This document shows positions 1-46,394 of a stretch of DNA of 46,394 bases, piece by piece. Positions within the stretch are counted from its first letter, which is position 1; each line of letters starts with the position of its first letter. The DNA is from a bacterium. GTDB lineage: Bacteria > Patescibacteriota > Dojkabacteria > JAKAPS01 > JAJZLI01. The notes beneath the pieces are model-generated. The model made no database searches and was not told the DNA's origin. It saw only the letters and a list, made by a program, of their open reading frames with translations. The translations under genes and the position numbers were made by a program. The stretch lies in contig DAHXLB010000010.1 in NCBI GenBank assembly GCA_027371855.1, forward strand, positions 1 to 46,394, read 5' to 3'.

Positions 1-259
1 ATTTGTTGGTAAGCTCCCATATAGCATCACAGATGCAGAGCTTGAAGAAGTTTTTGCTAAAGTTGGAAAAGTTGTTTCAGCTAAAGTAATAATGGATAAA
101 GTTACAGGACAAGGCAAAGGCTTTGGTTTTGTTGAAATGGATACAGACGAAGATGCACAAAAAGCAGTTTCTGAGTTAAATAATAGTACATTAGACGGTA
201 GGAATATCGTAGTTAATGAAGCTAGACCAAGAGAGCCAAGAGAGAATAATAGATATTAA
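1..259 (+). CDS. RRM-domain RNA-binding protein (5'-truncated by window edge)
   Basis: Not in the ORF track. Frame 2 translates as FVGKLPYSITDAELEEVFAKVGKVVSAKVIMDKVTGQGKGFGFVEM...LDGRNIVVNEARPREPRENNRY*, with RNP2 (FVGKLP) and RNP1 (KGFGFVEM) motifs. TAA at 257-259. Confidence 0.93.
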   Translation, partial: FVGKLPYSITDAELEEVFAKVGKVVSAKVIMDKVTGQGKGFGFVEMDTDEDAQKAVSELNNSTLDGRNIVVNEARPREPRENNRY

Positions 260-283
260 TCTAAGTTTCTCGTAACTTCATAC

Positions 284-318
284 AAGGACATACATTATGT
301 ATGTCCTTTATGTTTGTT
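284..318 (+). terminator. Probable intrinsic terminator after the RRM gene
   Basis: Perfect 11-bp stem AAGGACATACA (284-294) / TGTATGTCCTT (298-308), followed by T-rich tatgtttgtt. Confidence 0.7.
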
Positions 319-338
319 GATCTAGTTATTTCTAGATG

Positions 339-367
339 TTGACAATATACATTGTGGTGTATATCAT
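339..367 (+). promoter_or_regulatory. Sigma70 promoter of the toxin-antitoxin operon (leaderless)
   Basis: TTGACA (339-344), 17 bp, TATCAT (362-367). The ATG at 374 lies only 6 nt downstream. Confidence 0.8.
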
Positions 368-373
368 AGAATT

Positions 374-622
374 ATGATAAGAAGCCAAATATATTTAACA
401 GAGAATCAAATAAAATTTTTAAAAAGAATTTCCTTTGAAAAGGAAGTTACTATGTCTGATATAGTAAGAGAAGCTCTTGATGAAAAGTTCTCTTATAAAA
501 AGAATAAAGTAAATAAAAATTCTGGAGATCTACTATTAAAAATTGCGGGATATGCTAAATTAGGAAAAACAAATGCTCCAAAGGATCTTGCATCTAATGT
601 TGATAAATATTTATATAGATAA
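374..622 (+). CDS. Ribbon-helix-helix (CopG-like) antitoxin
   Basis: MIRSQIYLT beta-strand followed by helices (MSDIVREALD). Stop overlaps the start of the downstream PIN gene. Confidence 0.8.
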   Translation: MIRSQIYLTENQIKFLKRISFEKEVTMSDIVREALDEKFSYKKNKVNKNSGDLLLKIAGYAKLGKTNAPKDLASNVDKYLYR

Positions 623-1044
623 TGAAAATTGTAGCAGATTCAAACTATTTTGTTGCCCTAGCATCCATTAATGATAATTTATATTCAACTGCTTTTAATC
701 TAGCAAAACTGATTAAAGATCGGGAAGATAAAATATATATTAACAAATACATATTTTTAGAAATAGTCACTATAATATCTCAAAAAATTAGTAGAGATAT
801 ATCAATAAAAGTGGGTAGGGACTTGTTAGAAAATACAGGAGAGATAGAAGTATTAGATATTGACAGTATTATGTTCCAGAAAACTTGGGATATTATTCAG
901 AAGGTGAAAGATAAAAATATAAGTTTTGTTGACTGTTCATTGATTGTATTAAAAAATGAAATTGCCACAGATACAATATTGACATTTGATGTTACTGGTT
1001 TTACAAAGTTAAGAAAATTTTATAAATTCCAATACTACAAGTAA
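622..1044 (+). CDS. vapC: PIN-domain VapC-family toxin
   Basis: Acidic PIN residues in IVADSN, FLEIV, SFVDC and LTFD. 140 aa; translationally coupled to the RHH gene. Confidence 0.85.
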   Translation: MKIVADSNYFVALASINDNLYSTAFNLAKLIKDREDKIYINKYIFLEIVTIISQKISRDISIKVGRDLLENTGEIEVLDIDSIMFQKTWDIIQKVKDKNISFVDCSLIVLKNEIATDTILTFDVTGFTKLRKFYKFQYYK

Positions 1045-1051
1045 CCTTAAT

Positions 1052-2881
1052 TTAATTCTTTATATTTATCTTAATTGAAGTTGATTTTGCAGGTAGTAAT
1101 CCAAATATTGAAAATATAGATGGATTATCTACAATTTTAACACTCTCTACACCTTTATTTTTTAAAATTTCTGTTTTTGCAAAACTAAAAGATTTACCTT
1201 TTATGTTAGAAATTATATTATTTGCATTTAAATTCTTAAATTCTACCCCAGAATATGATACATCTATTTGAATTGTCCCGTTTGGGGTTACAGATACTTT
1301 ATTAATAGTATATTTAATGCTCTTTATAGTGTTTTGATTAGTTGTTAAGCCATTTTCTAGTACTTTAGATATATTGGTTTTGCTATATGCTTGTCCTTCG
1401 CTTTTTGTTTGTTCTGATAAATTTAAAACTTGTGCCGCAGTTCCAGGTTGATTATCAAATGTAGTATTGATAACAACATTTTTTACTGATGAAGGTACAA
1501 ATACAAGCCCATTTCTAACCTCTGAACTGAGTTTAGAATCTCCTTCTTGAAAAAGTTTTTGTGAAAGTGAATTTTGTAAATTAGTTTGATCCTGGGCTGA
1601 GACTACTTGTTCAGTTTTAGAAGTGTAATTACCCCCGGAAAAAGCATTTTGATTATACCCAGTGATATTTGATATTCCTTGTACAGACCAAGTTTGTCCT
1701 TGTCCTTCAGGGGTATTAGTTTGTGCTGTTACACTAACAGACACAGTTCCTGGGGCTGATATTGGAGAAGATTGTTGGGGGACTGACACTGAGCTATCTG
1801 TAGTACATGTATATCCATCTGTGGCAGTTAGAACAGTTCCTTGAGGAACTGTAACAGATTGTGAAGTATTATAGTTTGCAAGTGTTACTGTACCAGTTGC
1901 ATAGGATCCAGAGGAAACTGTTTTAGTTCCAGTTGTATTTGCATATTGAGATCCTGATTCTGTAGCTGTTATTACACTAGATGGGATTTTCATATTTGAA
2001 GGAGAAATTGATGATATATTTGGATCCGCTATTACTGTAGTAGTTCCAGATATTTTACTTCCTTTCATTAAAACAGTAATATTAGCTTTTGTTAGGAAAA
2101 GAAAATATATTATAAATATAATCAATAAGATAAGTATTACTACGCCTACTATTATTTTGTTATTTCTTGCAAAATTTTTATTTTTTGTGAAAATAGGACT
2201 CTTGAATAAGTTTGGAGGAATAACTTTTTTCTTTTCCTCTGTTTTATCCTTTTTAGTAAATGTTCTTTTAAAATCATCTTTTTTATCTTCTACAAAATCA
2301 AAATTTGGTTCACTTTTATTTCTATCTGATGCTACGTCTCCACCTACAAGTAATTCAAAGCCATCGAGTGAAACTTTCTTTGAGTTATTGAATGTTTTGG
2401 GTTCTTTATTGAGAGTTAATTTTTCTATATTATCATCTTTTAAAGATTCTTTTTCTTCTTCAGTCTCTTCAAATTCGTGTGTTTCAGGTATGTCTTCTTG
2501 TGTCTCAAGATTATCCACAGCTGCATATATATCAGACCCATAAGGTTCTTTTCTTGATAATTTGGATGCTTCATTTAATCTCTTTTTTAGATCAATGGCA
2601 TCTTTCCAAGTGCCTTCAGTAACATCTCCTATTCTTTGTAATGCTACAAACCCTGATGCTGATGCTATATTTCTACCTTTTTCATCCATAGTTACAAGGA
2701 CAATATCTTTATCATTCTTATCAACTATTTTTTTTAGCATTTTGAGTCCGATTTGGGAGGATATTATCCCTGATCTTTCAGGTACTACAAGTATAACCCT
2801 GTTTGTTTGGGATTTAAGTATTTTTTCTGCTACAAATGTTATCTCATCGTCTAAATCGACAAATACTTTAGTATCTTTCAT
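1052..2881 (-). CDS. Bitopic membrane protein: N-terminal cytoplasmic alpha/beta domain, acidic linker, TM, extracellular baseplate-J/gp47-like domain
   Basis: Single TM at ~aa 244-262. The extracellular part contains ATGTVTLAN...VPQGTVL...GTVSVSVTA, typical of baseplate-J-like domains. Lies directly downstream of the ftsA-like gene. Confidence 0.65.
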   Translation of the reverse strand: MKDTKVFVDLDDEITFVAEKILKSQTNRVILVVPERSGIISSQIGLKMLKKIVDKNDKDIVLVTMDEKGRNIASASGFVALQRIGDVTEGTWKDAIDLKKRLNEASKLSRKEPYGSDIYAAVDNLETQEDIPETHEFEETEEEKESLKDDNIEKLTLNKEPKTFNNSKKVSLDGFELLVGGDVASDRNKSEPNFDFVEDKKDDFKRTFTKKDKTEEKKKVIPPNLFKSPIFTKNKNFARNNKIIVGVVILILLIIFIIYFLFLTKANITVLMKGSKISGTTTVIADPNISSISPSNMKIPSSVITATESGSQYANTTGTKTVSSGSYATGTVTLANYNTSQSVTVPQGTVLTATDGYTCTTDSSVSVPQQSSPISAPGTVSVSVTAQTNTPEGQGQTWSVQGISNITGYNQNAFSGGNYTSKTEQVVSAQDQTNLQNSLSQKLFQEGDSKLSSEVRNGLVFVPSSVKNVVINTTFDNQPGTAAQVLNLSEQTKSEGQAYSKTNISKVLENGLTTNQNTIKSIKYTINKVSVTPNGTIQIDVSYSGVEFKNLNANNIISNIKGKSFSFAKTEILKNKGVESVKIVDNPSIFSIFGLLPAKSTSIKINIKN

Positions 2882-2886
2882 ATGTT

Positions 2887-4107
2887 TTATATTGCAACTA
2901 TTACATCATCTTTCATAATATCTAATACTACTCTTGCTAATGCTACAGGCGTTACATCTTCAGGTCTAGTTAGTTGTAATGTCTTATCTACTATACCATC
3001 AATTTTTTCTGGAGATAAGAAGTTTATCTTTGGATTTCTGTGAAAAGGTAATATTACTGACCATGGGTATTCTACAAGCTTAGACCTTATTTCTTGAAGT
3101 TTAGATCCTCCTCCACAAAGTAATATTTGATCTGGGTACACTTTTACATCTTCCATATCTTCTAGCGATATTTCAACGCCAGATATCCATAAATCAAGAT
3201 CCTTTTTTACAGCATCTCTAACTTTTAAAGATAATGATTTATCTATATCCATTTCTGCATACTCTATTTTTACTTTTTCTGCATCTTCATAGGATATTTG
3301 TAAATCTGATGCAATTCTTTTTGTAAAAGACCTTCCTCCCATTGCAAACATTTTTGTATCTTGAAAAGTTCCTTGTGTTACTAATGCTATATCTGTTGTA
3401 CCACCGCCGACATCAATAATAATAGCATCAAAATTCAGATCTCTACTTCCTTTAACAGATCTTGCTATAGCAAAAGGCTGTACGGCAGTAATAATAGGGG
3501 TAAGATCTAACTGTTTTAATATATCATCTAGAGCTCCTGCAAAAACTAGGGGTGTATAAACGAAATATATGCTTAAGGTGACTTTTTTACCTTGAAACCC
3601 TATAGGAGATGATATTTTATAGTCATCAATAAAAGTATCAGTAACTGTAGCATTTATTAGTTTTATTTGTGTTTTATCTGATCCAGTTGCATCTGTAAAT
3701 TTTTTTATAGCTTCATCATGAGCAGTTGCATGTATTTTATCTAATATACGTCTTATTTCTGCTTCATCTATTTTCTGTTCGGGATCTTCTCTTTCATAAT
3801 TTATCTTAACGCCTACACCTTTTACAAGTTCTCCTGCAATTCCTATTACAGTCTTTTTAGGTATATCTATATCAAGGCCTTCCATTGCAAGATCTATAGC
3901 TTTCTGACATGTAGTTACAACACTTTTAATATTTGTAACCACCCCACCCTTCATAGCATTTAAGGGTTGTCTTTCTTTTCCGAACCCTAAAATAATTACA
4001 TTATCTTCCTCTATATCACAGACAAGAACTTTAACAAATTCTGTCCCAATATCAAGAGAAAAAAAAGTTTTATCATCAAGTTTTGATTTTCTTCCAAATA
4101 TAGGCAT
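2887..4107 (-). CDS. ftsA: FtsA-family actin-like ATPase (paralog, not linked to ftsZ)
   Basis: Phosphate-1 SLDIGT, MKGGVVTNI (SHS2 region), phosphate-2 IDVGGGTTD, MGGRSFT and adenosine CGGGSKL motifs. Confidence 0.8.
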   Translation of the reverse strand: MPIFGRKSKLDDKTFFSLDIGTEFVKVLVCDIEEDNVIILGFGKERQPLNAMKGGVVTNIKSVVTTCQKAIDLAMEGLDIDIPKKTVIGIAGELVKGVGVKINYEREDPEQKIDEAEIRRILDKIHATAHDEAIKKFTDATGSDKTQIKLINATVTDTFIDDYKISSPIGFQGKKVTLSIYFVYTPLVFAGALDDILKQLDLTPIITAVQPFAIARSVKGSRDLNFDAIIIDVGGGTTDIALVTQGTFQDTKMFAMGGRSFTKRIASDLQISYEDAEKVKIEYAEMDIDKSLSLKVRDAVKKDLDLWISGVEISLEDMEDVKVYPDQILLCGGGSKLQEIRSKLVEYPWSVILPFHRNPKINFLSPEKIDGIVDKTLQLTRPEDVTPVALARVVLDIMKDDVIVAI

Positions 4108-4199
4108 ACTTATATATTACACGATAGCACATTTAATATTTCAAAAAAAGGATATTTATATAAAAAGATTCATTATCAATAATTAAGACAATAATACTG

Positions 4200-4487
4200 T
4201 TAACTTTTCTGTTTGTTTTTAAATAATTTGTATATTTTAACAATATTTGAGGTTCTCAAAAGTGCTCCTTTAACTGCTTTTAAATAAATACCTTTATCAA
4301 AGAAGACATCTCCTATAAAATCTTGCTCTTTCTTGATGTTATTTGTAATATCACCAATGTTATCTATTATTCTTTTACCTGTGCGTATATTTTTCCATAT
4401 ATTATAAAGCACTATAATTAGTTCAATAAGGAATACCAGTAGTAATAAAAGAACAATAATTGATAATATTTCAAGAATTATTAACAT
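4200..4487 (-). CDS. Small membrane-anchored hypothetical protein
   Basis: N-terminal hydrophobic helix followed by a coiled segment. Extended -10 TGcTAATAT lies 7 nt upstream of the ATG. Confidence 0.65.
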   Translation of the reverse strand: MLIILEILSIIVLLLLLVFLIELIIVLYNIWKNIRTGKRIIDNIGDITNNIKKEQDFIGDVFFDKGIYLKAVKGALLRTSNIVKIYKLFKNKQKS

Positions 4488-4506
4488 AGCTAATATATTA
4501 GCATTT

Positions 4507-5436
4507 TTAACTTGCTTTTGAAATGGTTAACTTTCCATTTTGATACTTTAATATGAGTATTACAAAACCATACCCACTCACAGGTACTGGTTTTTGATTA
4601 TATATAATACTTATGTTTTGTATATTTCCAACATTTAGTGTAATGATTGAATCACTTTTTAGAGTAGTTTTTTTACCGTTCTTTAATATATGATTAAAAA
4701 GGATAGTTTTCCCAGTAGTTGCATTTATAAATGTAGATGAACTTTTATCTAAGATGGTAACAGTAAAAGTAGAGGCATTCTCTATCTTTAAAAGTTTTAA
4801 ATTTACATATTTTATATCAAATATATCATTGTTTTTTATTCCTAATGTATTTACAACTGATACATTTATCTTATTCAAACCATTTTGCAACCCTACAGTG
4901 ATATTGAAGGATCCGTTAGGATTAATATTGGTTACTTTATATCCCCCAATAAAAACATTATTTCCGGCATTAGTTTTTCCTATTATTTGTATATTAGAGT
5001 TATATGTTGTAAATGAAGATTCTTTTGGACTTGTTATATTTAGCGTAGGTGGTGTTTTAAAAACAATATATTCATGTATTGCATATATTCCTATTATTAC
5101 TATTATTAAGGCAACAAAAAATATAGTAAAAGCAATTTTCCCATTAAACATAAATGGTATTTTTACTTTTTTCTGCTTTTTTTCCATCATATGTGATTCC
5201 ACTTCTTTGGATTCTCTTTTATACAGGAGTCCAACTTTATTAGGATCTAGACCTAAATATTTTGCATATATTTTTATAAATCCTTTAGTTGTTGATATTG
5301 AAGGGAATTTACTAAAATCTCCTTCTTCTATCGCCTGTATCAAAGGTTTTTTAATCTTTGTCTCTTCAGATACTTTGTCTTGTGAAAATCCTAGCTGTTT
5401 TCTTGTATTCTTTAAAAGATCAGATACATTTTTCAT
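4507..5436 (-). CDS. rodZ: RodZ-like protein (HTH - TM - Ig-like - DUF4115-like)
   Basis: N-terminal HTH (KGFIKIYAKYLGLD), TM at ~aa 102-120, PPTLNITSP Ig-like domain, and a C-terminal LFNHILKNG...LNVGN domain. Confidence 0.75.
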   Translation of the reverse strand: MKNVSDLLKNTRKQLGFSQDKVSEETKIKKPLIQAIEEGDFSKFPSISTTKGFIKIYAKYLGLDPNKVGLLYKRESKEVESHMMEKKQKKVKIPFMFNGKIAFTIFFVALIIVIIGIYAIHEYIVFKTPPTLNITSPKESSFTTYNSNIQIIGKTNAGNNVFIGGYKVTNINPNGSFNITVGLQNGLNKINVSVVNTLGIKNNDIFDIKYVNLKLLKIENASTFTVTILDKSSSTFINATTGKTILFNHILKNGKKTTLKSDSIITLNVGNIQNISIIYNQKPVPVSGYGFVILILKYQNGKLTISKAS

Positions 5437-5445
5437 AGTCTAATG

Positions 5446-6189
5446 TTATATTTTAAATAATTTTTCTGCATTACTCGTTGTTATCTCTGTAGTATTAGTG
5501 ATTCCTTTTAAATTATTAATATTCTCAATTATATATATTAGATTTAAACTTGTATTAGGATAGTCACCTCTTTTAGGTTCTGGAGTAAGGAAAGGGGAGT
5601 CAGTCTCTACTAATATATTTTCTATACCTATATTATATATCAAATCTTTTATTAGTGTTGAATTTTTAAATGTAGAAATACCATTAAATGAAACATAAAA
5701 TCCTAGGTCTATTATTTTTTTTAATATTGAAATATCTCCTGAGGCAGAATGTATAACTCCATTATTCTCCCCACCTTTATAATATTTTGATAATATTGTA
5801 TAAGTATCCTTTAAGGCTTCCCTTGTATGGACTATTAAAGGAAGTTTGTGATCTAAAGCTATTTCTATTTGCATCTTGAATACTTCTTTTTGTAAATTCA
5901 CATCGTATGGAGGTCTGTAATAATCTAAACCACACTCTCCAATAGCTATGGTTCCTTTCCTTATTGTTGATTCAATAAGTTCCTTAGTTATAGTTTTGTC
6001 TGTCTCTGTAGGATGTATTCCAACTGCATAATAAACATTATCAATAACTTCTAATGGATTGGTCCTGCTATCTATGATGGTTGTTGCTGGGACTATAATT
6101 TTTGACACACCACTGTCTTTCGCTTTTTTTATTATATCTCTAGGGTTTTTGAAAAATTCTTTTGTTATATGTGCATGTGTGTCAATCAT
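5446..6189 (-). CDS. tatD: TatD-family hydrolase
   Basis: IDTHAH, GIHP, IGECGLDYY, VHTREA and ETDSPFL motifs; adjacent to metG. Confidence 0.95.
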   Translation of the reverse strand: MIDTHAHITKEFFKNPRDIIKKAKDSGVSKIIVPATTIIDSRTNPLEVIDNVYYAVGIHPTETDKTITKELIESTIRKGTIAIGECGLDYYRPPYDVNLQKEVFKMQIEIALDHKLPLIVHTREALKDTYTILSKYYKGGENNGVIHSASGDISILKKIIDLGFYVSFNGISTFKNSTLIKDLIYNIGIENILVETDSPFLTPEPKRGDYPNTSLNLIYIIENINNLKGITNTTEITTSNAEKLFKI

Positions 6190-6205
6190 TGGGTCTAGAT
6201 CCTTA

Positions 6206-7876
6206 CTATAATTTGTCCTCTTCTAAAGCTATATTAGAAGTTTCTATTTTAGGAAAGATTATATATGGTTTATTTATCTTTGCATCAAATCTTTTGTATT
6301 TAAATTCAGAGATTTTAATATTTAATATTTTTGATAATTTTTCTGCACCATCAGGTGTAATAGGAGAAAGAATTATGTTAAGTGCATAGACGTACTGCAT
6401 TAGTCTATATATATCTTCTTTAGAATTGCTTTTCCATATCGCTATATCATTAAATAATTTATTTGCATGATCAGAAAATTCCAAAATATTACGCACTGCA
6501 TTTTGGAATTGAAAAGACTCTATATTTAAAGAAACTTTATTAATCATATCTTCTATGTATTTTTCATCATCTATTTCATGTGACTTAAGAGTTTCTCCAT
6601 TAAAATTTTTATATAAGAAAGTAAGTGTTCTATTGATATAATTACCTATATTTGAAGAAAGATCAGAGTTTATAGATGTTATAAATTCCTTCCATGTAAA
6701 ATTGAAATCTTTATTTTCTGGCATATTTGCTGTGAGATAAAACCTACTTTGGTCTGTCCCATATTTAGAAACTAGATATTCTGCTGGTAAAATATGATTG
6801 TTACTTTTTGACATTTTTTCTCCCTCTAAAAGAACATATTCATTGGCAACAATATTAGTTGGTAATGACAGTTCTTTGTTATATCCAATAAGAATTGAAG
6901 GCCATATAATAGTATGAAATATTATATTATCCTTAGCCATGAAATATATGGATCTGGATCCAGATTTTGAGTTTTTAGAAAAGTAATCATTCCAATTATT
7001 TCTTTTGTATTCCTTAGTAGCAGATAAATATCCTATTACTGCTTCAAACCATACATATATAACTTTGTTTTCATATCCCTTTAAGGGTACAGGTATCCCA
7101 TAATTGAGATCTCTTGTTATTGATCTATCAAATAGTCCATCTTTCATATATGCAAGAGAGAAGTCTATAGTATTTTTTCTAAATTGGTGATTACCGTTTA
7201 TATATTTTTTAATTTTTTCTTCAAAATTACCAAGTTTAAAGAAGAAGTTTTCAGTTTCTCTAAGCTCAGGAGTGGATCCACATATTTTACATCTTGGATC
7301 TTTTATATCATCAAAAGTTATAAAGGAATTACAACGCTCACAACTTTCGCCAACTCTTACATTTTCTTTACCACATTTAGGACATGTACCTAGTACATAT
7401 CTATCTGGTATAAACCTATTATCATTCAAACAGAAAGGTTGTTTTTCTAAACCCTTTATTATGTGTCCTTTTTTATATAGATCAAGAAATATTTCTTGTA
7501 CTGTATCTTTGTGGTTTTTAGTTTCCGTACTAGTCCATAGATCATAATCTATTTTAAATAATTTTAGTGTCTTATCCCAAATCTTGTTGGATGTTTTTGC
7601 AAACTCTGATGGGTCTTTATTCTCAATTTCTGCCTGTAGTTGTACTGGAGCTCCATGCATGTCTCCCCCAGATACAAATATTGTATCCATACCTTTAAGT
7701 TTTAAATAGCGATGATATATGTCTGCAGGTAGGTAACATCCCGCTATATGTCCCACATGTGGAGCCCCATTTACATATGGCCATGAGGTTGTAACCAGAT
7801 ACTTTGGATCTAGATCATTTGAGACAAGTCCCTTTGGATCTAGATCATTTTGGCTAAATTCCTTATTTGTCTTCAT
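6206..7876 (-). CDS. metG: Methionine--tRNA ligase (short form, no C-terminal tRNA-binding domain)
   Basis: PYVNGAPHVGH (HIGH), zinc-knuckle cysteines, YVWFEA and KMSKS motifs. Confidence 0.97.
   Translation of the reverse strand: MKTNKEFSQNDLDPKGLVSNDLDPKYLVTTSWPYVNGAPHVGHIAGCYLPADIYHRYLKLKGMDTIFVSGGDMHGAPVQLQAEIENKDPSEFAKTSNKIWDKTLKLFKIDYDLWTSTETKNHKDTVQEIFLDLYKKGHIIKGLEKQPFCLNDNRFIPDRYVLGTCPKCGKENVRVGESCERCNSFITFDDIKDPRCKICGSTPELRETENFFFKLGNFEEKIKKYINGNHQFRKNTIDFSLAYMKDGLFDRSITRDLNYGIPVPLKGYENKVIYVWFEAVIGYLSATKEYKRNNWNDYFSKNSKSGSRSIYFMAKDNIIFHTIIWPSILIGYNKELSLPTNIVANEYVLLEGEKMSKSNNHILPAEYLVSKYGTDQSRFYLTANMPENKDFNFTWKEFITSINSDLSSNIGNYINRTLTFLYKNFNGETLKSHEIDDEKYIEDMINKVSLNIESFQFQNAVRNILEFSDHANKLFNDIAIWKSNSKEDIYRLMQYVYALNIILSPITPDGAEKLSKILNIKISEFKYKRFDAKINKPYIIFPKIETSNIALEEDKL
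7802..7850. repeat. 19-bp perfect direct repeat (30-bp period) with palindromic core GATCTAGATC, inside the 5' end of metG
   Basis: CTTTGGATCTAGATCATTT at 7802-7820 and 7832-7850; encodes NDLDPK twice. Confidence 0.9.
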
Positions 7877-7883
7877 AAAAAGT

Positions 7884-7892
7884 ATTATATCA
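7884..7892 (-). promoter_or_regulatory. Extended -10 promoter of metG (leaderless)
   Basis: TGaTATAAT on the minus strand, 7 nt before the ATG. Confidence 0.65.
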
Positions 7893-7906
7893 AATATGTG
7901 GAGTTA

Positions 7907-8272
7907 CTATATAATGCTTATTAAAAAATAGAGTATTATTGCTGTTGTAGGTATAGCAAATATCATTAGTATGTCTAATTCACCGAACACTCTTAAAAGT
8001 ATCATTATAGATATTGTTAGAGGAATTATTATTGAATTTTTTATGAAATTTTTTGGGGTTGGTTTTATAAGGGAAACAAAAAAAGTTATAAAAAAGAATA
8101 ATATAAAGAATATCTCTAATACTACTATATATATATTTAAAGTAATAATATTTCCATTAGAGTTTTTGGGAGTTATAAGAAAATTAGTTGTTACAATGAA
8201 TGCTATTATAAATAACAATAGACCATATAAGATTTTTTTTATATGTTTTTTATGTTTAATCTTTTTTTCCAT
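7907..8272 (-). CDS. Small 4-TM membrane protein
   Basis: Four hydrophobic segments; overlaps the end of the rimK-like gene, consistent with an operon. Confidence 0.65.
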   Translation of the reverse strand: MEKKIKHKKHIKKILYGLLLFIIAFIVTTNFLITPKNSNGNIITLNIYIVVLEIFFILFFFITFFVSLIKPTPKNFIKNSIIIPLTISIMILLRVFGELDILMIFAIPTTAIILYFLISII

Positions 8273-9089
8273 TGAGGCAATATTCTAATATATCTTCTGC
8301 TATATTTTGTCCTACAGCCTTAGAAATTCCTGAAATGCCAGGTGTTCTATTTACTTCAAGTATGTAAGCCAAATTATTTTTCAAAAGTATATCTACTCCT
8401 GCAATTTTAGCATTTAGAGTATCTGCTGCAGAATGTGCAAGATTAATAATTTTTTTTGAAAGATCAATTTTTTTAACTGTTGCCCCCATATGATAATTAG
8501 CTTTAAATTCACCTTTTTTAGGAATTCTTTCCATGGCAAATTCTTTGTTACCTATTATGAACACTCTTAAATCTTTAGTATAAGGTATATATTCTTGTAT
8601 TATATAATGGTGATTCAAATCATAGAGTAATAATTTTTTAAGTTCATTTTTATTTTTAATCATAAATACTCCTTTCCCCTGCATTGAGTTTATTTTTTTT
8701 GCTATTACTGGGTATTCTATATTTATATTATCATCATATTCATAAGTTTTTGGATGGGGTAATCCAGATTTTTGGATGATATAACTATCATATAATTTAT
8801 TAATGGCATATTTAGTATAGAGCATATTATTATCAAAATATTTTACTTTGTTATCATTTAAATATTGTGATATAGTTACTGCTTTTTTTATATCATTAAT
8901 TGCTCTGTAGATTATATAATCAAAAAATTTTAATGGCTCTTTATTATATATAAATTCAGAAATATCTAGATATACTTTTTTAATATCTATTATGTCTATC
9001 TTATGTCCAATTTTCTCTCCAGCTTTAATAAAAAGTAAATTTTCTTTATTTTCAAGACTTGGGAGGGAAGTTAAAATACCTATTCTCAT
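8256..9089 (-). CDS. rimK: RimK-family ATP-grasp ligase
   Basis: YPVIAK, QGKGV, IIQEYI, DLRVFIIG, FKANYHMGA, AGVDI and LEVNRTPG motifs. Confidence 0.85.
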   Translation of the reverse strand: MRIGILTSLPSLENKENLLFIKAGEKIGHKIDIIDIKKVYLDISEFIYNKEPLKFFDYIIYRAINDIKKAVTISQYLNDNKVKYFDNNMLYTKYAINKLYDSYIIQKSGLPHPKTYEYDDNINIEYPVIAKKINSMQGKGVFMIKNKNELKKLLLYDLNHHYIIQEYIPYTKDLRVFIIGNKEFAMERIPKKGEFKANYHMGATVKKIDLSKKIINLAHSAADTLNAKIAGVDILLKNNLAYILEVNRTPGISGISKAVGQNIAEDILEYCLNGKKD

Positions 9090-10471
9090 TTTGTTACATC
9101 TAATAAAAAGTTTGAAAGATCTTTCCTTCCTATAATTATAGGATACCTCATATACGATCTTTGAGCAATTGTAAATTCAGTATCAATAATTACATCTGTG
9201 TCACAGAATTCCAAAGATGTAGAAATTACAGGTCTTATTGAAAAACCATTTGCAGATCTAATAGATTTTAGGTTTAGAGTATACTTTTTTTTAAGTTCTT
9301 CTTCTTTGATATTGATATTTCCAATATTTAAATTTAAAGGCGTGTCAATTTTATTAAAATTTTCTAATATTTTGTCATACCCTAGTTCTTTTGCAATATC
9401 TTCTGATATTGAAGATGTATATGCCCCACTATCCACTTTTGCCTCTGCTGGAGTTGTCATATTTCCTATTAAAACCTTTACTTTTTTTCCTATTATTATT
9501 TTTCCTGTAAGCTCATTTACTTCTTCTTCAATCTCACCACCAAATATCTCTTTAGCTATTCTTATTGAAGATTGAGGGTTTTTTGTTTTTATTTTTGAGA
9601 CAGATAATAATCTTTCCTTTAATCCATCATTATTTGCAATTTGTATTGCTAGCCCCGGCCTTGCATTTACTTCCAATATTAAAGGTCCATTATTTTTATC
9701 TATGGCAATATCAACTCCAAGGAATTTTGCATTAATAGCTATGGATGATAGTATGGACATCTCTAATATTTTATTCCAGTAAGGTATTTTTATTCCACCA
9801 AGTCTTTCTCCTGTATCTGGATGAACTTCTATAGAAGAATCTTTCAATATTGCATTTGTGGTTATTCCATTTGCAATATCAATTCCAACTCCAACACCTC
9901 CAGAGTGAAGATTTGCCTTCCCTTTGGATTCTATTGTAGGTATCCTACATTCAGCCATTATTGGAATATTTCTATATACAATAACCCTAATATCGGGCAA
10001 TCCTTGTTTTGTAAATTTTGAAAATAAAGGAATTACTTTTATCCTTTCTTCAAAAAGAGCAATATCATCTCTTGAATTTATAGAGAAGTTGCCATTTAGA
10101 ATGTCTAAAATGTGGTTTTTTAATTTTGTTAATGTCATAACCTCTTTGTTTGGCATTACCCAAGAATCTTCTTCTTCCTCACTCTTTTTTTTCTTTTTTC
10201 CATATACAATAATTATACCTTCTCCTCCTAGCCCTCTATTTGGTTTAAGTACAAAACTTAAAGGTAGAGTAGAAAAATCAAAATTATTAAATTCTGCTAA
10301 ATCTTTAATTGTTGCAATAGTTTTTGATACAGGAATATTAAAATCTTTAAGTCTTTTTTTAGATCTTATTTTTGAGTTAGATATAACTGTAGCCTTTTTA
10401 TCTATAAAGAGTAGATTTCTGGCATTCATGCCTAAAAGTCCTTTTGATTTTTCCTTTGATATACCTATCAT
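9086..10471 (-). CDS. Alpha-L-glutamate-ligase-like ATP-grasp protein fused to a C-terminal RimK-associated (retropepsin-like) protease domain
   Basis: LGMNARN, KPNRGLGGEGI, PDIRVI, KANLHSGG and LEVNARPGLAIQIAN, followed by AKVDSGAYTSS...MRYPIIIGRKDL. Confidence 0.85.
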   Translation of the reverse strand: MIGISKEKSKGLLGMNARNLLFIDKKATVISNSKIRSKKRLKDFNIPVSKTIATIKDLAEFNNFDFSTLPLSFVLKPNRGLGGEGIIIVYGKKKKKSEEEEDSWVMPNKEVMTLTKLKNHILDILNGNFSINSRDDIALFEERIKVIPLFSKFTKQGLPDIRVIVYRNIPIMAECRIPTIESKGKANLHSGGVGVGIDIANGITTNAILKDSSIEVHPDTGERLGGIKIPYWNKILEMSILSSIAINAKFLGVDIAIDKNNGPLILEVNARPGLAIQIANNDGLKERLLSVSKIKTKNPQSSIRIAKEIFGGEIEEEVNELTGKIIIGKKVKVLIGNMTTPAEAKVDSGAYTSSISEDIAKELGYDKILENFNKIDTPLNLNIGNINIKEEELKKKYTLNLKSIRSANGFSIRPVISTSLEFCDTDVIIDTEFTIAQRSYMRYPIIIGRKDLSNFLLDVTK

Positions 10472-10473
10472 TT

Positions 10474-10518
10474 GGGTCTATATCCTTCGGTGCTGAGTAC
10501 CTTGGTACTGAGTACCTT
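10474..10518. repeat. Intergenic array of three ~15-bp palindromic units
   Basis: GGGTCTATATCCTT (10474-10487), GGTGCTGAGTACCTT (10489-10503) and GGTACTGAGTACCTT (10504-10518). GGTACT-G-AGTACC is a perfect inverted repeat. Confidence 0.85.
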
Positions 10519-11153
10519 TAGTCTTTTATTAATTTTCTAAATCTAAAATATTCTGTTAATTTTAAAGAAGTTACTCTTCCAATGTATAGATCAAATATTA
10601 TTGCAATAAGTGATAAAATAGGATACTTTAAAATTATAGTTCTAAAATCAGAAGATCCAATCATTATATATATCAATAGTCCAATTATTATAGTTTGGAT
10701 ATATATATAATTTCCATGTCGTTCACCTTTCTTAATTTTTATTGTAGCCAAAGATTCTCCAAGTAACATTAGTATTAATATTGCATATATTGACACTTCA
10801 TGATGATAATTAAACAATGCATGTGCACTATATAAAGATGCTATTATTGCAAATGATATAAAAGATATTGTTAAAGCTTCTTTAGCTGTGTGATGTAGAG
10901 TGAAATTTTTGATTAAATATCTTAATATAATCTCAAAAATCAGTATATATAAAACAAAAAATATACCATACAATAATCCTGTTGCAAAGAAAGCTAATAT
11001 AGAGACTACTGTTATATATAGATTAAATGTTTCAAATCCTATTATTTGCCTTATAAAAACTATAAATAATGCTATAACGGGTATGGCTAGCAATATATAT
11101 AATGCGTTTTGGTTAATCCCAGATTGTATTAAAAACAAAGATAATTGTCCCAT
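10518..11153 (-). CDS. 7TM-domain protein of the type associated with ATP-grasp/transglutaminase systems
   Basis: FIRQIIGFETF, C-terminal LKLTEYFRFR motif, ~7 TM helices; lies upstream of the ATP-grasp gene. Confidence 0.8.
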   Translation of the reverse strand: MGQLSLFLIQSGINQNALYILLAIPVIALFIVFIRQIIGFETFNLYITVVSILAFFATGLLYGIFFVLYILIFEIILRYLIKNFTLHHTAKEALTISFISFAIIASLYSAHALFNYHHEVSIYAILILMLLGESLATIKIKKGERHGNYIYIQTIIIGLLIYIMIGSSDFRTIILKYPILSLIAIIFDLYIGRVTSLKLTEYFRFRKLIKD

Positions 11154-11261
11154 ATTGTCCTATAATATTTTAAACTATCTGTATATACCATATTTTAGAT
11201 AGATTTGTCTATTATTATAGTAGTGGATAAGAATATATTTGTAAATAAAATATACTTAATT

Positions 11262-12176
11262 TTATATTAAAAGTTGTAATAGATCTTTTAATTCTGGAGT
11301 TTTTAATTTTTTCAAGGCTTGATATTCAATATTTCTAACTCTTTCTCTTGTAATTCCCAATTTTAAAGCTATCTCTTGTAATGTTTTTTGAGAGTTTTCA
11401 TCAAGTCCAAATCTAAGTTTGATTACAGTTCTTTGTTTTTCTGTTAAGTTTGCCCCATCTAAAATAGTGTAAAATTTCTCTTTAAATTCTTTCTGAACAA
11501 CTATTTCTGTTGCAAGAATATCTGGTGGAGGAAAGCTTTTATCTTCTATAAAATCACCCAGTTCCGCCTCCATTTCATTTCCTATTGGCGTAGATAAAGA
11601 GATCGGTTGTATTGAGGTTACATGAATGTCATGAATCTTTTTTTCTAGAATTCCTGTTTCTTCCCCAATTTCATCTTCATACGGAGATCTTCCAAGTGCT
11701 AATGATAAAGTATTTCTAACACTTTGTATTTTATGTATTATTTCCGTACGATGTAGAGGTATTCGTATAACTTTATCTTTGTCTGCTATAGCTCTTGTTA
11801 TAGCTTGCTTGATCCACCAAGAAGCATATGTTGAGAATTTAAATCCAAGTTTGTAATCAAATTTTCCTACAGCAATCATTAATCCTATATTACCTTCTTG
11901 TATAAGGTCAAGTAGCATTAATTTTTCGGTATGATATTTTTTTGCAATTGATACAACAAGCCTTAAATTTGACTCTGCTAAAGACTTTTTAGCTTTAATA
12001 ACTTCCTCTGGAGTACCTGATTCAATTTTCTTACCTAATTCTACTTCTCCTGCTCTAGTTAAAAGTGGAAATTGTCTGATTTCTTGTAGATAAATTTTTA
12101 CTGGATCTAGATCGGTTGTGTTATCTAAGTACTCCACAAATTCATTACATTCTGATTCTTCTTTAAAAACTTCCAT
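11262..12176 (-). CDS. RpoD-like sigma70 factor, paralog 3 (no region 1.1)
   Basis: [10 protein letters not shown] (region 1.2), [38 protein letters not shown] and TRERVRNIE. Confidence 0.92.
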
Positions 12177-12196
12177 AATATTTAATAGACCTTATA

Positions 12197-12225
12197 ACTA
12201 TATTACGACCCATAGTATTAGTCAA
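12197..12225 (-). promoter_or_regulatory. Sigma70 promoter for sigma paralog 3
   Basis: TTGACT, 17 bp, TATAGT on the minus strand, ~20 nt upstream of the ATG. Confidence 0.65.
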
Positions 12226-12230
12226 TGATT

Positions 12231-13121
12231 TTAGATATAATCACGTAATGTCCGTAAAACTTCTTCAGTTCTTAATTCGTTCAAAACTTTAGATTCAATC
12301 TGCCTTATTCTTTCTTTTGTTAGTTTAAATTCTTTTCCAATCTCCTCAAGTGTTCTAGTTATGCCATCATTAAATCCAAATCTTAGTTCTATTATTCTTC
12401 TTTCTCTCTCTGATAATTGTGATAATAGTTGACTAATTTTTTCTTTTAGAAAATCTTGAGCTACTATTTCATCGGGGGGTATATTATTTTTTGATATAAC
12501 AAACTCACCTATAGTAGTAGACGTAAAGGTAGAGGGAGCATAATTCTCTGTACTTACTGGAGTTGATAACGAGATAGGGTATTGAGACATGCTTATAATT
12601 TGTTGGATTTTCTCAGCAGGCTTTCCTATTTCCTCAGCTATTTCATTTAGAGAAGGTTCTCTTTGAAGGTTTTGAGAAAGTATATTTCTTAACCCATTTA
12701 TTCTTTTACTATAGATTATAACGTTGTGTGGTATACTAACGCTTCTGGCTTGTGGGCCTGCTCTTTCAATAAAATGTTTTATCCACCATGTCGCATAAGT
12801 GGAAAATTTATACCCTTTTTTATAATCAAATCTTTCCACGGCTTTTATGAGCCCAAGATTTCCCTCTTGTATTAAATCAAGTAAATCTAGTCCGCAAGAG
12901 TTATATGCTCTCTTTGCAAAATATACAACTAGCCTTAAATTAGCAATAGTTAATTGTTCTGCAGCTTCTATATCACCTTCTGCCATTTTTTGACCTAATT
13001 TTACTTCGGCCTCTTTTGTTAGAAGAGGTATTGTATAAACTTCTTCCAAGTAGGCATCTATAGGGTCTACCATAATCTTGCCTGGTTCATCTTGATAATA
13101 TCTTGTTTTTAAAATCTCCAT
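12231..13121 (-). CDS. RpoD-like sigma70 factor, paralog 2 (divergent regions 2.4/3.0)
   Basis: [46 protein letters not shown] and TKERIRQIE. Confidence 0.92.
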   Translation of the reverse strand: MEILKTRYYQDEPGKIMVDPIDAYLEEVYTIPLLTKEAEVKLGQKMAEGDIEAAEQLTIANLRLVVYFAKRAYNSCGLDLLDLIQEGNLGLIKAVERFDYKKGYKFSTYATWWIKHFIERAGPQARSVSIPHNVIIYSKRINGLRNILSQNLQREPSLNEIAEEIGKPAEKIQQIISMSQYPISLSTPVSTENYAPSTFTSTTIGEFVISKNNIPPDEIVAQDFLKEKISQLLSQLSERERRIIELRFGFNDGITRTLEEIGKEFKLTKERIRQIESKVLNELRTEEVLRTLRDYI

Positions 13122-13200
13122 AATGAAATTATTAAATAACCTAGTGATTATACTATATATTCATAAAATTTATTAATATTAGTGTTTGATATGGTTATTT

Positions 13201-14316
13201 TTATATATAATCTTGGAGGATTTGTTTGACTTCTTTAGTGTTTAGTTTTTTTAAAGCCTTAGATTCAATTTGCCTAATTCTTTCTCTTGTTACTTTAAAT
13301 TCTCTTCCAACCTCTTCAAGAGTTCTTGCAACACCGTCTTGAAGTCCAAATCTTAATTCTATAACTTTTCTTTCTCTATCAGATAAGCCTGATAAAACAT
13401 CACTAATCTGATTTTTTAGAAAATCTTTTGAGGCTACTGCTTCTGGCAATGGGTTATCTTCATCTGCAATAAAATCAGCTATTGTACTTGATCCAGATCC
13501 GTCATCTCCTACAGGAGTTGACAGTGAAGTAGGGTATTGAGATATCTTTATAATCTCTTCAACTTGATCTACAGTTTTACCCATCTCTTTAGCTAATTCC
13601 TGTGACGATGGAGCTCTCTGTAGTTTCATAGATAATGTACTTCTAACTTTTTGAAGTTGATGAATAGTTTCAATCATATGAACAGGGATTCTGATTGTTC
13701 TTTCCTGATCTGCAATAGCTCTTGTTATTGCTTGTCTGATCCACCATGTAGCGTAAGTTGAGAATTTATATCCTCTTGTATAATCAAATTTATCAACAGC
13801 TCTCATTAATCCTATATTACCCTCTTGAATTAGGTCAAGAAGACTCAAACTGCCCCCTTTATAATATTTTTTGGCAATTGATACGACTAGTCTTAAATTT
13901 GCAGTAGTTAAATATTCTGTTGCTTCTTTATCACCACTTTTTATTCTTTTAGCAAGTACTACTTCTTCCTTTCCTGTTAGAAGTGGGATTTTTCCTATTT
14001 CTTGAAGGTATGCTCTTATTGGGTCTGAGTCAATATTAGATTGTATGCTTTTTAGTATCTTAATCTTGTCCTCTAGAGTTATATCTTCTTTTTTTACAGC
14101 TACTGGTTTTTTAGATTTATCTTCGTAATCATCTTCCTCATATATAATTTCTAAATTTTGCTTTGCTAACTCAATAAAAAGCAAGTCAATATTGTCAATA
14201 TTGTTTTCAATATATGGGATTTCACTCAAAACGTCTGATTCTAATAGATATCCTTTGTTTAAAGCAAGAGTCAACAACTTTTGTATTGATTTTTGGGTAA
14301 GCTGAGGTTCCATCAT
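13201..14316 (-). CDS. rpoD: Primary sigma factor RpoD/SigA
   Basis: Region 1.1-like N-terminus (KGYL), canonical [28 protein letters not shown] and TRERIRQIE. Start moved from TTG 14346 to ATG 14316 because an extended -10 (TGaTATAAT, 14327-14335) lies between them. Confidence 0.95.
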
Positions 14317-14378
14317 AAGCTTCTTAATTATATCATATATTGTCAAATAATTTATATGTTATATAATCAATTCTACCT

Positions 14379-15281
14379 ATGAATAAAGATATTGCTATAT
14401 CAGATATCCTAACCCAAATAAGAGATTCTATTTTTATTATTTTTAGAAATACTAATCTTTTATCCCTTTCTTTTATTTCTTTAGCTTTGTTTTCATTGAT
14501 ACCACTTTTATACTTTTTATTTACACATTATGTAGTTAAAAATCATAACACAAAATACATACTACATTTAATATCTAATTTTAATATTTTTATTATATTA
14601 CTAATATCATTTATAGTACTTATATACATTATACTAGGAACGTTTTTTTTCTATTTTATTCAAGCTTCTATAGTAAAAAGTATGCTTGATGAAAAATATT
14701 GGGGAAAAATATACCCTATTAAATCTTTCATTTCAAATGGTAGAAAGATTGCAGTTTCATATTTTATATATGAGATTATTTTCGCTATAGTTACAACTTT
14801 TTTATTTATACTATATATATTAGTTGTTATTGTGATAGCGCTTATTCCTTATATAGCATCTTTAATATTTTTGCTTGCACTGGTTCTGCTAGTTTTGTCT
14901 TTGCTATATCTAATATCAGTAAATATGCTAGGTATAATGCTTGTTTGTGATCAAGATATGGATATCATAGATGCTATGAGGATATCCTTTATGAGTGTTT
15001 ATAAAAACATGAGAATATTTTTCAAAATAACGGGTATATTTATATTGTACCTATTGTTCTTTATAGTTTTAATAAGTTCAATTGGTAGCATGGCTATTTC
15101 AGTGATTTCGTATTATTCACATATGGGTATAGCTATGTTTTCAATATTAATTATCTTAGATTTCATACTAATGACATTGCTATATTCTTTTATAAATATA
15201 TTTATTTTAACTTTTTGGGTTGGTATATATATAAAACTAAAAACTTTCAATATATTCATGTTGACAAAAACTATGGGATAG
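14379..15281 (+). CDS. Multi-pass membrane protein, hypothetical
   Basis: About 6 TM helices; includes DIIDAMRISF, a motif seen in uncharacterised membrane families. Confidence 0.7.
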   Translation: MNKDIAISDILTQIRDSIFIIFRNTNLLSLSFISLALFSLIPLLYFLFTHYVVKNHNTKYILHLISNFNIFIILLISFIVLIYIILGTFFFYFIQASIVKSMLDEKYWGKIYPIKSFISNGRKIAVSYFIYEIIFAIVTTFLFILYILVVIVIALIPYIASLIFLLALVLLVLSLLYLISVNMLGIMLVCDQDMDIIDAMRISFMSVYKNMRIFFKITGIFILYLLFFIVLISSIGSMAISVISYYSHMGIAMFSILIILDFILMTLLYSFINIFILTFWVGIYIKLKTFNIFMLTKTMG

Positions 15282-15289
15282 TTTATACT
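15261..15289 (+). promoter_or_regulatory. Near-consensus sigma70 promoter for two small ORFs
   Basis: TTGACA (15261-15266), 17 bp, TATACT (15284-15289). Confidence 0.8.
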
Positions 15290-15319
15290 TTAAATCACTA
15301 ACTTTATTATTTTAATATT

Positions 15320-15502
15320 ATGGATGAAAGATTGACTAGACTAAATGGTGATGAGTTACTTTCACCTAGTGAGGAACATGAGAGGAGATCTGAGAATGGA
15401 TATTTGTTAGAGGTTGAAAAAGCTATAAAGGATTCTAGGACTGAGAATGAGAGAAGAAGAAGGATTCATGAAATAAATAGAAAATATTCAGAGTCAAGAT
15501 AA
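15320..15502 (+). CDS. Small highly charged hypothetical protein
   Basis: 60 aa, Glu/Arg-rich, purine-rich coding bias, strong upstream promoter. Confidence 0.6.
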   Translation: MDERLTRLNGDELLSPSEEHERRSENGYLLEVEKAIKDSRTENERRRRIHEINRKYSESR

Positions 15503-15526
15503 ATTTTAATTTAATATTTAAGTATT

Positions 15527-15727
15527 ATGGGAATAGAAGAAGAAATATATGTTGTAGAAGTTGATGAAAGTGCAAGAAGAATTTTGGAACAGAAGCGTGC
15601 TATAGTTGTGGGGAAAGCTATAGATGGAACAGATTTAAGCTCAGATGAGCAGAGAATGTTAGAAGAACTGTATAGAGAGGTGGATGGAGTAAGAGAGGGA
15701 GATCCGGAAGGTTGGTATGGAGAATAA
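15527..15727 (+). CDS. Small acidic hypothetical protein
   Basis: 66 aa, Glu/Asp-rich, co-oriented with the previous ORF. Confidence 0.6.
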   Translation: MGIEEEIYVVEVDESARRILEQKRAIVVGKAIDGTDLSSDEQRMLEELYREVDGVREGDPEGWYGE

Positions 15728-15739
15728 AATTACTGGATT

Positions 15740-16579
15740 TTATATTTTTCTTGCTGAGGCGTATATATAGAGTTGAGCCCATCCAGCATATCCTGAATAT
15801 TCATCGTTTACTATATCTTGTATTTCAGTAATTTTATAATTTTTATAAACATTCTTTACATGTTTTAATATCCAGGTATCTATAGGAAATGCTGAATTTA
15901 CTCCCATAGAATAGAGTAGTATGCATTTTGCTATTTTATCTCCAACACCTTGGAACGAAATAAGTATCTTATATGCATCTTTTGGGTTTAAGTTATGGAG
16001 GTTATATAAATCTATATTTTCATCTAGGATTTTTTTTGCAGTGTTTTTTATATATTTTGCTCTAAAACCTAATTTTGCATTCTTTAATGTTATATCATCT
16101 GCAGATTCCAATCTTTTAACTTCAGGAAATGTATAAAAGCTATCTTCTAATGCTGGATTTTTTGAATCAGTGAATTCTATTTTATCTCCTAAATACAAAG
16201 AGAGAAGTCTATAGGAAGTATTTATTTTAGGCACATTATTGCAACTTGATATTAAGTATGCAAAAGTACATTCATATTCATCTTGGTTTATTATTCTTAA
16301 ACCCCTATACTTATTTATACTTGATTTTACTATAGTATCTTTAGAAATTTTTTTTATAATATCATCGTAGTTAACATTAAGATTGAAATAATTACTTATA
16401 GTTTCTTCTTTAATTTTTGGAGATGATTCTATATGAAGATAATTACCAATCTGTTTAACTTTTAAGGCATGTTTTCCTATAACACCTTTATACTCATTAT
16501 CAGTAATTTTCACCCATGAAAAACATTGACCAGAATCAAGAGTATATTGCAGATTAAAATCTTCAGTTTTTATTACCAT
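15740..16579 (-). CDS. ogg: 8-oxoguanine DNA glycosylase (Ogg1-type HhH-GPD)
   Basis: TLDSGQCF N-domain, ISSCNNV, HhH GVGDKIA with the catalytic Lys, FPIDTW, and YAGWAQ. Confidence 0.88.
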   Translation of the reverse strand: MVIKTEDFNLQYTLDSGQCFSWVKITDNEYKGVIGKHALKVKQIGNYLHIESSPKIKEETISNYFNLNVNYDDIIKKISKDTIVKSSINKYRGLRIINQDEYECTFAYLISSCNNVPKINTSYRLLSLYLGDKIEFTDSKNPALEDSFYTFPEVKRLESADDITLKNAKLGFRAKYIKNTAKKILDENIDLYNLHNLNPKDAYKILISFQGVGDKIAKCILLYSMGVNSAFPIDTWILKHVKNVYKNYKITEIQDIVNDEYSGYAGWAQLYIYASARKI

Positions 16580-16641
16580 TATAAGTTGACAAATATATAG
16601 AAGTATTATACATTAATATTGGTTAATTATAGACAATTTAA

Positions 16642-17268
16642 ATGGCAAAAAATTATACTAAACATATTGGAATTTTGAAAGTTTTACCCTTCGCTATTTT
16701 AAGTTTAGCACTTGCGACATCTGTTTATGCCGCATCACACAATTCTAACGCACAACAATCTACAGGAAATCCAAATACGACTACAAATACTATAACTACG
16801 CCAGGAAATAATGTTGTCCCAACACCTTCTAATGGTAATGGAAAAACTGTAGGTCAGAATGCTAAAGCTAGTGGATTAGCAACATCTTGTAAAGCAAAGA
16901 TAGTTGCTATTGTCCAAAGATCTAACCATATGTATGATCTTGCAAAAGTACAAGAGAGAGCATTTACCAAAATTGCACTCAGTGTAGAATCTTTTTATTC
17001 AAGTAAGGTTACAGTAAAAAATATAACAGTTCCAAATTATCAAGTTCTAGTAGCTAACATACAGGCTGCAGAAGATTCTGTTCTTGCAGCAGAAACAAAA
17101 GTATCTGGGGATGCAGTAAATCTTACTTGTAGTACTACAAGCCCACAAACAATGGTGTTGGTATTTAATACTGATATGAAAGCTCAAATATCTGCATTAA
17201 AATTGTATAGAATAAGTATAGTTAATCTTATTGTGGCTGTTAAATCTAGTTTATCAACAAGGACTTAA
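16642..17268 (+). CDS. Secreted hypothetical helical protein
   Basis: Signal peptide ending SVYA, Thr/Asn-rich linker, helical domain with two Cys. Confidence 0.75.
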   Translation: MAKNYTKHIGILKVLPFAILSLALATSVYAASHNSNAQQSTGNPNTTTNTITTPGNNVVPTPSNGNGKTVGQNAKASGLATSCKAKIVAIVQRSNHMYDLAKVQERAFTKIALSVESFYSSKVTVKNITVPNYQVLVANIQAAEDSVLAAETKVSGDAVNLTCSTTSPQTMVLVFNTDMKAQISALKLYRISIVNLIVAVKSSLSTRT

Positions 17269-17287
17269 GTTCAACTAAAAATTAATT

Positions 17288-17593
17288 ATGGATAACCAAA
17301 ATACTGATATAGAAATGAAAAAAATGCACAATGATCTATTAGCCTACAAGGTTATAGCATTAGTTGTGTTTCTATTTCTTGCTTTAGCTATTATTTACAT
17401 AGTTGATCTATTAAATAATCCACAGTCTACAACTACCCAACAGACCCAGAGTATGACCACTAACACCCAGAATCAACCTCCTACAGTACCTACGGTTAAT
17501 AATTCTACAGATTTAAATAGTGCATTAAACTACCTAAATGGTACGCATTTAAGCTCTATAACATCAGGTATATCCCAAAATACATTACAGTAG
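17288..17593 (+). CDS. Single-TM protein with Thr/Gln-rich extracellular stalk
   Basis: TM at aa ~23-40 followed by low-complexity TTTQQTQ sequence. Confidence 0.65.
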   Translation: MDNQNTDIEMKKMHNDLLAYKVIALVVFLFLALAIIYIVDLLNNPQSTTTQQTQSMTTNTQNQPPTVPTVNNSTDLNSALNYLNGTHLSSITSGISQNTLQ

Positions 17594-18532
17594 TGAAGCT
17601 CCCTTTATATCAGCCTTGTTGTCTTTGGATATAAAAATGTTTTTATAATCTTTTAGGCCATTAGTTAATCTTTCATAAAAAATAGAATTTTTAGTTATAA
17701 ATGATCCTTGCCCTAGTAAAGAAGTATTCTGATATTTGTTAGTGAATGCAATAATTAAAGCTGTAGTATATGATGCTGCAATAGAGGCAATTTCTACATA
17801 TGATAAATCATACTTGCTTAACGCTTTATATGAAATATATTCTTCTAAAAGTTTACCTCCACTGGAACTGGTTCCAATGAGTCTGGACTCATTGAGTCCA
17901 GACTCAAGATTACTCATCTCTAATCTACCTACTTCAGAGTTTATGAAAAACCCATCCTTTATATAAGATAAGTTTACACCAGTTCCTGAGAGCACAGATA
18001 TATATGTATCATAATTGGGGTTTTTATAATAATTATAAATATTACTAGCAACTGCATCATTCACAACGTTTATCTTTATATCTTGATTAATAATTTTTCT
18101 GAATTTTTCATTAATTGAAAAACTGGCATTTATAAAAGGTATTTCTTTTGATACTATATCAATTTTTTTATATATACCGTCAATATATCCATTAAGTCTT
18201 TTTGCTATAAATGGATAAGAAAATATTATATTTAATTTATCTGTTTTATCAGTAATATATAACCTTTCTCTACCATAATTTACTATGTATTCGAAAAAAT
18301 TTTCTTTATCCCTGCTAAACCTTATAATATCTTCTTTTAGAATTTCTGTATTTTTTACTTGAGCATAATATACATGTGATCCACCGATACCTATGATTAT
18401 CTTCTCAGTATCTGTATCCACAATTTTAATATCATCAATGATTATAGCTGAATTTATATTCAGTAATTTATCCCTATTTTCACTTATATGTGAAGAAATA
18501 GTTCTAATTTGATATTTGTTAAGTTGTTCCAT
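17585..18532 (-). CDS. Hexokinase-family (eukaryote-type fold) sugar kinase, divergent
   Basis: GIGGSH, IFSYPF, VVNDAVA, SGTGVNLSY, INSEVG and EEYIS correspond to the hexokinase motifs DLGGTN, TFSFP, NDT, GTGTN, INxEWG and EKMIS. Confidence 0.7.
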   Translation of the reverse strand: MEQLNKYQIRTISSHISENRDKLLNINSAIIIDDIKIVDTDTEKIIIGIGGSHVYYAQVKNTEILKEDIIRFSRDKENFFEYIVNYGRERLYITDKTDKLNIIFSYPFIAKRLNGYIDGIYKKIDIVSKEIPFINASFSINEKFRKIINQDIKINVVNDAVASNIYNYYKNPNYDTYISVLSGTGVNLSYIKDGFFINSEVGRLEMSNLESGLNESRLIGTSSSGGKLLEEYISYKALSKYDLSYVEIASIAASYTTALIIAFTNKYQNTSLLGQGSFITKNSIFYERLTNGLKDYKNIFISKDNKADIKGASLL

Positions 18533-19391
18533 TTTTACTTTGATATTTTTCTTTTATTTTATGCATATTTATATATATAGAACCTACCCCTATGAATAAA
18601 ACTGTAGTCATAACCATAACAAATGCTAGACCTAAATTATGTAGGTTGTGAATATTTAGTGGTGTAACAATGTGTAGATTTGCAATTTTAGGGAAAACTA
18701 GTCCAAATATTCCTCCTAATATAAAAACTAAACCTCCTCCAAAAAGTGTATTACCTGCAACTTTAGACGCCAATTTTAACCCTTCTGATTCAGGAACTTT
18801 CATATTCCTAATCCACCTGCCAAAAATACTACCAAAAATAGCCTGAACAAACATAGTTCCTATGCCAAAAAATACTCCTGGTAGGAATGCTACATACATA
18901 TTTGGCATTTTTGGGACAAGTACGGTATATAATATTAATGCAAAGGCTCCAAATCCCCACCCTGCTATAAATCCGTGTAAAAGTGCCATGGAAGGTTCTA
19001 TTTGTCTTGGTGTATCATCAAATTCATGATGTTTATGTTTGCCTATCCAAGATGGAGGAATAAGTTCAATATGGAATATTTTATGAACCCTTAAAACATA
19101 TATTCCTACTAAAAACATTGCTAATCCTACTACTATATATACATAATAATTTAAAGAAGGAAATTGCGACCAGTTTATAAGTGCAAAATAAGCTATTTCA
19201 GATGCTATTGCTCTTTGGACTGTAAATGCTAGTGAAAATAGTATTGCTACATATAACCCCTTTCTAGATGAAAAACTTCCTATTGCATAAGAGAAAGTTA
19301 TAGGCCAGGTATGTTCATCTGGAGTTATACCATGAACCAGTCCTAATAAAAATGCGTAGAATAATACTGTTAGAGTAGCTTCAAATACCAT
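18519..19391 (-). CDS. Ni/Co-transporter-like (NiCoT/UreH-like) membrane protein
   Basis: LGLVHGITPDEH motif in TM1, His-containing loop (HKHHE), LLHGFIAG, ~7 TM helices. Confidence 0.6.
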   Translation of the reverse strand: MVFEATLTVLFYAFLLGLVHGITPDEHTWPITFSYAIGSFSSRKGLYVAILFSLAFTVQRAIASEIAYFALINWSQFPSLNYYVYIVVGLAMFLVGIYVLRVHKIFHIELIPPSWIGKHKHHEFDDTPRQIEPSMALLHGFIAGWGFGAFALILYTVLVPKMPNMYVAFLPGVFFGIGTMFVQAIFGSIFGRWIRNMKVPESEGLKLASKVAGNTLFGGGLVFILGGIFGLVFPKIANLHIVTPLNIHNLHNLGLAFVMVMTTVLFIGVGSIYINMHKIKEKYQSKNGTT

Positions 19392-19404
19392 TAAATCTAA
19401 ATTG

Positions 19405-20061
19405 TTATTTAAGTTTTTCTTTTAATCCTTTAATATCCTTATTCCATATTTCTCCGTCAAACCAAGATAATCCTTTAAATTGTAATTTATATATTGACTC
19501 TTTTTTATATACACTTCCAAGGTAAATATACTTAAGATTATGCTCTTTTGCAAAAATTATTGCTTTTAACATCATACATATTCCCATATTTGAATTGAAA
19601 TATGAAAGATCATAGAAAGGATATGAATAGTGTACCATAGAATTATTCATGTATGACAGTGCATATCCTTGTGCAGAACCTACATTATTTAAATTTTTAT
19701 CTTTATAAATAAAAACTATATTCATGTTGGATTTATCCATATTCATAAACATTTCTCTGATTTTATTAGCAGTCATTACTTTATCTCCAAATCTTGTTTT
19801 ATAATATATAAATCCCATTTTATGTATAGTATAAGCGTACTTATTATAAGGTAACTCTTGTTTTTCTATATATATATTTTCAGTTTTTTTTAAAATTCGT
19901 CTATTTTCACTTGTTAATTCAAAATCTTCTAAGTCTAACCTTAGGCTTCTTATCTTCTGCATAACATTTTTTCCTTTTCTTACAAAAACAAACCCTTCAT
20001 TATAAAGGCTTGCTATATCATCTGTATTTTTAATTGTTATCTCCTTATAATATTCATACAT
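19405..20061 (-). CDS. Arginyl/leucyl-tRNA--protein transferase (ATE/Bpt)-like GNAT-fold protein
   Basis: YSYPFYD...MGICMML...YIYLGSVY....YKLQF matches the ATE C-terminal domain pattern. Extended -10 TGtTATAAT lies 6 nt before the ATG. Confidence 0.7.
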   Translation of the reverse strand: MYEYYKEITIKNTDDIASLYNEGFVFVRKGKNVMQKIRSLRLDLEDFELTSENRRILKKTENIYIEKQELPYNKYAYTIHKMGFIYYKTRFGDKVMTANKIREMFMNMDKSNMNIVFIYKDKNLNNVGSAQGYALSYMNNSMVHYSYPFYDLSYFNSNMGICMMLKAIIFAKEHNLKYIYLGSVYKKESIYKLQFKGLSWFDGEIWNKDIKGLKEKLK

Positions 20062-20134
20062 ATTTTTATTATAACAAAATTTGTAATTTTAAAATAAACA
20101 TTGTATATACTAATATTCCATTTTTTTATAATAT

Positions 20135-20506
20135 ATGATAACATCCATGTATATGAATTTTTTTAAAAGATCCGAAAGGAATTATTACTTAAAATTACTG
20201 AGCTTTGCTTTAGGTATATTGTTTTTAGCAGTGGGTTATTCTATTGTATACATACCAGTTTTAGTAGTATTAATTATTATAGGTATAATATTTTTATACT
20301 TTTCTTTTTTTGAAAACCCTTTTTCCAAAATACATACAAAAACTAATTTATCTTTAGAAAATAAAGATGAGTCTAAATCTAATCTTAAAGTAGCTAAAAT
20401 TGTAAAAACAGCTTCAAAGAAAAAAGTTACTAAAAAGGTTCCAGTAAGTGAATCAAAGAAAACTACTAAAGCTACTAAAAGTGTTTCCAAAAAATCTAAA
20501 AAATAA
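20135..20506 (+). CDS. Two-TM membrane protein with Lys-rich C-terminal tail
   Basis: Hydrophobic hairpin followed by KKKVTKK...KKTTKATK...KKSKK. The true start may be ATG 20147 or 20153. Confidence 0.65.
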   Translation: MITSMYMNFFKRSERNYYLKLLSFALGILFLAVGYSIVYIPVLVVLIIIGIIFLYFSFFENPFSKIHTKTNLSLENKDESKSNLKVAKIVKTASKKKVTKKVPVSESKKTTKATKSVSKKSKK

Positions 20507-20567
20507 AGATCTAACTCCCAATGAAACATTTTACTGAAAATAGTGTATATATATACAGTTAAGAAAT

Positions 20568-21890
20568 ATGATTATGTTAAAGAACAAAAATTATTATATA
20601 TTAGTTGTAATTTTATTTATCATTGCAATAGTGGGACTTGACATATACAATTCAAATTCTACAAAAGTTATAAAACCACAAACAAGTTTTTTTTATAAAA
20701 GTTACTCACAATATTCTCAAAATCAAACAAATAATAATGTTGTTGGTAATGTTAATAGTGTACTAATATCAAAAGTATTAATGTCTAAAAACATTAACGG
20801 AGAAAATTTTGATACAACTCCTATAGTTGCAGGAGATGCTATATATGTTGGTACAATGAATAAGGCAAATTTATCTGGTGGGCTTTTAGCATTGTCTAGA
20901 GTTAATGGTAATATAATATGGAAAGATAATTTTTCAAACTGGATAATGACTAACCCTGTTGTGGTACCTCAGATTAACATGGTTTTTATTGGATCAGGAA
21001 ACAGTATTAAATATGGACCTAACAACTCTTATAGAGGATTAGGAAACAATTTTGTGTATGGTATTAATATTTCAACAGGAGCAATAATGTGGAAATATAA
21101 AACATTAGGAGAGAATATGCCTACCCCTATATACAATAACGGAATTTTATATTTTGTGAATGGAAATAGAACATTTTATGCATTGGACGCCATAACTGGA
21201 AAAGAGTTATGGACATTAAATATTGGGTCTATTGTATCAATGTCATCTCCTATACTTATTGGCAATAATGTATTTTTTGGAGGATCTAAACCATATAAAT
21301 TCTTTGATGTAAATATACAAACTAAAAGTATTAAATGGGCAATATCTTTCAAAAACCTCCCCGGAGGAGTTACTATAACAGGTGGACTTGATGATACAAC
21401 ACCAGTTTATTATAAAGGATATTTATATACTAATGCTACAATGTTAAAGGATTATACTACCAATTCTGGGTATGAATATTTGTATAAAATTAATGCTGGG
21501 ACGGGTAATATAGTATGGTCACTCAATGAAGGATATGGAGTTATAAATGAACTATCAGATCCAATGGAAGGTTCTGTTCCTACACTTAAAGGGAATACCA
21601 TTTATACTGGATCTAATACAACAAGGAGTATATTTGCGGTAAACATTAATACAAAGAAAGTAGACTGGTCATACAAGATTAATGGTATGATTAATGCGCC
21701 TTTTATTATAATAAAAAGTTATATATATGCTATAACAGGGAATGGGAACATTTATGTTATTGATAAGAGTAATGGAGCTTTTGATGCAAAAAGGACATTA
21801 GGAGGTCCAGAAATAGCATCAGGGTTGAGTTTTTATTCAGGTAAATTCTATGTAACCACAGGAAACGGGAACTTCTATATTCTTCACTAA
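20568..21890 (+). CDS. Membrane-anchored PQQ-like repeat beta-propeller protein
   Basis: N-terminal TM and repeated (Y/F)ALDAxTGKxxW-type Trp-docking motifs. Confidence 0.85.
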   Translation: MIMLKNKNYYILVVILFIIAIVGLDIYNSNSTKVIKPQTSFFYKSYSQYSQNQTNNNVVGNVNSVLISKVLMSKNINGENFDTTPIVAGDAIYVGTMNKANLSGGLLALSRVNGNIIWKDNFSNWIMTNPVVVPQINMVFIGSGNSIKYGPNNSYRGLGNNFVYGINISTGAIMWKYKTLGENMPTPIYNNGILYFVNGNRTFYALDAITGKELWTLNIGSIVSMSSPILIGNNVFFGGSKPYKFFDVNIQTKSIKWAISFKNLPGGVTITGGLDDTTPVYYKGYLYTNATMLKDYTTNSGYEYLYKINAGTGNIVWSLNEGYGVINELSDPMEGSVPTLKGNTIYTGSNTTRSIFAVNINTKKVDWSYKINGMINAPFIIIKSYIYAITGNGNIYVIDKSNGAFDAKRTLGGPEIASGLSFYSGKFYVTTGNGNFYILH

Positions 21891-21913
21891 AATCCCTGTA
21901 TAATACAGAACGT

Positions 21914-23758
21914 ATGGAAAATTCTAAAATTAGAAATATAGCTGTCATTGCTCATGTTGATCATGGTAAAACTACTCTAGTTGACAGTTTTATGAAACAA
22001 TCAAATATGTTTAGAGACAATGAGGCTTTAATGACTCAATCTTTAATCATGGATAACATGGATCTTGAAAGAGAAAGAGGTATTACTATAACTGCCAAAA
22101 ATATATTTATTAAATATAAGGATTATAAAATAAATATTATAGATACACCTGGTCATGCTGATTTTTCTGGAGAAGTTGAGAGAACTTTAAATATGGCGGA
22201 TGGGTGTTTATTAATAGTTGATGCTCAAGAAGGGCCTATGCCCCAGACAAGGTATGTACTTCAGAAAGCATTGGAGTTAGATAAAAGAATAATAGTAGTA
22301 ATTAATAAAATAGATAAGAAGTTTGCAGATATAGATAAAACATTGTCTGAAATAGATGACCTATTTTTGGATCTTGCAACTTCTGATAATCAATTGGAAT
22401 TCCCTATATTTTATGCAATTGCTAGAGAAGGTATAATTTTTGATAAGCTTCCAGATTTAAATACTAGAATGGAGTATAAATCAGGCTCTTCTGGATCTGA
22501 TGTATCACTCCTTTTTGATAGTATAATAAAAGATATTCCACCTCCTTCTGGAGATTTAAACTTCCCGTTTCTACTTCAAGTTTCGTCTATTGATTATGAT
22601 GAATACACTGGATCTGGGGTTGTAGGAAAAATTTTACAAGGAGAGATACAAAGAGGAGACTCATTAGATATACTTGGCTCTGCATCTATAAAAAAGTTTA
22701 AAGTTCTAAAATTAATTGTTTCAAATGGTATAAAAAAAGAGGAAGTACAAAAAATGCAAGCAGGAGATATAGTGACTATAATTGGTGCTACGGATGCAAA
22801 AATTGGAGATACAATAACGATGCCAGGAGAAAATGAGAGACTCCCAGATTTAGATATACAGGAACCATCTGTTAGGATAAAATTTGAGGCTAATACTTCA
22901 CCTCTAGCAGGTAGGGAAGGTAAATTTATTACTTCAAGACAGTTACTTGCAAGACTAGAAAGAGAATTACAAAAAAATGTAGCAATGAAACTTGAAATTT
23001 CTGGGGATCAATTTTTTGTATCTGGAAGAGGAGAATTGCATTTATCAATATTAATAGAGACACTAAGAAGAGAGGGATATGAATTTCAAATTTCAAAACC
23101 AGAAGCTATTACGAAGATAATTGATGGGAAAATTTATGAAGGACAGGAAGATTTATTTTTAGAGGTTGGTAAAGATTCTATAGGTATTATAACAACTGCA
23201 CTTTCAAAAAGAAAAGGAGAGCTTGTAAATATGCACACTGACAATAATGATATAGTTCATTTTCATTATAAAGTATTAACAAGAAATCTATTTGGCCTTA
23301 GAGGAGAGCTTGTAAATGATACAAAGGGTACAGTTATTTTTAACAGTTCCTTTTCTGAATTTGTACTATCCAAAGGCGGTGCAATGTATAAAGATAGGAA
23401 AGGGGTTTTAATTGCATCAGAAGCAGGAAGTACAACATCATATGGGCTTAATAAAGCTCAAGAGAGAGGGACTTTATTTGTGGCTCCAGAAGAACAGGTT
23501 TACGAGGGAATGATAGTTGGTATAAACAAATATGATCAAGATATGGAAGTTAACGTATCCAGAGCAAAACATTTAACTGGATTACATTCAGATATAGGAG
23601 AGGAAACCATAGTATTGATGAAAAATATAGAGCTTACTATCGAGCTTGGGATAGATTTTATAGCAGATGATGAATATTTAGAAATAACTCCAACGAATCT
23701 AAGATTAAGAAAAAAATACCTTAGAAAGTCTGATAGAAGTAAATTTAATAAAGAATAG
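21914..23758 (+). CDS. typA: Translational GTPase TypA/BipA
   Basis: AHVDHGKTTLVD, ERGITI, DTPGHADF, NKID, GRGELHL and YEGMIVG motifs. Confidence 0.97.
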   Translation: MENSKIRNIAVIAHVDHGKTTLVDSFMKQSNMFRDNEALMTQSLIMDNMDLERERGITITAKNIFIKYKDYKINIIDTPGHADFSGEVERTLNMADGCLLIVDAQEGPMPQTRYVLQKALELDKRIIVVINKIDKKFADIDKTLSEIDDLFLDLATSDNQLEFPIFYAIAREGIIFDKLPDLNTRMEYKSGSSGSDVSLLFDSIIKDIPPPSGDLNFPFLLQVSSIDYDEYTGSGVVGKILQGEIQRGDSLDILGSASIKKFKVLKLIVSNGIKKEEVQKMQAGDIVTIIGATDAKIGDTITMPGENERLPDLDIQEPSVRIKFEANTSPLAGREGKFITSRQLLARLERELQKNVAMKLEISGDQFFVSGRGELHLSILIETLRREGYEFQISKPEAITKIIDGKIYEGQEDLFLEVGKDSIGIITTALSKRKGELVNMHTDNNDIVHFHYKVLTRNLFGLRGELVNDTKGTVIFNSSFSEFVLSKGGAMYKDRKGVLIASEAGSTTSYGLNKAQERGTLFVAPEEQVYEGMIVGINKYDQDMEVNVSRAKHLTGLHSDIGEETIVLMKNIELTIELGIDFIADDEYLEITPTNLRLRKKYLRKSDRSKFNKE

Positions 23759-23800
23759 TCTCATATAGAAAGTAGAGACAAGCTTGTGTATAATTAAATT

Positions 23801-24037
23801 ATGAATATATTAATATATGTTTTAATTGGAATTGTAATAGGACTTTGGTTTGCAAAAAAATATAAAACCAGGGGAGGGCTATTTATAGATATAATTACTG
23901 GAATTATAGGAGCAATGATTGGAGGCCTTGCAGGTGATTCTTTTATATCTAGTACACTCTTTAGTATATTACTTTCAATAGTATTTTCTGCTTTGATTTT
24001 GTATATATTTAAAAAGGCTGTAAATAAGATAGAGTAG
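23801..24037 (+). CDS. GlsB/YeaQ/YmgE (transglycosylase-associated) membrane protein
   Basis: GIVIGL...GGLFIDIITGIIGAMIGG pattern. TATAAT lies 6 nt upstream. Confidence 0.8.
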   Translation: MNILIYVLIGIVIGLWFAKKYKTRGGLFIDIITGIIGAMIGGLAGDSFISSTLFSILLSIVFSALILYIFKKAVNKIE

Positions 24038-24040
24038 TTT

Positions 24041-25249
24041 ATGAATAATAAAAACACTAATTTCTCTGTACCTTTAGATTTTAAATGGGGAGTTTCAACA
24101 TCTTCCTATCAAATTGAAGGAGGCAATTTTAATAGTGATTGGTATTTATGGGAAAAATATAAGGGATATGGAGAAACAGGAGATGCATGTAGATCATATG
24201 AGAAATATAAGGAAGATATTGAGGTTTTAAAAAAATTAAAGGTTAATGCCTATAGATTTTCTATTGAATGGTCTAGAATAGAACCAGAAGAAGGAAAGTG
24301 GAATCTTGAGGCCTTGAACTATTACAAAGACCTTATAAAATCTCTTAAAGATAATAGCATAGAGCCTTTTGTAACACTTTTTCATGAGTCCCTTCCAATA
24401 TGGGTATCACAGATAGGAGGGTTTGAGAATAAGAAAGTTGTTAATATATTTGAAAGATATGTAGATTTTATAGTTGAGAATCTTGGAAGCAATGTTACCT
24501 TTTGGATTACCATTAACGAACCTTTTGTTTATGCTTTAATGGGATACTTATCAGGAGAATATCCTCCAGGAAAAAGAAATATAATAAAATTTTTCAAAGT
24601 AGAACATAACCTTGAAATAGCTCATATTAGAGCATATACGAGGATAAAAGATATATATAAAAAATTCAATTGGGGGAGATCTAGGATTTCTGTTGCAAAA
24701 AATAATGTAGATTATTTATCATTAGATTTAATAAGTAATTTTTATGTAATGATAAAAAGATATTTTACTAATTATTCCTATTTAGATAGAACTAGAAAGT
24801 ACATGGATTTTATAGGTCTGAATTATTATTTTCATGAAGAAGATAAATTCCATTTATCTATTCATAATTTCCTATTTAAAAGTATCCCTAATGACAGACT
24901 TAAAAAGCAAGATATATTGGGCTGGGATATATATCCTAAAGGTATATATAATGTAATAAAACAGCTATATAAAAGATACAATAAAGATATATTTATACTA
25001 GAAAATGGTATATCTGATACATCTGACTTAAATCGTATAAAATATATAGAGGATCATATTTTATACATAAAAAAAGCTATATCAGAAAATATACCAGTAA
25101 AAGGTTATTTTTACTGGAGCCTTATAGATAATTCTGAATGGAAGTATGGATTTGAGGCTAAATTTGGACTTTCTTATATGGACAATAATAGTGATAGGGT
25201 TGTAAAAGAAAGTGGTAAAAAGTTTGCTAATATAGTACAATCTATTTAA
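24041..25249 (+). CDS. Glycoside hydrolase family 1 (beta-glucosidase/galactosidase)
   Basis: FKWGVSTSSYQIEG, YRFSIEWSRI, acid/base TINEP, nucleophile ILENG, and WSLIDNSEW. Confidence 0.93.
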   Translation: MNNKNTNFSVPLDFKWGVSTSSYQIEGGNFNSDWYLWEKYKGYGETGDACRSYEKYKEDIEVLKKLKVNAYRFSIEWSRIEPEEGKWNLEALNYYKDLIKSLKDNSIEPFVTLFHESLPIWVSQIGGFENKKVVNIFERYVDFIVENLGSNVTFWITINEPFVYALMGYLSGEYPPGKRNIIKFFKVEHNLEIAHIRAYTRIKDIYKKFNWGRSRISVAKNNVDYLSLDLISNFYVMIKRYFTNYSYLDRTRKYMDFIGLNYYFHEEDKFHLSIHNFLFKSIPNDRLKKQDILGWDIYPKGIYNVIKQLYKRYNKDIFILENGISDTSDLNRIKYIEDHILYIKKAISENIPVKGYFYWSLIDNSEWKYGFEAKFGLSYMDNNSDRVVKESGKKFANIVQSI

Positions 25250-25286
25250 TTATAGATTAATTTTTATAGGGTAAAATCAATATATT

Positions 25287-25595
25287 ATGAATGTATCAGA
25301 TAGGTTAGTATATGGAATATTTTCCATAATTGAATTTTTTCTTGTTTTTAGAATTTTATTTTTACTTTTTGGAGCTAATGCAAATAACCCAATAGCTAAA
25401 TTCATTTATGGAACATCATATCCTCTAGTTGCACCGTTTTCTGGGTTATTTCCAAATATACAGTTTGGTAGGTTTGTTTTGGCATCAAATTCTGTTACAG
25501 CATTGATATTTTACACTATTGCAGGCATTGTTTTGGTTGAAATATTAACATCTTTTGTACAAAGACAAAAGGATAGAAGAAACCCTACTGTTTAA
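25287..25595 (+). CDS. YggT-like membrane protein
   Basis: FRILFLLFGAN...FIY..S.PLVAPF.G pattern; paralog of 45673..46074. Confidence 0.75.
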   Translation: MNVSDRLVYGIFSIIEFFLVFRILFLLFGANANNPIAKFIYGTSYPLVAPFSGLFPNIQFGRFVLASNSVTALIFYTIAGIVLVEILTSFVQRQKDRRNPTV

Positions 25596-25622
25596 TCTTT
25601 TATATATAAATATCGCTAAAAA

Positions 25623-26393
25623 ATGAAAAAAGCAGATTTGCATGTACATTCTAATGTGTCTGATGGTGCGCGTTCACCAGAACAAATAATTGATTATGTA
25701 GAATCTAATACTGATATTGATAAAGTATATATAACTGATCACAATAATATAGCTGGCGCAAAGATTGCACTAGCATACTCACTCTTTAAAAATTATAAAA
25801 TAGAGGTAGGTATTGGATCTGAGATATCAACTCAACATTGCCATATGATTGGGCTTGATATTAAAAAAAATATAAAAAATAAAATGTCTCCACAAGATAC
25901 TGCTAAAGAGATATTAAATCAAGGGGGTTTTCCTGTCATAGCTCACCCATTTAATCCATTCCAAAAAGGAAGGCATTTAAATGGTAAGATTCTCGTAGAG
26001 TCTATGCTTAGTAGTAATATACCTTTTGCTATAGAGGTTAATGGATCCTTAAATTATATGACGCTTTTTTATTCAAGAGGTAGATTTTTTAGAAAACAGG
26101 CAGAGCTATCATTGGCTAACAAAAAAGCTATAAATATAGCTAAAGAATACAATATACCTATTGTAGGTGGATCAGATTCTCATTTACGTGTAGTTTTAGG
26201 AAGTGCATATACTATATATAAAGAAGATCTAATAAGTGATATTAAAGAAAACACTATCCAATATGGGTTTAATTTTCCTTATAGGAAACAAGGGATAAAA
26301 TATTTTATATATCATGCTTTGTTCGACTCAATCCCTGTTCCTATAAAATATAAGAATAATATATTAAAAGTTTTCCCTTCAGAAAGAAAATAG
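25623..26393 (+). CDS. PHP-domain phosphoesterase
   Basis: DLHVHSNVSDG, ITDHN, GSEIST, AHPF and GGSDSH motifs. Confidence 0.9.
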   Translation: MKKADLHVHSNVSDGARSPEQIIDYVESNTDIDKVYITDHNNIAGAKIALAYSLFKNYKIEVGIGSEISTQHCHMIGLDIKKNIKNKMSPQDTAKEILNQGGFPVIAHPFNPFQKGRHLNGKILVESMLSSNIPFAIEVNGSLNYMTLFYSRGRFFRKQAELSLANKKAINIAKEYNIPIVGGSDSHLRVVLGSAYTIYKEDLISDIKENTIQYGFNFPYRKQGIKYFIYHALFDSIPVPIKYKNNILKVFPSERK

Positions 26394-26478
26394 CATTAAA
26401 CTAATAAAAAATTAATTGATAAAATATATATTCGAGAATATAATGATAAAAGTGTGTGATATTTAGTTATAAAAACCC

Positions 26479-26964
26479 TTGAAAATCAATAAAAAAACAA
26501 TAAAAAAAATCTTAAATAAATTATATAAATATTTTATTATAGGTATCATAGGAATAATTATTGATAATGGTGTTATATTATTATTAACATTAGTGTTTTT
26601 TGTCCCTGCTAATATTGCGACACTATTATCAGCAGAAGTTGGGAACTTAAACAATTTTTTTATAAATGATAATTGGACCTTCAAAGACAATAAAAATTCT
26701 GTATTTACAATAAGAATATTAAAATACCATATTTCTATTCTATTAGGTTTTGTAATTGCAAGAGTATTTTTATTTCCTGAAGTATTTTCTTTTGCCTCCT
26801 TATATTTTAGTAAATTTTTTGCTATTCTTATTGCTAATAACGCTAGTATAGGTATTAGCTTTATTTTTAATTTTACAATCAATTTTATATGGACCTGGGG
26901 TTCTGCCAAAAAAGACATTTATGAAGATATTGAAAAAGATCTTGAACAAACAGAATTTAGATAA
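26479..26964 (+). CDS. GtrA-family membrane protein
   Basis: KYFIIGIIG, NFFINDNWTF and FNFTINFIWTW motifs. Confidence 0.85.
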   Translation: MKINKKTIKKILNKLYKYFIIGIIGIIIDNGVILLLTLVFFVPANIATLLSAEVGNLNNFFINDNWTFKDNKNSVFTIRILKYHISILLGFVIARVFLFPEVFSFASLYFSKFFAILIANNASIGISFIFNFTINFIWTWGSAKKDIYEDIEKDLEQTEFR

Positions 26965-26985
26965 TTATGTAAATAATTTTAAATT

Positions 26986-28626
26986 ATGTTAAATAGATCA
27001 CTTTCTAGAAATAAATATTGGTACAAGGAAAGTGTTTTTTATGAGATATATATAGACCTATTTAAAGATAGTAATAATGATGGTATTGGTGATATAAGGG
27101 GCCTTATAGATAATTATATATATATCAAAGAATTAGGCATAGGATGTCTATGGTTATTACCTATTTATGAATCACCTTTAATGGATGGGGGATATGACGT
27201 ATCCAACTATACCAATATAAGAAAAGAAATAGGAACTCTAGATGATTTTAAAGAATTAATAAAAATATCACATGATAATGATGTACGTATTATCATGGAT
27301 TTAGTTTTAAATCATACTTCATCTGCTCACCCTTGGTTTATAGCCTCACAAGACCCTTCATCAAGAGAGTTTTCAAAATACAGAGACTATTATCTTTGGG
27401 ATGCAGAAGGTGATAAATATAAAGATGCATCTATAATATTTTCTGATTATGAAAAAACTAATTGGACATATAATCCAATAAGGAAAGAATATTATTTTCA
27501 TAGATTTTACAAAACTCAACCAGATCTAAATTGGAGGAACAGTGAAGTACTTAAAGAGTTTTTTAAAATAATTAGTTTTTGGTTAGACCTAGGAGTTGAT
27601 GGTTTTAGGGTAGATGCAGTCCCTTATTTAGTTAAACGTGAAGGAACAACTTGTGAAAATTTGAAAGAAACACATATGATTTTAAGAAAAATTAGAAGAT
27701 TTGCTAATAGACATTATAAAGATAGAAATATAATATTTCTTGCTGAAGCTGGAGAACCTATCAATAACCTTGTTAAATATTTTGGAAATGGTAGGAATGA
27801 ATTTCAGATGGCATTTAATTTCCCATTAATGCCACAAATATTTTTATCATTATTAGAAGAAGATAATAAGTATATTATAAATACCATTAAATCATTTCCA
27901 AAAATTCCACGTAAAAGTCAATGGGCAATATTTTTACGTAATCATGATGAGCTTAGTTTATCTACTGTAGATAAAGATACAGCCTCTTTATTCTACTCAA
28001 AATATGATAAGGATAAAGTATATAGATTTAATACTGGTATTGCAGAAAGGTTATATACACTATTAGGAGATAATAAAGAGAAAATAGCGTTAGCTAATTC
28101 TATATTACTTACTTTAGTAGGTACTCCAGTGTTGTATAGTGGTGATGAACTTGATGAAAAAGAAAATTTTTCTATAGTCCCTAAAGATGATATTACATAT
28201 GATAGGAGGTTACTTGTGAGAACTAAAATAGATTGGGCTAAAGCACACCAATATATATGGAATTCTCAATCAACATATAACAAACTTAGAAATATGCTTC
28301 TAATAAGAAAAAGGTATAAAAGTATATTTGCTCATTCAGACATACATATTATAAATACAGGAAACAAGAATATATTTGCATACTTAAGGGTTTATCACCA
28401 AAAAAACCTTATATTTATAAATAACCTTTCAAAGAAGAAACAGTTAATAGATACAAATAATTTAGCTATATTTCACTTCTCTGTATTAATACAAGACGGT
28501 GCCGAAGTGGCAGGTAATATAATTGATCTAAAACCATATTCGTATATCTGGATTAAAGTTATAACTGAAAATCAGCTAATTAGAAACAATCTAATATCAA
28601 AGCTCTCTTTATTCAAAAGATTTTAG
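26986..28626 (+). CDS. treS: GH13 trehalose synthase (TreS)-like / alpha-amylase family protein
   Basis: WYKESVFYE, DSNNDGIGD, DLVLNHTS, FRVDAVPYL, REGTTCENL, FLAEA and FLRNHDEL; catalytic Asp/Glu/Asp triad intact. Confidence 0.8.
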   Translation: MLNRSLSRNKYWYKESVFYEIYIDLFKDSNNDGIGDIRGLIDNYIYIKELGIGCLWLLPIYESPLMDGGYDVSNYTNIRKEIGTLDDFKELIKISHDNDVRIIMDLVLNHTSSAHPWFIASQDPSSREFSKYRDYYLWDAEGDKYKDASIIFSDYEKTNWTYNPIRKEYYFHRFYKTQPDLNWRNSEVLKEFFKIISFWLDLGVDGFRVDAVPYLVKREGTTCENLKETHMILRKIRRFANRHYKDRNIIFLAEAGEPINNLVKYFGNGRNEFQMAFNFPLMPQIFLSLLEEDNKYIINTIKSFPKIPRKSQWAIFLRNHDELSLSTVDKDTASLFYSKYDKDKVYRFNTGIAERLYTLLGDNKEKIALANSILLTLVGTPVLYSGDELDEKENFSIVPKDDITYDRRLLVRTKIDWAKAHQYIWNSQSTYNKLRNMLLIRKRYKSIFAHSDIHIINTGNKNIFAYLRVYHQKNLIFINNLSKKKQLIDTNNLAIFHFSVLIQDGAEVAGNIIDLKPYSYIWIKVITENQLIRNNLISKLSLFKRF

Positions 28627-28631
28627 ATTGT

Positions 28632-30275
28632 TTAGTTTTTTGCAATAAACTCAGAGGCAAATTTAATAGTCACGTCAGTTTTTTTATGTGGGTTAAATAT
28701 ATGATGTGGGTCAAATATATTTTTTATTTCCTGGAATATACTATATATTTTCTCTCCGAATTCTTGCTCTATGTATGGACTTCTTATAAGGCCATCATTA
28801 TGTTCTGCTGTTATAGATCCATTATATTTTAAAACAAGATCATAAACTTGATTGGCAATGGGATATATTTTATCCCTTTCTTTTTCATCTTGTAAATTCA
28901 TTAATGGAAGAATATGAAAATTTCCATCGCCTATATGACCTGCGACTGTATATAGAAGTTTTGAGTCATCCAAAATTTTATATAGTTGAGGTAAAAATTC
29001 TTCCAATGTTTCTGGCCTTACTATTATATCATCTATAAATGGAGCCGCTTTAAGGTTTTTAATTCTTTGTCTTAATAGATTAAAGCTTTCTCTTCTTATA
29101 GCCCAATACTTTTTTGTTTCTTCATTGCTTCCAGAGACCTTTGTGAATAGATTGTTGTATAAGGACACTTCTTTATTTAATTTAGCTATATTATTTTTGA
29201 TTTCTTCAAGATCATCAGATTGAAATTCCACAAGGAGTATTAATTTTGGCATACCTTTTCTTAATACTAATAAGAATTCTGGTAAGAATGAAAATGATAA
29301 TTTCACTATGTTGGAACCAAGTATTTTAGAAAATGCAAAAAAGAATTTTAATGCTAATTTAAAAGTATAGTTGTCAAATGATTCAAAACTTGTAGGTTTG
29401 TATTTTAAAACAGTGTTGACTATTTCTGGTATATTATTAAAATCTTTTAAAAACAGCAAAAGCATACCATTATACTTTTTTGTATCAACAAGTCTGAGTT
29501 TTATTTCAGAGGTTATTCCTAAAGTTCCTTGTGCTCCTATGAATATTTGAGATAAATCAAAAGACCCATCTTCTTTTATAATATTCCAGATTGTATAACC
29601 ACTAGAATTTTTAGACACTACCGGTTTTTTACTTTTTATAAGTTCGCGATTTTCAGATAAAAGTTTATACATTTTTCTATAAATATCACCTTCAAAATTT
29701 TGTAATTCCATTTTAAAGTTCAATTCATTTTTAGTTAACTTTCCAAATTTATATGTATTTCCATCAGACAATGTCATAGTAAGTTCCTGAACAAAATTCT
29801 CTGTTTTTCCGAAAGATAAAGATTCCTCTCCTCCAGAATTATTAGAAACTATACCTCCTACAGAGCACAATTCTTTGGATGCAGGATAAGATGGGAATAC
29901 CAGATTATTCTTTAATGTCTCTTTTTCAAAATCTCTATAATATACACCTGGTTGAACTGTAGCTATACGATTATCTATGCTTATTATTTTATTAAAATGT
30001 TCTGGCATTACTATTAATATTGATTCAGTTAATGGGCCTCCTCCCATATCAGTACCTGCAGATCTAACAGTTATTGATAAATCAACACCATCTTTATTCT
30101 TACTCTCAACATATTTTACTAATTCTTCTATATCATGAATATCTTCAGGAAATACAATTATTTTAGGTATCATTTTAAATATACTTGCGTCTCTACTATA
30201 AGATTCTAATGTGGATGCATCATTTGTAACCTTACCTTTTACTATTTTTGTAAGTTCATTCTTTAAATTATCCAT
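28632..30275 (-). CDS. FAD-linked oxidase (GlcD / D-lactate dehydrogenase family)
   Basis: RSAGTDMGG, VQPGV, GGIVSNNSGG, GAQGTLG, GHIGDGNFH and AEHNDG motifs. Confidence 0.88.
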   Translation of the reverse strand: MDNLKNELTKIVKGKVTNDASTLESYSRDASIFKMIPKIIVFPEDIHDIEELVKYVESKNKDGVDLSITVRSAGTDMGGGPLTESILIVMPEHFNKIISIDNRIATVQPGVYYRDFEKETLKNNLVFPSYPASKELCSVGGIVSNNSGGEESLSFGKTENFVQELTMTLSDGNTYKFGKLTKNELNFKMELQNFEGDIYRKMYKLLSENRELIKSKKPVVSKNSSGYTIWNIIKEDGSFDLSQIFIGAQGTLGITSEIKLRLVDTKKYNGMLLLFLKDFNNIPEIVNTVLKYKPTSFESFDNYTFKLALKFFFAFSKILGSNIVKLSFSFLPEFLLVLRKGMPKLILLVEFQSDDLEEIKNNIAKLNKEVSLYNNLFTKVSGSNEETKKYWAIRRESFNLLRQRIKNLKAAPFIDDIIVRPETLEEFLPQLYKILDDSKLLYTVAGHIGDGNFHILPLMNLQDEKERDKIYPIANQVYDLVLKYNGSITAEHNDGLIRSPYIEQEFGEKIYSIFQEIKNIFDPHHIFNPHKKTDVTIKFASEFIAKN

Positions 30276-31260
30276 TTTTTCTTTTTAATAAATTTATTGT
30301 TTTTTCTTGTATGCTTTTTGAAGATAATCCATATTTTTCAATTAAAGCTTTTGTATCTCCAGATTCTGCAAAAGTATTCTGTAATCCAACAAATTCTTGA
30401 AGTGTAGGTCTTCTTCTTGATAGCATTTCTGATATTGCACTTCCCATACCTCCATCTACCTGATGATCTTCTATAGTTATTAGTGCATTAGTTTTTGATA
30501 CAGATTTGAGTATTGTATCTTGGTCTAATGGTTTTATTGATGAAATGTTCAAAACTTCTGTTTCAACACCTTCTTTCTGTAAATTAGATGCTGCAATTAA
30601 AGCATAATAAAGCATATATCCAGTAGCAGCTATTGTTACTTGAGGGTTATTAGATACCCAGAACACTTGAATTTTATTTTCATCATAAGGTGTCTTTGAT
30701 GTTGTTATAACTGGGGTCTTATCTCTTGTGAATCTTATATAATAAGGATCTTCCGATTCAGAACTGTTATAAGTTGCTTTGTATGCTTCAATAGAATCTG
30801 CAGGAACAATTACCTTCATTTTAGGCCAACACCTTGTTATTGCAATATCTTCCGTTGCTTGGTGTGTAGGGCCATCAGGACCTGTCATGATACCTGCATG
30901 ATGTCCAGCTATCTTAACATTAGAATGATTATAAACAACAGTTGTTCTTAAAGTTTCCCAATTTTTTCCGGGAGAAAATACAGCATAAGATGATATATAT
31001 GCTATTTTTCCAGATACACCCAATCCAGCAGCAATGGCAGCCATATTTTGTTCTGCTACTCCACAATCAAAAAATCTATCTGGAAAATTTTTTGCAAATT
31101 CATCTACTCTAGTAGATTCTGCCAAGTCTGCAGTTAAGACAACTATATTAGGATTTTCTTCTCCAAGTTTCAAAAGTGCTTTTCCATACCCATCCCTAGT
31201 TGCCTCAAGAGTTGGGGTTTCAAAGATGTTCTCATTTAAATATAAATCTTTATTCAGCAT
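30268..31260 (-). CDS. tkt: Transketolase, C-terminal subunit
   Basis: TADLAEST, GVAEQNM, GPDGPTHQATED and EDHQVDGGMGS motifs. Confidence 0.93.
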   Translation of the reverse strand: MLNKDLYLNENIFETPTLEATRDGYGKALLKLGEENPNIVVLTADLAESTRVDEFAKNFPDRFFDCGVAEQNMAAIAAGLGVSGKIAYISSYAVFSPGKNWETLRTTVVYNHSNVKIAGHHAGIMTGPDGPTHQATEDIAITRCWPKMKVIVPADSIEAYKATYNSSESEDPYYIRFTRDKTPVITTSKTPYDENKIQVFWVSNNPQVTIAATGYMLYYALIAASNLQKEGVETEVLNISSIKPLDQDTILKSVSKTNALITIEDHQVDGGMGSAISEMLSRRRPTLQEFVGLQNTFAESGDTKALIEKYGLSSKSIQEKTINLLKRKNG

Positions 31261-32123
31261 TATTGATGTTCACTAATAATCTTATTTCCTAAGGTACGAA
31301 GTTCTTTTAAAGCTTCTCTTGCTTGTTCTTTATTTGGTGGTGATCCGTGCCATAGATAATCCTTTTCCATAAAATCTACTCCTTTCCCAGGAATAGTATG
31401 CGCAATTATTACTGTAGGTTTTTCAAAGATTGACTTTGCTTCATTTATAGCATTTATAAATGCCTCTATATTATGTCCATCAACTTCAATAACATGCCAA
31501 TTGAATGATTTATATTTATCAACGATTGGTTCTAATGGCATTACATCTTCAGTAAATCCATCAATCTGTATATTATTTCTGTCTATAACTAAAGTAAGAT
31601 TATTTAACTTCATTTTTCCTGCAAACATTACAGCTTCCCAAATGTTACCTTCTTGGTGTTCACCGTCAGATGCAATAACATATACTTGGTATTTTGCTTT
31701 ATCTATTTTAGCTGCTAATGCTATCCCTATACCTTGGGATAAACCTTCACCTAAAGGTCCTGATGATGTTTCTACTCCAGGCAGAGAAGTCCTATGTGGG
31801 TGTCCCTGAAGCCTAGAATTGATTTTTCGTAGAGTCTGTAGTTCTGATATATCAAAATAGCCTCTTAGTGCCATTGTAGCATACCTCACTGGACATATAT
31901 GTCCATTAGATAGTATTAATCTATCTCGATCTTTCATATCAGGATTCTTTGGATCTTGATTTAATATATGAAAATAAAATGCTGTAAATATATCTGCCAT
32001 GCCCAAAGGACCTGCAGAATGACCAGATCCAGCAGTTAGTAGCATCTCTATAATAAGTTCTCTTATTTTATTCGCTTTTTCATTCAGAATTCTTATTTGA
32101 TCACTATCTATTCGTTCTATCAT
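31260..32123 (-). CDS. tkt: Transketolase, N-terminal (TPP-binding) subunit
   Basis: GSGH, DRLILSNGH, LQGHP, SDGEHQEG...DRN and GKGVDFME motifs. Confidence 0.93.
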   Translation of the reverse strand: MIERIDSDQIRILNEKANKIRELIIEMLLTAGSGHSAGPLGMADIFTAFYFHILNQDPKNPDMKDRDRLILSNGHICPVRYATMALRGYFDISELQTLRKINSRLQGHPHRTSLPGVETSSGPLGEGLSQGIGIALAAKIDKAKYQVYVIASDGEHQEGNIWEAVMFAGKMKLNNLTLVIDRNNIQIDGFTEDVMPLEPIVDKYKSFNWHVIEVDGHNIEAFINAINEAKSIFEKPTVIIAHTIPGKGVDFMEKDYLWHGSPPNKEQAREALKELRTLGNKIISEHQ

Positions 32124-33403
32124 CTTCTTTTTAATACTATCATAAGATCAGATACATTGGAAGGAAGTTTCCCAGTTATAATTGCATCACCAGTCTTTTT
32201 AAAGAAATTATAGCTATTATCATTATTAATATAATCATCAAAAACTAGTCCTAGTTTGTTTGCTTTCTGTATTGTTATATCATCCATTATACCTCCTGCA
32301 AAATCTGAGTTATCCCAACCATCCGTCCCTATAGATATAAAAACGGTATCAGATCCTACATATTTATATGATGCCAGTGAGGCTTCTTGGCTTCTTCCTC
32401 CTTTTCCATTACCATGTACTGTAACTACACTTTCTCCTCCTCCGAGCAAAACTGTATTATGATCTGTTTTTTTAATTAAATATTCTCCTAATTCTCTTGC
32501 TTCCATCTGTACTCTATCTGAAAAAATCTTACTATTGTAACCTAATTTTATAGCTTTTTTATACATTGCATTAAGTGCTGTTATATTACTTAGCATTAGT
32601 ATATTGGATACATTCTTAAAATATTTTTCATTTTTTGGAGTTTCTTTAAAAACTGACAAATCAATATTTAGTTTTGATTGAATTTTAAATTTGTTTACTA
32701 TTGCAATTGCGTTAGAAACAGTTGTTTGATCTTTTACTGTTGGTCCTGATGCAATAAAAGAAAGATCATTTCCTGGTATATCAGAAAAAATCAAACTTAT
32801 TATTTTTGCAGGATATATTAATTCCGCTAATTGACCTCCTTTTACTTTGGATAAATGTTTTCTTATTGTATTCATCTCTTCTATAGGTACTCCAGATGTT
32901 AGCATAACCTTACTTATATCTATTAGTAGATCATTAGATATCTTATTAGGGTACTCAAACAAAGCTGATCCACCTCCACATATTACTGTGATCACAAGGT
33001 CAGTATCTTTTAATTGACTATATTTTTCTATTACCCTTTTTGTAAAATCTAAGTTTGTTTTTGTAGGTAATGGATGATCACCTTTTGTTACTTTTATATT
33101 TTTCATCTCTTTAGAAATAAGGTCAATAACATCTCCTGATGTGATTAAACCATTTAATCTTTTGTTTAAAATTTCTACAATATCTGCCGAACCTTTTCCT
33201 ATACCGAGGATATATATCCTTTTATATTTTGAAATATCATATTTTTTATTTTTAATTGAAAGGATATTTTCTTTTAAAGAGATATTTTTCTCTAATACTT
33301 CAATTGGTTGTATTGAATGAAGACCAGCTTCTATTATTGATAGTATATCTTTTCTTTTTTTATCTTTTGCTAGATTTTTATAATTTTTTATAATATTGTG
33401 CAT
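32120..33403 (-). CDS. Glycerate 2-kinase (MOFRL/DUF4147 family)
   Basis: GIGKGS, GDHPLP, CGGGSAL, RKHLSKVKGG, IASGPT, GGRSQE, TDGWD and SNVSD motifs. Confidence 0.9.
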   Translation of the reverse strand: MHNIIKNYKNLAKDKKRKDILSIIEAGLHSIQPIEVLEKNISLKENILSIKNKKYDISKYKRIYILGIGKGSADIVEILNKRLNGLITSGDVIDLISKEMKNIKVTKGDHPLPTKTNLDFTKRVIEKYSQLKDTDLVITVICGGGSALFEYPNKISNDLLIDISKVMLTSGVPIEEMNTIRKHLSKVKGGQLAELIYPAKIISLIFSDIPGNDLSFIASGPTVKDQTTVSNAIAIVNKFKIQSKLNIDLSVFKETPKNEKYFKNVSNILMLSNITALNAMYKKAIKLGYNSKIFSDRVQMEARELGEYLIKKTDHNTVLLGGGESVVTVHGNGKGGRSQEASLASYKYVGSDTVFISIGTDGWDNSDFAGGIMDDITIQKANKLGLVFDDYINNDNSYNFFKKTGDAIITGKLPSNVSDLMIVLKRR

Positions 33404-33688
33404 TTATGGTTTATTAATTTTTATTTGATGTAAGTGTGAAGCGAATGGGTATACATATGTTCCCAATATAGGTATTTTAACAATATATTCAAGTATTGCA
33501 GCAATTATCAAAAATACTATAGCTAAACCCAATGTTACACCTAATCCATAAGCGATTCCAGATATAAAACTTCTTATTATCAGTTTTTTCTTATCAAGAT
33601 ATACATTGTTGATCGCTGATACCAAAGCATTGAGTGCTTTTTTAGTTTCTTTGTCTAGATTCACATGTTCCCTTGTTTTTTCATCCAT
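33404..33688 (-). CDS. DUF5665-like small membrane protein
   Basis: SFISGIAYGLGVTLG...IPILG pattern. Confidence 0.7.
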   Translation of the reverse strand: MDEKTREHVNLDKETKKALNALVSAINNVYLDKKKLIIRSFISGIAYGLGVTLGLAIVFLIIAAILEYIVKIPILGTYVYPFASHLHQIKINKP

Positions 33689-33761
33689 AATATTTATAAT
33701 GAGTGTAATTATATTTTAGCACATTAATTTTATATAGAAAAATAATTAAGGCCTTATATAT

Positions 33762-34454
33762 ATGTATATAAATGTTTTGGTAGTAAGCATAATTATATTT
33801 GTAATGTTTCTGATAATATTTAGGAAGTTTTTATCAAGAAACTCTTCTCCTGTAAGACACTCTTTATTATTTTGGTCTATAGGGCTACTATTTGGTGCTG
33901 TAGCAGCATTCTCTTTCTATGTTTTCCTTATAAGTCATAATACCATACCATTTTATATCTATTATTTTCTTGGAGGTGGACTTACACCAGCAACTTTAGG
34001 ATTAGGTTCAATATATCTACAAAAAAAAGAAAAATTAAGAAAAATAATGCTTTATTCTACAATTACCCTTGCTGTAATACTTTTAATACTATTATTCTTT
34101 TCATCTATATCCAGAGAGGGGTTACATCAGTTGATATTTTACTTTAAAGGTTATAAAGAGAATGCGGCTCCAAATGGTAGTGGTGTTTTGAAAATAGGTT
34201 TATGGACAATACCCTTAGTAATTTTAAATACTGTAGGTAGCATTGAACTTATAGGGGTTTCTTTATACTATGTTTATAAAGCTATCAGAAAAAAACTCTA
34301 TGATAATAGGTTTTTTGGGATTTTTATAATAGGTCTATCTTCATTGGCTTTAGCTTCGGCAAGTACAGTTGCAAGATTATTTATTGCATCATTATTTTGG
34401 CCCAGTATGCTTGTAGGGTGGTTGCTTTTTCTTATTGGAGTATTATTAGTTTGA
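33762..34454 (+). CDS. Seven-TM hypothetical membrane protein
   Basis: ~7 hydrophobic helices; HSLLFWSIGL and YYFLGG...LGLGS motifs. Confidence 0.7.
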   Translation: MYINVLVVSIIIFVMFLIIFRKFLSRNSSPVRHSLLFWSIGLLFGAVAAFSFYVFLISHNTIPFYIYYFLGGGLTPATLGLGSIYLQKKEKLRKIMLYSTITLAVILLILLFFSSISREGLHQLIFYFKGYKENAAPNGSGVLKIGLWTIPLVILNTVGSIELIGVSLYYVYKAIRKKLYDNRFFGIFIIGLSSLALASASTVARLFIASLFWPSMLVGWLLFLIGVLLV

Positions 34455-34457
34455 AGT

Positions 34458-35084
34458 TTAAATTATTTTCAAAACACCCTGTCTTAATATTTTAGCAGTT
34501 TTGTCTCTGCAGTCTACAATTGTTGATACTCCTTGGGACTTTATTTTCCCTGCATCTATTATTATATCTATCATATCAATTTTTTCTTTTGGAGTTTCTT
34601 TTAATAGTTGTTGTATAGAAAATGGGGTAGGGTAATTTGATATATTAGAGGATGATGCCGTTATAGCCAGGTTCAGTTTTGAAACTATATCTTTAGATAT
34701 TATATTATTTGGGATTCTTATTGATACGCTATTGTCACTTGAAATATTTTTGGTGAGTAATCTTTTATTATTTTGTTCTAATACAATACTAAGTTTCCCT
34801 GGTAAATATTTTGTAATTAAATTATTGGCAATTTTATTAACTTTTGCATACCTTTTAATCATTTTGGTATCAGATACAGTAATGGACAAAGATTTATCTT
34901 GTCTTTTGCCTTTATATTTTAAGAGTTTGTCTGTAGCTTTGAAAGATTCTGCATTAACACCGATAGCATATGCTGTATCAGTTGGGTATATTATTATATT
35001 ATCATTTTTTATTGAGTTGACAATCTCTTCTAATTCTTTATTCTTAAGTTTTGAATTTATATTTTTAACTTCAAATATTTTCAT
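34458..35084 (-). CDS. tsaC: Threonylcarbamoyl-AMP synthase (TsaC/YrdC)
   Basis: YPTDTAYAIG, KGKR, LPGKLS, IRIP, SSSNIS, STIVD and LRQG motifs. Confidence 0.9.
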   Translation of the reverse strand: MKIFEVKNINSKLKNKELEEIVNSIKNDNIIIYPTDTAYAIGVNAESFKATDKLLKYKGKRQDKSLSITVSDTKMIKRYAKVNKIANNLITKYLPGKLSIVLEQNNKRLLTKNISSDNSVSIRIPNNIISKDIVSKLNLAITASSSNISNYPTPFSIQQLLKETPKEKIDMIDIIIDAGKIKSQGVSTIVDCRDKTAKILRQGVLKII

Positions 35085-35214
35085 ATTTTAAAATCTTATA
35101 TTTTGGTCTTTTTAGTTTAGACTATTGAATTTTATTCTTCATAAACATTTAATATTATAATACTAGCATTAACTATCTGACTTATTAGTTTTTTGGTCTA
35201 GATAAAGTGAATTA

Positions 35215-35556
35215 TTATTTTTTGTAGTGAAATATTGTAACATCCTTTGCAGGTAATCCAGTTTGATTATCAATTTCTTTGTTAGGGGTCACGGAGACTT
35301 CATCCATCTCTTCATATGGGAGTACCATTGTTAACCGCCCTCGACGCAGTAGAAGTGTTTTATCATATGCTTCTATTTTAACTTCTTTTGTTACCCTAAA
35401 TATACTGATCACACCATTTGTGTGTTTAACAAATATATGTAAATCAGGGTTTTGTTGAAGAATACTAGAATCCATATGTTCTCGTATGCATCTGAGCATT
35501 TCTAACGTTACTCTACCCAATATTTCTTGTTCTGGTGTATGAGATTCTATCTCCAT
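35215..35556 (-). CDS. Hypothetical protein
   Basis: 113-aa ORF with higher GC than its neighbours; TATAAT 5 nt upstream of the ATG. Confidence 0.65.
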   Translation of the reverse strand: MEIESHTPEQEILGRVTLEMLRCIREHMDSSILQQNPDLHIFVKHTNGVISIFRVTKEVKIEAYDKTLLLRRGRLTMVLPYEEMDEVSVTPNKEIDNQTGLPAKDVTIFHYKK

Positions 35557-35585
35557 ACCTAATTATACAATATTATTGTTAATAT

Positions 35586-36995
35586 TTATATTTTCACAAA
35601 TGTTATGGAAGAACCTTGTTTATTTGCTCTACCAGTTCTACCTATTCTGTGAAGATAGTCTTCATAGGTTGATGGTATTTCATAATTTATAACATGAGAT
35701 ATATCAAGTATATCCAAACCTCTTGCTGCAACATCAGTTGCGACAAGAATGTTGTTTATATTATTTTTAAAGTTATCAATAGCTCTTTGTCTTCTTGATT
35801 GCATTTTATCTCCATGTATAGATTCTACTTTAAATCCTCGTTTTAATAATTCTTTTGCAAGATTGTCAACATCTCTTTTAGTTCTATTGAATATAAGAAC
35901 CTTTTTGTATTCATCCTTTATTAATAGGTTATGTAATAACTCTATTTTTTCTCCGGTATCTCTATATTTTACAATATTTTGAGTTATATTATTATACGAA
36001 TCTTTGGGTTCTATGGTAATAATAATTGGATTTTTTAAAAGTTTTACAGCTAAAGTTTTAACTTTTGGTGGTACTGTTGCAGAAAAAAATAGTGACTGTC
36101 TTGATAAAGGAAGTGATGAAAATATATTTTGTATATCTTCTATGAACCCCATATCAAGCATTCTATCGACTTCATCTAAAACAACATTATTTATATCTTT
36201 TAATGGGACATAGTGTTTGGAGGTTAAATCTTTAATTCTACCAGGGGTTCCAATAATAAAGTTAGGATTATTTCTTAGGTTATTTATTTGTTGGTACATA
36301 GAACTCCCTCCTATAAGTAAGGCTGATCTTATAGATAATCCCTTTGAAAATTTGAAAAGTTCGTCTCTTATTTGTGATGCTAATTCTCTTGTAGGAGCTA
36401 TAATTAATACTTTTTGTGAATTATCTTTTATTATCTTATCTATAAGTGGTATCAAAAATGCAGCGGTTTTACCTGTCCCTGTATCAGCAATTCCTATTAC
36501 ATCATTTCCCTTTATTATTTCTGGAATCGCCTTATCTTGTATGACAGTAGGGGATATAAAGCCTCTGTTTTCTATTATATTTTTTATTTCATTGCTGATT
36601 TCAAAATCATTAAATTTATTTTGAGATATATATTCTGAGGCATTATTTGTAGATGATTCTTTTACAAATAATGAAATATCTATTTTTTTTGAATCTATTT
36701 TATTTCTTCTAAAAGATGGTTTATTATCATAATTTTTATTATTGTTATTAGTATAAGTTCTCTCAGCTCTTTTTTGTGCAAATACTACAGATAACTTTCT
36801 CCCTTCAATCATTCTCTTATCAACATTATTAATTACATCTAAAGCCTCAGCAGTATTGGACATTTCTAAAAACCCAAATCCTTTTTTCTCAGGCACATAA
36901 ACATCTACTATCTTTCCATACTTAGAAAATAGGCGTGTCATATCATCTCTATTAAAAGAAAAAGGCAAATTAGCTATATACAACCTTGTTTGCAT
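35586..36995 (-). CDS. DEAD-box RNA helicase with N-terminal RRM domain
   Basis: RRM (LYIANLP, KGFGFLEM) followed by Q motif, ADTGTGKT, PTRELA, TPGR, DEVD, SAT, ARGLD and HRIGRTGR. Confidence 0.93.
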   Translation of the reverse strand: MQTRLYIANLPFSFNRDDMTRLFSKYGKIVDVYVPEKKGFGFLEMSNTAEALDVINNVDKRMIEGRKLSVVFAQKRAERTYTNNNNKNYDNKPSFRRNKIDSKKIDISLFVKESSTNNASEYISQNKFNDFEISNEIKNIIENRGFISPTVIQDKAIPEIIKGNDVIGIADTGTGKTAAFLIPLIDKIIKDNSQKVLIIAPTRELASQIRDELFKFSKGLSIRSALLIGGSSMYQQINNLRNNPNFIIGTPGRIKDLTSKHYVPLKDINNVVLDEVDRMLDMGFIEDIQNIFSSLPLSRQSLFFSATVPPKVKTLAVKLLKNPIIITIEPKDSYNNITQNIVKYRDTGEKIELLHNLLIKDEYKKVLIFNRTKRDVDNLAKELLKRGFKVESIHGDKMQSRRQRAIDNFKNNINNILVATDVAARGLDILDISHVINYEIPSTYEDYLHRIGRTGRANKQGSSITFVKI

Positions 36996-37228
36996 AATTT
37001 TAAACTATAAACTATCTATGAAAAAGAATAGAATTTTTGGGGTAGGATTTCAAGAATTTTGATCTAACGATCTTAATCTAATGTCTGACCTTCAATATCT
37101 ACTATTAGTCAATATGATTGTATTGTATCATAACTGAGTCAATATGTACATTGAATATATTTTAATGAAGTTTTAATAATCTACGGTTACTATAGATCAA
37201 GAGATATATTAAATATTAGTATGGCTGT

Positions 37229-37513
37229 ATGAATGTTACTAAAATTTTATCGTCAAAGATATTTTTGGTCGTGGTTTCTTTAATTATAGGGGGGGTAGTT
37301 GGTTGGTTTTCATGGTATTTAGTGTACCCAAATCTACATGTTAGTGGATCTCAAGTTTGGACTGGGTCAGTTGCTCCAGCAACTGGTAAAGTTTCTACAA
37401 CAGGATATTCTTCTGGAAGTAGCTCAGTAAATACTAAGAGTAGTGGTAGTCCTTCTTCTTCAACTCCTAAATCTACGCCTTCATCATCTTCTTCAAGTAG
37501 CTACTCTTATTGA
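37229..37513 (+). CDS. Membrane-anchored Ser-rich small protein
   Basis: N-terminal TM and a poly-Ser tail. Confidence 0.6.
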   Translation: MNVTKILSSKIFLVVVSLIIGGVVGWFSWYLVYPNLHVSGSQVWTGSVAPATGKVSTTGYSSGSSSVNTKSSGSPSSSTPKSTPSSSSSSSYSY

Positions 37514-37518
37514 TAATG

Positions 37519-37959
37519 TTAAGGGTTATTAATTTCATCAAAAATTGTTATTAGTGTTTGGATTTCTAATTCAGTAGTTCTTGTTAATCCTAAATATCTT
37601 TCTAATTTTAGAGGATTAGATATTGGACCGTTACTTTTTAATGGATACAGTGTTGAATACCTATCAACAGACATTATATAATTGTGTTGATTTAATTGAT
37701 ATTCACAATGTACTTTATTTTTTTGTATAACTAATATAGATACCAGTGGCACATCATCATTTGCATCTGTTCTTTGAGATATGTGTATTAAGTTTCCGCC
37801 TCTGAAAATTAGTTTACTTTTAATGCCTTCTGATAAATAAAACCGCGGCCCATCAGAAGCTACCCCAATAGTAGTTATGCTATCAATCACATCATATAAT
37901 TGATGTAAAGTTTGTTGTGAAGGGGGAGCACCATCTTTATAAAAGTCTAAATTCTCCAT
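37519..37959 (-). CDS. Hypothetical protein
   Basis: 146-aa ORF 10 bp downstream of purA; no motif recognised. Confidence 0.6.
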   Translation of the reverse strand: MENLDFYKDGAPPSQQTLHQLYDVIDSITTIGVASDGPRFYLSEGIKSKLIFRGGNLIHISQRTDANDDVPLVSILVIQKNKVHCEYQLNQHNYIMSVDRYSTLYPLKSNGPISNPLKLERYLGLTRTTELEIQTLITIFDEINNP

Positions 37960-37969
37960 TTTGGAAATA

Positions 37970-39265
<1,296 letters not shown>

Positions 39266-39311
39266 CTAATTTAAAATCAATAGTATGTATTATTTATAAT
39301 AAATAAAATAA

Positions 39312-42290
39312 TTATTTAGATCTTTTTAATATTGAATAAATTACAGGCACTATAAATAATGTTAAGAAAGTGGAGGTGAATAACCCTCCTATAACAGTTA
39401 TTGCAAGAGATTTACCTATTAGAGTAGAGGTTGAGGAGAACATTGCTAAAGGAAGCAGGGCAAACATAGTTGTTATTGCTGTCATCAATATTGGTCTTAA
39501 TCTTACCTTTCCTCCTTCAATTATAGCTTGTCTTATATCAACCCCAGTAGTAATATTTTGCTTAATTTTGGTAAGAAGAACAATAGCATTCGTTACCACT
39601 ATACCAATAAGCATTAACATTCCTATTAATGATGGGAGATCTAATGTTGAATCTGTTATAAATAGAGCAACCAAAACACCTATTATGGTTACAGGAAGAG
39701 AGAAAAGAATAGCGATAGGTTCTATTATAGATGAGAAAGTTGCTATCATTATAATAAGTACTATAACAACTGATATTGCCATGGCTTCAAAAAGAGAGTT
39801 AAATGAAGATGCCTGCTCAGACGAAGATCCTTGATTCTTGATAGTAACATTATATTTACTTTGAGCTTTATTAACATAATTTGTTATACTGGAGTTTATA
39901 CTTTGTGTATTTTTTGCAGTTATTAATGCATCAATCACTGAAGCTCTTTGCCCATCCTCATAAGTAATACTAGAGTTATATTTTTTATTTTTTACTGTTG
40001 CAACTTTAGATAAGGGAATTTTATTTCCCATAGAATTAGTTATATATATATTTGAGATATTAGGCAAATTGTCCACATATATGTATGTATTATATGATGA
40101 ACTATTTATACTGTAATTTTGAATTTCTGATGGTGTAAAATATGGAGATATTTGAGATAAAACTTGTATTGATGATAATAAGTTTTTAGAGAGAGCATTG
40201 TTATTTAGTGTTATTTGTTTTTGATATGTATTCTTAGATAGATTTGATGAAATATTACTTACCCCTCCCATACTTTTTAGTTTATTAAGAAGATAATTAT
40301 TTGCTTGGTATAAATTATTAGAATTGTCTGAATTTATTGACAATGCTACTGAGTTTAGATTTCCTACTGCTGATAATAGATTTACCTGGCTATTTAATCC
40401 TTTAATCTTATTTGCAAAATTTTCTATATTAGATATTTCATTATTAATATTATTATTATTTTTAAAGTTTATAAAAATCTGAAATTTATTATTTTGAGGT
40501 GTAGTATTTAATGCAATTCTTCTATTATTTGCTAATCCTATTGATACAGTGTATAAGGATATATTATTTATTGTTTTTATATAATTTACTAATTTAATTG
40601 CTGTATTATATGTATCTGTTTTAGATGATCCAGTTTTAAGTGATCCTGAAACAATTGCATTTGGTTGAGTTGGAGATGGGATGAACCCTGTTTTTATAAA
40701 AGGAATTAAAAATAGTGATGATATTATTAAAATTAGTGTTATTAATATAGTTGATATCTTGTGATTCAAAGATATATTTATTAGTTTTTCATAATATTTT
40801 GTTAAGAAGAATTCCTTTTTCTTCAATTTAACATTTTTACGTAACAAGAATATAGCACTAAATATAGGTATTACTATTATTGCCGTAAAGAGTGATGCTA
40901 GAAGAGCAGATGAGGCTGTAAAGGCAAAAGGTATAAAGAATGATGAAGTAATTCCTCCTACAAATGCAATTGGTAAAAATACTCCTATTGTGGTTAAAGT
41001 TGATGAAGTTATAGCTCCACCAACTTCTTTTACAGAATTTATAAGTAATTTCTCATCTTTTATGACATCTTCTGATAGATGTCTGAATATAGTTTCAATC
41101 ACAACAATACTATCATCAAAAATTCTGCCCAATGCTACAGATAATCCAGAAAGAGACATTATATTAAAGGTTATATTCTGCACATTCATTAGTGTTAATG
41201 TAAAGAATATTGATATAGGAATAGACAGAGATGCTATAAGTGTAATACTTCTACTTTTTAGAAATATCAATATTATAAAGATGGCAAGTACTATTCCAAG
41301 GACAGTTTCTTTAGATATTCCATTAATGGTTGAATTTATAGTAGAGGTGTCATTGCTAAGTATTTTATATTGTATCCCATTAGTATTAAGTTGCTTTATT
41401 TTATTTAATATAGTACTTATTACTTTTGTAGTATTAATATTTTGTTGTCCAAAAACATCTACTAAGTCAGATTTACTACCATTTGTATCAACTATTTGAT
41501 TGTTGTAAACTTTTATAACATTTAAGGTGGCAATGTCTTTAAGTTTAATAATTTGTCCATTATAGTAGGATATTGTTGAATTTTTAAGGTCATTAATATT
41601 GGTTACATTAGAATATATTGTTACTGGTTCAGTTATATTTTTTGAAGTAATAGATCCAATTGGTGCATCTACATTATATGATTTTATAATATTCACTACA
41701 GATGACACTGAAATATTATACTCAATTAATTTATTATAATTTAAGTTTATTTTAAACTCTTGAGTTTGATTCCCATAATAAGAAACATTGCTTACCCCTG
41801 AAACTGTATTTATATATGGAACTATAGTATTCTTTACAAAATTGTCCCTATTTTTTCCAGAAAATGAAAGTTCTAGTATTGGTATATCAGAAAAATTAAA
41901 CTGAGATACACTAGGAGTGCTAACTTGCCTAGGTAGTTGGACTGATTGAATGTCTTGGTTAATACTTTGTTCTAATTGATTAAGGTTTACTCCATAATGT
42001 GATGTCACAATTATTGTAGTGTATCCATTGTCAGCATTTTCTTGTATATCTTTTATGCCGGATATAGATTTTATAGCATTATAGATAGGCTCAGTGATAT
42101 TTGTATAAACTTCTTTTGCGTTTGCACCAGGGTAATTTGACTGTATTATTAAGGTTGATAAATTTACATTAGGAAACACTTCCCTATCAGCTACTACATA
42201 TGAGTATGTCCCGAATAATACTAAAAAAATTAATATTACAAATATTAAGGTTTTGTTTTTTAATGAATATGAAACTAATTTCTCTATCAT
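39312..42290 (-). CDS. RND efflux permease (AcrB/SwrC-like)
   Basis: YPGANA, GRIFDDSIVVIE, GIVVTNAIVL and RLRPILMTA motifs; ~990 aa. The ATG at 42290 is preferred over TTG 42311. Confidence 0.92.
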   Translation of the reverse strand: MIEKLVSYSLKNKTLIFVILIFLVLFGTYSYVVADREVFPNVNLSTLIIQSNYPGANAKEVYTNITEPIYNAIKSISGIKDIQENADNGYTTIIVTSHYGVNLNQLEQSINQDIQSVQLPRQVSTPSVSQFNFSDIPILELSFSGKNRDNFVKNTIVPYINTVSGVSNVSYYGNQTQEFKINLNYNKLIEYNISVSSVVNIIKSYNVDAPIGSITSKNITEPVTIYSNVTNINDLKNSTISYYNGQIIKLKDIATLNVIKVYNNQIVDTNGSKSDLVDVFGQQNINTTKVISTILNKIKQLNTNGIQYKILSNDTSTINSTINGISKETVLGIVLAIFIILIFLKSRSITLIASLSIPISIFFTLTLMNVQNITFNIMSLSGLSVALGRIFDDSIVVIETIFRHLSEDVIKDEKLLINSVKEVGGAITSSTLTTIGVFLPIAFVGGITSSFFIPFAFTASSALLASLFTAIIVIPIFSAIFLLRKNVKLKKKEFFLTKYYEKLINISLNHKISTILITLILIISSLFLIPFIKTGFIPSPTQPNAIVSGSLKTGSSKTDTYNTAIKLVNYIKTINNISLYTVSIGLANNRRIALNTTPQNNKFQIFINFKNNNNINNEISNIENFANKIKGLNSQVNLLSAVGNLNSVALSINSDNSNNLYQANNYLLNKLKSMGGVSNISSNLSKNTYQKQITLNNNALSKNLLSSIQVLSQISPYFTPSEIQNYSINSSSYNTYIYVDNLPNISNIYITNSMGNKIPLSKVATVKNKKYNSSITYEDGQRASVIDALITAKNTQSINSSITNYVNKAQSKYNVTIKNQGSSSEQASSFNSLFEAMAISVVIVLIIMIATFSSIIEPIAILFSLPVTIIGVLVALFITDSTLDLPSLIGMLMLIGIVVTNAIVLLTKIKQNITTGVDIRQAIIEGGKVRLRPILMTAITTMFALLPLAMFSSTSTLIGKSLAITVIGGLFTSTFLTLFIVPVIYSILKRSK

Positions 42291-42402
42291 AATAATTAGG
42301 TTATCTAACAATCACAAATATTACCATAAATTTTATAAAATACAAAATATATAGATTTGTTCTTTAATTCATTATAAATCAACTATAGTGTATAATAATA
42401 TT

Positions 42403-42780
42403 ATGATATTAAATCAACTTACTAAAGAAGAAGCATCAGTTATATTAGATAAAAATACAGAAGCACCGTTTGTTGGAGAATATTATAATTTTTTTAAGGA
42501 AGGTAAATATATTTGTAGACAATGTGAGACGCCTTTATACTTATCTAATGATAAATTTGAAGTAGGATCTGGATTCGCAGGCTGTGGGTGGCCTAGCTTT
42601 GATCAAGAAATTGATGGCATGGTTAAAAAGATCCTTGATAAAGATGGTCATAGAACTGAAATTATATGTAATAATTGTGGGGCACATTTGGGGCATGTAT
42701 TTTCTGGGGAAGGCTTCACGAAAACTAATATGAGGCATTGTGTAAACTCAATTTCATTGAAATTTGTCCCTAAGGTTTAA
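42403..42780 (+). CDS. msrB: Methionine-R-sulfoxide reductase
   Basis: TEAPF, CxxC pairs, GCGWPSF, RTEI, HLGHVF and RHCVNS motifs. The ATG at 42403 lies 6 nt after TATAAT. Confidence 0.95.
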   Translation: MILNQLTKEEASVILDKNTEAPFVGEYYNFFKEGKYICRQCETPLYLSNDKFEVGSGFAGCGWPSFDQEIDGMVKKILDKDGHRTEIICNNCGAHLGHVFSGEGFTKTNMRHCVNSISLKFVPKV

Positions 42781-42796
42781 GCTTTTAATAAGTATT

Positions 42797-43348
42797 ATGA
42801 ATGATAATGAAAAAATAATTTTTGGAGGAGGTTGTTTCTGGTGTACGGAGGCAATATTTAAAAGGCTTAAAGGTGTTTCTTCAGTAACTCCTGGTTATGC
42901 TGGAGGTACAGTAGATAATCCTTCATATGAAGAGGTATGCTCTGGTAATACAAATCATGTGGAAGTTATAGAAGCAGAATTTGATAGAAATGTTATTTCA
43001 CTTAGAGTGCTTATTGAAATATTTCTGCATACTCACAACCCCACAGAAATTGATAGACAAGGTAATGATATTGGAACTCAGTATAGATCTGCAATATTTT
43101 ATTTTAATGATGAACAAAAAAGTATTGCAAATACGGTTATAGCTGAAATTGATAAATCAGGTTTATACAAAGGTGTTATAGCAACTAGGATTGAACCATA
43201 TGTGAATTTTTTTAAAGCAGAAAATTATCATCAAAATTACTATGATAACAATAAAAATAATTTTTATTGTAGTGCCATAATTAGTCCTAAAGTTCAAAAA
43301 TTGATTAAAGAATATTCCTCAAAAGTAAAAGAGGAGTATATAAATTGA
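42797..43348 (+). CDS. msrA: Methionine-S-sulfoxide reductase
   Basis: GGGCFWCTEA, GYAGG, RQGNDIGTQYRS and AENYHQNYY motifs. Confidence 0.96.
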   Translation: MNDNEKIIFGGGCFWCTEAIFKRLKGVSSVTPGYAGGTVDNPSYEEVCSGNTNHVEVIEAEFDRNVISLRVLIEIFLHTHNPTEIDRQGNDIGTQYRSAIFYFNDEQKSIANTVIAEIDKSGLYKGVIATRIEPYVNFFKAENYHQNYYDNNKNNFYCSAIISPKVQKLIKEYSSKVKEEYIN

Positions 43349-43351
43349 GAT

Positions 43352-43972
43352 ATGGAATTATATCTATTGCGTCATGCAGAATCACAAATGAATACTAGAC
43401 CAGAGTTAATCACTGGCAGGATGAATGAGGTAGTTCTATCTGATGATGGTGTAAAACAAGATTCAATGTTAGGAGAATATTTATTAAAGAATAATATATT
43501 TCCCAATATAGTATATTCATCTCCAGCAGAAAGAACTATACAGACTGCTCGTATTGCACTTGATAGTATGGGAATGACGGACACGAAGTTAGTAGTTGAT
43601 TGTGGTATTCAAGAAATGGATCAAGGAGAATGGGCAGGCAGACCAAAAAGAGAAATTTATGTAGAATCTATTTTACGAGATATGGAATTAAAAGATAAAC
43701 ATTTTAAGGCACCATCTGGAGAATCAATGCATGAAGTAGGAGAGAGGATGTTTAATTTTATTTCTAGTGTTAATAATGGCGGTGAAATAGTTTTTATATT
43801 TTCTCATGCTATGGCTATAAAATGTTTAATTGGTTTTATTTCTGGATTAAATAGAGAAGAAATATATAATTTGAAAGTAGGAAATGCATCAGTTACATTA
43901 CTTGTGAAAGAAGATAATTCTTTAAAACTGACTTACTTAGGAAAAGATTATATTGATATATCTAGATTATAA
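43352..43972 (+). CDS. Histidine phosphatase (PGM) family protein
   Basis: LLRHAES, SSPAERT, EMDQGEW, GES and SHAM motifs. Confidence 0.9.
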   Translation: MELYLLRHAESQMNTRPELITGRMNEVVLSDDGVKQDSMLGEYLLKNNIFPNIVYSSPAERTIQTARIALDSMGMTDTKLVVDCGIQEMDQGEWAGRPKREIYVESILRDMELKDKHFKAPSGESMHEVGERMFNFISSVNNGGEIVFIFSHAMAIKCLIGFISGLNREEIYNLKVGNASVTLLVKEDNSLKLTYLGKDYIDISRL

Positions 43973-44267
43973 AACCTTCTTTTTTAAGAAGATTAATTTT
44001 CTTTCTTGATCCTATAGCCCCATTATATCCTCCTATTTTGCCATTACTTTTTATTACTCTATGACAAGGGATCATTGGGGCATATGGATTTTTTCTGAGT
44101 GCATTTCCTACAGCCCTATAAGCTTTTGGTCTACCTATTCTAGATGCTAACTCTTTATAGGTAATTATAGATCCTTTTTTAATTTTCATGGCTTCAATTA
44201 ATACAGCTTTTTGAAATTTAGTAAGTTTTCTTGAATTTATAACTTTTAATTTGTACGTTTTATCCAT
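43962..44267 (-). CDS. ogt: Methylated-DNA--protein-cysteine methyltransferase (single domain)
   Basis: TYKELA, RAVGNAL and active-site PCHRV. Confidence 0.88.
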   Translation of the reverse strand: MDKTYKLKVINSRKLTKFQKAVLIEAMKIKKGSIITYKELASRIGRPKAYRAVGNALRKNPYAPMIPCHRVIKSNGKIGGYNGAIGSRKKINLLKKEGFII

Positions 44268-44274
44268 ATTAGTA

Positions 44275-44838
44275 TTATATATTATTTAATTTCTCTATTT
44301 GTTTATATCTAAAACAATATTTATTATGATTATTAAATATTCCTATAGATTCCATAAATGAATAACAAATTTTAGGGCCTATGAACTTAAAACCTTTTTT
44401 TTTGAATTCTTTATTAACCTTTTCTGCTATTACTTGCTTATCTTCATCATTAACGATTTTATAATTTACAAAATTCCATATATATTCATCAAAACTGCCA
44501 TATTCTAATTGTATCTTCATAAAAATTTTAGCATTATTTAATATAGAATTAACTTTTAATTTATTTCTAATAATTCCTCTATTATTAAGTAAATCCGTTA
44601 TTTTATTTTTATCATATAAAGATATTTTTTTATAATCAAAATTATCTAATGATTTTCTATAATTGTCTCTTTTTGAAAGTATTATTAACCAAGAAAGGCC
44701 TGCTTGCATAGATTCTAAAACTAACATTTCAAACAATTTTCTATCTCTATGTTCCGGTACACCCCATTCTTTGTCATGGTACTTTAGATACAAAAAGTCA
44801 TTAGTAACCCATGTACATCTTTGAAATTCTTTACTCAT
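44275..44838 (-). CDS. tag: DNA-3-methyladenine glycosylase I
   Basis: RCTW, YHDKEWGVP, LESMQAGLSW, IIRNKLKV and NNHNKYCF motifs. Confidence 0.93.
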   Translation of the reverse strand: MSKEFQRCTWVTNDFLYLKYHDKEWGVPEHRDRKLFEMLVLESMQAGLSWLIILSKRDNYRKSLDNFDYKKISLYDKNKITDLLNNRGIIRNKLKVNSILNNAKIFMKIQLEYGSFDEYIWNFVNYKIVNDEDKQVIAEKVNKEFKKKGFKFIGPKICYSFMESIGIFNNHNKYCFRYKQIEKLNNI

Positions 44839-44852
44839 AAAAATTTAATTAT

Positions 44853-45245
44853 CTATATATTCTTATTAAATGGATGCTTATTAATAAGTCTATTTATATC
44901 ATTAATAATTTGATTAGCATTGTTGACTTCAATAATTATTTCTTTATATTTTTCATCTTTTAAAAATATGGATATAGTTTTTTCAGGGTGATGTATTTCT
45001 AGAAACACCATCTCATTGTCATAAAATGTTCCTTCAGAAATTATTCCTGGTAGATTTGATCCAGCAATTTTCTTAATTCCTTTAATTCCTAACCATTTTT
45101 TAGCATCTTTTGTATTTTGAGACACAGAAGAAATGTGATTAATTGGAATCTTTAAGTGGCTTTTTAAAGCAAGTATTTTATCTATACCTTCCATTTCTAT
45201 TATTATATTTTCACTATCTGATGTTACTGTTGTCATATAGGCCAT
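44853..45245 (-). CDS. Hypothetical protein (possible bacterial PH-like fold)
   Basis: KILALKSHLKIPINHISSV and GSNLPG...GTF pattern. ATG start at 45245 or 45236. Confidence 0.6.
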   Translation of the reverse strand: MAYMTTVTSDSENIIIEMEGIDKILALKSHLKIPINHISSVSQNTKDAKKWLGIKGIKKIAGSNLPGIISEGTFYDNEMVFLEIHHPEKTISIFLKDEKYKEIIIEVNNANQIINDINRLINKHPFNKNI

Positions 45246-45331
45246 TTTATATATAAATAATGTAAAACTCAAGTGTTAATGATATAACAAACTATAAATA
45301 TAGATCTATCTAAAAAAAATATTTAATTTTA

Positions 45332-45363
45332 TGATACACTATAAATAAACTTTAAGGAGGTGA
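45332..45363 (+). promoter_or_regulatory. Extended -10 plus full Shine-Dalgarno site for the DUF2892 gene
   Basis: TGaTACACT (45332-45340) and TAAGGAGGTGA (45353-45363), 6 nt before ATG 45370. Confidence 0.75.
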
Positions 45364-45369
45364 TTTTAT

Positions 45370-45588
45370 ATGAAATTTACAAAATTTATGTCTACTCCTA
45401 CAGGGAGGGGTATTAGAATTGTTGTGGGTTTAATATTAATATATCTTGGTTTCTTTGTTATTCATGGTAAAAAAGGAATTGTTGTTGCTATAATAGGATT
45501 AATTCCTTTTCTGGCAGCCATATTTAATGTTTGTATATTAGCACCTTTATTTGGAGGTTCTTTTAAAGGATCGGATGTTAAAAACTAA
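45370..45588 (+). CDS. DUF2892 (YgaP-like) membrane protein
   Basis: GRGIRIVVG...GLIPF....NVC...PLFG pattern; 2 TM helices. Confidence 0.8.
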   Translation: MKFTKFMSTPTGRGIRIVVGLILIYLGFFVIHGKKGIVVAIIGLIPFLAAIFNVCILAPLFGGSFKGSDVKN

Positions 45589-45606
45589 AGTCAAATAGCC
45601 TTTATG

Positions 45607-45645
45607 GGAGCAATTTATCATTTGGTAATTTGCTCCTAATTTTTT
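45607..45645. terminator. Hairpin terminator between convergent genes
   Basis: GGAGCAATTTATCA / TGGTAATTTGCTCC stem (one mismatch, one G-U pair) followed by taattttttt. Confidence 0.7.
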
Positions 45646-45672
45646 ATAGAGCAATAATTTCTAAATGGGGAT

Positions 45673-46074
45673 TTAATCTATGGTTTCTTTTACTTTGTCT
45701 GGAGTTGCAGGATTTACTAATTGGATAAGTTTAACAATTCCATATGCAATTACTAAGTATATAAACATAGCAACCAGTGTTGACCATTCAAATACTGAGT
45801 TATATGTTACTGTTACATGAAAGATACTAGAGAATGGTTGAGAAAAAACATTACTAGTAGAGTATATAAAACTTACAAAGCCACTCCCAGGATTTGCAGC
45901 TGCTAGTTTTAATATAAATCTGAATGCTAATAATACCTCAATTATTCCTAAAATATACCAAACTATTTGATGTGCTCTAAAAATAACTTTTTTTGTTTTA
46001 TAGTTATTTCCAGTATAAGCAGAACTCTTAGTCTCTGTTGTAGTATTTTCTATATTCTCGGTATTATTGTCCAT
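45673..46074 (-). CDS. YggT-like membrane protein
   Basis: FRFILKLAAANPGSGFVSFIY..S..F..PF and EWSTLVAM pattern. Confidence 0.78.
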   Translation of the reverse strand: MDNNTENIENTTTETKSSAYTGNNYKTKKVIFRAHQIVWYILGIIEVLLAFRFILKLAAANPGSGFVSFIYSTSNVFSQPFSSIFHVTVTYNSVFEWSTLVAMFIYLVIAYGIVKLIQLVNPATPDKVKETID

Positions 46075-46179
46075 ATAATTGTATAAATATATTATACTAT
46101 CATAGTATCTATGTTAATGTTATTAAGCGTAGATAACTTTTTTAATAACTACGGTATTATAGATAAAGAGTTTATAAAG

Positions 46180-46325
46180 CAAGGGTCATTAAGTTAGATT
46201 GATATCTCAGGGTATTTTGAGTATTGATAAGGGGGGTATCCTGGATGGCTCCCCGTCGTATCAACGGTTTGAACCAGCTTTGGCTTTTTGGTACATATTA
46301 ATAGAAGTATTCAGAAAGGATGATA
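46180..46325 (+). ncRNA. Candidate structured non-coding RNA (unassigned; 6S-like architecture possible)
   Basis: GC-rich island in AT-rich intergenic DNA with nested stems; G-U pairs favour the + strand. No family match could be confirmed. Confidence 0.35.
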
Positions 46326-46345
46326 TATAAAATTATAATAAAATC

Positions 46346-46394
46346 TTATTTTAAATCAGAATATTCTTCTTTGATTCTTTCATCTAAGAATATT
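46346..46394 (-). CDS. Possible 3' end of a gene entering from the right edge
   Basis: The minus strand reads IFLDERIKEEYSDLK* up to TAA at 46346-46348; too short to identify. Confidence 0.35.
   Translation of the reverse strand, partial: IFLDERIKEEYSDLK

Follow-up and report, generated by a model that had tools for sequence, protein, structure and literature searches.

A pair of putative young group 2-like sigma factors encoded directly behind rpoD in one genus of Patescibacteria

Known alternative sigma factor families split from RpoD long ago. Group 2 sigma-70 factors, in the definition given in PMC4598750, have RpoD-like regions 1.2 to 4, lack region 1.1 and are dispensable. A second RpoD-like sigma factor with its own regulated promoter, SigA2 (CD1498) of C. 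difficile, is described in the relevant section of PMC7438776. Among the residues of RpoD, Q437H, H455/E458 and R584 are documented for their part in promoter specificity in the portions of PMC2613000 and PMC8321222 that deal with them. Here we analyse a 46,394-nt stretch of Patescibacteria DNA (the window), in which rpoD (A) is followed by two additional sigma-70 genes, B and C. Judged from their sequences, B and C are putative young group 2-like alternative sigma factors.

The sigma factor array and its distribution

Three intact sigma-70 genes form a tandem array on the minus strand in the order rpoD, B, C. The rpoD gene (13201-14316) encodes a housekeeping sigma-70 of 371 aa with an N-terminal segment resembling region 1.1, and B (12231-13121) and C (11262-12176) encode proteins of 296 aa and 304 aa with regions 1.2 to 4.2 and without region 1.1; the N-terminus of C is strongly acidic. 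The Pfam Sigma70 r1_2, r2, r3 and r4 domains are above cut-off in all three. An earlier interpretation of this DNA made without database searches (the sequence-only reading) had recognised three adjacent sigma-70 genes and the lack of region 1.1 in the extra copies, and both observations agree with the complete open reading frames and the alignment. Region 1.1 is impossible in B and C, because their stop-to-stop frames are 309 aa long and the gaps between the three genes are 79 and 54 bp. RpoD itself scores 330 against the TIGR02393 cut-off of 354 and gives no Pfam r1_1 match, though its family orthologs have one; it carries the group 1 residues Q437, H455, E458, R584 and Q589. No terminator was found between the sigma genes.

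Both genomes of the genus that were searched carry the triple, in synteny in the second one (G001). In addition, two further assemblies give A-B-C by consecutive accession numbers, and contigs of run X9 span the A-B and B-C junctions; an assembly artefact is ruled out by this repetition of the order in independent assemblies and run contigs. The frames are intact in all aligned sequences (8 of B and 6 of C) and in a seventh C.

B and C were found in none of the nine other genomes of the order (completeness 73-96%), and the family's other genera have rpoD as their sole RpoD-like gene. There, a 7TM_transglut gene directly follows rpoD in 7/7 genomes. This RloB-like gene (10518-11153, minus strand in the window) is the ancestral downstream neighbour of rpoD and marks the site at which B and C were inserted. 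Between it and C lies a minus-strand 33-bp element (11213-11245), identical in G000 and G001, which contains a DnaA-box-like sequence; an Rfam search of the window gave no match. The sequence comparisons show that B and C were gained downstream of rpoD in the stem of a single genus and are under selection.

A profile search for the B family among 1.84 billion representatives returned one full-length high-scoring cluster (608 bits); the next three hits (376-308) were made up of several stretches, and the next single-stretch hit scored 296. Scans of metagenomes and genomes yielded seven loci each, with L044 as the sole B ortholog. Meanwhile, 35 of 300 genomes of the phylum have at least two RpoD-like genes, so that the description of the array as unexpected in a reduced genome was overstated. 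In 35 genomes that were searched again, no secondary sigma gene lies directly beside rpoD, the nearest being about 3 kb away.

Origin and evolutionary rate of B and C

B is 53% and C 49% identical to RpoD. In two trees B is nested in the RpoD clade of the family (support 100/99 and 100/100), and a family-specific loop insertion is common to B and family RpoD, which supports the descent of B from the family's own RpoD by duplication; the position of B as sister to the RpoD of the genus received only 90/71 and 91/76. The birth of both copies from RpoD by triplication, as originally proposed, is therefore shown for B alone, since the placement of C differs among analyses. Two mixture-model ML trees put C outside the class, yet A+B+C was not rejected in AU tests (p = 0.135), which gave p = 0.165 for B+C and 0.45 under LG+F+R4. 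C has 10 derived sites in common with B and several with the family, has outside states in 10 of the 16 positions diagnostic for the family, and carries the outside-class states V98 and E381. Its core-binding half matches RpoDs outside the phylum at 63-64% and its own RpoD at 61-65%. Half-gene quick trees of C disagree, the N-terminal half going with a non-class RpoD (98) and the C-terminal half standing beside the family (82), which may reflect mosaicism or noise. No donor for C was identified in searches and trees, and horizontal acquisition or long-branch reversion would also account for its outside-like states.

The similar DNA strings near 11880, 13807, 12291 and 13261, from which local duplication had been deduced, are present, but the motifs that contain them are the best conserved ones, so they have no diagnostic value; DNA similarity was accordingly rejected as proof of local duplication. 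Exact matches reach 44 nt between RpoD and the RpoD of other genera and 13-19 nt between paralogs within one genome, and same-codon identity is 0.57 for A-B and A-C versus 0.52-0.56 for other genera, with about 0.47-0.50 expected. No tract of recent B-C gene conversion was seen. Separately, B-C same-codon identity is raised in G001 (0.63, z = 3.4).

RpoD is 96.8% identical to its G001 ortholog (dN 0.016), and the amino acids of B and C have changed 13-17 times faster. Ortholog identities of 65% (B) and 59% (C) place both in the bottom 5% of 526 orthologs, and, as B is among the fastest 5%, relaxation contributes to its changes. Upper bounds of pairwise omega are 0.066 for B and 0.073 for C, with likelihood ratios against omega = 1 of 196 and 167; with dS fixed at the genome median, the values become 0.14 and 0.19. 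These estimates confirm purifying selection on both extra sigma factors and run counter to the neutral evolution named as a possible refutation. For whole genes omega is thus far below 1; the proposed dN/dS per region is uninformative, because dS saturates. Between two assemblies with identical RpoD, C is 78% and B 95% identical.

Promoter-reading residues and predicted promoters

All substitutions listed by the sequence-only reading are present in the alignment to E. coli RpoD: B has R436K, Q437H, T440E, a one-residue deletion at about 443, R451S, H455N, E458I and R584K, and C has Q589N and K593Q. The proposed retention of Y430, W433 and W434 and of core-binding region 2.2 also stands, region 2.2 keeping 12/15 columns in each copy. 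Clustering of the changes of B in the regions predicted to read the -10 and extended -10 elements is supported by the loss of 15/23 conserved columns in regions 2.4 and 3.0 versus 9/90 elsewhere (Fisher p=1.7e-7; odds ratio ~17-fold). The rewritten stretch reads K436, H437, F438, deletion at 443, N455, I/L458 and Y459, to which K584 is added; H437, F438, H454, N455 and Y459 are new bulky residues. Eight of the 15 lost columns are fixed at one new state (5/5 sequences), and the remaining changes are not fixed, position 440 being D, E or G. Q437H is found in 8/8 B sequences. Q437 is kept in 40/40 primary and 39/41 other secondary Patescibacteria sigma factors, and changes at 455 and 458 are common in the latter (H455N in 20/41).

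Elsewhere B is well preserved, with 17/22 columns kept in region 4.2 and 11/13 in region 2.3. R584 is replaced by K, and E585, R588 and Q589 are kept. The B sequences, mutually 66-70% identical, still keep the -35 recognition helix and the melting aromatics. B was also modelled with AlphaFold (pLDDT 63.5, pTM 0.40); the junction of regions 2.4 and 3.0 is a low-confidence part of the model, and Foldseek matches confirmed the sigma-70 fold and nothing beyond it.

C keeps Q437, T440, R451, H455 and E/D458, in line with the proposal that its regions 2.4 and 3.0 are largely intact. The two changes proposed for its region 4.2 exist, but losses there are not enriched (5/22 versus 11/91 elsewhere, p=0.30) and vary among sequences instead of being fixed; one allele (P0365) has lost R584 and E585. 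In post hoc comparisons, region 4 keeps 26/32 columns in B versus 16/32 in C (p=0.017), and regions 2.4 and 3.0 keep 6/23 versus 14/23 (p=0.036), a post hoc pattern suggestive of complementary erosion of the DNA-reading modules.

Each gene had been credited with a promoter-like region of its own. Single matches are not above chance (18 versus 20.4 expected), and the candidates are credible only by their conservation in G001. The predicted extended -10 promoter of rpoD (TG-n-TATAAT; 14327-14335, minus strand) has a TG-n-TA counterpart upstream of rpoD in G001 and seven other family genomes. The predicted -10 box of B (TATAAT without TG extension; 13147-13155, minus strand) is located 25 nt upstream of the ATG in each of the two genomes, and its -35 is not conserved. 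The predicted promoter of C (12197-12225, minus strand) is of the -35/17 bp/-10 type, with a spacer box at 12215-12209 and a geometry conserved in G001. A second predicted promoter of this class (15261-15289, plus strand) precedes a 60-aa acidic ORF (15320-15502).

The spacer box occurs in 6/17 and 6/14 fast-evolving genes versus 0/76 and 0/71 conserved genes. C shares it with fast-evolving acidic orphans, whose soluble products include RHS-repeat, alpha/beta hydrolase and no-family proteins; none of 23 scored proteins has a transmembrane-like window. Since the pattern was first widened to take in the variants of C, the sole independent test is a matrix trained on other genera alone, with which the C promoter ranks 5th of 235; in G001 the box is weak (score 3.9, rank 9 of 265). 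The box predates B and C, as it is present in genera g2 and g5, in which neither of the two genes was found; for the same reason it was rejected as a B- or C-specific promoter and as an antisense -10 for B. An Atlas search with one protein of this regulon gave nothing above 0.84. That the predicted C promoter shares its spacer box with orphan genes is a new observation.

A B-type promoter class with C, G or A at -12 was not found in 270 orthologous upstream pairs; TTG-N19-21-CA...T is conserved in two of them (five on the opposite strand) versus 69 for TA...T. The suggested search for non-canonical promoters by motif discovery was likewise negative, de novo enrichment giving canonical boxes only. 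With regard to the suggested look at expression, a search for RNA runs returned none, a result that speaks neither for nor against expression of the genes.

Possible roles and relation to known sigma factors

The best explanation as a whole, which we hold to be about evenly balanced between right and wrong, is that the genes behind rpoD encode functional alternative sigma factors that the cell can dispense with, B reading altered promoters and C belonging to the spacer-box class. B would still bind core polymerase via region 2.2, open promoters through Y430/W433/W434 and read a TTGnnA-like -35 (E585, R588 and Q589 kept, R584K), would have lost the RpoD manner of reading the TG extension and T at -12, and would thereby direct polymerase to other promoters, which may partly overlap those of RpoD; if E. 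coli Q437H is a guide, C at -12 is probably tolerated in these promoters. Since its -10 and extended -10 residues are kept while region 4 drifts, sigma C probably reads extended -10 promoters independently of a -35 element. It would be wired into the older promoter class that drives fast-evolving acidic soluble orphan proteins, and its membership in that class makes it probable that expression is tied to a particular stage or condition and is not constitutive.

Alternatively, B and/or C may be decoys that compete for core polymerase and damp transcription by RpoD (a free, dormant stage would be one setting), with no need for specific initiation. The kept region 2.2, the missing target promoter class for B, the P0365 allele and the erosion of one of two DNA-reading modules in each copy fit this reading, which we consider unlikely; pure core sequestration fits B poorly, because the -35 helix, the melting aromatics and the fixed bulky residues would be needless for it. 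Also unlikely is a role as relaxed, partly redundant back-ups in the manner of group 2 factors or SigA2, reading the same promoters as RpoD, with substitutions that are tolerated drift. The high amino-acid rates, the canonical form of the conserved promoters and the frequency of 455/458 changes in other secondary factors are compatible with it, and it suits C well; the concentration of the losses of B in regions 2.4 and 3.0, near-invariant Q437 included, speaks against it.

C, and possibly B, could also be host-directed, being exported to the host bacterium, binding its core polymerase and reprogramming or throttling its transcription. The promoter class shared with soluble acidic orphans, the core-binding half of C (as close to outside-phylum RpoDs as to its own, with V98 and E381), its divergence between assemblies with identical RpoD, and TraG/VirB4-type ATPases in the genome would accord with this. 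We nevertheless regard it as improbable: the acidic linker that joins regions 1.1 and 1.2 would itself lead one to expect an acidic N-terminus, the outside-like states of C have the other explanations given above, and the part of PMC12102498 concerned with the Patescibacteria T4SS favours import over protein export. Equally doubtful is a joint reading in which C would be exported, co-regulated with effector-like orphans via the spacer box and paired with host polymerase, and B would be a newborn sigma factor with a -12C/TG-less code for a stage-specific symbiont programme. Decaying pseudogenes or an assembly artefact, to which the low ortholog identities might point, are hardly credible, given that no copy has a broken frame, that omega is far below 1 and that the gene order recurs in independent assemblies and in run contigs.

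As the parent gene and the insertion site are known and both several alleles and outgroup genera lacking the copy are at hand, the path from a housekeeping sigma factor to new promoter specificity can be tested one residue at a time. B would be a young natural example of sigma factor birth, with a natural Q437H among its steps, and would indicate that genomes <1 Mb of host-dependent bacteria can gain global regulators. Meanwhile, the spacer-box class provides a sequence handle on many acidic orphan genes, which may encode host-interaction proteins.

With respect to known classes, neither B nor C has the group 1 combination of region 1.1 and Q437/H455/E458/R584/Q589. Both have regions 1.2, 2, 3 and 4 close to group 1 and no region 1.1; group 1-like reading residues, also typical of group 2, are missing in B and largely present in regions 2.4/3.0 of C. 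The two score below all NCBIfam RpoS and SigB cut-offs and far below those of the group 3 profiles (RpoH/FliA/SigB-F-G), and neither joins RpoS in trees from which SigB and cyanobacterial sequences were left out, so that the grouping with known group 2 or 3 families foreseen as a refutation was seen neither in profile scores nor in trees with RpoS. Like E. coli RpoS, actinobacterial SigB, Streptomyces Hrd and cyanobacterial SigB-E, B and C are RpoD-like from region 1.2 to 4, without region 1.1 and probably dispensable at the lineage level, and B resembles RpoS in having E at 440 and in the loss of E458. They differ from group 2 in an independent, much younger origin within one genus and a position directly behind rpoD; in addition, group 2 factors read RpoD-like promoters, while in B residue Q437 is substituted and one residue of region 2.4 is missing. 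Like group 3 factors such as RpoH and FliA, B has an RpoD-like scaffold in which the residues that read the -10 and extended -10 are altered, but it is 53% identical to its RpoD with region 2.3 intact, and it scores 138-144 bits in RpoH models against cut-offs of 241-323. Compared with the E. coli sigma70 Q437H and R584 mutants, B carries Q437H naturally; the Q437H phenotype, in which C is tolerated at -12, is only a lead for B, which has 14 further changes in 2.4/3.0. SigA2 differs in being listed as group 1 and not adjacent to sigA1, according to the same section of PMC7438776. Other secondary sigma factors of Patescibacteria, such as the one of family f36 (present in 16/16 f36 genomes), are like B and C in their length of ~280-340 aa, lack of region 1.1 and altered region 3.0, but they do not group with B or C, and nearly all of them keep Q437.

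Two sigma-70 genes gained behind rpoD in one genus

Frames and domains confirmed the three adjacent intact sigma-70 genes described by the sequence-only reading, all in the same orientation on the minus strand: A (rpoD, 13201-14316) and, both without region 1.1, sigma B (12231-13121) and sigma C (11262-12176). The window is contig C9 of genome G000 (696 kb, 82% complete), which holds one further sigma-70 region 2 match, a 174-aa, ECF-sized frame on C38. Run contigs from two mine-drainage runs (two studies) and one soil run differ from the locus at 0-1 positions, the possible source run X1 being omitted. Each gene had also been credited with its own promoter-like region. The predicted extended -10 upstream of rpoD, the plain TATAAT 25 nt 5' of B and the predicted -35/17/-10 promoter of C are indeed conserved in G001, the second genome of the genus, although isolated matches are not above chance (18 against 20.4 expected).

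The A-B-C triple has the same synteny in G001. In the other genera of the family, 7/7 genomes have the 7TM gene immediately after rpoD, where G000 has it after C; therefore, B and C entered the locus on the stem branch of this genus. B as query found a single match in each of 9/9 other genomes of the order. Orthologs of B and C occur in at least four further assemblies of the protein collection, two of which have consecutive A-B-C accession numbers, and the B profile retrieved one full-length high-scoring cluster from 1.84 billion representatives. Orthologs of A, B and C aside, the next-closest named RpoDs are those of Ca. Dojkabacteria/WS6 (59-61% identity), which is therefore the probable class of G000. 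Extra sigmas had been considered unexpected in a reduced genome; this is overstated, as at least two RpoD-like matches occur in 35 of 300 sampled phylum genomes (16/16 in family f36) and at least three in six. None of these 35 carries an extra gene directly beside rpoD, and none of the 18 secondary phylum sigmas in the tree groups with B or C.

The 7TM gene is RloB-like and shares 8256-11153 with a RimK-like gene and an ATP-grasp/retropepsin fusion. What occupies the RimK slot differs between genomes: G001 has two differing RimK-like genes (about 30% identity) there, genus g3 an ortholog, and the g2, g4 and g5 loci none. A 33-bp stretch (11213-11245) in the gap that separates sigma C from the 7TM gene is identical in G000 and G001 and has a DnaA-box-like core; a similar sequence sits between rpoD and 7TM at locus L040.

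Origin and promoter-recognition residues of B and C

The proposed birth of both paralogs from RpoD stood for B and is about as likely as not for C. All three full-length trees nest B among the family's RpoDs (support 99, 100/99, 100/100), and the genus RpoD is its sister at modest support values (90/71, 91/76). B carries a family trait, the one-residue insertion between regions 2.1 and 2.2, and over its C-terminal half it matches its own RpoD at 50-54% identity versus 40-42% for the rest of the class. By these sequence comparisons, B descends from the lineage's own RpoD. C lacks the insertion and carries the outside-class residues V98 and E381. Both mixture-model trees leave it out of the class (class clade 97/90, 93/100), and its N-terminal half is equally close to non-Patescibacteria RpoDs and its own RpoD. 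However, C shares 10 derived sites with B, has states typical of the family such as S508, T518, S592 and T600, and a local origin withstands the AU tests (p=0.135, 0.165, 0.45). The odds of a local origin of C are roughly even, mosaic or horizontal origin being the alternatives. The DNA strings quoted as signs of local duplication are present, but such short matches are not diagnostic and were discarded as proof.

All the substitutions listed by the sequence-only reading (E. coli numbering) are present on alignment. The score covers columns in which at least 85% of 40 primary sigmas agree, compared with five B and five C sequences, near-duplicates omitted. In regions 2.4 and 3.0, which that reading had named beforehand, B lost 15/23 columns versus 9/90 elsewhere (p=1.7e-7), in line with the rewired promoter-recognition residues that it had described, and at eight of the 15 the B sequences all share a single new state (K436, H437, F438, a deletion, V450, H454, N455, Y459). 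B keeps 12/15 columns in region 2.2, 11/13 in 2.3 and 17/22 in 4.2. Q437 is kept in 40/40 primary and 39/41 other secondary sigmas of the phylum; as PMC2613000 and PMC8321222 describe for E. coli, Q437H is a suppressor of a T-to-C change at -12, and -14 is the target of H455/E458 and -31 that of R584. C had been described as altered in 4.2 with 2.4/3.0 largely intact. Its substitutions are there, but neither 2.4+3.0 nor region 4.2 is enriched in changes (p about 0.3). Region 4 of C looks relaxed rather than rewired, since position 589 varies among N, S and R and position 574 among Q, R and T, and one allele lacks R584 and E585. Post hoc, the two are complementary, B retaining region 4 and rewriting 2.4/3.0 and C the reverse (p=0.017, 0.036).

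Promoter signals and the spacer box

Among 270 orthologous upstream pairs, the signals that are conserved belong to the canonical types (TATAAT 84, TG-n-TA...T 70, TTG...TA...T 69), and a -12C class was seen in two. Therefore, any B regulon would be small, fast-evolving or missed by the upstream-pair approach. Upstream of C16:15714 in G000 lies a conserved inverted repeat (ATACTCAT...ATGAGTAT), and the word ATACTCA is enriched in seven conserved upstream regions.

A search of orphan genes revealed a spacer box (about A(A/T)(C/T)TATAGG) that sits at a constant position in the spacer of promoters that are canonical in every other respect. It occurs upstream of 6/17 and 6/14 fast-evolving orthologs (at most 72% identity; C among them), 2/39 and 2/59 genes without ortholog, and 0/76 and 0/71 conserved orthologs; spacer shuffles predict 0.1 or fewer. 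The strict pattern occurs 2-6 times in 6/11 genomes of the order, in genera g1, g2 and g5 (backward control 0-1), and a slightly wider one 1-2 times in 9/55 other class genomes, where control matches are about equally common; two matches in family f3 are near-consensus. As g2 and g5 also have it, the box predates B and C and cannot require them. Built from g2/g5 sites alone, a matrix places the C promoter 5th of 235 in G000 but only 9th of 265 (weak score) in G001, and the B promoter 57th. The downstream proteins (60-500 aa, N-terminus acidic, no transmembrane-like windows) include RHS-repeat proteins, an alpha/beta hydrolase and no-family proteins. In the window, a second box promoter, besides that of C, lies at 15261-15289 (+), upstream of ORF 15320-15502; other G000 sites are C5:5403-, C5:74504+, C20:23836+, C20:36648-, C31:436-, C37:539+ and C43:2792-, with further loci L160-L181.

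The full class consensus, found upstream of acidic, soluble, fast-evolving orphan genes in three genera of the family, is TTGACA-AAAACTATAGG-n6-TATAAT. RpoD residues E447 and H461 (E. coli numbering; L008-L014) occur in precisely the spacer-box genera, g1, g2 and g5; g3 and g4 carry A447 and lack any strict match. As this correlation reflects one or two evolutionary events only, it is just a lead that RpoD itself may read the box. Further acidic orphan ORFs with neither Pfam match nor box lie at 15527-15727, 35215-35556 and 37519-37959, the last two with 54% and 62% identity to G001.

Proposed alternative sigmas, rival readings and known systems

Between G000 and G001, our pairwise codon model (526 of 550 reciprocal best hits, at least 100 codons) gave medians of omega 0.039, dS 1.47 and identity 86.7%. 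dN is 0.016 for RpoD, 0.206 for B and 0.272 for C. Because dS is saturated for B (5.9) and C (16), dN over median dS is also given (0.14 and 0.19). The omega upper bounds are 0.066 for B and 0.073 for C; a value of 1 is rejected for both (LR 196 and 167), which speaks against neutral evolution. B and C are maintained by selection yet fast-evolving. Two assemblies with identical RpoD have B 95% and C 78% identical. GC3 and codon use are ordinary for G000. That they are decaying genes is hardly credible.

B and C are best read as a real, lineage-young pair of predicted alternative sigmas. Both would form holoenzyme, B with an altered -10/extended -10 preference, and C, independent of the -35, would be expressed conditionally. 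The scarcity of the -12C class weighs against this. That one or both act as decoys competing for core binding, as had also been proposed, is unlikely, and that they are relaxed redundant back-ups of RpoD is slightly more so. C might instead be a host-directed protein, to which its co-regulation with effector-like orphans, outside-like core-binding residues, rapidly diverging alleles and the TraG/VirB4-type ATPases of G000 would point. Protein delivery by Patescibacteria T4SS is speculated on in bioRxiv 10.1101/2023.05.02.539146, whereas PMC12102498 suggests import instead. We consider this reading of C improbable, and prefer the alternative-sigma pair.

Neither B nor C belongs to any of the named sigma lineages tested. 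Listings and abstract openings on Patescibacteria/CPR/Saccharibacteria sigma factors, RpoD duplication, neofunctionalization and effectors hold nothing on this locus. Elsewhere in Patescibacteria, RpoD-like regions occur in frames of 1033 and 1277 aa (L129 on G126:C18; G013:C17:114899-115765). All 16/16 f36 genomes carry a second sigma-70 (about 280-300 aa) that lacks region 1.1 and has W433Y, T440L, H455N and mostly E458D, three such genes being present in one genome (L101, L105-L107, L109, L110, L112, L113, L115, L116, L118, L120, L121, L124, L125, L138, L139). Judging from its sequence, it is apparently an undescribed family-wide alternative sigma, and it is unrelated to B and C. By architecture, B and C resemble the group 2 sigma-70 factors as outlined in PMC4598750.
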